DNA of 63,970 nucleotides, the filler included, from Myxococcota bacterium (GTDB lineage: Bacteria > Myxococcota > Myxococcia > Myxococcales > Myxococcaceae), in the NCBI GenBank assembly GCA_049322255.1. It is 4 parts of 4 records of this genome, joined end to end, with 100 filler letters (N's around TTAATTAATTAA, not from the genome) between each part and the next. Parts side by side here need not be neighbours in the genome. Positions count along the whole stretch, not along the records: positions 55,004 to 63,970 come from JBMORE010000137.1; 3 more parts are not named here. The stretch is one strand, 5' to 3'. The position numbers and the translations under genes are program-made. Below, in pieces: positions 1 through 63,970 of the stretch (its first letter is position 1; every line of letters starts with the position of its first letter). The notes under the pieces are model-generated. The model did no database searches. It was not told the DNA's origin and saw only the letters and a list, made by a program, of their open reading frames with translations.

Positions 1-2
1 TG

Positions 3-83
3 ACCGAGGCCGAGGCCTCCTCCGAGGGCGCGTTGGCGGTGGTGCGCGAGGCACTTCAAGGCCCGCGCCTCATTTTGGTCTAA
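3..83 (+). CDS. 3' end of an unidentified gene (partial)
   Basis: Open frame TEAEASSEGALAVVREALQGPRLILV ends at TAA 81-83 with high GC3; followed by a palindromic repeat. Confidence 0.5.
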   Translation, partial: TEAEASSEGALAVVREALQGPRLILV

Positions 84-119
84 CCCCCGCTCCCGCTGGG
101 AGAGGGTTGGGGTGAGGGG
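84..119 (+). repeat. BoxC-like palindromic repeat, copy 1
   Basis: CCCCCGCTCCCGCTGGGAGAGGGTTGGGGTGAGGGG between convergent genes. Confidence 0.8.
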
Positions 120-126
120 CGTCAAA

Positions 127-1026
127 TCACCCGCGCAGCGCGCGCTCGAGAGCGTTGCGCGTCTCCGCAGGAAGCTGGTCGCGCACCAGCTGCAGCGCGC
201 GTAATGAAAGCGAGCGGTAGATGCTGGCCAGCTCTGCGGGGAGAGCGGCCAGGTGCGCCTGCACCACCGCGAGATCTCCGCGGGCCACCGGGCCGGTGAG
301 GCCGCGCGCAAGGCCACGCTCCTCGACGCCCTGGAGCGCCGAGCGCAAGAGCGGCAAGAGGGCCAAGAGCGCCGTGTCTTCGTCGATTCCGGCTTCGGCG
401 AAGCACTCCTGCGCCGCCGAGAGGAGCGCCACCACCAGCCCGGCGCTCATCACTGCCCCGGCGTGATAGACGGCCCGCCGCGCCTCGGGGACTTCGATCG
501 GCTTCATCCTCAAGGCGAGCGCCATGCGCCACAAGCTGGGCATCAGCGCACGATCGCTCGCCGCCAGCGCCACCGAGTGCCCGGAAAGATCGGCGAGCGG
601 ATCAGACACCGCGCAGAGCGGGTGGAAGGAGCCTCGCGGACGTCGAAGCATCTCGGGGTCGGTACCGAAGGCAGTCAAGTCGAGGGCTCCCGCCAGGTGG
701 ACCAGCGCCGTTTGGGGGTCGACCTCCTCGCGCAGCGTCGAGGCCAGCCAGCCCACGGCGCTGTCGGGCACCGCGAGCAGGCACAGGTCGGCCTCTCGCA
801 GGGCGTCGTGATCGGCCAGGGGAAGGTTCATCTTCGTCACCCGGCGCACCGAGTCGCCGGAGCGGGGAAAGACGCTCACCGGCCAGCCGGCGCGTTTGAG
901 GCCCAAGGAAAGTGCGCCGCCCAGCCGCCCGAAGCCGACCACCACCACCTGTGGTTTTCCCTTAGGCCGCCGGGTTTGCCAGCGCGCGCGGGGCGACTTC
1001 TTCACTCGGGTCGGGCGAGTCACCAT
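127..1026 (-). CDS. Rossmann-like + DUF2520 protein (PanG-type ketopantoate reductase family)
   Basis: VVVGFGRLG dinucleotide motif, LAVPD, HLAGA, SFHPL, YHAGAV, LTGPVARGD. Confidence 0.85.
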   Translation of the reverse strand: MVTRPTRVKKSPRARWQTRRPKGKPQVVVVGFGRLGGALSLGLKRAGWPVSVFPRSGDSVRRVTKMNLPLADHDALREADLCLLAVPDSAVGWLASTLREEVDPQTALVHLAGALDLTAFGTDPEMLRRPRGSFHPLCAVSDPLADLSGHSVALAASDRALMPSLWRMALALRMKPIEVPEARRAVYHAGAVMSAGLVVALLSAAQECFAEAGIDEDTALLALLPLLRSALQGVEERGLARGLTGPVARGDLAVVQAHLAALPAELASIYRSLSLRALQLVRDQLPAETRNALERALRG

Positions 1027-1036
1027 GGGGGCATGG

Positions 1037-3502
<2,466 letters not shown>

Positions 3503-3561
3503 CTCGTCTCCCTGGATGCTTGTCCCCAGCAAGGGGTCTACACCGGAGGGATCGGCGTGGC

Positions 3562-3588
3562 AAAAAAACCGCTACAGCCCCGTAGCGG
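3562..3588 (-). terminator. Rho-independent terminator
   Basis: Minus strand CCGCTAC-GGGGCT-GTAGCGG followed by T7. Confidence 0.7.
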
Positions 3589-3629
3589 GCCAAGGTTTTG
3601 AAGTCACGACTCTGAGCTCCCAGACGGTC

Positions 3630-3731
3630 CTGCTGGAGCGACGCCACCAGGAACGCTTCCTCGAGCAACGCCAGGTAGTGAGCGACGGTCTCAAGGGCTC
3701 CGGCGTCCTGCAACTGGCCCTGGAACTTTGC
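3630..3731 (-). pseudogene. Remnant of an AAA+ ATPase (AAA_14/DUF4143 family)
   Basis: Isolated peptide KFQGQLQDAGALETVAHYLALLEEAFLVASL resembles the winged-helix segment of this family; no start or ATPase domain. Confidence 0.6.
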
Positions 3732-3813
3732 TGCCTCGGCCCATGCCGAAACACGGTCGACCTCTCCCGCCAGAGGGCAAAGCCTGTTAAAGGACGCACT
3801 CCCCGTCGCGACC

Positions 3814-4530
3814 ATGGTTTCCGTCATTGAGCCGGCGAAGGCTCTCATCGATCCTCTGGGAGGAGTGACCGCCGCCGTCCAGGCGCGCCGGTGGTTTTTG
3901 CCGCTCGTGGCGCTGGCGATGGCGACCAGCCTCTCCGGCGCGGCGTTCGCCCTGCGTTGGGACCCGGGGCCGGGCGTGCTTCGAGAGCTCGGACCCGAGG
4001 CCTCCCGCACCTCAGAACGGGAGATCGCCGAGAAGATTGAACAGGCCGGCCGTGTTCGCCTGGTTGCTGGAGTGGCCAAGGGCGTCTTCGTGATGCCGCT
4101 GTCTGTGTTGCTCGTCGCGGTGGCGCTCAAGCTGTGCGGCTGGCTTTTTGGAACGCGCGCTCGGTTCGCGGCCTGTTTCAGCGCGGCGGCGATCGCTTTT
4201 TTGCCCATCGCGCTCTACCACTTGGTGTTCGCGACCGCGGCGCTGCGGCAGGTGGCAGTGACCGAATCGCAGCTTGCCACGCTCGTTCCCTCCAGCTTGG
4301 CGGCGATGAAGGCCGCCGTGTCGCCCGAGTGGAAGCGCGCGCTGGGGGCGGTCGACTTTTTCTCCCTCTGGTCGGCGACCCTTCTGGGGCTGGGCTTTTC
4401 CGCGGCCTCGGGCATGCGACGCAGTCGGGCGGTGGCGCTCGGCTTTCTGCTCTACGTGATGTACGCGGCTGTTTTCTTGGTCGGCGTGCCGGGCCTGATG
4501 GCCAGTGGCGGCGGAGGGCCGCCTCGATGA
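3814..4530 (+). CDS. Yip1 domain membrane protein
   Basis: About 5 TM helices, VDFFSLWS motif, first gene of an export operon. Confidence 0.85.
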   Translation: MVSVIEPAKALIDPLGGVTAAVQARRWFLPLVALAMATSLSGAAFALRWDPGPGVLRELGPEASRTSEREIAEKIEQAGRVRLVAGVAKGVFVMPLSVLLVAVALKLCGWLFGTRARFAACFSAAAIAFLPIALYHLVFATAALRQVAVTESQLATLVPSSLAAMKAAVSPEWKRALGAVDFFSLWSATLLGLGFSAASGMRRSRAVALGFLLYVMYAAVFLVGVPGLMASGGGGPPR

Positions 4531-5858
4531 CGACGCTCTTATTGGTGGGAGTCGTCGCCGCCGTTCCCATCGGTCTCGATGAAGTGCGGGCCGCCGCTTT
4601 GCTGAACACCGAGGCCCTCGAGGCGGAGCTCGAATCCCGCCGCGCTACGGAAAACGTCACGGTGGCGCGCTCGGCTGTTCGACCGAAGGTGACGCTCGAG
4701 GCCGGCTCCTCCGCCACTGTCTACGGGCCGCGGCGCGAGCTCGACTTGGTGCCCGACCCCAACGCCTCCGGAGGCTTTCGCCAGCAGCTGGTCAACGTCG
4801 ACGAATCGACGACCACCGGCTCGTTCAGTCTCCAGCTGCAAGTCTCTCAGCTGCTCTACGACGGTGGCCGCTGGTGGAATCAGATCGCTCAGGCGGGTGC
4901 GCAGGAAGAGGCCGCTGCGGGCCAGGCCGCCGAGCAACAGCTGGCCTCGGAGCTCGAGGCGGTGCGCCGCTACTACGAGCTCTACCGCGCGCAGAAGACC
5001 CGAGAGGTCCTCGACGCCTTGGTGCAGCGCAGCACCATTCAGCTCGAGCGGGCAAGGGCGCTCTTCGACGCCGGCCGTGGCGCCAAGCGCGATGCCATCG
5101 ACGCCGAGGTGAACTTAGGTAACGACCGCATCTCGGTGCTTCGCCAGGGCCAGCGGGTGGCCGCCGCTCAGGTCGACCTGGCGGTGTGGATCGCCCGTGG
5201 TGGCGCCGAGCCTCTGGAGGCAAAAGACCCGGGCACGCTCGACGCACCGCTTCTGCCCGCGCCCTCGCTGGACGAAGCGCTCGCCGCCGCGCGCCACCAT
5301 CGCCCGTTGCTCAAAGTGGTCGCCCGTCAGCTCGAGGCCGCGCGGCGTGCGGTGGAGATCGCCTCGGCCGGGTACTTTCCGCGCCTGTCGGTGTTCGGCA
5401 CCTACGGGCGGCGCTCCCCCAGCCCCGAGCCGTTCTTCTCGTACCCCGATCGCCAGAACTCGGTGAGCGGTGGCCTGAATCTCTCCTGGGAGCTCTTCTC
5501 GGGCTTCTCCACTTCCGCACAGACTCGAAGCGCCGAGCACGCGCGCTCCAGCGCCACGCTTTCCGCAGAGCAGGCCGAGCGCGAGCTGGAAGGAGAGGTT
5601 CGCCGCGCGCTGGAAACCTTACGCGCCCAGGCGGCGATCGCCGACATCGCGCTGAAAAACCGTACGCTCGCCGTCTCGGGGTTGAGCCTCGCCGAGGAGC
5701 GCTTCCAGGCAGGGGCGAGCAGCACGCTCGAGGTACGTGATGCGCAGCTCAAGCTCGCGCAGGCCGAGCTGTCGGCGCTCGAAAGCCGAATCGACGTGGA
5801 GATTGCCCGCGCCGCCCTGCACCGGGTGACCGGAGGAATGACCGAGGTGAAGCCATGA
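4527..5858 (+). CDS. TolC-family outer membrane efflux protein
   Basis: Two OEP repeats (QLLYDGG, LSWELFSG, ERFQAGASSTLEV); ATGA overlap with the Yip1 gene. Confidence 0.92.
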   Translation: MTTLLLVGVVAAVPIGLDEVRAAALLNTEALEAELESRRATENVTVARSAVRPKVTLEAGSSATVYGPRRELDLVPDPNASGGFRQQLVNVDESTTTGSFSLQLQVSQLLYDGGRWWNQIAQAGAQEEAAAGQAAEQQLASELEAVRRYYELYRAQKTREVLDALVQRSTIQLERARALFDAGRGAKRDAIDAEVNLGNDRISVLRQGQRVAAAQVDLAVWIARGGAEPLEAKDPGTLDAPLLPAPSLDEALAAARHHRPLLKVVARQLEAARRAVEIASAGYFPRLSVFGTYGRRSPSPEPFFSYPDRQNSVSGGLNLSWELFSGFSTSAQTRSAEHARSSATLSAEQAERELEGEVRRALETLRAQAAIADIALKNRTLAVSGLSLAEERFQAGASSTLEVRDAQLKLAQAELSALESRIDVEIARAALHRVTGGMTEVKP

Positions 5859-7123
5859 CGTGGTGGAAGGCGGTCATCGCCGCCGTGTTGTTCTTGAGCG
5901 CCGCGGCGATCACGGTCGCCGGAGTGCGTGAGCGGCCGGCGCCTCCGGTCGAGGTGCAGGCCGCCACCGCCAAGCGTGCCGCGATCACCCGCACCATCAC
6001 CGGAGCCGGAAAAGTTCAGGCGGCGACCACGGTGAAGATTTCCTCGAACCTCTCCGGAGACCTCACCGAGCTCTTGGTCAAGGTCGGCGACCGGGTGACC
6101 AAGGGTCAAGTCTTAGGGCGAATCGATCGCCGGCGCTTCGAGGCGGCGATGAAGCAGGCGGCGGCGGCGCAGAGCGCCGGGAGGGCGGACATGCAGCTTT
6201 CCCAGGTCGAGGTCGATCGCAGCACCGCTGAGCACGCGCGGGTGGAGGGGCTGGTGCAAAAGGGCATGGCTTCGACCGCGGAGCTCGAGCGCGCACGCGC
6301 CGACCGCGACGCTGCGCAGGCGAGATTGGCCTCGTCGCGCGAGCGACACGCCCAAGCCTCTGCCGGCCTCGAGGAAGCGCAGACCAACCTGTCGAAGACC
6401 ACGCTCGCCTCGCCCATCGACGGCACGGTGATCGAGGTCACTCGCGAGGTGGGGGAGAGAGTGCGTGGCTCCGACTTCAACGAGGACGTGGTGATGACCA
6501 TCGCCGCGCTGGCGGCCATGGAGGTGCGCATCGAGGTGGGTGAGCACGAAGTGGTGCACCTGGCTGCGACCCAGAAGGCAGATGTCGCCATCGACGCTCT
6601 CGAGGGGCAAACATTCGCCGGCGAGGTGGTGGAGATTGCCCAGAAGGCCAACATCCGCAACCAGGGTACCGAGAACGAGGTCACCTCCTTTCCGGTGACG
6701 GTGGCGCTGCCGGTGCGGCCGCCAGGGGTACTGCCGGGGATGAGCGCCGAGCTGCGCATCGCCGCCGAGATGCGGGAGAACACCGTGGTGGTGCCGGTGC
6801 AGGCGGTGACCGTTCGGCCGGAGAAAAGCCTTTCCGACGCAGCGGGGCCGGTGGAGAGCACGACATCCCTGGCCGCCACCAAGAAGACCGAGACGCTCGC
6901 CAAGGTCGTCTTCGTGATTGACGGCGAGAACCGTGTTCGCGCGCGAAGGGTGCGCACCGGCATCGCCTCGGACACCGAGGTGGAAATCGTCGAGGGGCTC
7001 CAAGAGGGAGATCGGGTGGTCGAAGGCCCTTACCGCACCCTCGCCAAAGAGCTCAAAGACGGCGACCGCGTGGAGGAGCTCAAGCCGGGCCAAAAGTTCA
7101 AGCGGCGGCGCAGCCGGAGCTAA
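5855..7123 (+). CDS. Efflux periplasmic adaptor (MacA-like membrane fusion protein)
   Basis: N-terminal TM, VKVGDRVTKGQ and SPIDGTV lipoyl-like halves, PGMSA, GLQEGDRVV. Confidence 0.93.
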   Translation: MTWWKAVIAAVLFLSAAAITVAGVRERPAPPVEVQAATAKRAAITRTITGAGKVQAATTVKISSNLSGDLTELLVKVGDRVTKGQVLGRIDRRRFEAAMKQAAAAQSAGRADMQLSQVEVDRSTAEHARVEGLVQKGMASTAELERARADRDAAQARLASSRERHAQASAGLEEAQTNLSKTTLASPIDGTVIEVTREVGERVRGSDFNEDVVMTIAALAAMEVRIEVGEHEVVHLAATQKADVAIDALEGQTFAGEVVEIAQKANIRNQGTENEVTSFPVTVALPVRPPGVLPGMSAELRIAAEMRENTVVVPVQAVTVRPEKSLSDAAGPVESTTSLAATKKTETLAKVVFVIDGENRVRARRVRTGIASDTEVEIVEGLQEGDRVVEGPYRTLAKELKDGDRVEELKPGQKFKRRRSRS

Positions 7124-7126
7124 AGC

Positions 7127-7849
7127 GTGCTCATCGAGCTTGCGGACATCACCCGCGTTTACCAGGTCGGCACCGAAGAGGTGCGCGCGCTCGACGGAGT
7201 GTCATTGGCCATCGACCGGGGTGAGTGGGTGGCGATCGTGGGACAGTCGGGCTCGGGCAAGAGCACGCTGATGAACGTCATCGGCTGCCTCGACACTCCC
7301 AGCGCGGGAAGCTACCGGCTCAACGGCAAGGACGTGGCCCGCCTCGCCGACGACGAGCTGGCCGACATCCGCAACCGAGAAATCGGTTTCGTCTTCCAAA
7401 ATTTCCAGCTCCTCCCCAGGGAAACGGCCCTCGCCAACGTCGAGCTGCCACTGGTCTACCGGGGCCTGCGCGCCACGGAGCGGCGGGAGCGTGCCCAGGC
7501 GGCGCTGGAAAGGGTGAAGCTCCATGACCGCATGAGCCATCGCCCCACCGAGCTGTCGGGCGGCCAACGGCAGCGGGTGGCAATCGCGCGCGCTTTGGCC
7601 GCCGAGCCCTCGCTCTTGCTCGCCGACGAGCCCACCGGCAACCTCGACTCGGCCACCGGGGAGGAGATTGTCCGCCTCTTCGAGGAGCTACATCGCTCCG
7701 GTCACACCATCGTACTGGTCACCCACGAACCCAAGTTGGCGGCACGTTGTCCGCGGGCGGTGCGGCTCACCGACGGCAAGGTGATCGCCGACGGCGAGGG
7801 ACGCCAGGTGGCGCTGGAGAACCTGCGCGCGATGGGAACGGTCGCATGA
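7127..7849 (+). CDS. ABC transporter ATP-binding protein (MacB/LolD type)
   Basis: [27 protein letters not shown]. Confidence 0.96.
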
Positions 7850-9072
7850 ACCTGCGCGTCGACTTGTGGGAGGGCGCGCGCATCGCGCTTCTGTCGCTCA
7901 CCACCAACCGCCTGCGCACCCTGCTCACCACCCTGGGGGTGGGTATCGGCGTGGCCACGCTGCTCGCCATCGTCGGCATCATTCAGGGGTTGGACACCTC
8001 GTTTGCCAACCAACTGGCGAGCTTGGGCTCGAGCAGCCTCCAAGTCTCGAAGCGCCCTTGGGTGCAAATGGGAAAATGGTGGGAGCTGCGCAACCGCAAG
8101 GAATTGGCGCTCAACGACGTGCAGGCGATTCGCGAGCGTTCGGTCTACGCCATGGCCGTCGCTCCCAGCATCAGCCGCAGGGAGGAGGTCAGCTTCTTGG
8201 GCGCGACCTTGCCCCAGGTCGACCTCACCGCTTCGACCCCCGAGTACCTCGAGGTGAGCGGTTACGAAGTGGCGCTGGGTCGCTTCTTCACCGAAGCCGA
8301 GGATCAGGCCCGCGCAAGGGTGGCCGTGCTGGGGGCCGACGTGGCGGAGACGCTCTTTCCGCTCGCTCGCCCCCTGGGTGCGTCGGTGCGCATCGATGGG
8401 CGGCCCTATACGGTGATCGGTACGCTGCAGCGCAAGGGGAAGATTCTCGAGCAGAGCTTGGACAGCATCGTGCTCGTCCCCTTCGAAACCTTCGGGGTGA
8501 CCTACGGGCTGCGGCGGGGCATTCGCATCGGAGTAGCAGTCAAAGGCCCCGAAGAGCTCGACGCCGCCGAAGACGAGCTCGTGGGAGTTCTTCGGCGGTC
8601 GCGCTCCACTCCTCCAGAGAAGCCCGACGATTTTTCCATCAACCGGCCGGAGCAGCTCGCCTCGACCTACCAGCAGCTCACCGGTGCGCTCTTCGGAGTG
8701 GCGGTGGGCATCGGGCTCATCACGCTCCTGGTGGGCGGTATCGGCATCATGAACATCATGCTGGTGTCGGTGCGGGAGCGCACGCGGGAGATCGGCGTGC
8801 GTCGCGCCCTGGGCGCCCGGCAGCGCACCATCGTCTTGCAGTTCGTGCTCGAGGCGATGGCGGTGTCGGCGGTGGGAGGACTTTTGGGGACGGTCGTCGG
8901 CTTGGGCGGCGCGAAGGTCGTCTCGCTGGTCACTCCGCTGGCGGCGACGGTCAAGCCACTGACCATCGTCTTCGGCGTTTCCTTCGGGGCGCTGGTCGGG
9001 CTCCTCTTCGGCATCTGGCCGGCCGTCCGCGCCGCCCGGATGGACCCGGTCGAAGCCCTTCGGCACGAGTGA
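7846..9072 (+). CDS. ABC transporter permease (MacB_PCD + FtsX)
   Basis: [30 protein letters not shown]. Confidence 0.95.
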
Positions 9073-9075
9073 CCC

Positions 9076-10317
9076 ATGCGTGCCTTCTTCGACAACCTTC
9101 GCTTGGCGGCGGGAACCTTCGCGGCGCACCCTTTGCGCTCGTTGCTCACGCTTTTGGGCATCGTCATCGGAGTGGCCACCGTGGTGACGATGATGGCGCT
9201 CATCGAGGGCCTGCGGCTCAAGGTGAACAAGGACCTCTCCCAGCTGGGCGCCAACGTCTTTCGTGTCGACAAGTGGCCCTCGGGCATTCGCATCGGGGGC
9301 GGACACATGGACTGGGCGCGCTATGAGAAGCGCCCCAACCTCACTCAGGAAGACCGCCGCGCCATCGTGAAGAGCTGCCCTTCGGTGCTCACCGCCTCGG
9401 CGTCGGCCAGCCAGTACGGTCAGAAGGTGGCCACCGCGAGCGCCGAAACCAACCCGTCGGTCTTCGTGCTCGGTACTACCCCCGAGTACCTGGACACCGC
9501 AGGCGTGACCATCGCGTCGGGGCGTTTCATCGGCGAGTTCGACGATCTCGAGGGCCGCGCGGTGACGGTGTTGGGGCCCGACGTCGCCGATCGGTTGTTC
9601 CCCAATTCCGACCCGCTGGGACAGGAGGTGCGCATTCGCGACCGGCCCTACACCGTGGTGGGTGTGCTCGAGCGCCGCGGCAAGTTTTTGGGAATGTTCA
9701 ATCTGGACGAGCTGGCGATCCTCCCCATGAACACGTTCCTTGGCGTGTTCGGGAAGCGGAAGTCGGTGACGATCAACGTTCAGGCGGCGTCGGCCGAGAC
9801 GATGGAGCGGGCGATGGAGGAGGTGGAACGGCTCCTTCGGCAGCGTCGCGCTGTGCCCCCCAACGAGGCGTCGAACTTCGAGCTCTCCACCAACGAGTCG
9901 ATGACCCGCACCCTCAACGAGCTGTCGGTCGTCATCACCGCGGCGACCTTCGGGGTGTGCTTTCTGTCGCTGCTCGTGGGCGGCATCGGCATTTTGAACA
10001 TCATGCTGGTGGCGGTGACCGAGCGGACGAGGGAGATCGGCATTCGCAAGGCGCTGGGAGCACGCCGCCGGCGAATCCTAGGCCAATTCGCCACCGAGGC
10101 CGTGGCGCTGGCCCTGGTCGGCGGGGTGATGGGGCTGACCATCGGCTTCGGGCTTGCGTTCTTGGGCCGATGGGCGATGGGGCTCTTCGTGTCGGTGCCC
10201 GCGTGGGCCGTCGCTTTGTCTTTGGCGATGAGCTCAGGCGTGGGGCTGTTGTTCGGCATCTACCCAGCGGCGCGCGCGGCTCGGCTCGACCCGGTCGAGG
10301 CGATGCGGGCGGAGTAG
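9076..10317 (+). CDS. ABC transporter permease (MacB_PCD + FtsX), second paralog
   Basis: GGIGILNIMLVAVTERTREIG, DPVEAMRAE. Confidence 0.95.
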   Translation: MRAFFDNLRLAAGTFAAHPLRSLLTLLGIVIGVATVVTMMALIEGLRLKVNKDLSQLGANVFRVDKWPSGIRIGGGHMDWARYEKRPNLTQEDRRAIVKSCPSVLTASASASQYGQKVATASAETNPSVFVLGTTPEYLDTAGVTIASGRFIGEFDDLEGRAVTVLGPDVADRLFPNSDPLGQEVRIRDRPYTVVGVLERRGKFLGMFNLDELAILPMNTFLGVFGKRKSVTINVQAASAETMERAMEEVERLLRQRRAVPPNEASNFELSTNESMTRTLNELSVVITAATFGVCFLSLLVGGIGILNIMLVAVTERTREIGIRKALGARRRRILGQFATEAVALALVGGVMGLTIGFGLAFLGRWAMGLFVSVPAWAVALSLAMSSGVGLLFGIYPAARAARLDPVEAMRAE

Positions 10318-10365
10318 ACGGCCCTCGCGCTCGTGCGCTCGGCCTCGAGCCATCCGCTGAAGAAG

Positions 10366-10513
10366 CCGGGAGCGGGAGCGGGAGCGGGAGCGTTTGCGGG
10401 CATCGGGGACGCGTACGGCTCACGCAGGTCGGGTCACGTGCCCGGCGACGTGGGACGTGGACCGTCCCCGACTCCGTCCCCGCAAACGCTCCCGCTCCTG
10501 CTCCCGCTCCCGG
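10366..10513. repeat. 35-bp inverted repeat built from (GGGAGC)n hexamers
   Basis: Arms 10366-10400 and 10479-10513, one mismatch; inner TCGGGGACG/CGTCCCCGA pair; between convergent genes. Confidence 0.85.
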
Positions 10514-10526
10514 TTGTTGGCAGAGG

Positions 10527-13500
10527 TCATTCCGCCGGCACGGGCGGAACCCACGCGCAGCTCGAGTCGATGTGGCAGGGGTCGAAGCTGAACTCGCGGC
10601 CCTTGCTCGTCGCATACCGCCCCAAGAGGTTGAGCATGAACCCGCCCAGATTGAAGGGGTCGGACGAATCAGGTGAGTCGAAGCCGTGCTTCCCGGTAGG
10701 CCGTGGGAAGGGGAAGAGAACCCCGCTGAACCCCCCGGCCCGGTTGGAGTGGCTCACCAAGCGCAGCGGCGGGTCGAGCCGGGGAACGTCGAAACCGTCG
10801 ACCCCCGTGCCAACGGCCGCCAGGTAGTCGACGTCCATCAGCACGCTCTCTCCGCTGGAGTTGATGTAGCGGTTGGTGACCTCGGTGGCCTCGAGCACCC
10901 CGGTGTCGATGAGCACCCGGTTGGGAGTCTTGCCCCAGCGTGGATCGGGGTGTTGGAAGTCGATGAAGCCGGCCGCGCGGGCGATCGCCGTACCGGTGCT
11001 CACCGGCACGTTCATGTCTCCGATGGTGTTCACCACCACGACCCGGGCGCCCGACTCTTCGCCGGTGCCCAACCGGAGGTGCCAGTGCTCGAAGTAGGGC
11101 GCGAAGTTGACCGGATCGGCGGGGTCGAGAATGACCTGCGCGATCTGCATGAAGCGCCGCATCTCGGGCGTCGAGCGGCGAATGCCGAACCCGTCGCCGA
11201 TCGCCACCAGCGGTGACCCGGCGGGAATGGTGCGCCCCTGGAAGGTCACTTCCAGCGAGAAGGTATTGATGACCGCCGAAGGCTGCGCCGCCTCGGGAAT
11301 GGAGCAGCCCTGGCGCGGCTGCGGTGGCAAGGTGCCGGAGTACAGCTCGAGCTGCAGCGGGTCGCCTTCGTCGGAGGAAACCCCCACCCGAAAGAGCCCG
11401 CCCCCCAGTACCGGGCCGCAACGGTAGTCGCCCGTCTTGAGGTTTTTCAGCACCGCCGTGTCGCCCCCCTGTAGGGGAACGTCGAATGGCTGCACCTTCA
11501 TCTTGCCCAGCTTTTCCCGTTCGGGGATGTACTGCCACAGCTCCAGCTTGCCCTCGGTGTCGGGCAGGGTGAGCATCAGCGGCCCGAAGGTGCGCAGGTT
11601 GACCGCCTCGGCCACTCCTCCCTGGATGCTGCGAATGCCGACGTCGGTGAGGCCCCCGCCGCCTGCCACGGGCACCCCCACGTCGATCTTCGGCTCGATG
11701 CCCGAGAGCACCGAGCTCATGATGCCGCCCAAGGAGCCGCCGGTGACGGCCATGCTCGCGCCCGCCCCGATGTCCACCAGGCCGTCGCCGTCGAAGTCAC
11801 CGGCCAGCTCCGGGGTGCCGTCTTTGTCGACGTCGAACCTCCAGCGGCGGGCACCGTCGAAGGTCTGGATGAGCCGAACCAGCCGCATGTAGTCCACCGC
11901 CGACTGGCGGACGACGTCGCGGGTATGGAACACGTAAGCGGTCCAGAAGTCAGAGGCGGAGTCGGGCCGGCCGTCGCGGTTCCAGTCGTGGGCGCGCGGG
12001 TATGCCATCAGCGCGTCGATCATCGGCTCGAGGTTGTGGCCCTTGAAGACCGCGCGGGCGATCTGCGTGTCGGTGTCGTCCAGCTCCAACCCGTGGCTGA
12101 CGCAATCGATGCTGATGGTGGCGATGCCGTGGCGGGCGAAGTAACCCGCGTAGATGACCATCTCGAGGTTGTTGCTGGTGTAGCCGTGAGAGACGATCAC
12201 CAGCGGCGCGGGCCGGCGGCTGTACTCCGGGCGGGGCACGGTGAGCCAGAAGGTGACTCGCTCGGGCCGCACGAAGGCCTCGCCGGTGAGAGGGTCGAGC
12301 TTCCACACCTGCTCGTAGAGGGGGAGCATGTTCCCCTCGGCGTCGGTGCGGGGGAAGAACTGGGGAGACTCGAAGGACCCGACCGCGTGGAAGCCGACGA
12401 ACTTGTAGGAGTCGATCATCTCCAGCACTTCAGGCTCGATCTTCCCCTTGTTGAGCTGGGGCAAGAGCGTCTTCGCCAACGCGACGAAGTCTTCCCCCGG
12501 CACGATGGTGAGGTTGTCGCCGCCCTGGGAACGAACCTTGTGCAGCCGCAGCTCCTCGGGCGGAAAGTCCCTCTCGAGATACGCCATCGGGCCTAGGCCA
12601 TAGAGCCCGTCGCGCACCACCCGTAGCGGGTGGGTGATGCTCTGGGTGGTGAAGCTCCACGTAAAGGAGACGTCGTCGATCGACAACCCGTACTTGCCCA
12701 GACACTCGGGCAATGGGCTCAAGGCTTCCGTCTGTGCGGTGTAGTTGATGTACTTGAAAGGCGAGCGAACGACGTGGCCGTCCTCGTCGCGCAGCCTCTT
12801 GGTGAGGACCGCCGCATAGGTGGTGCCCTCGCGCATCGGCATCAGCGGGCGCAAAAGAAGGGTGTTGGTCTCGCGCTCGTAGAAGGTGAGCAGGTCGGTG
12901 CGCGGATTTCCGTCCTTGAAGCGCAAGTTGGGGTGGTCGAGCACCCCGTCCATGTCGGTGTCCTCGCCCAAGTCGAGCACCCCGTTGCCGTTCTTGTCTT
13001 CCTCCACCTCGTCGAACACGATTTGGGAGAGATGGCCGCGAGGGTCGTTGGGGTAGTACTTGTCGGGCCGCTCGATGGTCAAAGGGAAGTTACCCTCGCC
13101 CATGTCCAGGGGAACGGCCTGGCAGAAGTCGGGGGAGTCAGGGGTGATGTTCAGCACGTAGACGGCGTCATTGGAGAAGTCGTAGTCGTCGCGATGACGC
13201 TCGAAGATGACCTCGACGTCCAAGGGTTTTTCGAACCCGACGGAGATGGCCGAGAAGGTGCCCCACCCGTCGAGCTGGTCCAAGTCTTTGCGCACCACCC
13301 GCTCCCACTCGGTGTCGGCGACCTGGCTCGCGTTGATGCGCCGCTTGGTCGGCGAGGTCGGGTCGTAGCGGGTGGCGAAGTCGTTGGGGATGGGAATCTC
13401 CGGCAATGGCCGGGCGTAGAGGTCGAACTTCACACGCGCGCCCACGCCCTCGTCGGTGAGGCGTAACCCTTCTGCCTCGGGTGAGGGAGCGCACGCGGCG

Positions 13501-13544
13501 AGCGCAACGATGGAGACGACGGTCGTCAGCCTGATGAGGTTCAT
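10527..13544 (-). CDS. Large lipoprotein with alpha/beta-hydrolase (lipase-like) domain
   Basis: Lipobox LAAC; HG oxyanion motif, GGSLGG nucleophile, GDMNVP Asp, KHGF His; several DxD/NxD/NG Ca-binding loops. Confidence 0.8.
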   Translation of the reverse strand: MNLIRLTTVVSIVALAACAPSPEAEGLRLTDEGVGARVKFDLYARPLPEIPIPNDFATRYDPTSPTKRRINASQVADTEWERVVRKDLDQLDGWGTFSAISVGFEKPLDVEVIFERHRDDYDFSNDAVYVLNITPDSPDFCQAVPLDMGEGNFPLTIERPDKYYPNDPRGHLSQIVFDEVEEDKNGNGVLDLGEDTDMDGVLDHPNLRFKDGNPRTDLLTFYERETNTLLLRPLMPMREGTTYAAVLTKRLRDEDGHVVRSPFKYINYTAQTEALSPLPECLGKYGLSIDDVSFTWSFTTQSITHPLRVVRDGLYGLGPMAYLERDFPPEELRLHKVRSQGGDNLTIVPGEDFVALAKTLLPQLNKGKIEPEVLEMIDSYKFVGFHAVGSFESPQFFPRTDAEGNMLPLYEQVWKLDPLTGEAFVRPERVTFWLTVPRPEYSRRPAPLVIVSHGYTSNNLEMVIYAGYFARHGIATISIDCVSHGLELDDTDTQIARAVFKGHNLEPMIDALMAYPRAHDWNRDGRPDSASDFWTAYVFHTRDVVRQSAVDYMRLVRLIQTFDGARRWRFDVDKDGTPELAGDFDGDGLVDIGAGASMAVTGGSLGGIMSSVLSGIEPKIDVGVPVAGGGGLTDVGIRSIQGGVAEAVNLRTFGPLMLTLPDTEGKLELWQYIPEREKLGKMKVQPFDVPLQGGDTAVLKNLKTGDYRCGPVLGGGLFRVGVSSDEGDPLQLELYSGTLPPQPRQGCSIPEAAQPSAVINTFSLEVTFQGRTIPAGSPLVAIGDGFGIRRSTPEMRRFMQIAQVILDPADPVNFAPYFEHWHLRLGTGEESGARVVVVNTIGDMNVPVSTGTAIARAAGFIDFQHPDPRWGKTPNRVLIDTGVLEATEVTNRYINSSGESVLMDVDYLAAVGTGVDGFDVPRLDPPLRLVSHSNRAGGFSGVLFPFPRPTGKHGFDSPDSSDPFNLGGFMLNLLGRYATSKGREFSFDPCHIDSSCAWVPPVPAE

Positions 13545-13557
13545 GGTTCTACGCTCC

Positions 13558-15234
13558 CTAAATGCCCACACCCAGACGAAGCCGGCCCACCACCACTGGA
13601 GGCAGGTTGCCACCTCCCGGGAGGGCGAAGGCATCGCCGGGTAAGAAGTAGCCGCCCTCCGCGGTGGCGGTGACGGTGGTCGTCGCGTGGGGCTTCCACC
13701 GGGCCTGTACCCCGACGTCGAGCTCGGTGCCCAAGTGGCGCCCGGGCTCTCCGCCCCAGGCGTTGAGCGGACCGCCGCCGTTCACCCGCGAGGTGAAGGG
13801 GTCGATCATCCGCGCCGTGGAGAAGGCAAAGAGCGGACCGCCGTACACGTCGAGCCACTCCTCGATGCCGTAGCGCAGGCGGGGGAAGAGGTACCAAGCC
13901 CCGGTGACCGCGCCGCGGGTGGGGAGCAGATGAACGCCCTCCGGAGCAACCCCCACCAGGTTGGGGTCGGAGGCGCGGGCGGCGCTGCGGGCCGACTGCC
14001 AACCCAGCACCTGGTCGAACAACACCAGCCCGGCGTGGTAGTCGGGATCGAAGCGGAAGTTCTCCAGGCGGTCATCGAAGGGGTTCTGGTCGCCCGAGGC
14101 GTAGCCGAAGTCGAAGAACGCCGTCAGATTTCCACTCTCCGCCGCCGTCCTCACCGCCGCCCCCAGCTGCTGCACCTGCATCACCGGGGCGGTGTCGGAG
14201 CGCGTCTGGGTGCTGGTGCCGCTGATGCTCACCAGCTCGAAGCCAAGGCTGACGTTGTCGCGGCCCTTCTTGCCGAAGAGCCACTTGCCGGCGAGGTCGA
14301 CCACGAAAGCATCGGTCTGGCGGCCACCGTCGGTGACTCCCTCGGCCCGTTGGCGGCGAAGCACGCTGTAGACGCCGAAGTAATGATCGGCGTCGACGGC
14401 GAAGCGCAGCGCGAAGATTCCTTGTAGGGCGCGGTCTCCTGCGAAGAAGTCGGCGGTGTCGTCGCGCATCACCAGGTCGATGCCCACCGCCGGCTCGATG
14501 GCGCGGAAGGCGCCCCCCAAGCCAAAGAGCGGTCGGCCCGCCAGGAGCACGCGGTAGGAGATGTCTCCGAAGTAGGCGTCGCCGAAGTCTCCCACCTCGG
14601 CGTCTTTGGCGCCGTTGTTGGCCACCAGCCCCAAGCCCCATTGAGCCCCCTGCTGCCCGGCCCGCACGACCCAGGTGGCTCCCTTGTATTCGCCGTAGAG
14701 CTGCCGCAGGTCGAGGGCACGGAACCCGGGGTTGGGCATGCGCGGAGCGACCAGCTCGCTGGGAGGCAACCCGCTGATCGCCCCCGAGGCACCATCGATT
14801 TCGCCGATGAGGCCGAAGCCGCCGTAGCGCGCCTCGGCCGACAGGCGGAGCCGCTCCTCGACGGGTGTGGGCGACAGCGGCGTGCCCAGGGTGTCGACGG
14901 GGAAGGCGCTGCTGCCCAGCGCTCCCACCCGCAAGGAGGCGGAGACCTTGGTGGTGAGCTTGGACCCTTCGACGGCTGCCGGTGGCTCCGAGGGGCGGCG
15001 CACGCCGACGTCGGCGGTCGGGCCGGCCGGCTTGGGAGCAGGGGCTGGCACCACCGCTGGCACAGGTGTCACTGCGGGCACGGGGGCGTTTTCAGCTTTA
15101 GGCGCCTCGTCAGCGGGAGTTCGGGCGAGCTCTGCCGGGGCTTCTTCGCCGGGGTTGGCGGGCTTGGGTTGCTCCGACTGCGCGCTCGCCACGGTGGGGA
15201 CGAGCACGGACAGGACCAGGAGGGCGTTTCGCAT
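13558..15234 (-). CDS. Putative outer-membrane beta-barrel protein
   Basis: Signal peptide, Pro/Ala linker, amphipathic strands, GYASGD and LGTELD motifs reminiscent of alginate-export-like barrels. Confidence 0.7.
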   Translation of the reverse strand: MRNALLVLSVLVPTVASAQSEQPKPANPGEEAPAELARTPADEAPKAENAPVPAVTPVPAVVPAPAPKPAGPTADVGVRRPSEPPAAVEGSKLTTKVSASLRVGALGSSAFPVDTLGTPLSPTPVEERLRLSAEARYGGFGLIGEIDGASGAISGLPPSELVAPRMPNPGFRALDLRQLYGEYKGATWVVRAGQQGAQWGLGLVANNGAKDAEVGDFGDAYFGDISYRVLLAGRPLFGLGGAFRAIEPAVGIDLVMRDDTADFFAGDRALQGIFALRFAVDADHYFGVYSVLRRQRAEGVTDGGRQTDAFVVDLAGKWLFGKKGRDNVSLGFELVSISGTSTQTRSDTAPVMQVQQLGAAVRTAAESGNLTAFFDFGYASGDQNPFDDRLENFRFDPDYHAGLVLFDQVLGWQSARSAARASDPNLVGVAPEGVHLLPTRGAVTGAWYLFPRLRYGIEEWLDVYGGPLFAFSTARMIDPFTSRVNGGGPLNAWGGEPGRHLGTELDVGVQARWKPHATTTVTATAEGGYFLPGDAFALPGGGNLPPVVVGRLRLGVGI

Positions 15235-15321
15235 AAGGGTGGCGCGATAGCAGGGTCGGGGCCGTTGAAACAAGTGGGGAGCATTTGCCTAAGGCCCGGT
15301 CCACGCGCTACGAGCGGCGGC

Positions 15322-17459
15322 ATGATTCTTCGACTGTCGTTTCTGGCCGCCCTGCTTGCCCAAGGGGCCGCCCACGCCGAACGGGTGAAGGCGACCCTCT
15401 ACCACTTCAACCTCCAGTACGTGGCAGGAGGGATGCAAAACTACCCGGACGGCAAGAGCCGCGACCCCAATTACAACCTCTCCGAAGAGCAGGTGGAAGA
15501 CCTCATCGTCGTGGAGTCCTTCGCGCCGCTCTTGAAAATCTTCCTCCGTCACCCGACGTGGAAGGCGGACTTGGAGATGCAGGGGCTCTTCGTGGAGGTG
15601 CTCGCCGCCCGCCACCCCCAGGTGCTGGAGGACTTACGCACCTTGGCGATGCGCGGACAAATCGAGCTGGNNNNNNNNNNNNNNNNNNNNNNNNNNNNNN
15701 NNNNNNNNNNNNNNNNNNNNNNNNNNNNNNNNNNNNNNNNNNNNNNNNNNNNNNNNNNNNNNNNNNNNNNCTCCGTCACCCGACGTGGAAGGCGGACTTG
15801 GAGATGCAGGGGCTCTTCGTGGAGGTGCTCGCCGCCCGCCACCCCCAGGTGCTGGAGGACTTACGCACCTTGGCGATGCGCGGACAAATCGAGCTGGTGA
15901 GCTTCCACTTCAGCGACCAGCTCTTTTTGGCGTACCCGCGTCGAGACATGGAGCGCTCGCTCGCGCTCACCCGCGCCGCCTTCGCGCAGCAGGGGTTGCC
16001 GTTGTCCACGGTGGTCTTCGCGCAGGAAGGCCAGTTCAGCGAAGGTATGCTGAGCTTCATGCGCGACCACGGCCTTTCCACCGCGGTGCTCGCCAAGCAC
16101 CTCTTGGAGCATCTCGAGGGTCGTCCCGCCAGCTCGATGTTCTTCCAGGCTTTCGGGGTGGATGTGGCGCTGGCGGGGCGGGGCGGCCCTCACGCCGACC
16201 TGGAGGTGGAGTGGGACGGCCCGGAAGACGGAGAGGTCATCATCACCGGGAGCACCAACCCGTACCTGGGCTTGGAGGCCTTCCGCGCCGTTCCCGAGGA
16301 TCTGCAGAAGTGGGAGGACGATCATCTCGCCCAAGAGGCCGCCGGCGTGCGCTTCATCACCGTGAGCGAGCTTTCCGAGCTGGCCAAATCGCGGGCGCCT
16401 TTCCCCCCGCTGCCTCCCATCACCGATGGAACCTGGCGTCCCAACAGCACACGCAATGTGTGGCGCTGGATGGGCGCCGCCGGCGGCATCTTCGACGCCT
16501 TCGTACCCACCGAGAAGGACAACGCCGTGCTCAGCGGAAACGTTCGCGCCAGCCACACCCTGCGGGCCTGCGAAGTGGTGGCCGAATGGGCGAAGAGCCG
16601 CCCGGGGGCAGCGGAGCGGCAACAGGCGCTGGAGGAGGCCGGTCGTGAGCTGTCGCTCGCTCAAGTCTCCGACTCCACCGGTTGGAACCCCTGGCTGGGA
16701 GAGGTGAACTACTCGCTCCGCCATGCTCAGGCGGCCATCGACGCGGCCATCCGCTGCATCGATCACCCGGCGCTGCGCGGTGCGGCCACCCGACGGGTGG
16801 ACCTGGCGACGGGGGAGGTGGAGGACGACCCCAAGCGGGCGGAGCTGGCGGGAGAGCCGATCGACCCGCTCTTCGACGTTCAGGTGTCGGCACCCGGGCG
16901 GCCCACCTCGGTGCGGTGGCGAAGACTGGCGGAGGACCGGGTCGAGCTCTTGGCGGAATTCGACGTGGGCGAAACCGCTCAGCGAGCGATTTCGATGCGC
17001 TTCCCCTTGCAGCACGACCGCATCGCGTTCATGTCGGCGCTCGACGAGGAGCGCTGGGTCGACTACCCGGCCTCGGCGTTCGGCGCTCCCGAGCACACCC
17101 TGCCGCTGCCTACCGGGCTGGTGGCGCTGGGTCCCAACCGGTACCTCATCAAGGACACCCGCGAAGTCCACTTGGCCGCGCTGGTGCGGCCCGCTGAACA
17201 AGTGGTGGAGTTTCTCGACAACTCCGGACGGCTCGACGAGCCACAGCGCTGGCGCTTCGAAGTGGTCGATGGCGAGCTGAGCCGTGCCATGGCTGTCGCC
17301 GCGCAGGTAAATCTCACCCCGGTCGTGGAAGTCTCCCTCACCCCCAAGGAAGGCTGCGGGTGCGGCCAGGCGCGCTCGGAGAGCCTGGCAAGCGTGGCGC
17401 TGGGGTGGGTCGCCCTGCTCGGAATGGCGCGCTTGCTCCGCGGCCGGCGCATTCGATAG
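15322..17459 (+). CDS. Secreted glycoside hydrolase family 57-like protein with MYXO-CTERM-like tail (interrupted by an assembly gap)
   Basis: Signal peptide; HFNLQY, AQEGQ, EDGE, AQVSDSTGW resemble GH57 conserved regions; GCGC-TM-RR tail. The frame is continuous once the gap and duplicated 127 bp are removed. Confidence 0.7.
15671..15897. other. Scaffold gap with 127-bp duplicated overlap (assembly artefact)
   Basis: 15544-15670 repeats exactly at 15771-15897 across 100 N. Confidence 0.9.
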
Positions 17460-17471
17460 GTAGCCTTGCGC

Positions 17472-18116
17472 ATGCAGCCGCCACTCGTCGTCGGCATCGC
17501 CGGCGGGACCGCATCGGGGAAGACTACGGTCACGCGCAAGATTCACGAGGCGCTGTCCAAGTACCGGGTGGTCTTCATCGATCAAGACTCGTATTACCGG
17601 GACCTCTCCGACATCCCCCTTTCCGAGCGGCGCGAGGTGAACTTCGACCACCCCGACGCCTTCGACACCGAGCTTTTGGTGCGGCACTTGCGCGAGCTCA
17701 AGCAGGGCAGGGCGATCGACAAACCGCGGTACGACTTCGTCAGCTCCACCCGCGAGAAGCAGACGGTGGCGGTGAGCCCGGGCGACTTGGTGCTGATCGA
17801 AGGAATCTTGGTGCTGTACATCGACGCCATTCGCGCCGAGCTCGACGTGCGCATCTTCGTCGACGCCGAAGACGATGTGCGCATCATTCGGCGCCTCACC
17901 CGCGACATCAAGGAGCGCGGGCGTGACTTCGACCATGTCGTCCACCAGTACTTCCGCCACGTGCGACCGATGCACATGGGCTTCGTCGAGCCCTCCAAAC
18001 GCTGGGCGGACATCATCGTCCCCCACGGCGGCAACAACGACACCGCGATCGACATGCTGGTGAGCGCGCTGCGCGGGCGGCTGACTCCCTTTCCCCCTGG
18101 GAGAGAGGTGGGGTGA
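17472..18116 (+). CDS. udk: Uridine kinase
   Basis: GIAGGTASGKTT, QDSYY, NFDHPDAFD, EGIL, FVEPSKRWADIIVP. Confidence 0.96.
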   Translation: MQPPLVVGIAGGTASGKTTVTRKIHEALSKYRVVFIDQDSYYRDLSDIPLSERREVNFDHPDAFDTELLVRHLRELKQGRAIDKPRYDFVSSTREKQTVAVSPGDLVLIEGILVLYIDAIRAELDVRIFVDAEDDVRIIRRLTRDIKERGRDFDHVVHQYFRHVRPMHMGFVEPSKRWADIIVPHGGNNDTAIDMLVSALRGRLTPFPPGREVG

Positions 18117-18120
18117 AGGG
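18087..18120 (+). repeat. BoxC-like repeat supplying the udk C-terminus and stop codon
   Basis: CCCTTTCCCCCTGGGAGAGAGGTGGGGTGAAGGG; TGA 18114-18116 ends udk. Confidence 0.7.
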
Positions 18121-18201
18121 CAAGACCGCGCGCGGCTCGCTCTGGATCAACGGAGTGAATTCCCATATCACTGCCCCTCGCCCGCAAAGGAGCCCGCCTT
18201 C

Positions 18202-18287
18202 ATGAAGCGCTACCTAGGCATCATCGTCGCCATCGCCTTCGTCGTGGTCAGCGTGGTGTTCGCCTACAACAAGTACAAGAACAAGTC
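18202..18287 (+). CDS. 5' fragment of a membrane-anchored protein (cut by contig end)
   Basis: AAGGAG RBS, MKRYLGIIVAIAFVVVSVVFAYNKYK. Confidence 0.65.
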
Positions 18288-18387
18288 NNNNNNNNNNNNN
18301 NNNNNNNNNNNNNNNNNNNNNNNNNNNNNNNTTAATTAATTAANNNNNNNNNNNNNNNNNNNNNNNNNNNNNNNNNNNNNNNNNNNN
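18288..18387. other. Artificial contig linker
   Basis: N-run/TTAATTAATTAA/N-run with stops in all six frames. Confidence 0.97.
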
Positions 18388-18440
18388 CATGGCGGCCCAC
18401 TCTAGCCCGCAGTCCACGCGGACGGGTAACATCGCTTTTC

Positions 18441-18662
18441 ATGTACCGGCGCTACACCATTCACCGCGACGGAGACTTGCTGGTGGAAGACTTAGACCCC
18501 ACCGGCAAACCCGTCGAGCCCGAGCCCGTGCCCGTCGAAGACCGGCTCCCGGTCGAGGTGGTGGTGCTCGCTGCCGACACCGAGCAGGCCAAGGCCCAGC
18601 TGCTCGATCTGCTCGATCTGGCCTACGGCATGGAAGCCGAAGGGCCCTCCTCACTCAAGTAG
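18441..18662 (+). CDS. Small acidic hypothetical protein (73 aa)
   Basis: High-GC3 ORF, 8-bp tail overlap with the convergent gene. Confidence 0.65.
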   Translation: MYRRYTIHRDGDLLVEDLDPTGKPVEPEPVPVEDRLPVEVVVLAADTEQAKAQLLDLLDLAYGMEAEGPSSLK

Positions 18663-19347
18663 AGCTCTTCTCGGCAATCACAATCTGCAGCGCGTCGTCG
18701 TCGTCGAACGGTTTGCCGTCGAAGCTGCCGAAACGCTCGAGCGCGACGAAGCCGGCCTCTCCCAGGGAGGTGTCGATTTCCACCGGCTCGAACTGACGCA
18801 GCCGCAGACGGCGAATGGCACGCTCCTCGCGGCCGTCGGAGCGCCTTTTCCGCTCGCGCAGGTGGGGAGCAAACAGAGGCCGGCTCGCCTCGGGCAAGGG
18901 CTCGCTCACGTCCTCGCGCTCCACGTCGGCCCGCCCGCGCGCGCCCGGGTTGGTCACGTCGAAGACCAGGGCTCCTCCGGAGACGAGGTGGTGCCGCACG
19001 GTCGCCAGGAACGCCTCGAGATCTTCGCGCGAGCCCATCAACCCCAGCGCGTTCTTGGGCGCCAAGACCGTCGGGAAGCGCTGTGACAGGCGCAGCGCAC
19101 GCAGATCCGCGGCAATGAAGCGCACCCGCGAGGCGACTTCCCCGTTCTCGCGCCCCCTTCGCTCTTCGGCCGAGTGGATCATCACCTTCGCGGGGTCGAC
19201 CCCTGTCACCTCGTGGCCACGCGCCGCCAGGGCGAAGGCCAGCCGCCCGTTGGCGCACCCGAGCACCAGCACCGGTGAGCCATGCACGGCCACCTGACGG
19301 GCATAGAACGTCACGTCCGGCTCTGGTCCCACCAACGCCAGCGGCAT
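18655..19347 (-). CDS. Class I SAM-dependent methyltransferase
   Basis: DVTFY, VLVLGCANGR (variant motif I), VTGVD, ADLR, HLVSGGALVFDV. Confidence 0.8.
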   Translation of the reverse strand: MPLALVGPEPDVTFYARQVAVHGSPVLVLGCANGRLAFALAARGHEVTGVDPAKVMIHSAEERRGRENGEVASRVRFIAADLRALRLSQRFPTVLAPKNALGLMGSREDLEAFLATVRHHLVSGGALVFDVTNPGARGRADVEREDVSEPLPEASRPLFAPHLRERKRRSDGREERAIRRLRLRQFEPVEIDTSLGEAGFVALERFGSFDGKPFDDDDALQIVIAEKSST

Positions 19348-19448
19348 TCGATGCTGCGTAGCATGCAACCGGTGTACGGGGAGAACCCGTTTGCCCTTTT
19401 GAGGGAAGCTCTGTGCCCACCTTCTCGCGCCCAAGGCCGTAGGGACCG

Positions 19449-19464
19449 TGGCACCGGCATTGCT
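19449..19464 (+). promoter_or_regulatory. Sigma54 (-24/-12) promoter
   Basis: TGGCACCGGCATTGCT fits TGGCAC-N5-TTGCW with exact GG-N10-GC spacing. Confidence 0.7.
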
Positions 19465-19477
19465 CACGACTGGGGCG

Positions 19478-20866
19478 ATGACGGGACGAGGCTGGGTAGG
19501 GGCGGTCGGAGTGGGCGTGGCGGCGCTCGTATGGGGAGCGTGCCGCGAGGAAGAGCGCGTGCACCCAGAGCCCGGCGGGCTGCTGGAGGTCCATGCGGAC
19601 AGCGCAGATGCAGCCACCCACCTCCCCGACGCCGGAGTGTCGCCCACCGACGCTGGGGCCGACGCCGGCCTTCGGGATGCTGGCGTCTTGGACGCCGGTG
19701 CACCGGACGCGGGCGTCGACGCGGGCACCATCGTTCTCCCTTCGGCGAGCGGCTGGCAGTTCTTCGGCCCCCAGCACGGAGGCCCCCGCGAGGTGTACGG
19801 GGTCTCCAGCGACGCCACGGGCAATCTGTGGGTGGCCGGGGGGGACGAAGGACTGTTCTTGCTTGCGCCGGGCGCGACCTCCTTCCGCCGCTTCACCGTC
19901 GCCGACGGACTGACCCCTTACGTGGACGCGGCGGGGGTGCAACCGCAGAAGGTGCTCTCGGTGCGCGGGGGCCCGGCCCACACGGTCTTCGTCGGCTACG
20001 AAGGACGCTTCGGTGGGCTCGACCTCAACGACCCACCCGACCTGTTGAAGAGCGGCGACGCCGACAAGGTGGTTTTCAACGGCGCCGGCATCACCGTGAG
20101 CCACTTCGACATCGCCACTCCCCCCGGCGACCCCAACTACCCTACCGGGCGCGACCTGGTGCGCACCATCAACCGCATTCTCTACGACCGGGCCTCCGGC
20201 GACGTGTGGTTCGGCGGCAACCACGGCGTGGCGTTGTGGCACGGAACCTACAAGCGCATTCAGGAGCATCAGCACGCGGCGATCAACGGCTACACCGGCA
20301 CCGGCGCCTACACCCTGCTCTCGGGAGACTGGTACGGCATCGGGCTCGACCCCAGCGGAGACCTCTGGTTCGGCGGTGGCCACCGGCTGGCCCGCTTGCA
20401 GTTCGGCGCCAACCGGAGCTTCTGGGGTCCGGTCGAGCCCATCATCGACGTCTGGCCCGACGCGGTGGAGGACGACGGCCGTCCCGACCAGCGCACCGAC
20501 GACTTCGTGCAGGACCTCGCCGTCGCCTCCAACGGCGCGGTGTTCATCGGCTCCATCCCCAACGGGTTGGCGGTGGTGAGCCCGGGGGCGACCGTCGCCT
20601 CCTTCTTCGACAAGCGGCTCTTCGTCGACCCCAAGGTGACCGCGCTCGAAATCGACCCTGCCGATGGCTCGGTGTGGGTGGGCCACATCTACGGCGGCCT
20701 CACCCGGCTGCAAGGCGGCCAGTACGTGCACTACTCGCTCGATGTCTTCGGCGAGCAGCTCATCGAGGGCGCGGTTCCCGACATCCAGAGCGACGTCGTC
20801 GGCGGGCAGCGGCGCATCTTGGTCGCCTTCGGCGCGGGCGCCATCGGCGTGTACACCGGCAAGTAG
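19478..20866 (+). CDS. Lipoprotein with DAG-repeat linker and beta-propeller (two-component-regulator-propeller-like)
   Basis: WGAC lipobox, PDAG repeats, recurrent DxxGNLWV/GDVWFG/GDLWFG blades. Confidence 0.8.
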   Translation: MTGRGWVGAVGVGVAALVWGACREEERVHPEPGGLLEVHADSADAATHLPDAGVSPTDAGADAGLRDAGVLDAGAPDAGVDAGTIVLPSASGWQFFGPQHGGPREVYGVSSDATGNLWVAGGDEGLFLLAPGATSFRRFTVADGLTPYVDAAGVQPQKVLSVRGGPAHTVFVGYEGRFGGLDLNDPPDLLKSGDADKVVFNGAGITVSHFDIATPPGDPNYPTGRDLVRTINRILYDRASGDVWFGGNHGVALWHGTYKRIQEHQHAAINGYTGTGAYTLLSGDWYGIGLDPSGDLWFGGGHRLARLQFGANRSFWGPVEPIIDVWPDAVEDDGRPDQRTDDFVQDLAVASNGAVFIGSIPNGLAVVSPGATVASFFDKRLFVDPKVTALEIDPADGSVWVGHIYGGLTRLQGGQYVHYSLDVFGEQLIEGAVPDIQSDVVGGQRRILVAFGAGAIGVYTGK

Positions 20867-20924
20867 GCAGCCGAGCTTTTTGAATTGCTGGTGCGCTACG
20901 GCCGGGGGCGTAGAATCGCCGTCG

Positions 20925-22277
20925 ATGGCCAGCGCCAAGATTCCCACGCACACCGTTCTGGGCACGCGCGCCAAGCTCGATCGGTTGGGGACCCAGGAGT
21001 ACCACCTCGTCCTGATCAACACCGACAAGGCAGGCACCGCCTATCCTCTCGAAAACACCCTGCGCATCGGCAAGGCCACCGACAACGACGTGGTGATCGA
21101 CCACCCCACGGTGAGCCGCAACCACCTCGAGGTACGCCGGCAAGGCGACCGCTTCTTGGTGCAGGACCTGGGCTCGACCAACGGGACCTTCATCGACGGC
21201 GCCCAGGTGCGCGAGGCGTACCTGCGACCGGGCGCACTGCTCGAGGTGGGGGACGTGCAGCTGCGTTTTCAGCCCCAGGTGGCCGAGGTACAAATCGACC
21301 CCACCACCGAGCACCGCCTGGGGGACTTGGTGGGCAAGAGCGTGCCGATGCGGCAGATTTTCGCGCTGCTGCAGCGCATCGCCCCTACCGACTCGACGCT
21401 CCTACTCGTCGGCGAGACGGGCACCGGCAAGGGCGCGGCGGCGAAGACCATTCACCAGCTCTCTCCACGGGCGGGCGGCCCCTTGGTGGTGTTCGACTGC
21501 GCCTCGGTCTCCGCCTCGTTGGTGGAGAGCGAGCTGTTCGGCCACGAGAAGGGTGCCTTCACCGGCGCCATATCGCAGCGCGTGGGCTGCCTGGAGCGCG
21601 CCGACGGAGGCACCCTCTTTCTCGACGAGATTGACGACTTGCCGCTCGACCTGCAGCCCAAGCTGTTGCGCGCGCTGGAGGACCGGGAGTTCCGCCGCCT
21701 GGGCGCCTCGAGCGCCTCCATCCACTTCGACACCCGGGTGATCGCCGCCTCGAAGAAAGACCTGTGGGCGGAAACCCAAGCGGGCCGCTTCCGCGAAGAC
21801 CTTTATTTCCGCCTCTCGGTGTTCACCGTTCTTCTGCCCGCGCTGCGCGACCGAATGGAGGACGTCTCGCTCCTGGTCGACGCCTTCGCCGGCACCCCCT
21901 TGTGGGAGCGGCTCCCCGAGCAGGTGCGCGAGCAGTTCATGAGCCACACCTGGCCAGGCAACGTCCGCGAGCTGCGCAACGCCCTCGAGCGCGCGCGGCA
22001 CTTCGCCGACATTCCCGAGCTGGCGAGCGACGCCCTCTTGCGCGACGTCAGCGTCCCCCAAAGCGGCCAGGCCGACTCGCTGCCGGTGAGCTACGCCGGC
22101 CCCTTCAAGGAGTGCAAGGACGAGCTGGTGCGCGGGTTCGAGAAGGAGTACCTCACCCGGCTGCTCTCCCGCTGCAAGGGCAACGTGGCCAAGGCCGCCC
22201 GAGAGGCCAACCTGGATCGCAAGCACCTCTACTCTTTGCTGCACAAGTACGCTCTGGTGCAGAGCGAGGTGGAGTGA
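20925..22277 (+). CDS. FHA-domain sigma54-dependent transcriptional activator
   Basis: FHA (VSRNH, DLGSTNGT), GETGTGK, GAFTGA, LFLDEI, WPGNVREL, Fis-type HTH. Confidence 0.95.
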   Translation: MASAKIPTHTVLGTRAKLDRLGTQEYHLVLINTDKAGTAYPLENTLRIGKATDNDVVIDHPTVSRNHLEVRRQGDRFLVQDLGSTNGTFIDGAQVREAYLRPGALLEVGDVQLRFQPQVAEVQIDPTTEHRLGDLVGKSVPMRQIFALLQRIAPTDSTLLLVGETGTGKGAAAKTIHQLSPRAGGPLVVFDCASVSASLVESELFGHEKGAFTGAISQRVGCLERADGGTLFLDEIDDLPLDLQPKLLRALEDREFRRLGASSASIHFDTRVIAASKKDLWAETQAGRFREDLYFRLSVFTVLLPALRDRMEDVSLLVDAFAGTPLWERLPEQVREQFMSHTWPGNVRELRNALERARHFADIPELASDALLRDVSVPQSGQADSLPVSYAGPFKECKDELVRGFEKEYLTRLLSRCKGNVAKAAREANLDRKHLYSLLHKYALVQSEVE

Positions 22278-22280
22278 CGA

Positions 22281-22715
22281 ATGCCGCGCTGGCTCTTCGC
22301 CGCCGTCGGCGTGCTCTCGGCCTGCGGCGGGCCCTCGGTGTCCGCCTCGGACATCACCTGCGACGTCTTGCGCCAAGACGCGGCGGGCACCTGGTACATC
22401 GTCAACGTCGCCGCGCGTTTCAGCGGGCCGGAAGGGGCGACCCTCGCCACCGCGATGTCGCGCTGCGGCCAGCTTTCTTCCAACTTCTGGTCCACCACCT
22501 GCCAGGAGTGGGCAAGCGACGGCTCCTCCGGCTGCACGCGCAGCAAAGACAACCCTGAGGTGGGCAGCCTGGAGGCGAAGGTGAGCAACGTGCTCGCCTC
22601 TCCCGGGCAAACGCTCACCTGCGAGGCGACCTTCACCCTCACCGTCGCCGGGAAGACCCCCACCGCTCCCCGGGAGAAGCTCGCCGAGGAAAAGAAGGCC
22701 TTTTCCTGCCGATGA
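22281..22715 (+). CDS. Hypothetical Cys-containing lipoprotein
   Basis: LSAC lipobox, 3 bp after the activator gene. Confidence 0.75.
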   Translation: MPRWLFAAVGVLSACGGPSVSASDITCDVLRQDAAGTWYIVNVAARFSGPEGATLATAMSRCGQLSSNFWSTTCQEWASDGSSGCTRSKDNPEVGSLEAKVSNVLASPGQTLTCEATFTLTVAGKTPTAPREKLAEEKKAFSCR

Positions 22716-22821
22716 ACCGCCCAGGGCCCCACCGCCCCTCGCGCGGCCACGTGGTAGAGTGCCTCGGCTTGGGTCCTGCTGAACCGCCGCAGAGGTTTTT
22801 GCCGAGCTACGGGGTGCGCCC

Positions 22822-24891
22822 GTGACCTCGCCGATGAAAGTGCTGCTCGTCGACGACGACGAGTTCGCCTACCACGTGCTCGAGTCCTACCTCGAAGAAA
22901 TCCCGGGGAAGCTGTCGATTCGTTGGGCCGACAGCTACGCGACCGGAATGCAGAAGCTGTTCGGGGGAGAAGTCGATGTGTGCTTGCTCGACTACCAGCT
23001 GGGCGAGCGGTCGGGGCTCGATTTTCTACGGGAAGTGGTTTCCCGCGGGTGCCGGACACCGATCGTCATGCTCACCGGCCAAGGAGATCACCAGCTCGAC
23101 CTCGAGGCGATGACTGCGGGCGCGGTCGACTACCTGGTGAAGGGAGAATTCGGAGCGGCGGTGCTCGAGCGCGTCGTCCGCTACGCGCTGGAGCGTGCTC
23201 GAACCCTCGAGCGCTTACGCGAGAGCGAAGAGCGGTACGCCCTGGCCGTGCTCGGGTCCAACGACGGCGTGTGGGACTGGAAGGTGGGCGGCGAGAAAAT
23301 CTACTTCTCCCCCCGCTGGAAGCAGATTTTGGGGTTCCAAGACGGCGAGATTCCCAACGAGATGAAGGCCTGGCACTCCCGCGTGCACCCGGACGACTTG
23401 GTGCGGCTCCAGTCCGATCTGGCCGCCCACGTCTCGGGGAAGATTCAACACTTCGAGAGCGAGCACCGGGTGATGCACCGTGACGGCACCTGGCGGTGGG
23501 TGCTGGCGCGGGGCATGGCGGTGAGAAGCGAAATCGGAGTGGCCACGCGCATGGCCGGCTCGCTCACCGACGTCACCCAGAGCCGCAGCCGCGACGTGCT
23601 CACCGGTCTGCCCAACCGGGTGCTCTACCTCGATCGGCTGGAGCGTGCCTTCGCGCGCGCGCGCCGGGAGGGCGACTACACCTTCGCCGTGCTGTTCTTG
23701 GATCTCGACCGCTTCAAAATCGTCAACGACAGCCTGGGGCACTTCGCGGGCGACGAGCTCTTGGTGGGCATCGCGCGCCGTCTGGAGTCCTGCATGCGCG
23801 GGGTGGACACGGTGGCCCGCATCGGTGGGGACGAGTTCACCATCCTCCTCGATCATGCGCGTGAGCCGGACGGCCCCACCCGGGTCGCCGAGCGCGTCAT
23901 CGAGTCGGTGTCCAAGCCGTTCGAAATCGCCGGACGCGAGGTGTACACCGGCGCGAGCGTGGGCATCGCCATCTACCATCGGGACTATCAACGGCCGGAG
24001 GAGATACTGCGCGACGCGGACACGGCGATGTACCGCGCCAAGTCATTGGGTCGCGGGCGATACGCGATCTTCGACGACGTCTTGCACCAGCGCGCGGTGA
24101 GCATTCTGCATCTGGAAAGCGAGCTGCGACGCGCCGTCGAAGCCAACCAGCTCGAGGTGCACTACCAGCCCATCGTCTCCGTTGCCGACCGTCGGCTCTT
24201 GGGGTTCGAAGCCTTGGCCAGATGGCGCCACCCCCAACGCGGGCTGATTGCCCCTGAGCAGTTCATTCCTTTGGCCGAAGAGACGGGTCAGGTGGTGGAG
24301 ATCGACCGTTGGGTGCTCAAGGAGGCCTGCACCCAGCTCAAGGAGTGGCAGACGCATTCCCCAGCGCACCGGCAGCTGTTCGTCGCCGTCAATGCCTCCC
24401 GACGCCAATTCGAGCGCGCCGACTGGGTTCCCACCGTTTGGCAGACGCTGGAAGAGGCCAAGCTCGACCCTTGTTTTTTGAGCCTGGAAGTCACCGAGAG
24501 CGTGGTCAGCGACAACACCGACGCGGTCATCGCCGTTCTCTCCAAGCTGAGAGACGGAGGTGTCCGGCTGGTGATGGATGATTTCGGCACCGGCTATTCC
24601 TCTTTGAGCTACTTGCACCGTCTTCCCTTCAGCGGAATCAAGATTGACCGTTCCTTCGTCAGCCAGCTAGACGTCCCCGGTCACGCGGTGGACGTCGTTC
24701 GGGCCATCATCGTGCTCGCCCGTGGGCTCAAGCTGGGGGTGACCGCCGAAGGAGTCGAAACCGACGCCCAGTTGACCCACCTCGCTGCGCTCGACTGCGA
24801 GCAGGCGCAGGGCTACCTGTTGGGCAGACCGCTCGATGCACGGGCGGTCGCCGAGCTGATCAGCTCGAAAGCTGCTCTCGCTCGACCCTGA
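22822..24891 (+). CDS. REC-PAS-GGDEF-EAL c-di-GMP cyclase/phosphodiesterase
   Basis: LLVDDD receiver, PAS_3 (VHPDD, WRWV), RGVD I-site, GGDEF, FEAL, DDFGTGYSSL. Confidence 0.95.
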   Translation: MTSPMKVLLVDDDEFAYHVLESYLEEIPGKLSIRWADSYATGMQKLFGGEVDVCLLDYQLGERSGLDFLREVVSRGCRTPIVMLTGQGDHQLDLEAMTAGAVDYLVKGEFGAAVLERVVRYALERARTLERLRESEERYALAVLGSNDGVWDWKVGGEKIYFSPRWKQILGFQDGEIPNEMKAWHSRVHPDDLVRLQSDLAAHVSGKIQHFESEHRVMHRDGTWRWVLARGMAVRSEIGVATRMAGSLTDVTQSRSRDVLTGLPNRVLYLDRLERAFARARREGDYTFAVLFLDLDRFKIVNDSLGHFAGDELLVGIARRLESCMRGVDTVARIGGDEFTILLDHAREPDGPTRVAERVIESVSKPFEIAGREVYTGASVGIAIYHRDYQRPEEILRDADTAMYRAKSLGRGRYAIFDDVLHQRAVSILHLESELRRAVEANQLEVHYQPIVSVADRRLLGFEALARWRHPQRGLIAPEQFIPLAEETGQVVEIDRWVLKEACTQLKEWQTHSPAHRQLFVAVNASRRQFERADWVPTVWQTLEEAKLDPCFLSLEVTESVVSDNTDAVIAVLSKLRDGGVRLVMDDFGTGYSSLSYLHRLPFSGIKIDRSFVSQLDVPGHAVDVVRAIIVLARGLKLGVTAEGVETDAQLTHLAALDCEQAQGYLLGRPLDARAVAELISSKAALARP

Positions 24892-26551
24892 AGCGGTTGG
24901 TGACTTGGTGGAGCGCCTGGGCCACCGCCTCCAGGTCATGGGCGATGCGGTTGGTGCGCCCGGTGGCATCGACGCCCTGCTTCACCAGATCGGCGACGTT
25001 GCGCGCGCCGGTCACCGCCTGGTCGCTCGACTGGCGCTGCTGGCGCGTGGCGACGAGAATCTGCTGCGCGGCCTCGCTCGTGCCTTTGGCCAGCTCGCTG
25101 ATGCGCCCAAAGACCTCGGAGGCCTGCTCGGCCACCCGCACCCCGCGGTCGGACACCTCGACTCCGCCGCGCGCCTTGGCCACCGCGTGGTCTCCCGACT
25201 CCTGCACTTTTTCCACGATGCGGCCGATGTCCCTCGCGGACACCGAGACGTGCTCGGCCAGCTTACGCATCTCGGCGGCGACCAAGGAGAAGCCACGGCC
25301 CACCTCGCCGGCCTTGGTTCCTTCGAGCGCCGCGTTCAACGCCAACAGGTCACTGCGCTCCGCCACCGAGTTGATGACCTGGGCAATCTTGGACACCTGC
25401 TGCAGGTCGCCGTTGAGGCGCATGATGGCGTCTGCAATCTCTTTCGATTCCCCGCGAATCTCGTTGATGCCGCTGACCACCTCGGCGACGACCGCCCGCG
25501 CTTGCTCCACCGCCTGGTTGGTGTTGCGTGCGGCCACCTCCACCACCTCGGTGGACGCAGAAATCTGCTCGGCGGTGCGCGACAGCTCTTCGAAGGTGGC
25601 GGCAATCTCCTGAGCGTAGGCCGCCTGTTGGCTGGTGACGTGCTCCTGATCTTTGGAGGCGCCAATCAGCCCTTGGCTCGCCGAGCCCAGCTGCCCGGTG
25701 AGAGAGACCGTCTGCCCCACGAGGTTTTTCAACGAGCCGAGCATCTCGTTGAAAGAGGTGGCCATCGATCGAATTTCCTGCGCCGCGGTCACCTGGACGG
25801 TCGAAACCGTCACGTCACCCTGGGCCACCTCGCGCGCACGCTGAGTCACGAGGGCCACCGGGCCAGCCAGGGCCTGACTAAAGAAGAAGGCAAACACCAG
25901 CCCCAACGCCGCGGCGACCACACCCAACCCCAGGCCTGCGAGCAGGTTCTCCCGTCGGGCGGCGAAGAGCGCATCTTTCCGGAAGCCGGCGACGAGCAGC
26001 GCCTTGGCCGAGGAGTCCTCGGGGTCTTGCACCAAGCAGCGCATGACGAGCATCGCCCCGCGGTCGAGCTCGCAATGGTCGTGAGAGCGGGGCACCTCGA
26101 ATTCGGTGACAGGAAGCTCGCGGGCCGCTCCCGCGGGGTCGGGCTGCACGGCCTTGCGAATCACCCTCTGGCGGGTCGCCTTCACCTTGGTTTCCGTGTC
26201 GTCGAGGCTGATGACGGCGATGAAGTCGACGTCACTACCGGTCAGGTCGACCTCGGCCGACCCGGCGGCCTTGCCCTGCTCCCGTTGGACACGATCGGCC
26301 GCTCCTTCGAAAACCTCGTCCAAATCCTCCGGCGCCGCTCCTTGCCCATGGGCGAGCAGTCGCAGGGTGGGAGCAATCTCCGCCGACGCCAAGGCTCCCC
26401 GCGCCCGTGCCTTCTGCTCCAGGCCTTCCTCGGCCTGGGCGTTGAGTCGCGCGGGGAAGTAGATGGACGAAATTCCCGCCACGGTGACGCAGGGCAACAG
26501 GACGGCGATCGCCGCCTGCGCTCGCAAGCTCAACTGCACCCACAAATTCAT
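24860..26551 (-). CDS. Methyl-accepting chemotaxis protein
   Basis: Two TMs, HAMP, LLALNAALEGTKAGEVGRGFSLVAAEMRKLAE. Confidence 0.95.
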   Translation of the reverse strand: MNLWVQLSLRAQAAIAVLLPCVTVAGISSIYFPARLNAQAEEGLEQKARARGALASAEIAPTLRLLAHGQGAAPEDLDEVFEGAADRVQREQGKAAGSAEVDLTGSDVDFIAVISLDDTETKVKATRQRVIRKAVQPDPAGAARELPVTEFEVPRSHDHCELDRGAMLVMRCLVQDPEDSSAKALLVAGFRKDALFAARRENLLAGLGLGVVAAALGLVFAFFFSQALAGPVALVTQRAREVAQGDVTVSTVQVTAAQEIRSMATSFNEMLGSLKNLVGQTVSLTGQLGSASQGLIGASKDQEHVTSQQAAYAQEIAATFEELSRTAEQISASTEVVEVAARNTNQAVEQARAVVAEVVSGINEIRGESKEIADAIMRLNGDLQQVSKIAQVINSVAERSDLLALNAALEGTKAGEVGRGFSLVAAEMRKLAEHVSVSARDIGRIVEKVQESGDHAVAKARGGVEVSDRGVRVAEQASEVFGRISELAKGTSEAAQQILVATRQQRQSSDQAVTGARNVADLVKQGVDATGRTNRIAHDLEAVAQALHQVTNRFRVEREQLSS

Positions 26552-26599
26552 CGGCGGCGAGCGTAGGAGCGCGTTTCTCTCGAGTCAACGACTCGCCGT

Positions 26600-27264
26600 T
26601 CAATAAAGGCCGTAGGGCTTGCCTGTTTTGTTCAAGTGCCGGCCTGCGCCCATCCGCTCGCGCAATTTGAGCTCCAGCGGTGGCACATCGGCCGGAGAAA
26701 CGCGCGCCTCCACGCGGGCGAGGTTGGTGAAGGGAGACCAAGCCACCGCCTGGTAGACCCCGGGGGGAACACCTTCGAAGCGGAAACGACCCGAAGCATC
26801 CGGACGGACGAAGAAGTGGTTCTTCACCACCACCACGTACGCGAGCATGTTCGGGTGAACGTTGCAGTAGACAGGCACGATGCCTGGCTCGGTGAAAGTC
26901 ACCGACCTCGAGGAGCCCTTGGGGAAAAAACCCAAATCGAACTTGCTCGTCGGCGAGGGCGAGAAAACGTTGTGGCTGAAATCGTCGGCGTTGGGGAACT
27001 CGACCGTCGCACCCACGGGCACGACGAGAACCCGCGGGTTGAAAGCCTTTTGGGCCTGAACGATTTGAAAAGGGCCCTTGGCGGCGGGCTTGACCGACGG
27101 AGCGTCTTCCAAGAAAACGAGCACGTCCTCCGGGCCCGAGAGCTGTGAGCCCACGCTGAGCCGCGTCAGCGAGACGGTGCCCTCGACGACTCCGGTGGGC
27201 TGGGCGTTGGCCGAAGAAACCAGCAGCTCCAACAGCCCCCAGATTCCAACGAGCCTTGCGCAGC

Positions 27265-27268
<4 letters not shown>
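26600..27268 (-). CDS. Periplasmic cupredoxin-like protein with carboxypeptidase-regulatory-like domain (methylamine utilization protein-like family)
   Basis: FPNAD..HNVFS, FDLG, VYCNVHPNM; GTG start overlaps the upstream stop (GTGA). Confidence 0.8.
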
Positions 27269-29808
<2,540 letters not shown>

Positions 29809-29842
29809 CGACAGGCCTTGGCGAGGCCACGACATCGAGCGC

Positions 29843-30427
29843 TCAGCACGACCCCGGCCAGGGTGAGCACCACCGTTTCGTTGGCCCGACGAGGTCACAG
29901 ACACATTGCTGCTGGTAGCCGGCGTTGCAATCGCCGTTCACGCTGCAGCCCCGCACGCACAGCTTGCCGAGGAAGGTGAACCCGGCGTCGGTGAAATCGA
30001 CGCACCAGTTGCCGCTACCGCAATCCGTGTCGGAGCTGCACGCCTTTCCACACCCCAGCTGTTCCGAGGGAAACCCTTGGGGCGGGCAAACCCCACCACC
30101 GCCCGGAACGTCGTTGCACTCCGCGGTGGTGGTACAGGTGGCAGCGAGCTCGCCGGCCTGGGGAGCCGTCCCGCCCCCGGCATCGGTCGCCGTGCCACCA
30201 TCGCCAGTCGCACAGGTTCCTCCCGTGCATACGTCCGATGCGGCACACGCGGCGCACTGAGCGCCTTGCGCACCGCACGCCGAGGTGCTCGTGCCCAGCT
30301 GGCATTGACCGGTCGAGTCGCAGCAGCCTTGGCAGGTCGACGGATCGCAGCGGTCCTTCCCCGTGCCACTGCACCCGAGGGCGCTCAGACAGACGAGGGC
30401 AACAGCTGCGAGGTCGCGTGGGCTCAT
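29843..30427 (-). CDS. Cys-rich lipoprotein (myxobacterial type)
   Basis: ALGC lipobox; CDPSTCQGCCD...CGAQGAQCAAC module. Confidence 0.75.
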   Translation of the reverse strand: MSPRDLAAVALVCLSALGCSGTGKDRCDPSTCQGCCDSTGQCQLGTSTSACGAQGAQCAACAASDVCTGGTCATGDGGTATDAGGGTAPQAGELAATCTTTAECNDVPGGGGVCPPQGFPSEQLGCGKACSSDTDCGSGNWCVDFTDAGFTFLGKLCVRGCSVNGDCNAGYQQQCVCDLVGPTKRWCSPWPGSC

Positions 30428-30527
30428 GGCTGACTCCGTTCGCAAGCGAGCGTAGCGCAGGTTGCGATTGCTTCGAAGGAGTAGGTAGGGGGCCGCAAAG
30501 AGAACGCGGAAGCGGTTGCTCCGCGCG

Positions 30528-32588
30528 ATGCCAGCCGAGATAATCTCTCCTCACATGCTCTCCCTCGACCGATTCGCGCGGCTTTGTTTCTCGGCCAACG
30601 CTTGGAGGCTCTTGTTTTCCGGAGCGCTGGCCTTGGCCATGGGCTGTACGGTGTCTCCCTTGACGCGCCTCGACGGGGGAGGGACCGAGTGCAAAGTCGG
30701 CCAGGAGTGCGACTGCGACAACCAGCTGGACGACGACGGCGACGGCCTCACCGACTGTGCCGACAAGGATTGCAACGGCGCGACCGTAGCTTGCGTGGGT
30801 GTGTGCGGGGATGAGGGCGCGGCGACCTGCTCGGGGGGAGTACCGGTGGGTTGCAACGCGCGAGCTCCGGTAACGGAAACTCTGGAACTGTGTTTCGACG
30901 GGGTGGACAACGACTGCGACGGGCGCCCGGACTGCCAGGAAGAAGATTGCGAGGGAGCGACCAAGTCTTGTAAGAGCGACTGTGGGACTGGGTTGGAGCG
31001 TTGTCAGGATGGCGGCCACGTCGCTTGTAATGCTCCCCTCCCACTCGCCGAAGACTGCACCAACGGAGCCGACGACGACTGCGATCAGCTGACCGACTGC
31101 GCCGACCCGAACTGCGAAGGGAAAGACAGCACCTCCTGCAACAAAGGTTGTGGCGAGGGCGTCAATGTTTGCCAGAACGGCCAACCGGTGTGCAACGCGA
31201 GGGCGCCCGTCCCCGAGCAGGGCGATCAAGCCTGTTCCAACGGCATCGATGACGACTGCGACCAATTCACCGACTGTTTGGATCCGCAGTGTGCCGGAGC
31301 GGTTCGCCCCTGTGGGGCCGGGGCCTGCGATGCCGGGATTCAGTTTTGCGGGTTCGACGGTGGTTGGCAGGCGTGCCAAAACACCTGCGACGGCGGGGCG
31401 TGTATTCCCACCGCTCTCACCGAAACCGGCGCGCAGTGCAACAACCTGATCAACGACGATTGCAATCAGGGCACCGACTGCAGCGACCCCGACTGCCGCG
31501 GAGCCACCCGGCAGGTGACTGGCCCTTGTGGAAACGATACCCAGACCTGCACCGACGCGGGGTGGACGACCACCGTCAACGCGTGCAACGCGCCCACTCC
31601 CAATTGCTGCGGCAGCACCTGCGTGAACACCACCACCAACTCTTCGCACTGCGGAAGCTGCAACAGCCCGTGCGACGCCGGCGTCTGCAACAACTCCACC
31701 TGCTGCGCAGGTCAAGCCTGCGGCGCCGCCTGCTGCACCGCCTCCGACTGTTGCAACAACGCGTGCTGTCCGGTGGCCGGAAGCAAATGCGTGGGAGGAA
31801 CGACCTGCTGCACCCCCAGCCAGCAATGTGATGGCGGCAACTGCTGCACCGCCGCCGGCTCCTTCTGCTGCCGCGGCCAATGCTGCAGCGCCGGGCAACA
31901 GTGCACCAGCCAGGGCTGCTGCAACAACCCCTGCAACGCCAACCAGCTGTGCTGCACCGCCGGGCAAACCTGCGTCAACAACGCGTGCTGCTCCAACCCC
32001 GTCTGCAATGGTGCCTGTTGCCCCGGCAGCACCGATCAGTGTGTCGCCAACCAGTGCTGCCCCCCCGCGCGCAGCTGCGGCACCACCTGCTGCCCTGCGG
32101 GAGAGGTCTGCGCGGGCGGAGCGACCTGCTGCCCGTCATCGGTGAGCTTCCAAAACGACATCATGCCCTTCTTCGGAATGGGGAGTGCGAACCCTGCTGT
32201 TGCGTGCGTGAGTTGCCATTCCCCCGTTCCTCCCACCGCAGCAGGAATGATCCTCGACCCAGCCGGAGACCCGGTGGCGATAAGGAATCAGCTGGTCAAC
32301 ACGGCGTCGGGCACCGGCTGCTCAGGCACGTGCACCCCGCCTCCCTGCAGCGACCCCTCTTACAGTGCGTACAAGCGGGTCGTCCCCAACAACCCCTCCC
32401 TGAGCCTCTTGTACCGCAAGCCCACTGACGAGGTGCCGCCGTGTGGAGACCACATGCCCGCGTGCTGCGGCGGGGCGATAACCCCCGCCTGCGGGACAGG
32501 CGCGTTGTGTCACATGAATGCCACCGAAAAAGCCCAGTTCCGCAAGCTGGTGGGGTGCTGGATTCTCCAGGGAGCCCCTCAAAACTAG
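30528..32588 (+). CDS. Very Cys-rich lipoprotein with MopE-like metal-binding repeats and a C-terminal cytochrome c domain
   Basis: AMGC lipobox; CxxGxDxDCDxxxDC repeats; HCGSCNSPC Stig1-like unit; CC-doublet repeats; CVSCH, RVVPNNPSLSLLY, HMP, WILQGA. Confidence 0.8.
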   Translation: MPAEIISPHMLSLDRFARLCFSANAWRLLFSGALALAMGCTVSPLTRLDGGGTECKVGQECDCDNQLDDDGDGLTDCADKDCNGATVACVGVCGDEGAATCSGGVPVGCNARAPVTETLELCFDGVDNDCDGRPDCQEEDCEGATKSCKSDCGTGLERCQDGGHVACNAPLPLAEDCTNGADDDCDQLTDCADPNCEGKDSTSCNKGCGEGVNVCQNGQPVCNARAPVPEQGDQACSNGIDDDCDQFTDCLDPQCAGAVRPCGAGACDAGIQFCGFDGGWQACQNTCDGGACIPTALTETGAQCNNLINDDCNQGTDCSDPDCRGATRQVTGPCGNDTQTCTDAGWTTTVNACNAPTPNCCGSTCVNTTTNSSHCGSCNSPCDAGVCNNSTCCAGQACGAACCTASDCCNNACCPVAGSKCVGGTTCCTPSQQCDGGNCCTAAGSFCCRGQCCSAGQQCTSQGCCNNPCNANQLCCTAGQTCVNNACCSNPVCNGACCPGSTDQCVANQCCPPARSCGTTCCPAGEVCAGGATCCPSSVSFQNDIMPFFGMGSANPAVACVSCHSPVPPTAAGMILDPAGDPVAIRNQLVNTASGTGCSGTCTPPPCSDPSYSAYKRVVPNNPSLSLLYRKPTDEVPPCGDHMPACCGGAITPACGTGALCHMNATEKAQFRKLVGCWILQGAPQN

Positions 32589-34181
32589 ATGGCCCGCCTC
32601 AAGCTCCTCCCCTTCGGTGTCATCGTTCTGGGGGCGGGGCTAGGCTTCCTGTTTCTGCTCCCATCGAAGGTTTCCCTGCAGGTGGAAGAGCTGGCTACCA
32701 GCCAGGCAGCGGCGGCGTCGGCGGCGATGGCGCAAAAAATCGATCAGCGCCGCATCGAGCTGCAGCGGGCGGCGCTCGAGGTGGCCGGAACCTCGCCGGT
32801 GCTCTCGGCGCTGCGACCTTCGGGCAACCAAATCGAGGCTCCCGGCCCCGACAAGTTTTCAGTGGTGCGCTTCGCGGTCAGTGAGGCGCTTCCTCCCTCC
32901 TTGGGCCCAACGGTGGTGGCCGCTTGGGTCAACGAGGCGGGCGGCATCTGGGCGCGGGGGGAAGCCGAGCCGGTCATCGCCCACGAAGACGATGAGCTCG
33001 ACGTCATGAGCCTGGCAGGGGCGGACCCGAAAGGCGTCGTCGACGAAGCCTTCGGCGTTCCTTACCTGTTCGTCTCGGTACCGGTGGCGGTGCCCGACAG
33101 GCCCGACCAGGCGAGGGTCTATGGTCACGTGGTGATTGGGGCTCCTTTGCTTCCCCAAGAAGTTGCCGAGACAGCGGCGAAGGAGCTCAAGGTCTCTGCG
33201 GTGGCGCTGGTCGCCAAGGGCAAAGTCGTGGACGTGGGTGGCCGCAAGCCCGTCGCCGAGGCAGCGACGAAGACACTGAGGGCCGGGCAGAGCGCGGTGG
33301 TGGAGCGCGGCGCGGTGGCGACCTTCGGGCCCTTGGCCTTACCGCTGGCCACCCATGAGAATCTCTTGGGCGGTGACGCCACTCTGGCGGTCGCCACACG
33401 ACAGAAGCTGCCCGACACGCCTTATGAAGCCGTGGTCGTGGTGGGGGTCGACCCTTTCATGCGCGCGCTCGCCGGCTATCAACGTGCCGCGCTGCTTCTG
33501 TGCCTGGGCATGGTGACCCTCACCTCTCTATGGATGTTCGTCATCGGCTTGGACAGACGAACGCTCATAGGCCGCATCCGGCGGAAAAAGAAGCAGCAGG
33601 CCGGGGCGCAGCCTGAGGAAAGCTCCGTCGTCTCCACCGCGTTCCAAGTGGAACAGCCGGCGGCGAACGTCGAGGGCTTTGATCTCATCGAAGCCGCGGC
33701 TCCCGTCGCTGCAGCACCGCCTCCGCTCCCCCCTCGCCCGGTCGCCGAGGAGGGCTCGGACGATGACAGCACCCGGTCCATCCCCCGCATGGACCTCAAC
33801 GTCCCCAATCCCGACGCGACCCGCGTGGCCATGGTTTCCGAGGACCTCCTCCAGGCCAGCCAAAGCCGCACCGCGCTCGAGCCGGAGCCTTCCTCGCCCC
33901 ACCTCCCCCCACCGCTCCCCAGCGTGCAGCCGGTGGCGCCGGCGACCGTTTCTCCGGAGGAGCAGCACTTTCAAGAGGTCTTCCGTGACTTCGTGGCCAC
34001 CCGCGAGCGGTGTGGCGAGCCAGCCGACGGGCTGACCTACGGCAAGTTCGTTCTCCAGCTGCGAAAGAACAAGGAAGCCCTGGTGCAGAAGTACAGCTGC
34101 CGCAGTGTACGCTTCCACGTCTTCGTCAAAGACGGCAAGGCCGCTCTCCGGGCGACCCCGGTGAAAGAAAAGAGCGCCTAA
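32589..34181 (+). CDS. MXAN_5187 family membrane protein
   Basis: Two TMs, Pro-rich linker, C-terminal HFQEVFRDFVATRERCGE...VKDGKAALRATP. Confidence 0.85.
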   Translation: MARLKLLPFGVIVLGAGLGFLFLLPSKVSLQVEELATSQAAAASAAMAQKIDQRRIELQRAALEVAGTSPVLSALRPSGNQIEAPGPDKFSVVRFAVSEALPPSLGPTVVAAWVNEAGGIWARGEAEPVIAHEDDELDVMSLAGADPKGVVDEAFGVPYLFVSVPVAVPDRPDQARVYGHVVIGAPLLPQEVAETAAKELKVSAVALVAKGKVVDVGGRKPVAEAATKTLRAGQSAVVERGAVATFGPLALPLATHENLLGGDATLAVATRQKLPDTPYEAVVVVGVDPFMRALAGYQRAALLLCLGMVTLTSLWMFVIGLDRRTLIGRIRRKKKQQAGAQPEESSVVSTAFQVEQPAANVEGFDLIEAAAPVAAAPPPLPPRPVAEEGSDDDSTRSIPRMDLNVPNPDATRVAMVSEDLLQASQSRTALEPEPSSPHLPPPLPSVQPVAPATVSPEEQHFQEVFRDFVATRERCGEPADGLTYGKFVLQLRKNKEALVQKYSCRSVRFHVFVKDGKAALRATPVKEKSA

Positions 34182-34185
34182 AGCC

Positions 34186-35487
34186 TCACGACTCCGGAAG
34201 GAACGAGGACACCAGTGCCGCCAAGTCGACCTTCCGCCACTGCCCGCGGGGCTGGCGTTGAGAGTCGACCTGCACGTAGTACACCTCGTTGCCCTCGACC
34301 CGTTCGATACGAATCATCAACTTCCAGGAGCCCCGGCTCAGAAAGAAGGTGGATTCGAAGAATTCCTTCTTGAGAATGCGCGCCGCCCCGTACGGCTGAC
34401 CGTGGGCATTGAGGCCGACGTAGCGCACCTCGTCGCCGACCTCCTGCTCCACCACCACGGACATCACCCAGAACTGTCCCACCGCTGGGCGAGGGAGCCC
34501 GCTCGAGGCGTCGACTTCCTTGGGTGCTGGCGCCCCGTGCGGCTGGACCGCCACCTGTTGCCCGTGCTTGCGGGTGAACACCGAGGTGAGCAGGGGCTGG
34601 ATGCCGGAGAACTGCTGCAGGTCGAACGACCCCTCCCACTCGTCCCCCAGCGGCCCCAACAGGCGCGCGGCGAAGACGGTGCCCACCTCCTGCACGGCGA
34701 GGAACTGGTAGCGCTCGCCTCTCACCTCGAACTGTTGAATGAGCTCGATCTGCGTGGCCGGGGAGAGCGCGGCATCACCGAATTTCTGCACCAGCGCTCC
34801 CAAGGTCAGCGCTTCGGCCGCCGGAGGCACCGCGGTGAGCTCGATCGCCGGCGTGCCCGAAGGCTTCGGAGAAGCGGGCGGCGAACCGTGGCGGCTTTCC
34901 CTCCAAGCGGTGAGGTGCTGCTCCAGCGCTTCCCGGGTCGGCAGTTGTTTGGGGTCGAGGAGCGCCAGGCTCTGTCCCACCACCTCGGGGGTACCGCCTT
35001 TGGGGAGCACGCGGCTCACCCTGATTTGCCCGGGGAGCCCGAGGAGCTCGTACGCCACGCGCTCGGTTTGCAGGACGGCGCGCATCACCAAAGCGCTTGG
35101 CTCGAGGGCCGGATCCAACCCCCAGCCGCGCATGGCTTCCGCCACCGGCGCCAGGGCCTCCAGGCGATTGCGGAGCATCTGCGCCACGCGCTCCTCGAGC
35201 TGCGTCGTGCTCTCCGCGTTGAAAAACTGAATCGGAGGCAGCGCTGACAACGGAGGGTCGAGGAAGCGCAAGCCGTTGTAGCCTTCGACGCGAAAACGGG
35301 CGAAGTCCATGGGCAGGTTGCGACCCGGGTACAGCACCGTGCCCTCGGGAAAAGGCAGCTCTCCCTCCAGCGTCTGGCCGTCCTGGGCGAGCTCGGCGGC
35401 GACGTTCAGCTCGGCGAGCTTTCGGCGAGCGATTTGGGTGAGTCGCTCGGGCCCGACCGGGGAAAGCACAGGAGGCTGTTGGCTCAT
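34186..35487 (-). CDS. Hypothetical cytoplasmic protein (433 aa)
   Basis: Long ORF with host-like codon bias; no motif recognised. Confidence 0.75.
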   Translation of the reverse strand: MSQQPPVLSPVGPERLTQIARRKLAELNVAAELAQDGQTLEGELPFPEGTVLYPGRNLPMDFARFRVEGYNGLRFLDPPLSALPPIQFFNAESTTQLEERVAQMLRNRLEALAPVAEAMRGWGLDPALEPSALVMRAVLQTERVAYELLGLPGQIRVSRVLPKGGTPEVVGQSLALLDPKQLPTREALEQHLTAWRESRHGSPPASPKPSGTPAIELTAVPPAAEALTLGALVQKFGDAALSPATQIELIQQFEVRGERYQFLAVQEVGTVFAARLLGPLGDEWEGSFDLQQFSGIQPLLTSVFTRKHGQQVAVQPHGAPAPKEVDASSGLPRPAVGQFWVMSVVVEQEVGDEVRYVGLNAHGQPYGAARILKKEFFESTFFLSRGSWKLMIRIERVEGNEVYYVQVDSQRQPRGQWRKVDLAALVSSFLPES

Positions 35488-35571
35488 GCGCGTCGCAGTA
35501 TAGGGGGTGGGCCTGGTGCCCGAAAATGTGGTTTGCTACGCCCCTCACACGCTTTCAGGAGGTGAGCTCCC

Positions 35572-36372
35572 ATGCCTCGCATCGGACGCAACGACCTGCC
35601 CACTCCCGTCGAGCGCACGGATGACCCCCAGGTCACCCCGCCCCGAACGCCCGCGACGTCCGTCACGCCTACCGCTCCCACCGGCTGGCAGCCCAGGACT
35701 CCCGCAACGCCCAGCAACGTCGACCGGGTGGGGTTCGACAGTGCGCCGCGGCGCAACCCGGTTGCTCCCCACGTCGGACGACCGCTGGTGCAGACCCGGG
35801 TCGCCCACCCCGCCAAGACGCTCCACCCGCAGGACTTTCTCCCTGTGTCGCAGCGCTTCGATCGGGTCGCCTTGGACGATGGACGAGTCGATGCCAGTGA
35901 TGTCAACCAGCTCATTCACTCGCTCGCCGCCCGGCCGCTCTCCCCGGAGGACGAGCAGGCGGCGCGCACCTCCTTCGAGCGACTGAAGAGCCGCTTCACT
36001 CCCACGGCGCGGGCGCGCATGGAGACCTTTTTTGCCCGGCAGGTTCCGCGGCTGCGCACTGCGGATTCCGGCAGCGTGGGAGTAGGTGTTCGCCGTGACG
36101 GGTTGGGGGCGCCGACGACGGCCACCGCCAACTGGGACCCGCCGACCACCAGTGCAGATGGCACTCCCCTGACCGACCTCGCCGGGTACAAGCTCTATTA
36201 CGGCTCCACCCCTGGCACGTACACCAACGTCATCGACATTCGTGATCCGTCGGCCACCGGGTACGTGGTGGAAGGGTTGACCCAGGGGCCGTGGTACTTC
36301 GCGGTCACCGCCTACGATACGAGCGGCAACGAGAGCGGACACTCCAACGAGGCAAGCAAAGTCATTCCATGA
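35572..36372 (+). CDS. Pro-rich protein with C-terminal fibronectin type III domain
   Basis: AGGAGGT RBS; WDPPT...DLAGYKLYYG...YFAVTAYDTSGNES. Confidence 0.85.
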   Translation: MPRIGRNDLPTPVERTDDPQVTPPRTPATSVTPTAPTGWQPRTPATPSNVDRVGFDSAPRRNPVAPHVGRPLVQTRVAHPAKTLHPQDFLPVSQRFDRVALDDGRVDASDVNQLIHSLAARPLSPEDEQAARTSFERLKSRFTPTARARMETFFARQVPRLRTADSGSVGVGVRRDGLGAPTTATANWDPPTTSADGTPLTDLAGYKLYYGSTPGTYTNVIDIRDPSATGYVVEGLTQGPWYFAVTAYDTSGNESGHSNEASKVIP

Positions 36373-36646
36373 CAGCGCGCGGCGTCATCGCGTTCGCGTG
36401 CGCGCTCTTGGCGGCGAGCTGCCGTTCGTGTGTGGGCGTCGCCGACATCGCCGACGTCTGCGAGGGCTGCGGGGGCCTTCCGGTGGCGGTGGGCGACAAC
36501 CCGGTCTGCCGGCATTCGGTTTCTTCTTTCTCGGCAGGGCCCACTCCACAGTGGGAGGCGACCGGTCCCTCTGGTGGGAAGGTGACTTCGTTGCTCGCGG
36601 CGAGCAGAAACCTCATCCTCGCCGGCACGGGGTACGTGCGTGGTTT
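36369..36646 (+). CDS. 5' fragment of a putative lipoprotein (cut by contig end)
   Basis: ATGA overlap, LAASC lipobox, WEATGPSGGKVTSL propeller-like start. Confidence 0.65.
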
Positions 36647-36746
36647 NNNNNNNNNNNNNNNNNNNNNNNNNNNNNNNNNNNNNNNNNNNNTTAATTAATT
36701 AANNNNNNNNNNNNNNNNNNNNNNNNNNNNNNNNNNNNNNNNNNNN
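36647..36746. other. Artificial contig linker
   Basis: N-run/TTAATTAATTAA/N-run. Confidence 0.97.
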
Positions 36747-36958
36747 CCCAGCGTTGATCAAATTTCGATCGTTGACGCAACTTCGATCTCCACTCATCGG
36801 CCGAAGGCCGAAAATTCGGCTCCGGAGGAAACAATGCGATCTGACTTCTCACCCATTAGGGACATCCCCTAGTCCCCCAGCTTTTGAACTAGTTTTCAAA
36901 GTGTTTCTCCGTGGTTAGTTGTTGCCGTTCTCTAGGATGCGAACTGCACTGCGGGGAT

Positions 36959-37684
36959 ATGACGAGGACGCGCCGATCACCAAGCCCAGCTCAGCTCGAA
37001 GCCGCTGCCGACAGGCTCTTGAGCGCGGGGGGGCAGAAGGCCAAGCGCGACGATCGAAGGCTCGAGAACGACGCGAAGCTGGAGCTGGCGATTGCCCGGC
37101 GTCCCGATGACGCGGCCAGGTGGCACACCTATGCACAGTGGTTGACTCAGCGCCGTGATCCTCGCGGCAAGTTGTGGAAGCTCCGAAATGAAGATCGAGC
37201 GGACGAGGCAGAGCAGTTGGTAGAGCAACTCAAGACCACCCTCTTCGGAGACGCAGCGGATTCGGTATGGGCCGGCCAAATCGATGTCCGACGGTGGGAG
37301 GGCGGTTTTGTCGCATCGGCCGCTGTCGATCTGGGGGAAGTCGCGCTCGCGCGGTTCCGTGCATTCCTCGAAGCCCCGGTGACGCGGCTCCTCGGCGCAC
37401 TGACCGTTCGATACTCCGACACCAGCAACGAGCCTGCCTCCAAGCTCGACACTGCCCTCGGACAGCTCGCGAAGGTGGCGAGGTGGTTGACCGAGGCCCC
37501 GTGCGCAAGATCGTTGCGGGTTCTGCAGATCGAAAGCGTCGATGTCACGGGACAGCAGCCTGAAGTATTCGACATGCTCGATCGCCTGCGCATACCGAAG
37601 CCGAAGGGGCTGCCCCAACTGCGCGATGTCGAGATCTTCTTTCTCGATGACGGAGACGCCGAGGAGTCCTTCGAGGAGGTCTGA
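36959..37684 (+). CDS. TIGR02996-like domain protein
   Basis: LELAIARRPDDAARWHTYAQWLTQRRDPRG, WEGGFV, short LRR-like tail. Confidence 0.7.
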   Translation: MTRTRRSPSPAQLEAAADRLLSAGGQKAKRDDRRLENDAKLELAIARRPDDAARWHTYAQWLTQRRDPRGKLWKLRNEDRADEAEQLVEQLKTTLFGDAADSVWAGQIDVRRWEGGFVASAAVDLGEVALARFRAFLEAPVTRLLGALTVRYSDTSNEPASKLDTALGQLAKVARWLTEAPCARSLRVLQIESVDVTGQQPEVFDMLDRLRIPKPKGLPQLRDVEIFFLDDGDAEESFEEV

Positions 37685-37773
37685 AAACCCTCAGCGAACC
37701 CCAGCTTTCGAACTTTCGGCAGGTTGACTTGGCCACGAGTTGCACGTACGTATCCGACCGCACAATCGAATAA

Positions 37774-37845
37774 GGCCCTGTCGTCTAGTGGTCAGGACGG
37801 TGCCCTCTCACGGCACAAACTCGGGTTCGAATCCCGGCAGGGTCA
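37774..37845 (+). tRNA. tRNA-Glu(CTC)
   Basis: Acceptor GGCCCTG/CAGGGTC, anticodon arm GTGCC-CTCTCAC-GGCAC, T-loop GTTCGAATC; CCA not encoded. Confidence 0.95.
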
Positions 37846-37863
37846 TACGCCGTTCTCGACGGA

Positions 37864-37900
37864 AAGAAGCCTCGGACCAGTCGTCCGGGGCTTTCTTGTT
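37864..37900 (+). terminator. Terminator downstream of tRNA-Glu
   Basis: AAGCCTCGGAC/GTCCGGGGCTT stem followed by TCTTGTT. Confidence 0.7.
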
Positions 37901-38115
37901 CCATCGGTGTTCCCTCCGGGCGCGGCACGGGGAGGGACGAGGTAATGGCGGAATCGCTATCGGTGGCTCGCGTTCGGCCGCGTTGAACGAAGCCTGACGG
38001 CAGCCGGGGCCGTGGAGACCACAAGCGCATTGGTGGCTCCGCCAACCAGTCACCAGCGCCGCGCCACTTGTCCCCGGACGCTCGGCCGCGAACGTGCCGC
38101 CCGGGGAGCCGCGTC

Positions 38116-38649
38116 TCAAGGCGTCCACGTCAGCCACGCGCGTTCACCGTCGAGTCGCACCTGGTAACTCGGGGACAAGGCTGGAGCATCGAATCGAGCA
38201 TCCACCATGAACCTCGGCTCACCGCGGCTTGTCTTTAGGACGACGCCGATCTCGCAGGAATCAGTCACCCGGAAAAGCTGTCGCGGCGTGGGAATGTCGA
38301 TATCCCACGATTGAGCACGACAAGGCAGGGCAAGCTGCTTGATGGGATCCGCACCTTCGCGGGGGTCAGCAACGAAGAACTTCTCTACGAACGTCGCTTG
38401 GCCCCGAGCGCATTGCGCCTGTGCTTCGTCTGTTGGGTTTTCCCGCGCGTGAGGTCCTTCGGCCAGGTACGACTGGCCACACAGAAGCACTCGGACCTGT
38501 TGGGCCCCGACATCCGCCGGGACGACAACCTCGAGATCGATTATCCCCCGAACGTCGGAATCTGGCTTTGTCCGACACGCGCTCAGCGCCAACATCCCCA
38601 CGAGCCCCAGAAAGACACCGCTTCGACGTGTTGTCCGGGTGTAGGCCAT
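38116..38649 (-). CDS. Hypothetical lipoprotein
   Basis: MAYTRTTRR...LALSAC lipobox; atypical codon usage. Confidence 0.65.
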   Translation of the reverse strand: MAYTRTTRRSGVFLGLVGMLALSACRTKPDSDVRGIIDLEVVVPADVGAQQVRVLLCGQSYLAEGPHARENPTDEAQAQCARGQATFVEKFFVADPREGADPIKQLALPCRAQSWDIDIPTPRQLFRVTDSCEIGVVLKTSRGEPRFMVDARFDAPALSPSYQVRLDGERAWLTWTP

Positions 38650-38776
38650 GGAGTCGACTCGATCTGCGCCTTCGAACGTTGTTCCTTCTCGGTCGTAGCG
38701 CTCCCATCGAGCCTTGTGGAACCGGGCGCCGGTTGCCGCCGGCGCCCGGCAACTACCAACCACAAGGAGCAACGAG

Positions 38777-39055
38777 ATGGGCGAACTGTACAACAAGATG
38801 GCTCGGGACCTGGCGCTGAAGAACCTCGCGGCGACGACGCAGAAAGAGTACCTGCGCTGCTGCTGCCACTTCATATGGTACCACATGACCTCGCCGAGGG
38901 AGCTGGGTGAGACGGCGATCAAGCAGTACCTCGAGCACCTGCAGTTCAAGGGAACCGGACCGGAGACGCTGAAGATGAACGTCGCCGCCTTGAGGTTCCT
39001 CTACGGCGTCACTTTGGATCGGCCGAAGGTGGCGGAACGGTTGCCGTGGCCGAAG
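38777..39055 (+). pseudogene. Truncated tyrosine recombinase (N-terminal SAM-like domain only, IS91-associated integrase type)
   Basis: AAGGAG RBS; KMARDLALKNLAATTQKEY...AALRFLYGVTLDRP...LPWPK; catalytic domain absent. Confidence 0.85.
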
Positions 39056-39057
39056 GG

Positions 39058-39270
39058 AAAGGGTACGGCTTGCTTGGTTCGTGCAAGTGGTCGACGAGAC
39101 ACTTGCAGGAGGACGTTCTCGACGAGCTTCTTCGGGCCCGGGCTGCTCTTGGGCCAAAGGCCTCACAAGCCCGGTTAGCCGTATTTGCGAGAGCTGGCTT
39201 CTCGAACGCCCTCAAGGCACGCGCCAAGCTCGAACGTGTTTCTCTCGTCCAGGTAGACGAACTGTTCTGA
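39058..39270 (+). pseudogene. C-terminal fragment of an ATPase/DUF234-type protein
   Basis: LLGSCKW...LAVFARAGFSNAL...LVQVDELF resembles the DUF234 C-terminus; no N-terminal ATPase. Confidence 0.7.
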
Positions 39271-39329
39271 GTGCGCCTCGACTCGTACTAAGAAGCCTCG
39301 ACCGCTTTCGAGCGTTGAAGGAGGAGCAG

Positions 39330-40160
39330 ATGAGAGTAACGGGTTGGGTCATGGTCTGGGCCGCTCTGGCACCGGTGGCGATGGCCGCGGGAAACGACGC
39401 CGACGGGTGTAAGGACCCTCCGTTTCTGACCCGCTACCCTGGCTCGACGATTCACGAGTGCCAACACAAAGACTTCGAACGAAGAGAGCTCACCGTCGGG
39501 GAGGAGAAGACCCAGGCGCTCGAGGGCGCGTACGACTACCTGCAGTACTGGCCGGTCGGCGCTGGAGTCACCGGTCTCCAGCTACATCGAAACTATTCCG
39601 CAGCCCTCAAGAAGGCCGGCTTCACCCTCGTCTACGACGACAAGCAGGGACATCAGACCGGCCGACTGAAGAAGGGCTCCGAAGAGATGTGGATTGAAAT
39701 CGCTTCCCGAGACGGTCCGAACGCCGACGGAGAGGCCGAGCTGCACATCGTTCGGGTCAAGTCGATGGAGCAGAAGATCGACGCCACCGACGCCGCGTCC
39801 TTTCTTCAGGCCCTCAACGACAAGGGCTCGGTCTCTGTCTACGGAATCAACTTCGAGACCGGCAAGGCAGCCATCACGACCGACTCCGCGAAGGTGCTGA
39901 GAGAGATTTCCAAGCTCCTCGAGCAGAACCCGAAGCTCGAGCTGCTCGTCGAGGGACACACCGACAGCGTCGGCGGCATTCGGTTCAACATCGAGCTGTC
40001 GATGAAACGCGCGGCGGCGGTGAAGGACTGGCTCGTGAAGAACGGCTGCGACGCCAAGCGGCTCGTCAGCCACGGGGTGGGCGACCGCTACCCAGTCTCC
40101 GGCAACGACACCGAAGCGGGTCGAGCGAAAAATCGGCGGGTCGAGCTGGTCAAGTTGTGA
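39330..40160 (+). CDS. OmpA family protein (DUF4892-like N-terminus)
   Basis: Signal peptide, DADGCKDPPFLTRYPG, INFETGK, EGHTD, LSMKRA, NRRVELV. Confidence 0.92.
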   Translation: MRVTGWVMVWAALAPVAMAAGNDADGCKDPPFLTRYPGSTIHECQHKDFERRELTVGEEKTQALEGAYDYLQYWPVGAGVTGLQLHRNYSAALKKAGFTLVYDDKQGHQTGRLKKGSEEMWIEIASRDGPNADGEAELHIVRVKSMEQKIDATDAASFLQALNDKGSVSVYGINFETGKAAITTDSAKVLREISKLLEQNPKLELLVEGHTDSVGGIRFNIELSMKRAAAVKDWLVKNGCDAKRLVSHGVGDRYPVSGNDTEAGRAKNRRVELVKL

Positions 40161-40335
40161 TGACGGCGACGTTCACCGCGCCCTCGAAGCAAAACCCGAT
40201 CTCCAAGTCGAGTCCTGGCCAAAGCCGCACGTCGTGCACCTGGCCGCACCGTGCCGCTATGTCCGGGCGGTTCGAGCGCTGGCGGCGCGCACCTTGCCAA
40301 CCTCAGCCTGAGCTGTACCCGCAAGTCCACGACTC

Positions 40336-42795
40336 CTATCCCGGCGCTTGGGGTGCCCATTCCTCCTGCGCAGTCTTCGCCCGCGGCTCGATGGGGAGCG
40401 TGAAGTGGAACGTCGTTTCTTCCGGGGTGCTTTCGGCCCAAATGCGCCCACCGTGGGCTTCCACCAAGCCCTTGCAGATGTAGAGACCCAGCCCCAGGCC
40501 GGTCTTTCGCTCCCACGCCCCTCGATGAAAACGGGTGAACAAGCGCTGAATCGTTTCATCGGACAGCGCCTTGCCCTTGTTGGTGACCGCCACCTCCACC
40601 TCGTCGCCTCGCGCACGAAGACCGACGACGACCTCGGTGCGTGGCGCTCCGTATTTGATCGCGTTCGAAAGAAGATTGCCGAGCACCTGCTCCAGCCGGC
40701 CGGAGTCGGCGACGACCCACGGAACGTCGCCCTCCACCTCGACCCGCACGGGACGGTCGGGCGCCTCGCTGCGCTCCGCCGCCTCCCGGGCCAAAGACAC
40801 GAGGTCCATCCACTCACGCTCGATTTTCAAACGATGGGCTTCGATGCGGCTGACGTCCAAAAGGTCGTCGATCATCCGCGTGAGCCTCTGTACCGAATGC
40901 TGGATCCGCGCGAGGAATTTCGATTCTTCCGCGCCCATTCCCCCTGGGTGAGCTCGCTCCACCATCCGCGCGGCGAGGGCGATGATCTGAATGGGTTGCC
41001 GCAAGTCGTGCGCGACCACGCTCGTCCACTCCTCACGCATCCGCTCCAACGCCTTGATCGTCGAAATGTCCTGAAACACCGCCACCGCACCGGCAGGTGC
41101 CTCGCCCTCTTGGAGCGGGCTGGCGCTGGCGAGGATGGGAACCAACGTGCCGTCCTTGGTACGCAGGAGCAGCTCCACACCCCTCACCGTCTCTCCGCGG
41201 AGCGCGCGCACCAATGGCAGCTCGTTGATGACCTCCGGCGCCCCACTGGGCAGGTAGACGTCGAATAGAACCGGGTTTCCAAACACGTCCCGCTCGCCGC
41301 GATCGCCAACGGTGAAGGCCTGGGCGGCGCGGTTGAGGATGACGACCCGACCTGAGCCATCGGCAATCAGTACCCCCTCTGGCATTTGATCGATCACTTG
41401 CTTGAGCCAACTCCGTTCCCGCGCCTCGAGCTGGCGGAGCCGGGTGACCTCCATCGCCACCGCCGCCCGGTCGGCGAGCATGGCGACGGCCCGTTCGTCG
41501 TCCTCGGTGAACTCCTCCGCGCCTTGCTTGTTGGAGAGGTACAGGTTGCCCAGCTCCCGCCCCCGGTAACGAACGGGAGCACCGAGAAAGCTGGTCATCT
41601 CTGGATGATGCGGAGGCAGCCCGAGGAAGGCGGGCTCGCGGCGAATATCTGGGATTCGCAGAGGGTGGGCTTCGTGAATCACCTTCCCCAAAAGGCCCAC
41701 AGGCCGAGGGTGGCGCCCGATGGCGCGCTCCTGCTCTTCGCTCACTCCCGTGAACACCCATGGGTCGAATGGACGGGAGGGATCGGTGCCGATGCCTAAG
41801 GCCGCGTATTGCGCTCCAGTAATCGTCTGCGCCTCTTGGCAGATCGTCAAAAGCACCCGGCGAAGATCTGCATCTGGCACCATGGCCGCTGCGTCTTGCA
41901 CGGCGATGGTCGCCCTTCCGATGGCCTCCAGCTGCCGACGAAGCTTTTTCTCTTCTTCGTGCGCGCGCCGCGTCTCCGCCGCCACCACCTCGAGCTGCCT
42001 GGCGGTGAGGAGAATGACGCCCGTCGCGATCACGCTGCCGAGCGCCGCGAGCGCCGACAAGACCGCCGGCACATCGCTTAAGCCAGCCCGGAGCAGCGCC
42101 CCTGCGACCAGCCCCAAGCCGGGCGGGAGCAAAAGCACCGGTAGAATCAAGCGGCGGCTGAGGAGCCCTCCTGGACCAGCGCCGCAGAACAACCGGCAGG
42201 GAGCGTGCGCGGGGTCTCCTGTCAGGGCGACCACGGCGAGGAGCAAGATCGACACCGCCGTCGGTAGAGACATTCCACGGGTCGGAACGGCATTCGGTAC
42301 CCGGGTGTAGGTCGCTTGAAAGGCATAAGCGGAGAGGACGACGAAGGCGCTTAGCGCCGCTCCGAGAATCAATGCGGTGCTGAGCGCCCTGCGCCATCGT
42401 CGTGGCGCGTCGACCACCAGGCCTAGCCCGAAAAGCACCAAGGTGACGTTCGTCCCCAGCGAGAGCGTGGAAAGCCAGGGCAGGCCGGCCATTCCCACCA
42501 CCAGCACCGCTGCGATTGGCCGGCCCACTCGCTGCCGGGTGCGCCCCACCGCTCCCAGCCGCAACAGGCCGCACGCCGCGGCAGCGACCAGCACGGCGAA
42601 TGCAGCAGCCCCCGACATCTCCCAGCCACCCCGCACCCACGACCGGAGCCACGCCGCTCCAATCCCCCAGCTGATGAGCACGGTCACCGCTACCAGAACC
42701 GCCAGAAACAGGCACACGCGCGCCAGCACTCCAAAAGTCCGCAAGGCTCGCGCATCGAGAGACGTTGTCTTGGCTGTGAGACCCTTCGGCGCCAT
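40336..42795 (-). CDS. Membrane GAF-PAS sensor histidine kinase
   Basis: Multiple TMs, GAF (PPHHPEMTSFLG, GNLYL), PAS, AHDLRQP, NLLSNAIKY, GLGLGL. Confidence 0.92.
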   Translation of the reverse strand: MAPKGLTAKTTSLDARALRTFGVLARVCLFLAVLVAVTVLISWGIGAAWLRSWVRGGWEMSGAAAFAVLVAAAACGLLRLGAVGRTRQRVGRPIAAVLVVGMAGLPWLSTLSLGTNVTLVLFGLGLVVDAPRRWRRALSTALILGAALSAFVVLSAYAFQATYTRVPNAVPTRGMSLPTAVSILLLAVVALTGDPAHAPCRLFCGAGPGGLLSRRLILPVLLLPPGLGLVAGALLRAGLSDVPAVLSALAALGSVIATGVILLTARQLEVVAAETRRAHEEEKKLRRQLEAIGRATIAVQDAAAMVPDADLRRVLLTICQEAQTITGAQYAALGIGTDPSRPFDPWVFTGVSEEQERAIGRHPRPVGLLGKVIHEAHPLRIPDIRREPAFLGLPPHHPEMTSFLGAPVRYRGRELGNLYLSNKQGAEEFTEDDERAVAMLADRAAVAMEVTRLRQLEARERSWLKQVIDQMPEGVLIADGSGRVVILNRAAQAFTVGDRGERDVFGNPVLFDVYLPSGAPEVINELPLVRALRGETVRGVELLLRTKDGTLVPILASASPLQEGEAPAGAVAVFQDISTIKALERMREEWTSVVAHDLRQPIQIIALAARMVERAHPGGMGAEESKFLARIQHSVQRLTRMIDDLLDVSRIEAHRLKIEREWMDLVSLAREAAERSEAPDRPVRVEVEGDVPWVVADSGRLEQVLGNLLSNAIKYGAPRTEVVVGLRARGDEVEVAVTNKGKALSDETIQRLFTRFHRGAWERKTGLGLGLYICKGLVEAHGGRIWAESTPEETTFHFTLPIEPRAKTAQEEWAPQAPG

Positions 42796-43022
42796 CTTGA
42801 CGCACCAAAAGATGCGGCCTGGGCTTGCCGCGTGCATGAAGGGCTTGGCCAAAATGCCCGCCTGGTGTTGGCTTTGAGTGGCATGAAGCGACCACATCAC
42901 CGCTCGTCCGCACGCTCGCTCGGCATCACACCGACGTCGCGGGGCGAGCCGAGGCGCACGCCCTGACCTCTGGATTTTCGAACATCCTCGAAAAAGGGCC
43001 GGTTCCTCGCTGGCTCGGCGAT

Positions 43023-43523
43023 GTGCGGTTACATTTCGACACCCCGCAGCTCGTCGGCGAGGCCGGGCTTCCTTCCGTGCGCTGGCCGCCGGCGCTCGCT
43101 TTGACGACGGGTGTCGTGGGTGCGGTCGGTTGCGTTGCGGTACTCCTCGCCGTGCCCCAGGAAGGCGCCGCAGCGGCGGGCCTGGGAGCGCTGTCCGCCG
43201 CTGGTTTTCTCGCCGCCGCCCTGCTCGAACGGCACGTCAGGCGCCAGCGCCGCTTCGTCATCGGCTTCACCAGCCACACCCTGCGGCTCGACTTCACCAC
43301 CGTGGTGCGAGGGCTGCCCCGGACGATGGTGGTACCCTTTCAGCGAGTGCGCGACATCGCGGTGCTGGAACAGGCCGACCAGCGATTCGTCCTCACGGTC
43401 GACTTCGAGGACGAACGCGGCGGCCTCTTTCGCGAGGTGCTGGTGGCCAACGTCACTGGCGAGGAGAGCGAGACGCTGCAGCGGCTGCGGAGCCTCCTGC
43501 GCGCCGCCATCGGGCTCTCCTAG
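43023..43523 (+). CDS. Hypothetical membrane protein
   Basis: Two TMs followed by a beta-rich soluble domain; high GC3. Confidence 0.7.
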   Translation: MRLHFDTPQLVGEAGLPSVRWPPALALTTGVVGAVGCVAVLLAVPQEGAAAAGLGALSAAGFLAAALLERHVRRQRRFVIGFTSHTLRLDFTTVVRGLPRTMVVPFQRVRDIAVLEQADQRFVLTVDFEDERGGLFREVLVANVTGEESETLQRLRSLLRAAIGLS

Positions 43524-44674
43524 CCAGGGGCCGGCTTCATCACCACCTCGACCACCGTGCCCACCCCGACCTCCGAGGTCAGGCGAACCTCCCCGTTCAT
43601 CTGGCGCATCAGCTCACGACAAATGGCAAGCCCCAGCCCGGTGCCCACACCCGGAGGCTTGGTGGTGAAGAGCGGCTCGAACACCTTGGGCTGCAGCTCG
43701 GGAGGAATACCGCAGCCGTTGTCACGCACCGTGGCAATCACCGCACCGCCGTCGACACGCCAGGAAATGTCCACCCGCCCCGGGCGGTCGAGACCCTCCA
43801 TCGCGTGCGTGGCGTTGAGGAAGAGGTTCAAAAACACCTGCGTCAACTTCACCGCGCCGCAGGCGACCGGGGTGGGCTGGCCCTCGACCACCCAACGGGT
43901 GGGTTGCCGTACCTGCGCGCGCGCCAACCGCACCGCGAACTGAACCACGTCGGCGATGTCGCAGGTGGCGCTTTCCTCGTCGGCTCGGGCCTGAGAGCGC
44001 ACACCCAGCGCCACCTCACGAATGTGCTTGGCGCCCGCCTCGACGTCGGCCAGCAGGTTGGGCAAGTCGTCGAGCGTGCCGCGCACCGCCTCGTCGGGGT
44101 GGGTGGCCAAGAAGGGCCTCACGTAGCGTTCGAGAAGGTCGAGCTCCTCTCGCAGGGCGCCGATGTTCTGCGTCATGTAGGCCACGGGGTTCATCAGCTC
44201 GTGGGCGATTCCTGCGCTCACTTGGCCGATGGTGGCCAACCGCTCCGAGAGGAGCATGCGCACCTCGATTTCCCGCAGGCGCGTTTGCAGCGCACAGATG
44301 CGCAGCGCATCTTCCAGGGCGGCCCCCAGCTCCTCGCGCACCCAGGGCTTGATGAAGTACCGAACCACCTGGCCGCGGTTCACCGCGTCCATCACCGCCT
44401 GCAGGTCCGAGTAGGCGGTGATGATCATCCGGGAGACGTCGGGGGAGCTCTCGCGCACCTTCTCGAGAAGCTCGACGCCGGTCATCCCCGGCATGCGCTG
44501 GTCGGCGATGAGCACGCCGATCTCTGAGGCCTGAGTAGAGAGCATCGCCAGCGCCTCCTGAGCCGAGGTGCAGGTCATCACCTTGAACCGGGCCCGAAAG
44601 TTGGCCTCGAACACCCGCAGATTCGTCGCCTCGTCGTCGACGTACAAAACGGCGAGCGGCTCGACGATCGGCAT
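43520..44674 (-). CDS. Hybrid REC-HisKA-HATPase kinase
   Basis: VLYVDDE, ADQRMP, AHELMNP, QVFLNL, GTGLGL. Confidence 0.93.
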   Translation of the reverse strand: MPIVEPLAVLYVDDEATNLRVFEANFRARFKVMTCTSAQEALAMLSTQASEIGVLIADQRMPGMTGVELLEKVRESSPDVSRMIITAYSDLQAVMDAVNRGQVVRYFIKPWVREELGAALEDALRICALQTRLREIEVRMLLSERLATIGQVSAGIAHELMNPVAYMTQNIGALREELDLLERYVRPFLATHPDEAVRGTLDDLPNLLADVEAGAKHIREVALGVRSQARADEESATCDIADVVQFAVRLARAQVRQPTRWVVEGQPTPVACGAVKLTQVFLNLFLNATHAMEGLDRPGRVDISWRVDGGAVIATVRDNGCGIPPELQPKVFEPLFTTKPPGVGTGLGLAICRELMRQMNGEVRLTSEVGVGTVVEVVMKPAPG

Positions 44675-44764
44675 TTTCTCTCCCCTCCCCCCCACATGCC
44701 GATACTACCCTCGCTTGCGAAATCCAGCCTGTCGAACGACGCGCAAGGCCGTTAACATGATGCC

Positions 44765-46174
44765 GTGCGTTTCTCCGGGCGGCTGATTCTCGCTTGCGTC
44801 GCCACGGGGTGTGCCTCGACACCACAGCCCCCTCCCGGCGACGAGCTGGAGTGGCCCGAGGGCACGAGCTCAGAAAGGCCCTCGCGCGCCGCCTTCGACG
44901 TGGCCCCGCCGAGCGAAGAAGCCCTCGCTGCCGCCTTTGACGCGCCCTCGCCACCGTCTGCGCCGGCCGCCGCGCCTCGAAGCGTTCCTCCCCAGGCAAC
45001 CACCTCTCCTGTCGACTCTGGTACCGACGCGCGCGCGGCCTTCGCCGATCGTCTGGCGCAGGCCAAGCGGTTGGTGACGGCCAAACGCTATGAAGAAGCC
45101 AAAACGGCGGTGGATGAGCTCCTTCAGCGCTCCGCGACGATGGGCCCTTTCGAGGTCCAGCGCGCCCACGAGTTGCTTTGCACGCTGTCGCTGAAAACGA
45201 AGGACGCCAAGACCGCGCGGTGGGCAGCCGAGAGCTGGTTGGCGGCCTGCGGACCGGAGCGAGTGGACCGCTGCCGCGCTCAGGCGTCGAGGGCATGGAC
45301 CCAGGCCGCCGGGCTTTCTCCGCCGAGCGCTCACTCCCGCGAGCGCATCAAGCAGGTGCGCGCTGCCGACGACTGCGTGCGCCGAGCGGAGCAGACGAAG
45401 AAGGCGTCTGCCGCCTGCTGGACCGCGGCCGTTTCTCTCTACCAGCGAATGCAAGACAACCTCATGCTCGCGCGCGCCCAGCTGGCCAAGGGCATGGCGC
45501 TGGCGGGCGAAGCGAACCGGCTTCAAGAAGCCATCGCCGTGTTGACGCGCGCCGAGCGGCAGTGCCAGGAGCCGCGCTGCTTACCCTTGCGCCGGCGGGC
45601 ACTTCAAACGTTGGCGAACGCTCAGTTGAAAGCCGATGACCCCGAGGGAGCAGCGCGAACTCTCTTGGCCGAGGTGCGCCTCGCCGCCGTCGATCTGCCC
45701 GAGGAGCAAAAGCCCTTCGTTCGCTCCGACAAGCTGGACCGTGTTTGCGCCCGCTTCGACGAGCGTGCGGGGGCGGGCGCTTGCCGCCGGCTGGAGAAGC
45801 AGCTCTACCGCGACTACACCTTCCGCGATTTCTCCCTGGAACGGTCGGGCCAGGGGCTCTCCTCCGAACGGGTGAAGGCGGTGAACGAGCACTTCTCGGT
45901 GCTGCTCCAAGAGTGCCTCGCCCACGAAGCCGAGCGCCTGGTTCCTCCGGCGTCAGAGAGGTACGACATCCGCTGGATGGTCACCCGCGAGGGCAGGGTC
46001 GATCAGGTGACGATGGGCCGTAAGGATCAACAAGACAGCCCCCTGGCCACCTGCTTACGGCAGCAGTTCAAGACCTGGCGCTACCCTCGCTACGAGGGCG
46101 AGGCGCAGCACGTCGAGCAGTCGTTCACCCTCAATGCCCGCGAGCGACGCACCGTCGGAAGCTATCATCCGTAG
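44765..46174 (+). CDS. Lipoprotein with helical Cys-paired region and AgmX/PglI-like C-terminal domain
   Basis: ATGC lipobox; C-terminal LQECL...WMVTREGRV...CLRQQFKTWRYP. Confidence 0.7.
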   Translation: MRFSGRLILACVATGCASTPQPPPGDELEWPEGTSSERPSRAAFDVAPPSEEALAAAFDAPSPPSAPAAAPRSVPPQATTSPVDSGTDARAAFADRLAQAKRLVTAKRYEEAKTAVDELLQRSATMGPFEVQRAHELLCTLSLKTKDAKTARWAAESWLAACGPERVDRCRAQASRAWTQAAGLSPPSAHSRERIKQVRAADDCVRRAEQTKKASAACWTAAVSLYQRMQDNLMLARAQLAKGMALAGEANRLQEAIAVLTRAERQCQEPRCLPLRRRALQTLANAQLKADDPEGAARTLLAEVRLAAVDLPEEQKPFVRSDKLDRVCARFDERAGAGACRRLEKQLYRDYTFRDFSLERSGQGLSSERVKAVNEHFSVLLQECLAHEAERLVPPASERYDIRWMVTREGRVDQVTMGRKDQQDSPLATCLRQQFKTWRYPRYEGEAQHVEQSFTLNARERRTVGSYHP

Positions 46175-46177
46175 ACC

Positions 46178-46204
46178 CCTCCTCTCCCAAAAGGGAGAGG
46201 GAGG
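46178..46204. repeat. BoxC-like hairpin between convergent genes
   Basis: CCTCCTCTCCCAAAAGGGAGAGGGAGG. Confidence 0.7.
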
Positions 46205-46207
46205 CTC

Positions 46208-47374
46208 TCACAGCAACAGGCGCATGGGGTGCTCGAGGAGCGACTGGAGCTCTCTTACGTATTGGGCCCCGAGGGCACCGTCGATGACACGGTGGTCTCC
46301 CGAGAAGGTGATGGACATCATCTGCCGCACCACCATCTGTCCTTCGCGTACGACCACCCTCGGAGTCACCGCCCCCACGGCGAGAATCGCCGGCTGCGGA
46401 GGGTTGATCACCGCCACGAACGAGTCGACGCCGAACATCCCCAGGTTGGAGACGGTGATCGACCCACCGGTGTACTCCTCGGGGCGCAGCTTCCGCGCTC
46501 GGGCGCGCTCGGCGTAGTCGCGCATCTCGGCGCTGATCTGCGCCAGCCCTTTTTGATCGGCGTCGCGAATCACCGGGGTGAGGAGCCCCTCGTCGAGCGC
46601 CACCGCCACCCCCACGTCGATGTTGCGTAGCTTGAGCACCCGGTCGCCCTGGAATTGGACGTTGATGCGCGGGAAGCGCCGCACCGCCATTGCCGCCGCC
46701 TTCACCACCACGTCGTTCAGCGACACCTTGGTGTCGAGCGCCTTCGCCTCCTCGCGAATTTTCATCGCCGCGTCCATCTCCACCTCGACGGCGAGGTAGA
46801 AGTGCGGCACTTCGCGCTTGGCCTGGGTCATGCGCTCGGCGATCACCTTGCGCATGGAGGACAAGGGCAACGCTTCGGGCTCGACGCGCTCGAACGCGCG
46901 CGCCACCCATGCCGGAGGGCGCGCTGCCGGGGGGCCTACTGCCAGCGCCTGCTCGACGTCGCGCTTGATGATTCTCCCCGCCGGGCCGGTGCCGCTCACG
47001 CGCGACAGCTCGAGCCCCCCCTCGCGCGCCATCTTCTTGGCCAAGGGCGAGGCGCGAAGACGAGCTCCAGCGGGCGCAGCCTCGAAAACCTCCTTCTTCA
47101 CCGGCTTCGTCTCTGGCTTTCCCTCCACCTTTTCGCCCTTGGCTCCGATGAAGGCGATCGGCTCGCCCACTGGCGCCGAAGCGCCCTCCCCCACCACGAC
47201 CTTGACCAGGAACCCGTCCTCGTACGACTCGACCTCGAGGTTCGCCTTGTCCGTCTCCACCTCGGCGATCGCCTCACCGGAGGACACCTTCTCTCCTTCC
47301 TTCTTCAACCAGCGGGTGATTTTCCCCTCCTTCATCGTCGGGGAGAGCGCGGGCATCTGTACCGGGGTCGCCAT
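46208..47374 (-). CDS. pdhC: Pyruvate dehydrogenase E2, dihydrolipoamide acetyltransferase
   Basis: MPALSPTM, ETDKA lipoyl site, ASPLAKK E3-binding domain, DHRVIDG. Confidence 0.96.
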   Translation of the reverse strand: MATPVQMPALSPTMKEGKITRWLKKEGEKVSSGEAIAEVETDKANLEVESYEDGFLVKVVVGEGASAPVGEPIAFIGAKGEKVEGKPETKPVKKEVFEAAPAGARLRASPLAKKMAREGGLELSRVSGTGPAGRIIKRDVEQALAVGPPAARPPAWVARAFERVEPEALPLSSMRKVIAERMTQAKREVPHFYLAVEVEMDAAMKIREEAKALDTKVSLNDVVVKAAAMAVRRFPRINVQFQGDRVLKLRNIDVGVAVALDEGLLTPVIRDADQKGLAQISAEMRDYAERARARKLRPEEYTGGSITVSNLGMFGVDSFVAVINPPQPAILAVGAVTPRVVVREGQMVVRQMMSITFSGDHRVIDGALGAQYVRELQSLLEHPMRLLL

Positions 47375-47376
47375 GC

Positions 47377-48363
47377 TCACTCCTCCTCGAGGTAGAGAAC
47401 CTTCTTCACCCCACGAACGATGCGCGCGGGGTTGGGCTCGATCGCGGTCTCGAGGTTCGCCGCGTACGACATCGGCACGTCGAGGCCGGTGACGCGCTCC
47501 ACCGGGGCGTCGAGGTCGTCGAACGCCTCACGCTGAATGAGGTCCACCAGCTGAGCGCCGAAGCCGCCGTGGGGCCAGCCCTCCTCCACCACCACCACGC
47601 GGTGAGTCTTCCGAGCCGCGGCCAAGACCGCCTCCTCGTCCAAGGGGCGCAACGAGCGCAGGTCGAGCAAGTTGACCGAGATGCCCATGTCCTCCAGCGC
47701 CTTCGCCGCCTCTTCGGCGTAGTAGTACATGCGCGACCAGGTGATGACGCTCACGTCGGTGCCCGCACGCTTCAAGTCGGCCTTGCCGATGGGCACCAGG
47801 TGCTCCCCTTCGAGGACGTCACCTTTCACCGAGTAGAGCCGCTCGGCCTCGAACATCACCACCGGGTTCTCGTCGCGGATGGCCGCCTTGAGCAGACCCT
47901 TGGCATCGGCGGGTGTGGCCGGGGCGACGACCTTGATGCCCGGCCAATTGGCGTACACGTTGTCGAACACCTGGGAATGCTGCGAGGAGAGCCGGCCTCC
48001 CGCGCCCGCCGGCCCGCGGAAGACGATGGGGCAGCGCAGCTGGCCGCCCGACATGTGGCGCAGCTTCGCCGCGTTGTTGAGGATCTGGTCCATCGCCAGC
48101 ACGGCGAAGTTCCAGGTCATCATCTCGATCACCGGGCGCAGGCCGACCATCGCCGCCCCGGTGCCCAGGCCGGTGAAGCCCAGCTCGGAGATGGGCGCGT
48201 CCACCACCCGGGCGCTGCCGAATTTCTCCAAAAGCCCCTGCGACACCTTGAACGCCCCCTGGTACCGGCCGACTTCTTCTCCCATCAAGAAGACGCGGGC
48301 GTCGCGCTCCATCTCCTCGGCAAGCGCCTGGTTCAGCGCCTCGCGGTACGAGAGCTCGGCCAT
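47377..48363 (-). CDS. pdhB: Pyruvate dehydrogenase E1 beta subunit
   Basis: GEEVGRYQGAFK, DAPISE, PIVFRGP, QHSQ. Confidence 0.96.
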   Translation of the reverse strand: MAELSYREALNQALAEEMERDARVFLMGEEVGRYQGAFKVSQGLLEKFGSARVVDAPISELGFTGLGTGAAMVGLRPVIEMMTWNFAVLAMDQILNNAAKLRHMSGGQLRCPIVFRGPAGAGGRLSSQHSQVFDNVYANWPGIKVVAPATPADAKGLLKAAIRDENPVVMFEAERLYSVKGDVLEGEHLVPIGKADLKRAGTDVSVITWSRMYYYAEEAAKALEDMGISVNLLDLRSLRPLDEEAVLAAARKTHRVVVVEEGWPHGGFGAQLVDLIQREAFDDLDAPVERVTGLDVPMSYAANLETAIEPNPARIVRGVKKVLYLEEE

Positions 48364-49544
48364 CAGCGGGCCTCCTTCCCGTTGCGGCGCTCTTTTTGCG
48401 GCACGCTCTGCCCCTCTTCCGCACGGGAGGAAGCCTGAGCGCGCCTTTCACCGAGCGACCGAGCCGGCGGCTCCAACTCCCAGGTCACCTCGAGATCGGC
48501 GTCGCCCGGGTAGCTCGGCCAGCTCACGTCCTTGGCGCCCAGCACGCGCTCGCGGGGGCGCACGTCGTCTTCGCCTTCTTCGACGATGACGTCACGCCAC
48601 AGCTCGTCGAGCGAAGGCTGGGCAGACTCGTCAGCGAACCTCGCCGCCTCAGCCGCGGTTTTCTTCATCTGCTCGTCGATGGCGTGAAGCTCGGCTTCTT
48701 TGGCCGCTTTTGCTTTGAGGATCGCCGCGCGCAGCTTGGGGATGGGGTCGTTTCGCTGCTCCTCCTCCACCTCCTGCTTGGTGCGGTAGGTCGCAGGGTC
48801 GGCCATCGAGTGGCCCTTGAAGCGGTAGGTCGCCGCCTCGAGCAGCACGGGCCCCTTTCCCGCCCGAGCGTAGGCAGCGGCGTCGGCCACTGCCTCCCAG
48901 ACCTTGATCACGTCCATGCCGTCGACCTTTTCTGCGCGCATGGCGTAGGCGTGGGCGCGCTTGTGAATTTCGGGCACCGCCGACACCCGGTCGATCGCCG
49001 TGCCCATGCCGTAGCGGTTGTTCTCGCAGACGTAGATGACCGGCAGCTTCCACTTCGACGCCATGTTCAGCGTCTCGTGGAAAGAGCCCTGGTTGGCGGC
49101 CGCCTCTCCGAAGAAGCACACGGTAACCCGGTCTTCGTTGCGGTAGCGGGAGGCGAAGGCCATGCCGGCGGCGAGCGGAATTTGCCCGCCGACGATGCCG
49201 TAGCCTCCGTAGAAGTGGTGCTCGACGTCGAACAGATGCATCGAGCCGCCCTTACCCTTGCTGTAGCCCGCGTCGCGGCCGAAGAGCTCGGCCATCACCA
49301 TGCCCGGATCGGCGCCGCGGGCCAGGGCGTGACCATGCTCGCGGTAGGCCGCCAGCACGTAGTCGTCGGGGCGCAGCGCGTCGATGGCACCCACCGCCAC
49401 CGCCTCCTCGCCGATGTACAGATGACAGAAGCCGGCGATCTTCCCCAGGCCGTACTGCTGGCCGGCCCGCTCTTCGAAGCGGCGGATCAAGGTCATCTTC
49501 CGGTACATCGACAAGAGGATGTCGTTGGGCGGAACGCTGGGCAC
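48363..49544 (-). CDS. pdhA: Pyruvate dehydrogenase E1 alpha subunit
   Basis: GFCHLYIGEEA, GKGGSMH, GEAA...NN TPP motif, YRFKGHSMADP. Confidence 0.96.
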   Translation of the reverse strand: MPSVPPNDILLSMYRKMTLIRRFEERAGQQYGLGKIAGFCHLYIGEEAVAVGAIDALRPDDYVLAAYREHGHALARGADPGMVMAELFGRDAGYSKGKGGSMHLFDVEHHFYGGYGIVGGQIPLAAGMAFASRYRNEDRVTVCFFGEAAANQGSFHETLNMASKWKLPVIYVCENNRYGMGTAIDRVSAVPEIHKRAHAYAMRAEKVDGMDVIKVWEAVADAAAYARAGKGPVLLEAATYRFKGHSMADPATYRTKQEVEEEQRNDPIPKLRAAILKAKAAKEAELHAIDEQMKKTAAEAARFADESAQPSLDELWRDVIVEEGEDDVRPRERVLGAKDVSWPSYPGDADLEVTWELEPPARSLGERRAQASSRAEEGQSVPQKERRNGKEAR

Positions 49545-49618
49545 ACTCGCCTCCGTCAGAGTGGGCGGTGCATAGCAGAGCTCTCGGCGATTCGCGCCGT
49601 TTTAGAAGCACCGAGCGT

Positions 49619-50353
49619 TCAGGGCAGGTCGAAGTGCGGCACGCTCACCACGTGCTCGAGAATCTCGACCGGACGGCCTGAGTGGTCGGTGGCGAGGTGA
49701 ACGGCGAGCGCGTCAGGAAACTGTCGCGCGTAGTCGTTGACGTGGGTGGGCTCGTTGTCGAACGCGGCGATGAGCGTACCCAAGGCGCCCAGCCGGGCGT
49801 GGGCCTCTCGCTTCCAGTCGTCGTCGGTCATCTGGAAGGTGGGCTTCATCAAGAGGTGTACCTTGCCGCCGGGAGTGGCCATTCCTGCTTTGCGCATCGA
49901 CTCCACCGAGCCTACGCGCATCGCTTCGTGGCGACCGGTGACGTAGGCCACCGTCGCACCGGTCTCGACCACCTCGCGCAGGTACTCCGGGGCCCCGGCG
50001 ATGGGCACGTCGTCGACGCAGTACTCGCTGGTGAAGAAACGTTCGAGCCAGAACGCCTTCGCGTCCCGGTACAGCCCTTCGGCCTCGCTGGAAGAAAGGC
50101 CGCACGCCACCATCGCCGCCTTCATGTCCCAACCCGACACCCAGTGCTCCGCCGCGCAGCGGGTCAAGGCAGAGACTTTTCGGGCGGCGCCAAACTCGCG
50201 CAGGATTCGCGCCTGCCTCGGGCGGTTATCGAAGAGAGTGGAGTCGAGGTCGAAGGCGAGCAACGCCGGGCCACCCAGCGCGCGCGCCTTGTCGAGCACG
50301 CCGCGAAGCACGCTGGGCCAGTCGGAACGGATGCGATTCTTGAAGTCGGTCAC
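49619..50353 (-). CDS. HAD-superfamily hydrolase (acid phosphatase-like)
   Basis: FDLDSTLFD, YVTGR, MKP, FDNEP. Confidence 0.85.
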   Translation of the reverse strand: MTDFKNRIRSDWPSVLRGVLDKARALGGPALLAFDLDSTLFDNRPRQARILREFGAARKVSALTRCAAEHWVSGWDMKAAMVACGLSSSEAEGLYRDAKAFWLERFFTSEYCVDDVPIAGAPEYLREVVETGATVAYVTGRHEAMRVGSVESMRKAGMATPGGKVHLLMKPTFQMTDDDWKREAHARLGALGTLIAAFDNEPTHVNDYARQFPDALAVHLATDHSGRPVEILEHVVSVPHFDLP

Positions 50354-50359
50354 GGTCCC

Positions 50360-51916
50360 CTACGCCGCCGGCCGTACCGGCGAGCTGCCTTCGGGGTCGA
50401 AGCGCACCATACGCTTGAGCCCATTGCGATCGAGCACCAGCCGCACCAATTGCAGCGAGGTGCGTTTGGTGTCGGCGTCGTCGACGAAAAACCGGAACGC
50501 CAAATCTATCTGATAGCTCTTGGCCGCCTTCACCCGGCCGATGGAGAAGTCCTCGAGGTCGACGTACTCCAGCGCGTACTCGGGGTCGTCCATGTCGCGC
50601 AAGAGCCGGTCGACGTTGAGCCGAATGATGTCGGTGACGCCCGAGACGATGCCGCCCCCCATGCGCGGCAGCATCTCCGATTCGAGGTCGATCTGCTTTT
50701 GGTAGCGAATCACCATCTCCGCCAGCTCACCCTGGGACACCGTGACGAAGTCGTCGGTTCGGCGCAGCTCGGTGATCTCCGGAGGCACCGTCACCGCCCG
50801 CCCGTAGTCGACTTTCTCCTTGCACACCCCCACTTCCTCCTTGGTCACCGGGTCGATGATGCGGGTGGTGCGGTCGAAGAGGTGCTTGGAGGCGAAGGTC
50901 TGGAAGATGTGCCTCAGGCCTTCCTTGATCCGGTCTTTGAACATGTAGCCCACGACCAGGATGAGAAAGAAGTTGAAGGACACCTGAGGAAAGCGCAGCT
51001 GGGCGGCGAAGGCCACCGCGGTGGCGAAGGCCATGGCGAGCCCGGCGGCCATGGCGAAGAGCAGCTCCTCCCAATTCTTGCGGGCCGAGCCGCGCCGCAC
51101 CGCGAGGAAGAGGATGTTCATGCAAAATTTTTTCAAGAAGCCGATCCGGTGCATGTACTCCTCGTTGTCACCGGTGGGAGAGATGACGCTGCGTAAGTTG
51201 TTCTCGATCCGGTAGGCCTCCTCCGCGACCACCGCGGACATCAGCTCCTTGCGCACATCGATGTACACCCCGGTCCGTGGAATGCGCTCCATGTCCGCGA
51301 CCGCCTTGCGGAAGAACTGCTCGAGCGAGAGGCTCATGTACTCGTCGACCAGACGCAAGGAAGCCTTGGTCTTCTCCTCGAGGGCGTACTTGCCCAAGGC
51401 GCGGGTGACGTCCCGGAAGCGCTCGAACATCCGCTGCACCTGCGCGAGGGTCTCGCGCACCAACACCGGCAACGCCTGGCCGTGCGTCGCCTGCGGCTCA
51501 CTCCCTGCGGGCACCGAGCAGGAGACGTCGACCTCGCGCACGAAGCGGCGCAGCCCGCCGCGCAAGACGCAGCTGAGCATCTTCGCGTCGTAGACCAGCT
51601 CGCTTTCCGGGTGGAGCTGAGCCGTCTTCAGCTTCTCTTCCAGCTTGACCAGGGGAGAGTGCTCGGCGGTGAGCAGCTCTTCGAAGCTGAGCACCGGCGT
51701 CTTCAGCCGTACGTAGTTGTGAATGTCTGCGTAGAAGTCGTCGCGCGGGTAGGTGTCTTGATCGACGTTGAGGCTCGCCGGCAAGAAGATGTACGTCTCG
51801 ACCAGGTATTTCGAGCTCGGGTCGCTCCCTGACGGTTGGTACTCGAGCTTGATCTCGAACTGCTTGCGATCGTGAATGTCGAGCCGCTTCTGCAGGAGCG
51901 GCTCGGCGGACGGCAT
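50360..51916 (-). CDS. Hypothetical membrane protein
   Basis: Long ORF with high GC3; helical N-terminus, two central TMs followed by GYMFKDRIKE; start uncertain. Confidence 0.75.
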   Translation of the reverse strand: MPSAEPLLQKRLDIHDRKQFEIKLEYQPSGSDPSSKYLVETYIFLPASLNVDQDTYPRDDFYADIHNYVRLKTPVLSFEELLTAEHSPLVKLEEKLKTAQLHPESELVYDAKMLSCVLRGGLRRFVREVDVSCSVPAGSEPQATHGQALPVLVRETLAQVQRMFERFRDVTRALGKYALEEKTKASLRLVDEYMSLSLEQFFRKAVADMERIPRTGVYIDVRKELMSAVVAEEAYRIENNLRSVISPTGDNEEYMHRIGFLKKFCMNILFLAVRRGSARKNWEELLFAMAAGLAMAFATAVAFAAQLRFPQVSFNFFLILVVGYMFKDRIKEGLRHIFQTFASKHLFDRTTRIIDPVTKEEVGVCKEKVDYGRAVTVPPEITELRRTDDFVTVSQGELAEMVIRYQKQIDLESEMLPRMGGGIVSGVTDIIRLNVDRLLRDMDDPEYALEYVDLEDFSIGRVKAAKSYQIDLAFRFFVDDADTKRTSLQLVRLVLDRNGLKRMVRFDPEGSSPVRPAA

Positions 51917-52059
51917 GCGCACAACGGGCACTTTAGTCACGATTGTGTCACGGCGCACCTTGCCGCCTTCGCGACGCGCTGCGGCGAGGCTTCGCCCTCG
52001 ATTGTCATCGCCCAAAGCGAAACGCTAAGGTGCGTCGGCCTTTTTCCCCGGAGAGAGTG

Positions 52060-53532
52060 ATGCCGCTTCCCAAGTGGGCGAGCGATCTGTTGCCCATCGT
52101 CATCCTTTTGGCGGTCATCGGCCTCGTCTTGTGGCGGCTGCCCAAGGTGCAACTCGGTCACAGCGACGCCTTCAAGCGGCGGAGGTTCTTCAACTGGTTC
52201 CCGCTGGGGATGACGTACGCCTTCCTTTACTTCGGCCGCTACAACATCAATGAGGCCACCAGTGCGCTGGGCAAGCTGACCGACAACTCGGCCTTCGGGA
52301 CGATCTTCGCCGTCGGCGCCTGGGTGTACGGCTGCTCGTTCATCATCAATGGCCCCCTCACCGACCAGCTGGGTGGGCGCAAGACGATTCTCATCTCCGG
52401 GTTGGGCTCGGCGCTCTCCAACGCGCTGATGGGGGCCTTGGTGTACGGGGTGGTGCGGGAGAGCTGGTCACCGCCGGGCGGCATCGTGCTCTGGCTGTGC
52501 GTGCTCTACGGCCTGAACATGTACTTCCAGAGCTTTGGCGCGGTGTCGATCGTCAAGGTCAACGCGGCTTGGTTCCACGTGCGCGAGCGAGGGGTGCAGG
52601 GCGGGGTCTTCGGCATTCTCATCTCGCTGGGCATCTACTTCGGCTACGACTGGAGCCGGGCGATTGTACGAGCCGCACCGGACGCTCCCTACCTCGCCTT
52701 TTTCGTGCCCGCGGCCGTCCTGGTCGCCATGTTTCTCGTCGGGCTCTTGCTCATCAAAGACACGCCCAGCGAAGCCGGGTTCGAGGACTTCGACGTGGCG
52801 GACGCTTCGTCGGGCGAGTCGAGCCAGCGCGTGGGCGTGGTGCCCGTCTTCGTGTCGATGGTGAAGAACCCCATCATCATGATCATCGTGGCCATCGAGT
52901 TCTGTACCGGCTTCCTGCGCAACGGGGTGATGTCTTGGTACCCCAAGTTCGCCAAGGCGGTAGGAACGAGCGAGTCGTTCGTGGCCGCGAACTGGGGAAT
53001 GCTCCTGTGCGTGTTCGGGATCATCGGGGGGATGTTTGCCGGAGTGATTTCCGACCGCATCTTCCATTCACGCCGGGGCCCAGTGGCCACCGTGCTCTAC
53101 GCGGGAATTTCCCTCGGGGCCATCGCCATGACCTTCTCCTTGGGCTACGGGTGGATCGGCTGGGTCTTGGTCTTCATGGCGCTCAATTACGTCGGGGTGC
53201 ACGGCATGCTCTCGGGCACCGCGAGCGCCGATTTCGGGGGCAAGAAGAACGCGGGCGTGGCGGTGGGGATCATCGACGGCTTCGTCTACCTGGGCACGGG
53301 CTTGCAGTCGCTCATCGTGGGGCAGATTCTCCCCAAGGGAGAGCTGGCCAAGCACCCGGCGAGCTGGAGCTACTGGCCGATCGCCATGCTCCCGGTGGCG
53401 TTCATCGGGCTCTACCTCTGCACCCGGGTGTGGCACGCCAAGCCGCAGCCAAAGGCCGCCCCGGCCCTTGTACCGCAACCGGTCCCTGTCACGGCCGACC
53501 CTCCTTCTCCCTCTGGGAGAGGGATTGGGTGA
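52060..53532 (+). CDS. MFS transporter, GlpT/UhpC (organophosphate) family
   Basis: YFGRYN, NGPLTDQLGGRK, NMYFQSFG, WFHVRERG, GIIDGFVYLG. Confidence 0.88.
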   Translation: MPLPKWASDLLPIVILLAVIGLVLWRLPKVQLGHSDAFKRRRFFNWFPLGMTYAFLYFGRYNINEATSALGKLTDNSAFGTIFAVGAWVYGCSFIINGPLTDQLGGRKTILISGLGSALSNALMGALVYGVVRESWSPPGGIVLWLCVLYGLNMYFQSFGAVSIVKVNAAWFHVRERGVQGGVFGILISLGIYFGYDWSRAIVRAAPDAPYLAFFVPAAVLVAMFLVGLLLIKDTPSEAGFEDFDVADASSGESSQRVGVVPVFVSMVKNPIIMIIVAIEFCTGFLRNGVMSWYPKFAKAVGTSESFVAANWGMLLCVFGIIGGMFAGVISDRIFHSRRGPVATVLYAGISLGAIAMTFSLGYGWIGWVLVFMALNYVGVHGMLSGTASADFGGKKNAGVAVGIIDGFVYLGTGLQSLIVGQILPKGELAKHPASWSYWPIAMLPVAFIGLYLCTRVWHAKPQPKAAPALVPQPVPVTADPPSPSGRGIG

Positions 53533-53592
53533 GGGAACGTCAACTCGTCGAGCCGCTACCCCTCACCCTCGCCCTCTCCCAGAGGGAGAGGG
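53503..53592. repeat. Inverted doublet of BoxC-like repeats supplying both convergent stop codons
   Basis: 53503-53535 forward and 53559-53592 inverted; MFS ends PSPSGRGIG*, NUDIX ends PSPSGRGRG*. Confidence 0.9.
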
Positions 53593-54249
53593 AATCGCGT
53601 CGAGGAAACGGCGCACCGCCAGCTCGGTCTTCGCGTCTTGGATCTCGCCCGAGCGGCAGGCGGAGAGCACCTCGGCGATCGGCCGCCAACGCAAGATGGC
53701 GCTCTCCTCCAGGGGCGAGCCGTCGCCGAGCGCTTCGCCTTGGGCTTTGCCGGTGACGTCGACGGCGGCGAGGTGAATTTTCTCGGAGAGAATTCCCGGC
53801 GCGAGGAAGAAAGGCGCTCCGAGCAGCGTCATCTCTTCGGGGGAGACGACGATGCCCGCTTCCTCGCGCACCTCTTCCGCCGCCCGCACCCTAAGCCCCG
53901 CTTCGCCGACGTCGGCGTGCTCGAGGACCCCGGCAACGATCTCCTCGACGAAGAGGTGCTCGCTCTCGCAGGGGATGCCCGCGGCGCGCTCTTTACGGAA
54001 GTAAGCAGCGGGGCGCAGTTGCATGCGGGTGAGCACCTCAATGCCCGACGAGGAGCGGCGATGCACGAGCACCGCGACCGCGTCGAGCTGCGGCCGGTCG
54101 ATGACGTCGACCCGATAGATGGGCGAGGTCGAACCGTCCGAGCGAAGGTTGCGGCAGCGCAGGCGCTTGAGGCGCAAGAAACCCTCGTCGCAGCGCGCGG
54201 TGGCCGAGAAATCTTCGAGGATTTCGATGCTGCTCACAGGTGCGTGCAT
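53563..54249 (-). CDS. NUDIX hydrolase (ADP-ribose pyrophosphatase-like)
   Basis: EIVAGVLE...[11 protein letters not shown]udix box, PGILSE, IQDAKT. Confidence 0.88.
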
Positions 54250-54251
54250 GG

Positions 54252-54506
54252 TTATCGATAGACGTCCTTGCGATGCCCGACCTTGTAGATTCGGACCAGC
54301 TTCGAGGCGTCGTCGATTTCGTAGAGAATCCGATAATCGCCAACGCGAACGCGGTACCCCCCGCGCCCCGTGAGCTTCTTTGCACCCGGCGGCCGAGAGC
54401 TCTGTGCGAGACGAGAAATGGTGCTGCGAATACGTTGACTGGCTTCTTTCGGCAGGTCGAGGAGCTCGCGCACCGCGCGCTCTTCAACCTCGATGTGGAA
54501 GGTCAC
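54252..54506 (-). CDS. Type II TA toxin, RelE/ParE family
   Basis: RPPGAKKLTG, YRVRVGDYRILYEIDD, VGHRKDVYR. Confidence 0.93.
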   Translation of the reverse strand: MTFHIEVEERAVRELLDLPKEASQRIRSTISRLAQSSRPPGAKKLTGRGGYRVRVGDYRILYEIDDASKLVRIYKVGHRKDVYR

Positions 54507-54736
54507 CGACCCTCTCGCTTCTTGAGCTCCTTTTCGACCTCTTTCCAGGAGCTGAAGGAAGTGGCCGTTCTGCGAGCCTCTTCCAACTCGAAGGCGTCGA
54601 GCAGATCCTCGAGCTTTTCTTTAAGGGCTTCGGCCACCACGTGGCTCTTGCGCAGCCCAAACCGGCGGCACACCTTGTCCAGCGCTCGTTTGAGATCTCC
54701 TGGGATCTTCGTCGCAAAGGGTTCGGCGGCAAGCAT
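54503..54736 (-). CDS. Cognate antitoxin (ribbon-helix-helix type)
   Basis: 77 aa; FATKIP beta-strand plus two helices; SWKEVEKEL tail; 4-bp overlap with toxin. Confidence 0.85.
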   Translation of the reverse strand: MLAAEPFATKIPGDLKRALDKVCRRFGLRKSHVVAEALKEKLEDLLDAFELEEARRTATSFSSWKEVEKELKKREGR

Positions 54737-54743
54737 GACAAAA

Positions 54744-54759
54744 GTATACCTAGGTATAC
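54744..54759. promoter_or_regulatory. Putative TA operator
   Basis: Perfect 16-bp palindrome GTATACCTAGGTATAC 7 bp upstream of the antitoxin start. Confidence 0.7.
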
Positions 54760-54903
54760 CTCATCATGCCAGGCTGGAGGCCGGCACCCCGTCTTGAACA
54801 GCCCTCGCCGATCCCGTACCTTGCCGCCTCGGCCGCTCCCCAGGTTCTCCCTTTGATCCGCTCCCTTGGACGTTCTTCCTGCCAGCTGGCGATCGCGACG
54901 CTC

Positions 54904-55003
54904 NNNNNNNNNNNNNNNNNNNNNNNNNNNNNNNNNNNNNNNNNNNNTTAATTAATTAANNNNNNNNNNNNNNNNNNNNNNNNNNNNNNNNNNNNNNNNN
55001 NNN
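54904..55003. other. Artificial contig linker
   Basis: N-run/TTAATTAATTAA/N-run. Confidence 0.97.
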
Positions 55004-57445
55004 AACCTCGCTCCGACGCTGGCGGCCATCGGCACCCAGACGGTGGCGGAGGGCGCCCAGCTCACCTTCACCGTGTCGGCCACCGACCCCAACACGGGTG
55101 ACGTGATGACCTACTCGGCCAGCCCCATTCCCTCGGGGGCGACCTTCGACCCCGCCACCGGCACCTTCACCTGGACGCCGAATTACACCCAGGCGGGCTC
55201 GTACACCGTGACCTTCACCGCCACCGACAACGGCGTTCCTGCTTTGAGCGACTCCAAGCAGGGGGTCATCACCGTCACCAACGTGAACAACGCGCCGATT
55301 CTCGCCTTCATCGGCAACAAGGCGGTGGCGGAGGGAGCCAACCTCACCTTCGTGGTGAGCGCGAACGACCCCAACGGAGACACCGTCACCCTCGCCGCCG
55401 CTCCGCTTCCCAACAACGCGAGCTTCAGCCCCTCCACCGGGACTTTCACCTTCAATCCGGCCTTCGGCCAAGCGGGCACCTACTCGGTGACCTTCACCGC
55501 CACCGACAACGGCAGCCCGCAGATGAGCGACAACGAGACCATCTCCATCGTGGTCGGCGCGGTGAATCGCGCTCCGACGCTGGCCAACCCCGGCTTCCAG
55601 ACCATTGGCGAGGCCGCGACCTTGGCCTTCAACCTCTCCGCTTCGGACCCCGACGGAAACGGGCTCACCTACAGCGCGACGGGACTTCCCACGGGGGCGA
55701 CGCTGAACGCCGCGACGGGCGCATTCTCCTGGACCCCGACCTATCTGCAGGCCGGCTCGTACCAGGTGACCTTCATCGTCACCGATGACGGAGCCCCCAA
55801 CCTCTCCGCCCAGCAGTCGACGACCATCACCGTCAACAACACCAACCGCGCCCCGGTCATCTCGCCCATCGCCAATATCTCCTCGCCCGAGGGGACGGCG
55901 ATCAGCTTCACCGTCTCGGCGTCGGACCCCGACTTGGATGGGGTGACGTTGTCGGCTTCGTCTCTGCCCGCGGGAGCGACCTTCAACCCCTCGACGGGGG
56001 TGTTCAGCTGGACGCCGACCTACTCCCAGTCGGGCACGTACTCGCCCACCTTCACCGCCACCGATGACTACAATCCGACGGCTTCGTCGAACGCGACCCC
56101 GACCTTGACCATCAACAACGTGCCGCTAACGGTGGTGACAGCGGTGTCCCCGAACCGGGGGCCGAGCACGGGGAATACCACGGTGGTGGTGACGGCTCCG
56201 GGGGTGAACACCGGAGCGACGGTGACCGTGAACGCGCTGTCCGCCACGGTACAGTCGGTCGACGAAGCTGCGGGCACGGTCACCATCAGGACCCCTGCCT
56301 CCTTGGGTACCGCTGCCCTGGTCGACGTCGTGGTCACCAACCCTGACACGAGCACGGCCACGGGCTCGAACATCTTCCGGTACTTCTACGGGCAGGTGAC
56401 TATGACCGGCTCGACGTATGGAGCGCCATGGGGGGTGGGCGGAGTCGCGCTCGCTGATATGGACCTCGACCTAGATCTGGACGTAGTGATCTCGGAGCAC
56501 CGCTGCGGTACGCGAGTTCAGGTTCGTTACAACGATGGTTCTGGAGATTTTCCCACCGCGAGCGCCGATTTCGATCCCGGCTTCGGCGGGTGCAACACCA
56601 ACAAGGTGACGACGGGGGATCTCGACGGAGATGGTCGTCCAGACATCATTCTCCCCCAACGCTGGGGGAACAACGTTCGGGTCATCCGCAATCCTTCGAC
56701 GGGTTTGGTGATGCTCTCGGCGGTAAACGTAGGCATTCAGAACAAGGGCGAGCCGGTGGTGGGCGATTTCGATGAAGACGGCAGGCTGGACGTCTTCTTC
56801 CTCGCAGGAAATGGCTCCGTCGCCTTCGCGAAAGGCGCCGGAGATGGAACCTTCTCAACCATCACGCAATGGGCCACGGGCCTGAACCGAGTAGGCCACG
56901 CCCGCGCGGTGGATATCGATGGTGATGGGAACCTCGATTTGGTCGGCAAGGGATACTGGGACAGGGTTACCAGCGTTCTCTATGGCGACGGGGCCGGCAA
57001 CTTCACCACCTACAACTACACTGCCAACATCGGTGGATGCCGCGATGCCCTCGAAGTCGCGGACAACGACCTCGATGGCGACATCGATATCTATGGCCTG
57101 ACGGGATGCGGGAATCCTGGGTATGTGTGGCGCAATAACGGCGACCGCAACTTCACCCAAGTGGACGTCTCCAGCGTCAATAACGATAGCCGGGAAGCCA
57201 GAAGGTTCGACGTCGATCGAGATGGCACCCCCGATACGTTCGTCAGCGCGCGCTGCAATAGCAATACACTGACCTTGAGCCGTGGCCAGGGTTGGCCCGG
57301 AACGATTTCAGCGTCAACGGCGTATTTGGGCTACTGCACCCGCACTGCCGCCATCGGCGACATCAATGGGGATGGCAAGGAGGACATCGTGGGAGGTGCA
57401 GGCGGGGGCGGGGTGCTGCAACGGTGGATCGTCACGTCTCAATGA
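55004..57445 (+). CDS. Large surface protein (5'-truncated): tandem Ig/cadherin-like repeats, IPT/TIG domain, FG-GAP propeller
   Basis: Four NxAP...EG...SAxDP...LPxGATF...FxWTP repeats; VSPNRGPSTG; multiple GDxDGDGxxD repeats. Confidence 0.88.
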   Translation, partial: NLAPTLAAIGTQTVAEGAQLTFTVSATDPNTGDVMTYSASPIPSGATFDPATGTFTWTPNYTQAGSYTVTFTATDNGVPALSDSKQGVITVTNVNNAPILAFIGNKAVAEGANLTFVVSANDPNGDTVTLAAAPLPNNASFSPSTGTFTFNPAFGQAGTYSVTFTATDNGSPQMSDNETISIVVGAVNRAPTLANPGFQTIGEAATLAFNLSASDPDGNGLTYSATGLPTGATLNAATGAFSWTPTYLQAGSYQVTFIVTDDGAPNLSAQQSTTITVNNTNRAPVISPIANISSPEGTAISFTVSASDPDLDGVTLSASSLPAGATFNPSTGVFSWTPTYSQSGTYSPTFTATDDYNPTASSNATPTLTINNVPLTVVTAVSPNRGPSTGNTTVVVTAPGVNTGATVTVNALSATVQSVDEAAGTVTIRTPASLGTAALVDVVVTNPDTSTATGSNIFRYFYGQVTMTGSTYGAPWGVGGVALADMDLDLDLDVVISEHRCGTRVQVRYNDGSGDFPTASADFDPGFGGCNTNKVTTGDLDGDGRPDIILPQRWGNNVRVIRNPSTGLVMLSAVNVGIQNKGEPVVGDFDEDGRLDVFFLAGNGSVAFAKGAGDGTFSTITQWATGLNRVGHARAVDIDGDGNLDLVGKGYWDRVTSVLYGDGAGNFTTYNYTANIGGCRDALEVADNDLDGDIDIYGLTGCGNPGYVWRNNGDRNFTQVDVSSVNNDSREARRFDVDRDGTPDTFVSARCNSNTLTLSRGQGWPGTISASTAYLGYCTRTAAIGDINGDGKEDIVGGAGGGGVLQRWIVTSQ

Positions 57446-57527
57446 CGAGCAGCCAGGCGCGGCCTCGCTTCCCCCGGTGGGGCCGCGCGCGGTTGCGTTT
57501 TTAAATCGATTGAGCCTATTGGCGGCC

Positions 57528-58424
57528 ATGACGAAAGCTTCTTCCTTTCGCGTGGCCGCCTTTCTTTTGTGGGTCGCGCAGGCCCTCGCCTGCCAGTCAC
57601 CTTCCAAACCCCGGCCGGTCGCCGTCCCTGAAGGCATTCAAATTCCGGTCGAGATAGACGGGAAAGAAGCCAGCCCGCTCAGTACCCAGCAGCTGCGAGG
57701 CATCGCTCCGGACTATGTCGCCGGAGATCGCTTCGCCTGGCGGCTGGGGGCCCTTCTGGGTCCCTCGTACACCCGGCCTGACTCCGTCCTCGAGGTGGAG
57801 CAGGCGGACGGGGTGAAGCTGCTCTTCACCCGCCCGGCGGAGAAAATCGACGGCCAGGAGCCGGTGCTGGCGCTCAACCGGCGGGGAGACGTGCTGGTCG
57901 CATTGATGAAGCCAGACAACCCCTTCCCCTCGTTCCACGGGCGCGGCGGCAACCGGGGACGAGAAGGAGATCCCTCCACCCGCATCCACGGCATCAAGCG
58001 AATTCGCTTGTTCCTCCTCCCGCGCGGAACCGAAGGCAGCGCCGAAGGAAAGCCAAAGCTCGCTCCGCCGGTGAAAGTGGTGGTGAAAGGGCGGCCGGAG
58101 ACGACCTGGACGCAGGAGGACTTCGACGAGGTGGAGCCCTTGGAAGTGATGAGCGAGTCCGGAGACGAGGAGCAGGAGGCCTGGCCGGTTCGTCCGCTCG
58201 CGGAGCAGCTCATCGGTCCGAAGGCCAGACTCGTCCGCGTCCGCGGCGAGAACGGTCACATGCTGGAGATAAAGCCCGAAGAGTGGCGCCAGCAGGAAAA
58301 GATTCCGGTCTTGAGGCTCAACCGCCGGGGCTTGATCAAGTTCCAGTGGGTGAGCGCCTCGAAGGAAGTGACGCCCAAAGACGAGGGGCTCCGCGGCGTC
58401 TCTCAGCTCGACTTCGAGCTTTGA
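57528..58424 (+). CDS. Lipoprotein with two internal repeats, possibly a sulfite-oxidase-like Moco-binding fold
   Basis: ALAC lipobox; both halves share AW-x-L/V-xx-L, V...G and PVLxLNRRG; fold call is tentative. Confidence 0.7.
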   Translation: MTKASSFRVAAFLLWVAQALACQSPSKPRPVAVPEGIQIPVEIDGKEASPLSTQQLRGIAPDYVAGDRFAWRLGALLGPSYTRPDSVLEVEQADGVKLLFTRPAEKIDGQEPVLALNRRGDVLVALMKPDNPFPSFHGRGGNRGREGDPSTRIHGIKRIRLFLLPRGTEGSAEGKPKLAPPVKVVVKGRPETTWTQEDFDEVEPLEVMSESGDEEQEAWPVRPLAEQLIGPKARLVRVRGENGHMLEIKPEEWRQQEKIPVLRLNRRGLIKFQWVSASKEVTPKDEGLRGVSQLDFEL

Positions 58425-58451
58425 ACCTGTGGTAGAGGTCGTCCCCTCTTG

Positions 58452-59729
58452 ATGGACCCAGGTCACGGATCAGCCGCTGCGTCGCCGAGCGAACGCGTGG
58501 ACGCGCGCCTGCGGGTCGTCTACCTCTTGGCCAGCGCGGTGGGGGTTTTCTTCCTTCGTACCCCCTGGCAGGTCACGGCGCTCCTGGGGCTTCAGCTACT
58601 GCTCTGGTTCCTCGTCCGCCTTCCTCTGCGGCGGCTGGTTCGCCAGACGCTCAAACTGTGGGGGTTCGGCCTCCTCGTGGTGAGCTCCTACGCCCTGACC
58701 GCTGACGACCCGAGCCTCGACCGCTGGGTACAGCTCCCTCTCTTCGGCGTGCACCTGTCGCTCAACATCTCCGGTGCCGGAGTGGGCGGGCTGATGGTGC
58801 TGCGTTTGGTCACCGTGGTGCTCGCCTCGTCGGTTGCGCGCGCGGGGAATGTCCGAGCCCTCGCGCTCGGGCTGAGCCAGCTTCGGGTGCCGCGGAGTTT
58901 TTCGGCCCCACTCGACGCTGTTCTTTCTCTAACGGGGGAAGACGAAGACCACCCTCTCCCTCGGGGAGAGGGCAGGGGTGAGGGGAGAGAGAGCGGCGGT
59001 GGCCGAGGCAACGGTGGCGGAAGGAAGGCCAAGGGCAGCTTCTGGGCAGCGCTCCAGCGGGTGAGCCAAGGCGACGTGAGCGCCATCACCGACAAGCTCG
59101 AGCGGCAGATTGGCCGGGCGGAGAAGCATTTGCATGAGTCGAGTGCTGACGCCCCTCACCCCAACGCTCTCCCAGAGGGAGAGGGGGCGCGGCGCGACTG
59201 GGCGGTCATCGCCGGGGTGGCGGCGAGCATGCTCGGCATCCGCGCGCTGAAAATCCTCCCCAGCATTCCCTTCGCTCCCGGCCACAAGCTGGTGCTCCTC
59301 ACCCCGCTGTACGTGGTGGCGTCGATGCAGACCAAGGGGCGCTGGGGCGGCACCCTCACCGGGCTCACCATGGGCACGGTGGCCTTCCTCCTCGGAGACG
59401 GGCGCTACGGGGTGTTCGAGATTCTCAAGCACCTGGTCCCCGGCGTGCTGTGCGACATCTTCTTGCCCCTCTTGCCGGGAGCGGGACGAAAGCTGGGCGG
59501 CCTGGGCTGGTCGCTCTTCGGGGGCCTCGTCGCCGCCGGGCGCTTCGCCACCATCCTCGCCATCACCTTCGTGCTTCAAACCCCCGCGGTGGCCTGGGCC
59601 ATTCTTCTCCCTGGGCTCACCGTGCACATGACGTTTGGCCTGTTGTCTGGGTACATCACCGCTCATCTCGTCAAGGCCGTAGAAGCGGCGGCCGCGCGCC
59701 GGGGGAGCATGGACAAGGAAGCAGCATGA
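58452..59729 (+). CDS. Membrane protein: EcfT/CbiQ-like N-terminus fused to an ECF S-component-like C-terminus
   Basis: RVDARLR...LRLVTV...LALGLSQLRVP (EcfT-like); C-terminal 5-6 TMs with PGH, GGTLTG, PGVLCD (S-component-like). Confidence 0.7.
   Translation: MDPGHGSAAASPSERVDARLRVVYLLASAVGVFFLRTPWQVTALLGLQLLLWFLVRLPLRRLVRQTLKLWGFGLLVVSSYALTADDPSLDRWVQLPLFGVHLSLNISGAGVGGLMVLRLVTVVLASSVARAGNVRALALGLSQLRVPRSFSAPLDAVLSLTGEDEDHPLPRGEGRGEGRESGGGRGNGGGRKAKGSFWAALQRVSQGDVSAITDKLERQIGRAEKHLHESSADAPHPNALPEGEGARRDWAVIAGVAASMLGIRALKILPSIPFAPGHKLVLLTPLYVVASMQTKGRWGGTLTGLTMGTVAFLLGDGRYGVFEILKHLVPGVLCDIFLPLLPGAGRKLGGLGWSLFGGLVAAGRFATILAITFVLQTPAVAWAILLPGLTVHMTFGLLSGYITAHLVKAVEAAAARRGSMDKEAA
58952..58985 (+). 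repeat. BoxC-like repeat inserted in frame in the ECF-like gene
   Basis: CCCTCTCCCTCGGGGAGAGGGCAGGGGTGAGGGG encodes PLPRGEGRGEG. Confidence 0.85.
59152..59186 (-). repeat. BoxC-like repeat (inverted) in frame in the ECF-like gene
   Basis: CCCCTCACCCCAACGCTCTCCCAGAGGGAGAGGGG encodes PHPNALPEGEG. Confidence 0.85.
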
Positions 59730-60565
59730 GCAGCTTTGCCAGCGGAGACGGGCGGCTCCACGTGGTCTCGCCCCTGATGAAGGAGTCTTTGGTCAATCGC
59801 CACGTCGCCGCCTCGACTCAGGTGGACCGAGAGCGGGCGATTCTCCCCGACGTCGTCTTGGTGGGCATCGGCGGTCAGTCCATCTTCGACCTCGGAAAGC
59901 AGGCCCTGCTGCCGCTGGTGGAGGAGATCGCCGCCGCCCGCGGTCGCCACCGCCTCTTGATGGGCGTGGGCGGAGGCACCCGGGTGCGCCACACCGTCTC
60001 CATCGCCCTGGACTTGGGGCTTCCCACTGGAGGGGTAGCGCAGCTGGTGGGCGCGATGGAGGAAGCCAACGCGGTGCTGCTCAACGCGCTCTTGGCCAAG
60101 CACGGCTCCATCGTGATGCAGCGGGAGCACTTCTGGGAGCTGCCCCTCTACCTGAACAGCGGAATGCTCCCCATCGTCATCAGCATTCCGCCCTACCACT
60201 TCTGGGAGCCCCCTCCGGAAGGAGGCCCCTTGCCCACCCACGGCTCGGACTTCGGCCTCTTCACCCACGCCGAAGTGCTAGGGATGCGCAAGGTCATCTT
60301 CGTCAAGGACGTCGACGGGCTCTACACCGCCGACCCCAAGCGCCACCCGGACGCGAAGCTCATTCGCCGCACCACCCTGGCCGAGCTTCTCCACCGGCTG
60401 CCCGAGGAGCTACCGCTGGACAAGGCTCTCTTCGCGGCCTGGCAGCACGCTCGTCATGTGCAAAAGGTGCAGCTGGTCAATGGCCTCAAAGCTGGTGAGC
60501 TCACCCGCGCGCTCGCCGGCGAGGACGTTGGAACCCTCATCGAGAAGGAGAGCGCCCATGCTTGA
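59726..60565 (+). CDS. mosA: Molybdenum storage protein alpha-like subunit (amino-acid-kinase fold)
   Basis: HVVSPL, IGG, LPLVEE, LDLGLP, PPYH, DVDGLYTADP, ARHVQKVQLVNGL, GEDVGTLI match Azotobacter MosA as recalled. Confidence 0.8.
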   Translation: MSSFASGDGRLHVVSPLMKESLVNRHVAASTQVDRERAILPDVVLVGIGGQSIFDLGKQALLPLVEEIAAARGRHRLLMGVGGGTRVRHTVSIALDLGLPTGGVAQLVGAMEEANAVLLNALLAKHGSIVMQREHFWELPLYLNSGMLPIVISIPPYHFWEPPPEGGPLPTHGSDFGLFTHAEVLGMRKVIFVKDVDGLYTADPKRHPDAKLIRRTTLAELLHRLPEELPLDKALFAAWQHARHVQKVQLVNGLKAGELTRALAGEDVGTLIEKESAHA

Positions 60566-61361
60566 GCGGCGAACCATCGACAGTCCGCTGGCCGGAGCGA
60601 CGCTGACCGGCGCGGCCGTCGCTGGCATCGACTACCAGCCGGTGGCGATGATGCCCGAGGTGAAGGTCATCAAGGTGGGTGGCCAGTCGGTGATGGACCG
60701 GGGCCGCTCGGCGCTCTTCCCGGTGCTCGACGAGCTGGTTTCCCTCAAGGACAAGCACCAGCTCCTCTTGTGCTGCGGGGGAGGAACGCGCGCGCGCCAC
60801 ATCTACTCTGTGGCCGCAGACCTGGAGATGCCCACCGGGCTGCTCGCCGCGCTGGGAGGCTACGTGCCACGGCAGAACGCGCGCATGCTGCAGATGCTCC
60901 TGGCCAAGCACGGAGGCGTCTTCATTCTTCACGACGACTTCGAGAAGCTGCCGATGTACTTCCGCGTCGGGTGCATTCCCATCATGACCGGCATGCCTCC
61001 TTTCGGTTACTGGGAGAAGCCGGGCGAGAACGGCCAAATCCCCGCGCACCGCACCGACGCCGGGGTGTTCCTCTCCGCCGAGGTGCTCGGAGCCAAGCGC
61101 GCTTACTTCGTCAAAGACGAAGACGGCCTCCATACCGACGACCCGAAGAAAAACCCCTCGGCGAAGCTGATTCCCCGCATCGGCGCCAAGGAGCTGATGA
61201 AAAAGAATCTGCCCGACCTGGTCGTCGAGCGGGTGGTCATCGAGTACCTGACGCGTTCCCGCTTCTGCCGTGAGCTGCAAATCGTCAACGGGCTGAAGAA
61301 AGGAATGCTCACCCGCGCGCTCGAGGGAGAGGATGTCGGCACCGTCATCTACCAGGACTGA
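60558..61361 (+). CDS. mosB: Molybdenum storage protein beta-like subunit
   Basis: VIKVGGQSVMDRGR, GTRARH, QNARML, GMPP, IPAHRTDAG, FVKDEDGL match MosB as recalled. Confidence 0.85.
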   Translation: MLERRTIDSPLAGATLTGAAVAGIDYQPVAMMPEVKVIKVGGQSVMDRGRSALFPVLDELVSLKDKHQLLLCCGGGTRARHIYSVAADLEMPTGLLAALGGYVPRQNARMLQMLLAKHGGVFILHDDFEKLPMYFRVGCIPIMTGMPPFGYWEKPGENGQIPAHRTDAGVFLSAEVLGAKRAYFVKDEDGLHTDDPKKNPSAKLIPRIGAKELMKKNLPDLVVERVVIEYLTRSRFCRELQIVNGLKKGMLTRALEGEDVGTVIYQD

Positions 61362-61367
61362 CGCCAG

Positions 61368-61403
61368 CCCCCTCTCCCTTTGGGAGAGGGAGGGGGTGAG
61401 GGG
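61368..61403 (+). repeat. BoxC-like repeat overlapping the probable modA start
   Basis: CCCCCTCTCCCTTTGGGAGAGGGAGGGGGTGAGGGG; its GTG at 61396 is in the modA frame. Confidence 0.85.
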
Positions 61404-62157
61404 CGTCAATCTTCCCTTCCTCCTCGCCATGCTCTTTTTGGCCGGCTGCGCGCGCGAGGAGAGCGCCCACAAAGAGCTGGTCATCGCCGCCGCCGCGAGC
61501 CTGCGGCCGGTGATGCCCCTTCTGGCGGAACGGTTTCGCCAAAAGCAGCCGGGTGAAGAGGTGCTCGTCACCTACGGAGCCTCGGGAGATTTGCGCCGGC
61601 AGGTGGAGCTGGGAGCGCCCATCGACGCGGTGTTCTTCGCCGCCGCCGAGCCCGTCGACCGGCTCGACCAAGCGGGGCTCCTCGATGCGAGCACGCGCAG
61701 AGTCGTCGCCACCAACGAGCTGGTGCTCATCGGCCCCAAGGAAGCGCCCCCGGTGACTTTCGCCGAGCTCTCCACCCTCGGAAAAGAAGCGAAGCTGGCC
61801 ATCGGCGAGCCGGCGGCGGTGCCGGCGGGACAATATGCCCGTGAGGCGCTGCGTACCCTCGGAAGTTGGGACGCCGTACAGCCCCACCTCGTTTTCGGCG
61901 GCGACGTGGCAGGCGTGCTTTCCTACGCCCGCCGCGGGGAGGTGCGCGCAGCCATCGTCTACCGCACCGAGGTGGCGGGCTTCGCCGACGTCGCCATCTA
62001 CGACGTCGCGCAGACGGCCTGGTCCCCGCGCCCCGAGGTGGTGGCCGCCGTCACCCGGCACGGGCAGCGTTCTTTCCGCGCCAAGGCGTTCCTCGATTTC
62101 ACCTCCTCCGCCGAAGGTCAAAAGGCCTTCCTCGCGAAGGGGTTTGGCTCGCCCTAA
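61396..62157 (+). CDS. modA: Molybdate ABC transporter substrate-binding lipoprotein
   Basis: LAGC lipobox, AAAASL, YGASGDL, GAPID, VPAGQYA. Confidence 0.93.
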   Translation: MRGVNLPFLLAMLFLAGCAREESAHKELVIAAAASLRPVMPLLAERFRQKQPGEEVLVTYGASGDLRRQVELGAPIDAVFFAAAEPVDRLDQAGLLDASTRRVVATNELVLIGPKEAPPVTFAELSTLGKEAKLAIGEPAAVPAGQYAREALRTLGSWDAVQPHLVFGGDVAGVLSYARRGEVRAAIVYRTEVAGFADVAIYDVAQTAWSPRPEVVAAVTRHGQRSFRAKAFLDFTSSAEGQKAFLAKGFGSP

Positions 62158-62161
62158 CGAA

Positions 62162-62830
62162 GTGGAGTCTTCACCGACATTCCCGATGGTCTTGAGCCTG
62201 TGGGTGGCCCTGCTGGCTTTGGTGGTCATCACCCCGCCCGGCATCGCCCTCGCGCTGGTGCAGGCCCGCCGGCACTACCGACTGAAAACCCTGGTCGAGT
62301 TTTTGGTCCTCTTGCCGATGATTCTGCCTCCCACCGTCGTCGGCTTCTTTCTCGTCTTCCTGCTCGGGCGCAAAGGAGCGCTCGGCCAACTTCTCGAGTC
62401 GGGCCTGGGGCTTCGGCTCATCTTCACCCCCGGCGCGGCGGTGGTGGCCTCCTGCGTGGTGTCTTTCCCCATCGTCGTCCGCACCGCCCAAGCCGCGTTC
62501 GAGGCGGTGCCCGTGGAGCTGGAAGAGGTCGGCCGCTCGATGGGCCTGGGGCCGCTCAAGACTTTTTTCCGGGTGACGCTGCCGATGGCTTGGCGCGGGG
62601 TGGTGGCGGCGCTGGTGCTGGCCTTCGCCCGTGCCATCGCCGAGTTCGGCGCCACCCTGATGTTCGCCGGCAACATCCCCGGAAGAACCAACACCATGCC
62701 GCTGGAGATTTTCGCCGCCTACCAGGCCGGAGATGATGCACGCGCGCTCAGCTACGTGCTGGTGATGACGGGTATCGCCGTCGCAGTGGTGCTGGTCACC
62801 TCGCGGCTGGGCCGCCGGAGAGCAGCGTGA
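62162..62830 (+). CDS. modB: Molybdate ABC transporter permease
   Basis: LPMILPPTVVGF, FARAIAEFGAT, GNIPGRTNTMP; start GTG 62162 or ATG 62186. Confidence 0.94.
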   Translation: MESSPTFPMVLSLWVALLALVVITPPGIALALVQARRHYRLKTLVEFLVLLPMILPPTVVGFFLVFLLGRKGALGQLLESGLGLRLIFTPGAAVVASCVVSFPIVVRTAQAAFEAVPVELEEVGRSMGLGPLKTFFRVTLPMAWRGVVAALVLAFARAIAEFGATLMFAGNIPGRTNTMPLEIFAAYQAGDDARALSYVLVMTGIAVAVVLVTSRLGRRRAA

Positions 62831-63756
62831 GCGCCACCTCGGAGCGCGCCTTGGACGCCCAGTTTCGCCTCCGGGTGGGGCGGGGGCCGACCGCTTTCAA
62901 CCTCGACATCGCGCTGGCGCTTCCGCGCGGCCTCCTCGTGCTCTTCGGACCCTCGGGCAGCGGCAAGTCCCTCACTTTGCGCGCGCTGGGAGGGCTTTTG
63001 CGGCCAGAGGCGGGTTTCATCCGCGTCGGTGGGCGGACGCTGTTCGACTCCGAAGCCTCCTGCGACGTCCCGGTGCACCGTCGGCACATGGGCTACGTGC
63101 CGCAGCACCACGCGCTGTTTCCCTTTCTCGACGTCGCGGCCAACGTGGCCTTCGGAGCCGAGGGCAGCGCGCGGGGCCGACAGTTGGTGGAGACGTTGAT
63201 GGCCGAGCTGGGCCTTACCCCTCTGGCCGGCGCCTTCCCCCACTCCCTGTCCGGGGGAGAGCGGCAGCGGGTGGCCCTCGCCCGGGCGCTGGCGACGGAG
63301 CCTCGGCTGCTCTTGCTCGACGAGCCTTTTGCCTCCCTCGACCGCGGGGGAAGGCAGGCGCTGTGGCAGACCCTGCGCCAGGAGCTCTTGCGGCGAAACG
63401 TCTCCGCCGTCTTTGTCACCCATGACCCCGAGGAGGCGCTGGCGCTGGGAGACATCTTGGTGCGGCTCGACCGCGGCCGTGTCACCGGTGTCGGCGCGCC
63501 CAAGGCGTTGTTGAGCTCGCCTTACGACGCGGTGCTCCTTCGAGGCCGAGCCAAAGGTTCGCCGCGTCCGCTGGGGGACGCGCGGGCAGAGCTGGCGCTG
63601 GAGGAGGTCTTGCTCCAGGGACCCGCGGAGCTCTTTCACTCAGCCCCCGGCGAGGCCGTACAGCTATCCTTGACCGTGGGCCCCTCAGATTTTCGTGGTG
63701 AAGAAGTTCCTTCGGGCTCCGTCCGTGCCGACAACCCTCACCGGGAGACGCCGTGA
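62827..63756 (+). CDS. modC: Molybdate ABC transporter ATP-binding protein
   Basis: GPSGSGKS, GYVPQHHALFP, LSGGERQR, LLDEPF; shortened C-terminal regulatory region. Confidence 0.9.
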   Translation: MSATSERALDAQFRLRVGRGPTAFNLDIALALPRGLLVLFGPSGSGKSLTLRALGGLLRPEAGFIRVGGRTLFDSEASCDVPVHRRHMGYVPQHHALFPFLDVAANVAFGAEGSARGRQLVETLMAELGLTPLAGAFPHSLSGGERQRVALARALATEPRLLLLDEPFASLDRGGRQALWQTLRQELLRRNVSAVFVTHDPEEALALGDILVRLDRGRVTGVGAPKALLSSPYDAVLLRGRAKGSPRPLGDARAELALEEVLLQGPAELFHSAPGEAVQLSLTVGPSDFRGEEVPSGSVRADNPHRETP

Positions 63757-63970
63757 AGACATTCGTCGCCTTCGTCCTCCTCTTGTCCGTGCCCGCCTTG
63801 GCCGACCACCCGCCGCCGCCCGCACCTCCTGGGGTTCCGCATCGCGCCGGGCCTGCCGATGACCGCCGGCCGTACGACTTCGACGACCGCCGGGAGCGTC
63901 GCGAGGTGCGCCAGCGGCTGGAGCGCGTCGAGAGCCTCATCGAGGAAGCGCTGCGCAAGATGGGCCCCGG
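63753..63970 (+). CDS. 5' fragment of a secreted hypothetical protein
   Basis: GTGA overlap with modC; signal peptide (VKTFVAFVLLLSVPALA), Pro-rich segment, coiled-coil; runs off the window. Confidence 0.65.
   Translation, partial: MKTFVAFVLLLSVPALADHPPPPAPPGVPHRAGPADDRRPYDFDDRRERREVRQRLERVESLIEEALRKMGP

Follow-up and report, generated by a model that had tools for sequence, protein, structure and literature searches.

Seven genes lie together on the plus strand between positions 57528 and 63756 of the window, i.e., the whole stretch of 63,970 nucleotides that was analysed. The window is made of concatenated contigs, and the whole operon is found on a single contig of 8,967 bp. The genes encode a lipoprotein (gene 1, 57528..58424), a predicted fusion of an EcfT half with an S component (gene 2, hereafter T-S, 58449..59729, with alternative starts at 58452 and 58497), two putative MoSto-family subunits (Mos1, 59726..60565, and Mos2, 60558..61361), the molybdate-binding lipoprotein ModA (61333..62157, with a possible GTG start at 61396), the ModB permease (62186..62830), and a ModC-like ABC ATPase (62827..63756). 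Their spacing, in order, is 24, -4, -8, -29 (or +34), 28, and -4 bp, and the first gap becomes 72 bp if the database start of gene 2 at 58497 is right. In coordinates, strand, and tight spacing, the seven-gene co-directional operon of the preliminary description was confirmed. As for the host, the best homolog of T-S bears the label Myxococcaceae, and myxobacterial labels predominate among the 80 related loci. ModA and ModB score above the NCBIfam cut-offs (TIGR01256, 138.9 against 62.5; TIGR02141, 209.8 against 182.6). The best family for ModC is TIGR02142, at 185.8 below its cut-off of 285, and the gene is also recognized by its position behind modB. A promoter and terminator scan gave nothing above chance, and a riboswitch search with Rfam returned one tRNA only in the window and no match in four related loci.

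The product of gene 1 comprises two tandem domains, for which a degenerate fold of the sulfite-oxidase/PruR type is predicted. Its earlier description as a repeat lipoprotein is borne out by the internal repeat (hhalign 98.4%, E 9e-15) and by the lipobox, whose Cys22 is invariant in 28/28 homologs; Pfam and NCBIfam gave zero matches. In the AF2 model (pLDDT 87.8), residues 180-298 resemble PruR (7kp2; Z 10.3, rmsd 3.0, 115 aligned), followed by SoxC, 7rkb, SorT, nitrate reductase, and sulfite oxidase. The modelled fold is thus that of pterin- and Moco-binding domains, which fits the earlier idea of a Moco-like ligand. Compared with PruR of Agrobacterium, Vibrio, and Klebsiella and with the SUOX Moco domains (Z 10.3 and 9.0), the gene 1 protein is likewise exported and has a degenerate SUOX fold that lacks the Cys ligand of Mo. 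Unlike PruR, it is lipid-anchored, has its two domains in tandem, and carries conserved Arg-rich motifs (NRRG in both domains, FHGRGGNRGR in domain 1); identity to PruR is about 15%, with no match at the sequence level. Judged by eye, without a tool-derived residue register, the pterin-stacking Tyr/Trp, the Asn, and the PW motif of PruR have no conserved counterpart in the gene 1 alignment (A1). The neighbours of gene 1 are T-S, Mos, and Mod, whereas the operon partner of PruR is a DcpA-type membrane cyclase or kinase, absent here.

From its modelled structure (AF2, pLDDT 85.9, pTM 0.84), gene 2 is an EcfT-S-component fusion, and the earlier call was upheld by structure comparison of both halves. 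Residues 1-134 match EcfT (5d3m_D, Z 10.1) and residues 231-403 match the S components FolT, PanT, and ThiT (Z 11-12); helical matches under Z 13 need caution, and for the S half, six S components were matched, and S components fill the top ten rows. The profile match of gene 2 to EcfT has an E of 0.005, and among 40 T-S homologs 24 match CbiQ and four give weak Trep_Strep (MptD-type S) matches. The S half has six helices, and a Gly-rich loop breaks the coupling helices. Apparent splits of the T and S genes in two divergent relatives (L099, L127) proved to be one ORF or a gap in this loop. With ECF transporters (e.g., folate ECF, 4huq/5d3m) T-S shares the EcfT and S folds and the small-xxx-small motif of S helix 1 (A236/G240); it differs from them in having T and S in one chain, a Gly-rich insert in the coupling region, and a basic pocket. 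This predicted outer pocket is lined by Lys, Arg, and His, its sidedness following from helix order rather than coordinates. Among the full-length sequences (91 of 150 listed representatives), its residues are highly conserved, i.e., K/R249 in 90/91, K264 in 88/91, K/R303 in 83/91, and R349 in 82/91.

T-S further differs from ECF transporters in lacking the second ARG motif and the EcfT C-terminus, and no EcfA was found in the locus or genome; this lack of an EcfA motor had been missed in the preliminary description. None of the 34 ABC ORFs of the host genome carries what we take to be the EcfA-type Q-loop motif. One ARG-like motif, [AGS]RGD, can be placed by eye, with Arg in 51/58 sequences and Gln in this protein, and a pattern search for the second found it in 0/91. 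Both ARG motifs of EcfT are described as docking sites of EcfA (PMC3246461). In the host genome, which is 99.6% complete, gene 2 is the sole CbiQ match and the best ECF-ATPase score is 158, against a cut-off of 315. No cbiO was detected in five relatives (0/5), and 20 of the 39 T-S loci with full flanks have no ABC ATPase within 9 kb.

MoSto is known as the soluble store of one diazotroph, an (alpha-beta)3 cage in which about 100 Mo are stored with ATP. In Azotobacter vinelandii (2ogx, 4f6t, 6gu5, and 6ris, a structure with Lys42 mutated) it is formed by two paralogous AAK-fold subunits, MosA and MosB; Mos1 and Mos2 are likewise paralogous and of AAK fold. Against PDB structures, Mos1 matches MoSto beta (E 9e-61), MoSto alpha (6e-47), and UMPK (4e-9), and Mos2 matches MoSto beta (7e-70) and UMPK (4e-10). 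A UMP kinase identity is ruled out by these values (MoSto 1e-46 to 1e-70 vs. ~1e-9 for UMPK), and the pair groups with MoSto, as had been proposed. Judged by sequence, Mos1 and Mos2 are MoSto relatives of a divergent type, which had gone unrecognized. Mos2 would be the beta-like, presumably ATP-driven pumping subunit. It has all the beta pump residues (Lys42, Arg83, Met149, Arg168-Thr-Asp, and Lys189-Asp), which reportedly serve that function in MoSto, and these are kept in 78-79 of 79 homologs (Lys42 79/79, Met149 78/79, RTD and KD retained). Lys42 of beta corresponds to Lys39 in Mos2. An alpha-like role is suggested for Mos1, in which the alignment reveals the alpha-type N-terminal arm and no RTD; among its homologs, His is present at alpha-His156 in 82/82, Lys42/45 in 0/82, and Met149 in 2/82. 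At His114 and His140 of alpha, which we take to be polyoxometalate ligands, Mos1 has Val/Ile and Tyr, respectively, and Glu129 is replaced by Gln; the same three positions are not constant among alpha subunits of canonical gene order either, differing in 4-5 of 7. Because of these replacements, the cargo may differ from the Azotobacter clusters. His156 and Glu129 are named as polyoxomolybdate ligands of MoSto in one account (PMC4504029). Both Mos1 and Mos2 score best against beta, unlike the MoSto subunits, and their gene order is the reverse of that in the canonical (beta-alpha) loci compared. The best tree (39/176 rows; alignment without duplicate loci and Mos fragments <225 aa) sets alpha and beta apart from Mos1 and Mos2 with support 97/94, and a constrained tree with Mos1 orthologous to alpha and Mos2 to beta was not rejected (p-AU 0.082).

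Linkage was counted in 80 of 106 confirmed T-S loci. In 74 of them, Mos1 follows T-S within 500 bp; of the other six, three stop at a contig edge, one has Mos1 2.1 kb off, and two have the pair 85-108 kb off on the same contig. T-S was detected only in Mos-bearing genomes, in 9/15 vs. 0/236 genomes without Mos, and in a further count in 5/8 vs. 0/293, counts that are not independent because the genomes are related. It accompanies the Mos1/Mos2 type only, and none of eight canonical beta-alpha loci has such a membrane partner. The partner is not obligatory, since two genomes (G417, G547) have the Mos1/Mos2 type with no T-S match and two others have T-S far from Mos. Single-chain T-S::Mos1 fusions (P0166, P0218) and a ModC::T-S fusion (P0213) were each found as a single-member cluster, so that lost stop codons are possible. 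The distance correlation of T-S with Mos (0.60-0.61; Mos1 with Mos2, 0.80) is expected from shared ancestry and was not used as evidence. Within the locus, modA or modB occurs in 42/80, and modC is near T-S in about half of the loci. Both leading genes recur beside Mos or Mod elsewhere, as the neighbourhood survey proposed earlier was meant to reveal. Gene 1 is present in 17/80 loci only and is therefore accessory; the conserved core consists of three genes, T-S, Mos1, and Mos2. Of the proposal that the two leading genes form a second uptake route, the tie of T-S to Mos stands and the core role of gene 1 does not. Two T-S queries found no match on plasmids, nor did an initial metagenome scan with one protein as query. 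Relatives carry a module upstream, in which a TonB-dependent receptor (22/52 related loci) and a di-haem cytochrome c are accompanied by a surface protein and by putative binding proteins of SUOX fold. The c1 protein of these relatives aligns in register with gene 1 at a weak level that makes it a lead only (hhalign 10-14%, E 0.002-0.003).

The absence of nif genes from the window said little, because the window consists of joined contigs and the operon lies on one. At the genome level the claim was borne out, as PF00148 has no match in the host genome and nitrogenase occurs in 0/251 related genomes; the host is in this respect unlike A. vinelandii. MosAB in a non-diazotroph was noted before in Nitrotoga (bioRxiv 10.1101/317552). 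Proteins of the FdhF/YdeP, xanthine-dehydrogenase, and sulfite-oxidase families are encoded in the host genome, in which no member of the tungsten AFOR family was found. Moco salvage from prey, put forward earlier as a possibility, is weakened as the driver of the system, since moaC is kept in 49/50 carriers and the host has moaA and two moeA.

For T-S, we give about even odds to an ATPase-less capture unit that delivers a Mo/W anion to an ATP-driven cage, both substrate and contact being putative. The S domain would bind a scarce anion (molybdate, tungstate, or a small Mo-containing anion set free from a chelate) in the Lys/Arg/His outer pocket, and the fused EcfT half would hold the S domain and let it topple with no EcfA drive. 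The MoSto-type cage might dock on the cytoplasmic helices of T-S, at about residues 115-220, and receive the anion, which ATP hydrolysis by Mos2 would put into the cage, thereby pulling the flux. ModABC could act as a parallel conventional importer, and the gene 1 protein, where present, could bind the substrate on the periplasmic side and pass it to the S domain. The stored Mo would serve as a buffer for the ordinary molybdoenzymes of the host, not for nitrogenase. Against this reading, a second molybdate route looks redundant where ModABC imports molybdate, i.e., in about half of the loci. More tentatively, T-S may be an ECF-derived transporter whose ABC motor was swapped for a MoSto-type pump, with the cage docked on T-S and uptake coupled directly to the ATP-driven storage of mineral. 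The upstream module of most relatives would then extend this transporter outwards into a longer pathway that mines Mo/W from chelates, cofactor, or minerals.

Rather than import Mo, T-S might serve as a sensor of external Mo, an anchor of the cage, or a gate, with control over how the cage is loaded or emptied; export of excess Mo/W is another form of this reading. The absent motor and the frequent presence of ModABC alongside would agree with such a role. One paper describes receptor domains of other proteins that are built on the S-component fold (PMC11109136), and another describes PruR-fold proteins that signal in the periplasm together with membrane proteins (PMC11194511). However, T-S keeps the EcfT scaffold and the small-xxx-small motif, which the receptors of the former report lack, and the TonB-dependent receptors point to uptake, so this role is considered unlikely. 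Moco salvage, in which gene 1 and c1 would bind Moco or pterin, T-S import it, and the Mo end in the cage, draws on the folds closest to gene 1, on the vitamin-like molecules, folate included, carried by ECF S components, on a basic pocket that suits a phosphorylated cofactor, and on TonB receptors that imply large cargo. It is rather improbable in view of the retained Moco synthesis, the scarcity of gene 1, and the apparent lack, by eye, of conserved pterin-stacking residues in it; moreover, MoSto is described as handling molybdate, not cofactor (PMC6448029).

That T-S is an ordinary ATP-driven transporter borrowing ModC or another ABC ATPase, with Mos merely a neighbour in the Mo regulon, would account for the one ARG-like motif kept, the single ModC::T-S fusion, and the proximity of modC. 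The many loci without an ABC ATPase, set against the adjacency of Mos1, and the absence of T-S from canonical Mos loci make this very unlikely. Finally, Mos1/Mos2 could be a kinase that phosphorylates and traps an organic substrate brought in by the S domain, with no metal storage. The AAK fold, the intact ATP site of Mos2, and the change of three of five alpha cage ligands are compatible with it, and facilitated entry with trapping would explain the absent motor; yet the pair matches MoSto better than any kinase by 50 orders of magnitude, the MoSto-specific Met149, His156, and N-terminal arm are kept, and mod genes lie alongside, which renders trapping highly improbable.

To our knowledge, ECF scaffolds work with EcfA ATPases only. 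A literature search, with thin coverage of subscription journals, returned no description of a MoSto partner of ECF type and no Mo substrate for ECF transporters. The conserved link of a motor-less T-S with a divergent MoSto in bacteria that do not fix nitrogen offers a three-gene case, testable in E. coli, in which an S component might be energised in a new way. It also bears on the in vivo loading of the storage cage and on how soil and freshwater bacteria acquire Mo where molybdate is in short supply or bound to chelators. Among the minor features of the operon, a palindromic repeat with 202 genome copies lies in frame within the Gly-rich loop of gene 2 (58952..58972), and a second copy is found at the head of modA (61370-61390). 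The repeat has no part in the mechanism; its two copies here indicate that the contig is part of this genome.

The seven genes that the preliminary description had placed in one tight co-directional row are confirmed as seven ORFs running in one direction from 57528 to 63756, overlapping or less than 40 bp apart on the longest starts. They encode a repeat lipoprotein (gene 1, 57528..58424), an EcfT half fused to an S-component half (T-S, gene 2, 58449..59729), two MoSto-type subunits (Mos1, 59726..60565, and Mos2, 60558..61361), modA (61333..62157), modB (62186..62830) and a modC-like gene (62827..63756), all on the plus strand. The window joins several contigs, and the row sits on a single 8,967-bp one of a 4.85 Mb genome that is 99.6% complete, and the best T-S homolog carries the label Myxococcaceae. 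A GC-rich palindromic repeat with 202 genomic copies, in frame within coding regions, is found at 53572-53592, 58952-58972 and 61370-61390, and by eye near 59154-59188. Because copies lie within the Gly-rich loop of gene 2 (58952-58972) and at the modA head (61370-61390), the contig is taken to be native to this genome. Upstream of gene 1 by 82 bp, an 800-aa He_PIG/Ig-repeat and FG-GAP protein (55043-57445) is cut at the contig start; among relatives it was not observed to recur as a neighbour. The reported lack of nif genes extends to the whole host genome, where no nitrogenase component was found, and nifD was detected in 0/251 genomes of the phylum holding most relatives. A MosAB in a non-diazotroph is already on record (bioRxiv 10.1101/317552).

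Both leading genes were found with Mos and mod genes elsewhere. Among the best 80 of 106 genome loci with T-S, Mos1 lies no more than 500 bp downstream of it in 74, some copies being truncated and one a short fragment; of the remainder, three end at a contig edge, one has Mos1 2.1 kb away and two have the pair 85-108 kb away. Mod genes accompany T-S in 42 of these 80 loci, and gene 1 in 17, either before T-S or after modC. In 251 sampled genomes Mos was present in 15 and T-S in 9, all within the 15, and 301 genomes of the host phylum gave Mos in 8 and, with a more stringent initial screen, T-S in 5, again nested, so the system is rare and patchy. Of the Mos genomes devoid of T-S, seven have a canonical-order (beta-alpha) pair or a single Mos gene, and two carry the Mos1/Mos2 type; T-S is also missing from two Azospirillum plasmid Mos loci. 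Fusions were seen as well, two joining T-S to Mos1 (T-S::Mos1) and one joining ModC to T-S (ModC::T-S), every one a single sequence. The T-S family (176 representatives at E < 1e-30) includes Atlas clusters that are mostly Pseudomonadota and, judged by sequence, extends beyond myxobacteria. A literature search found no description of a T-S/MoSto system.

The two AAK-fold proteins group with Azotobacter MoSto (Mos1, beta E 9e-61 and alpha 6e-47; Mos2, beta 7e-70 and alpha 2e-46), as initially thought, and not with UMP kinases, an identity rejected at E of only about 1e-9. Residues were compared by carrying Azotobacter numbering over via Azospirillum subunits. A role of beta Lys42 and Met149 in the pump, as well as the alpha arm, was reportedly described by Brunle et al. 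in 2019. Mos2 homologs resemble the beta subunit in keeping Lys42 (79/79), Met149 (78/79), RTD and KD, whereas Mos1 homologs have no Lys at the Lys42 position (0/82), Met at the Met149 position in only 2/82, and GSD in place of RTD. Mos1 retains His156 (82/82) and an alpha-like N-terminal arm, but is changed at the His114, Glu129 and His140 positions, where several canonical-order alpha subunits differ too. In MoSto, octamolybdate is bound by His156 and Glu129 (PMC4504029). The best tree separates Mos1 and Mos2 from canonical alpha and beta (support 97/94), but a tree constrained to alpha orthology of Mos1 is not rejected (p-AU 0.082). Since Mos2 keeps these residues, Mos1 has partly lost them and the two branch apart in the best tree, we infer a divergent form of MoSto in which one subunit pumps and the other is structural. 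In myxobacteria-like genomes, canonical-order Mos pairs adjoin modABC at loci L100, L101 and L129-L132, and several of the cage ligands known from Azotobacter are missing from their alpha subunits too. A lone long-branch MoSto-like gene (L102:9833-10627, genome G267), with no partner subunit in the locus, is possibly a homo-oligomeric form.

In the AlphaFold model of gene 2 (pLDDT 85.9), residues 1-134 align with EcfT (Z 10.1) and residues 231-403 with S components (Z 11-12), which fill the first ten rows; Foldseek alone gave no match with E < 0.001. EcfT binds its ATPases via two ARG motifs (PMC3246461). Gene 2 shares the ECF folds but differs in its coupling region, which holds a Gly-rich insert and one ARG-like motif, the Arg of which is found in 51/58 close and 39/91 distant relatives and is Gln in the host protein; the second ARG motif occurs in 0/91 homologs. 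A poly-Gly/Arg loop (58904-59020) breaks the EcfT coupling helix in all aligned T-S homologs, divergent ones included. No EcfA was found in the host genome, the best ECF-ATPase score being 158 against a cut-off of 315, and the EcfA-type Q-loop motif is present in 0/34 of its ABC ORFs. In relatives, cbiO was found in 0/5, and 20/39 full-flank loci hold no ABC ATPase within 9 kb, those in the remaining loci being almost only modC. Most conserved polar positions in the S domain are basic (K/R249 90/91, K264 88/91, K/R303 83/91, R349 82/91, K/R252 72/91), with an acidic position at E308 (75/91). Helix order places these conserved positions in the outer half, an arrangement suited to an anion.

Gene 1, without a family match in profile searches, is a lipoprotein with two homologous domains. 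The second resembles PruR (Z 10.3) as well as sulfite-oxidase-family Moco domains, unrelated rows reaching Z of at most 5; Foldseek and Atlas point weakly in the same direction. PruR is a Cys-less, pterin-binding SUOX fold (PMC11194511). Gene 1 likewise has no conserved Cys besides that of the lipobox, and departs from PruR in its lipidation, its duplicated domain and its many conserved Arg. A search starting from gene 1 gave 17 metagenome loci; T-S is present in 10 of these and at least one gene of the module in 12, two apparently being the same DNA as earlier loci. In the 251 genomes it has eight matches, seven of them in genomes with Mos; the remaining one neighbours Mos fragments and modAB. 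Gene 1 is an optional member of the system. In 37/52 loci with enough flank, T-S is preceded by three extra genes (L028:5853-9895; also L030, L016, L134, L141 and others): c1, an exported tandem-repeat protein with no Pfam match and weak likeness to gene 1; a large surface protein of about 600 aa with a sorting-like C-terminal tail; and a di-haem c-type cytochrome lipoprotein. c1 occurs in 8/251 genomes, every one of the Mos1/Mos2 type. Because c1 and the surface protein are absent from the host genome, the window carries a reduced version of this module.

Component identities, folds and linkage are established. For their joint function we propose, with about even confidence, that T-S, with no motor of its own, captures a Mo/W anion and hands it to a MoSto-type cage docked at the membrane, the ATP-driven loading of which would pull the flux. 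MoSto is treated as a soluble store in PMC6448029. The missing motor would also suit T-S as a sensor, anchor or gate, which we consider unlikely. It is very unlikely that T-S borrows an ABC ATPase, given the 20/39 full-flank loci with none nearby.

The salvage of Moco or a pterin, put forward in the preliminary description, would agree with the gene 1 fold and with the TonB-dependent receptors seen in 22/52 T-S loci with enough flank. However, moaC is present in 49/50 carriers, and the host has moaA and two moeA; by their gene content the carriers make Moco, which lowers the odds of salvage and leaves this reading improbable. Candidate Mo users in the host are FdhF/YdeP-, two xanthine-dehydrogenase- and two sulfite-oxidase-family proteins. 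A trapping kinase formed by Mos1/Mos2 is most improbable, in view of their affinity with MoSto.

A further neighbour cluster, c2, not found in the host genome, is an exported repeat protein with no Pfam match and conserved Cys-Pro repeats, present in 22/52 T-S loci (L028:15860-16831, L079:2348-3397 and others).
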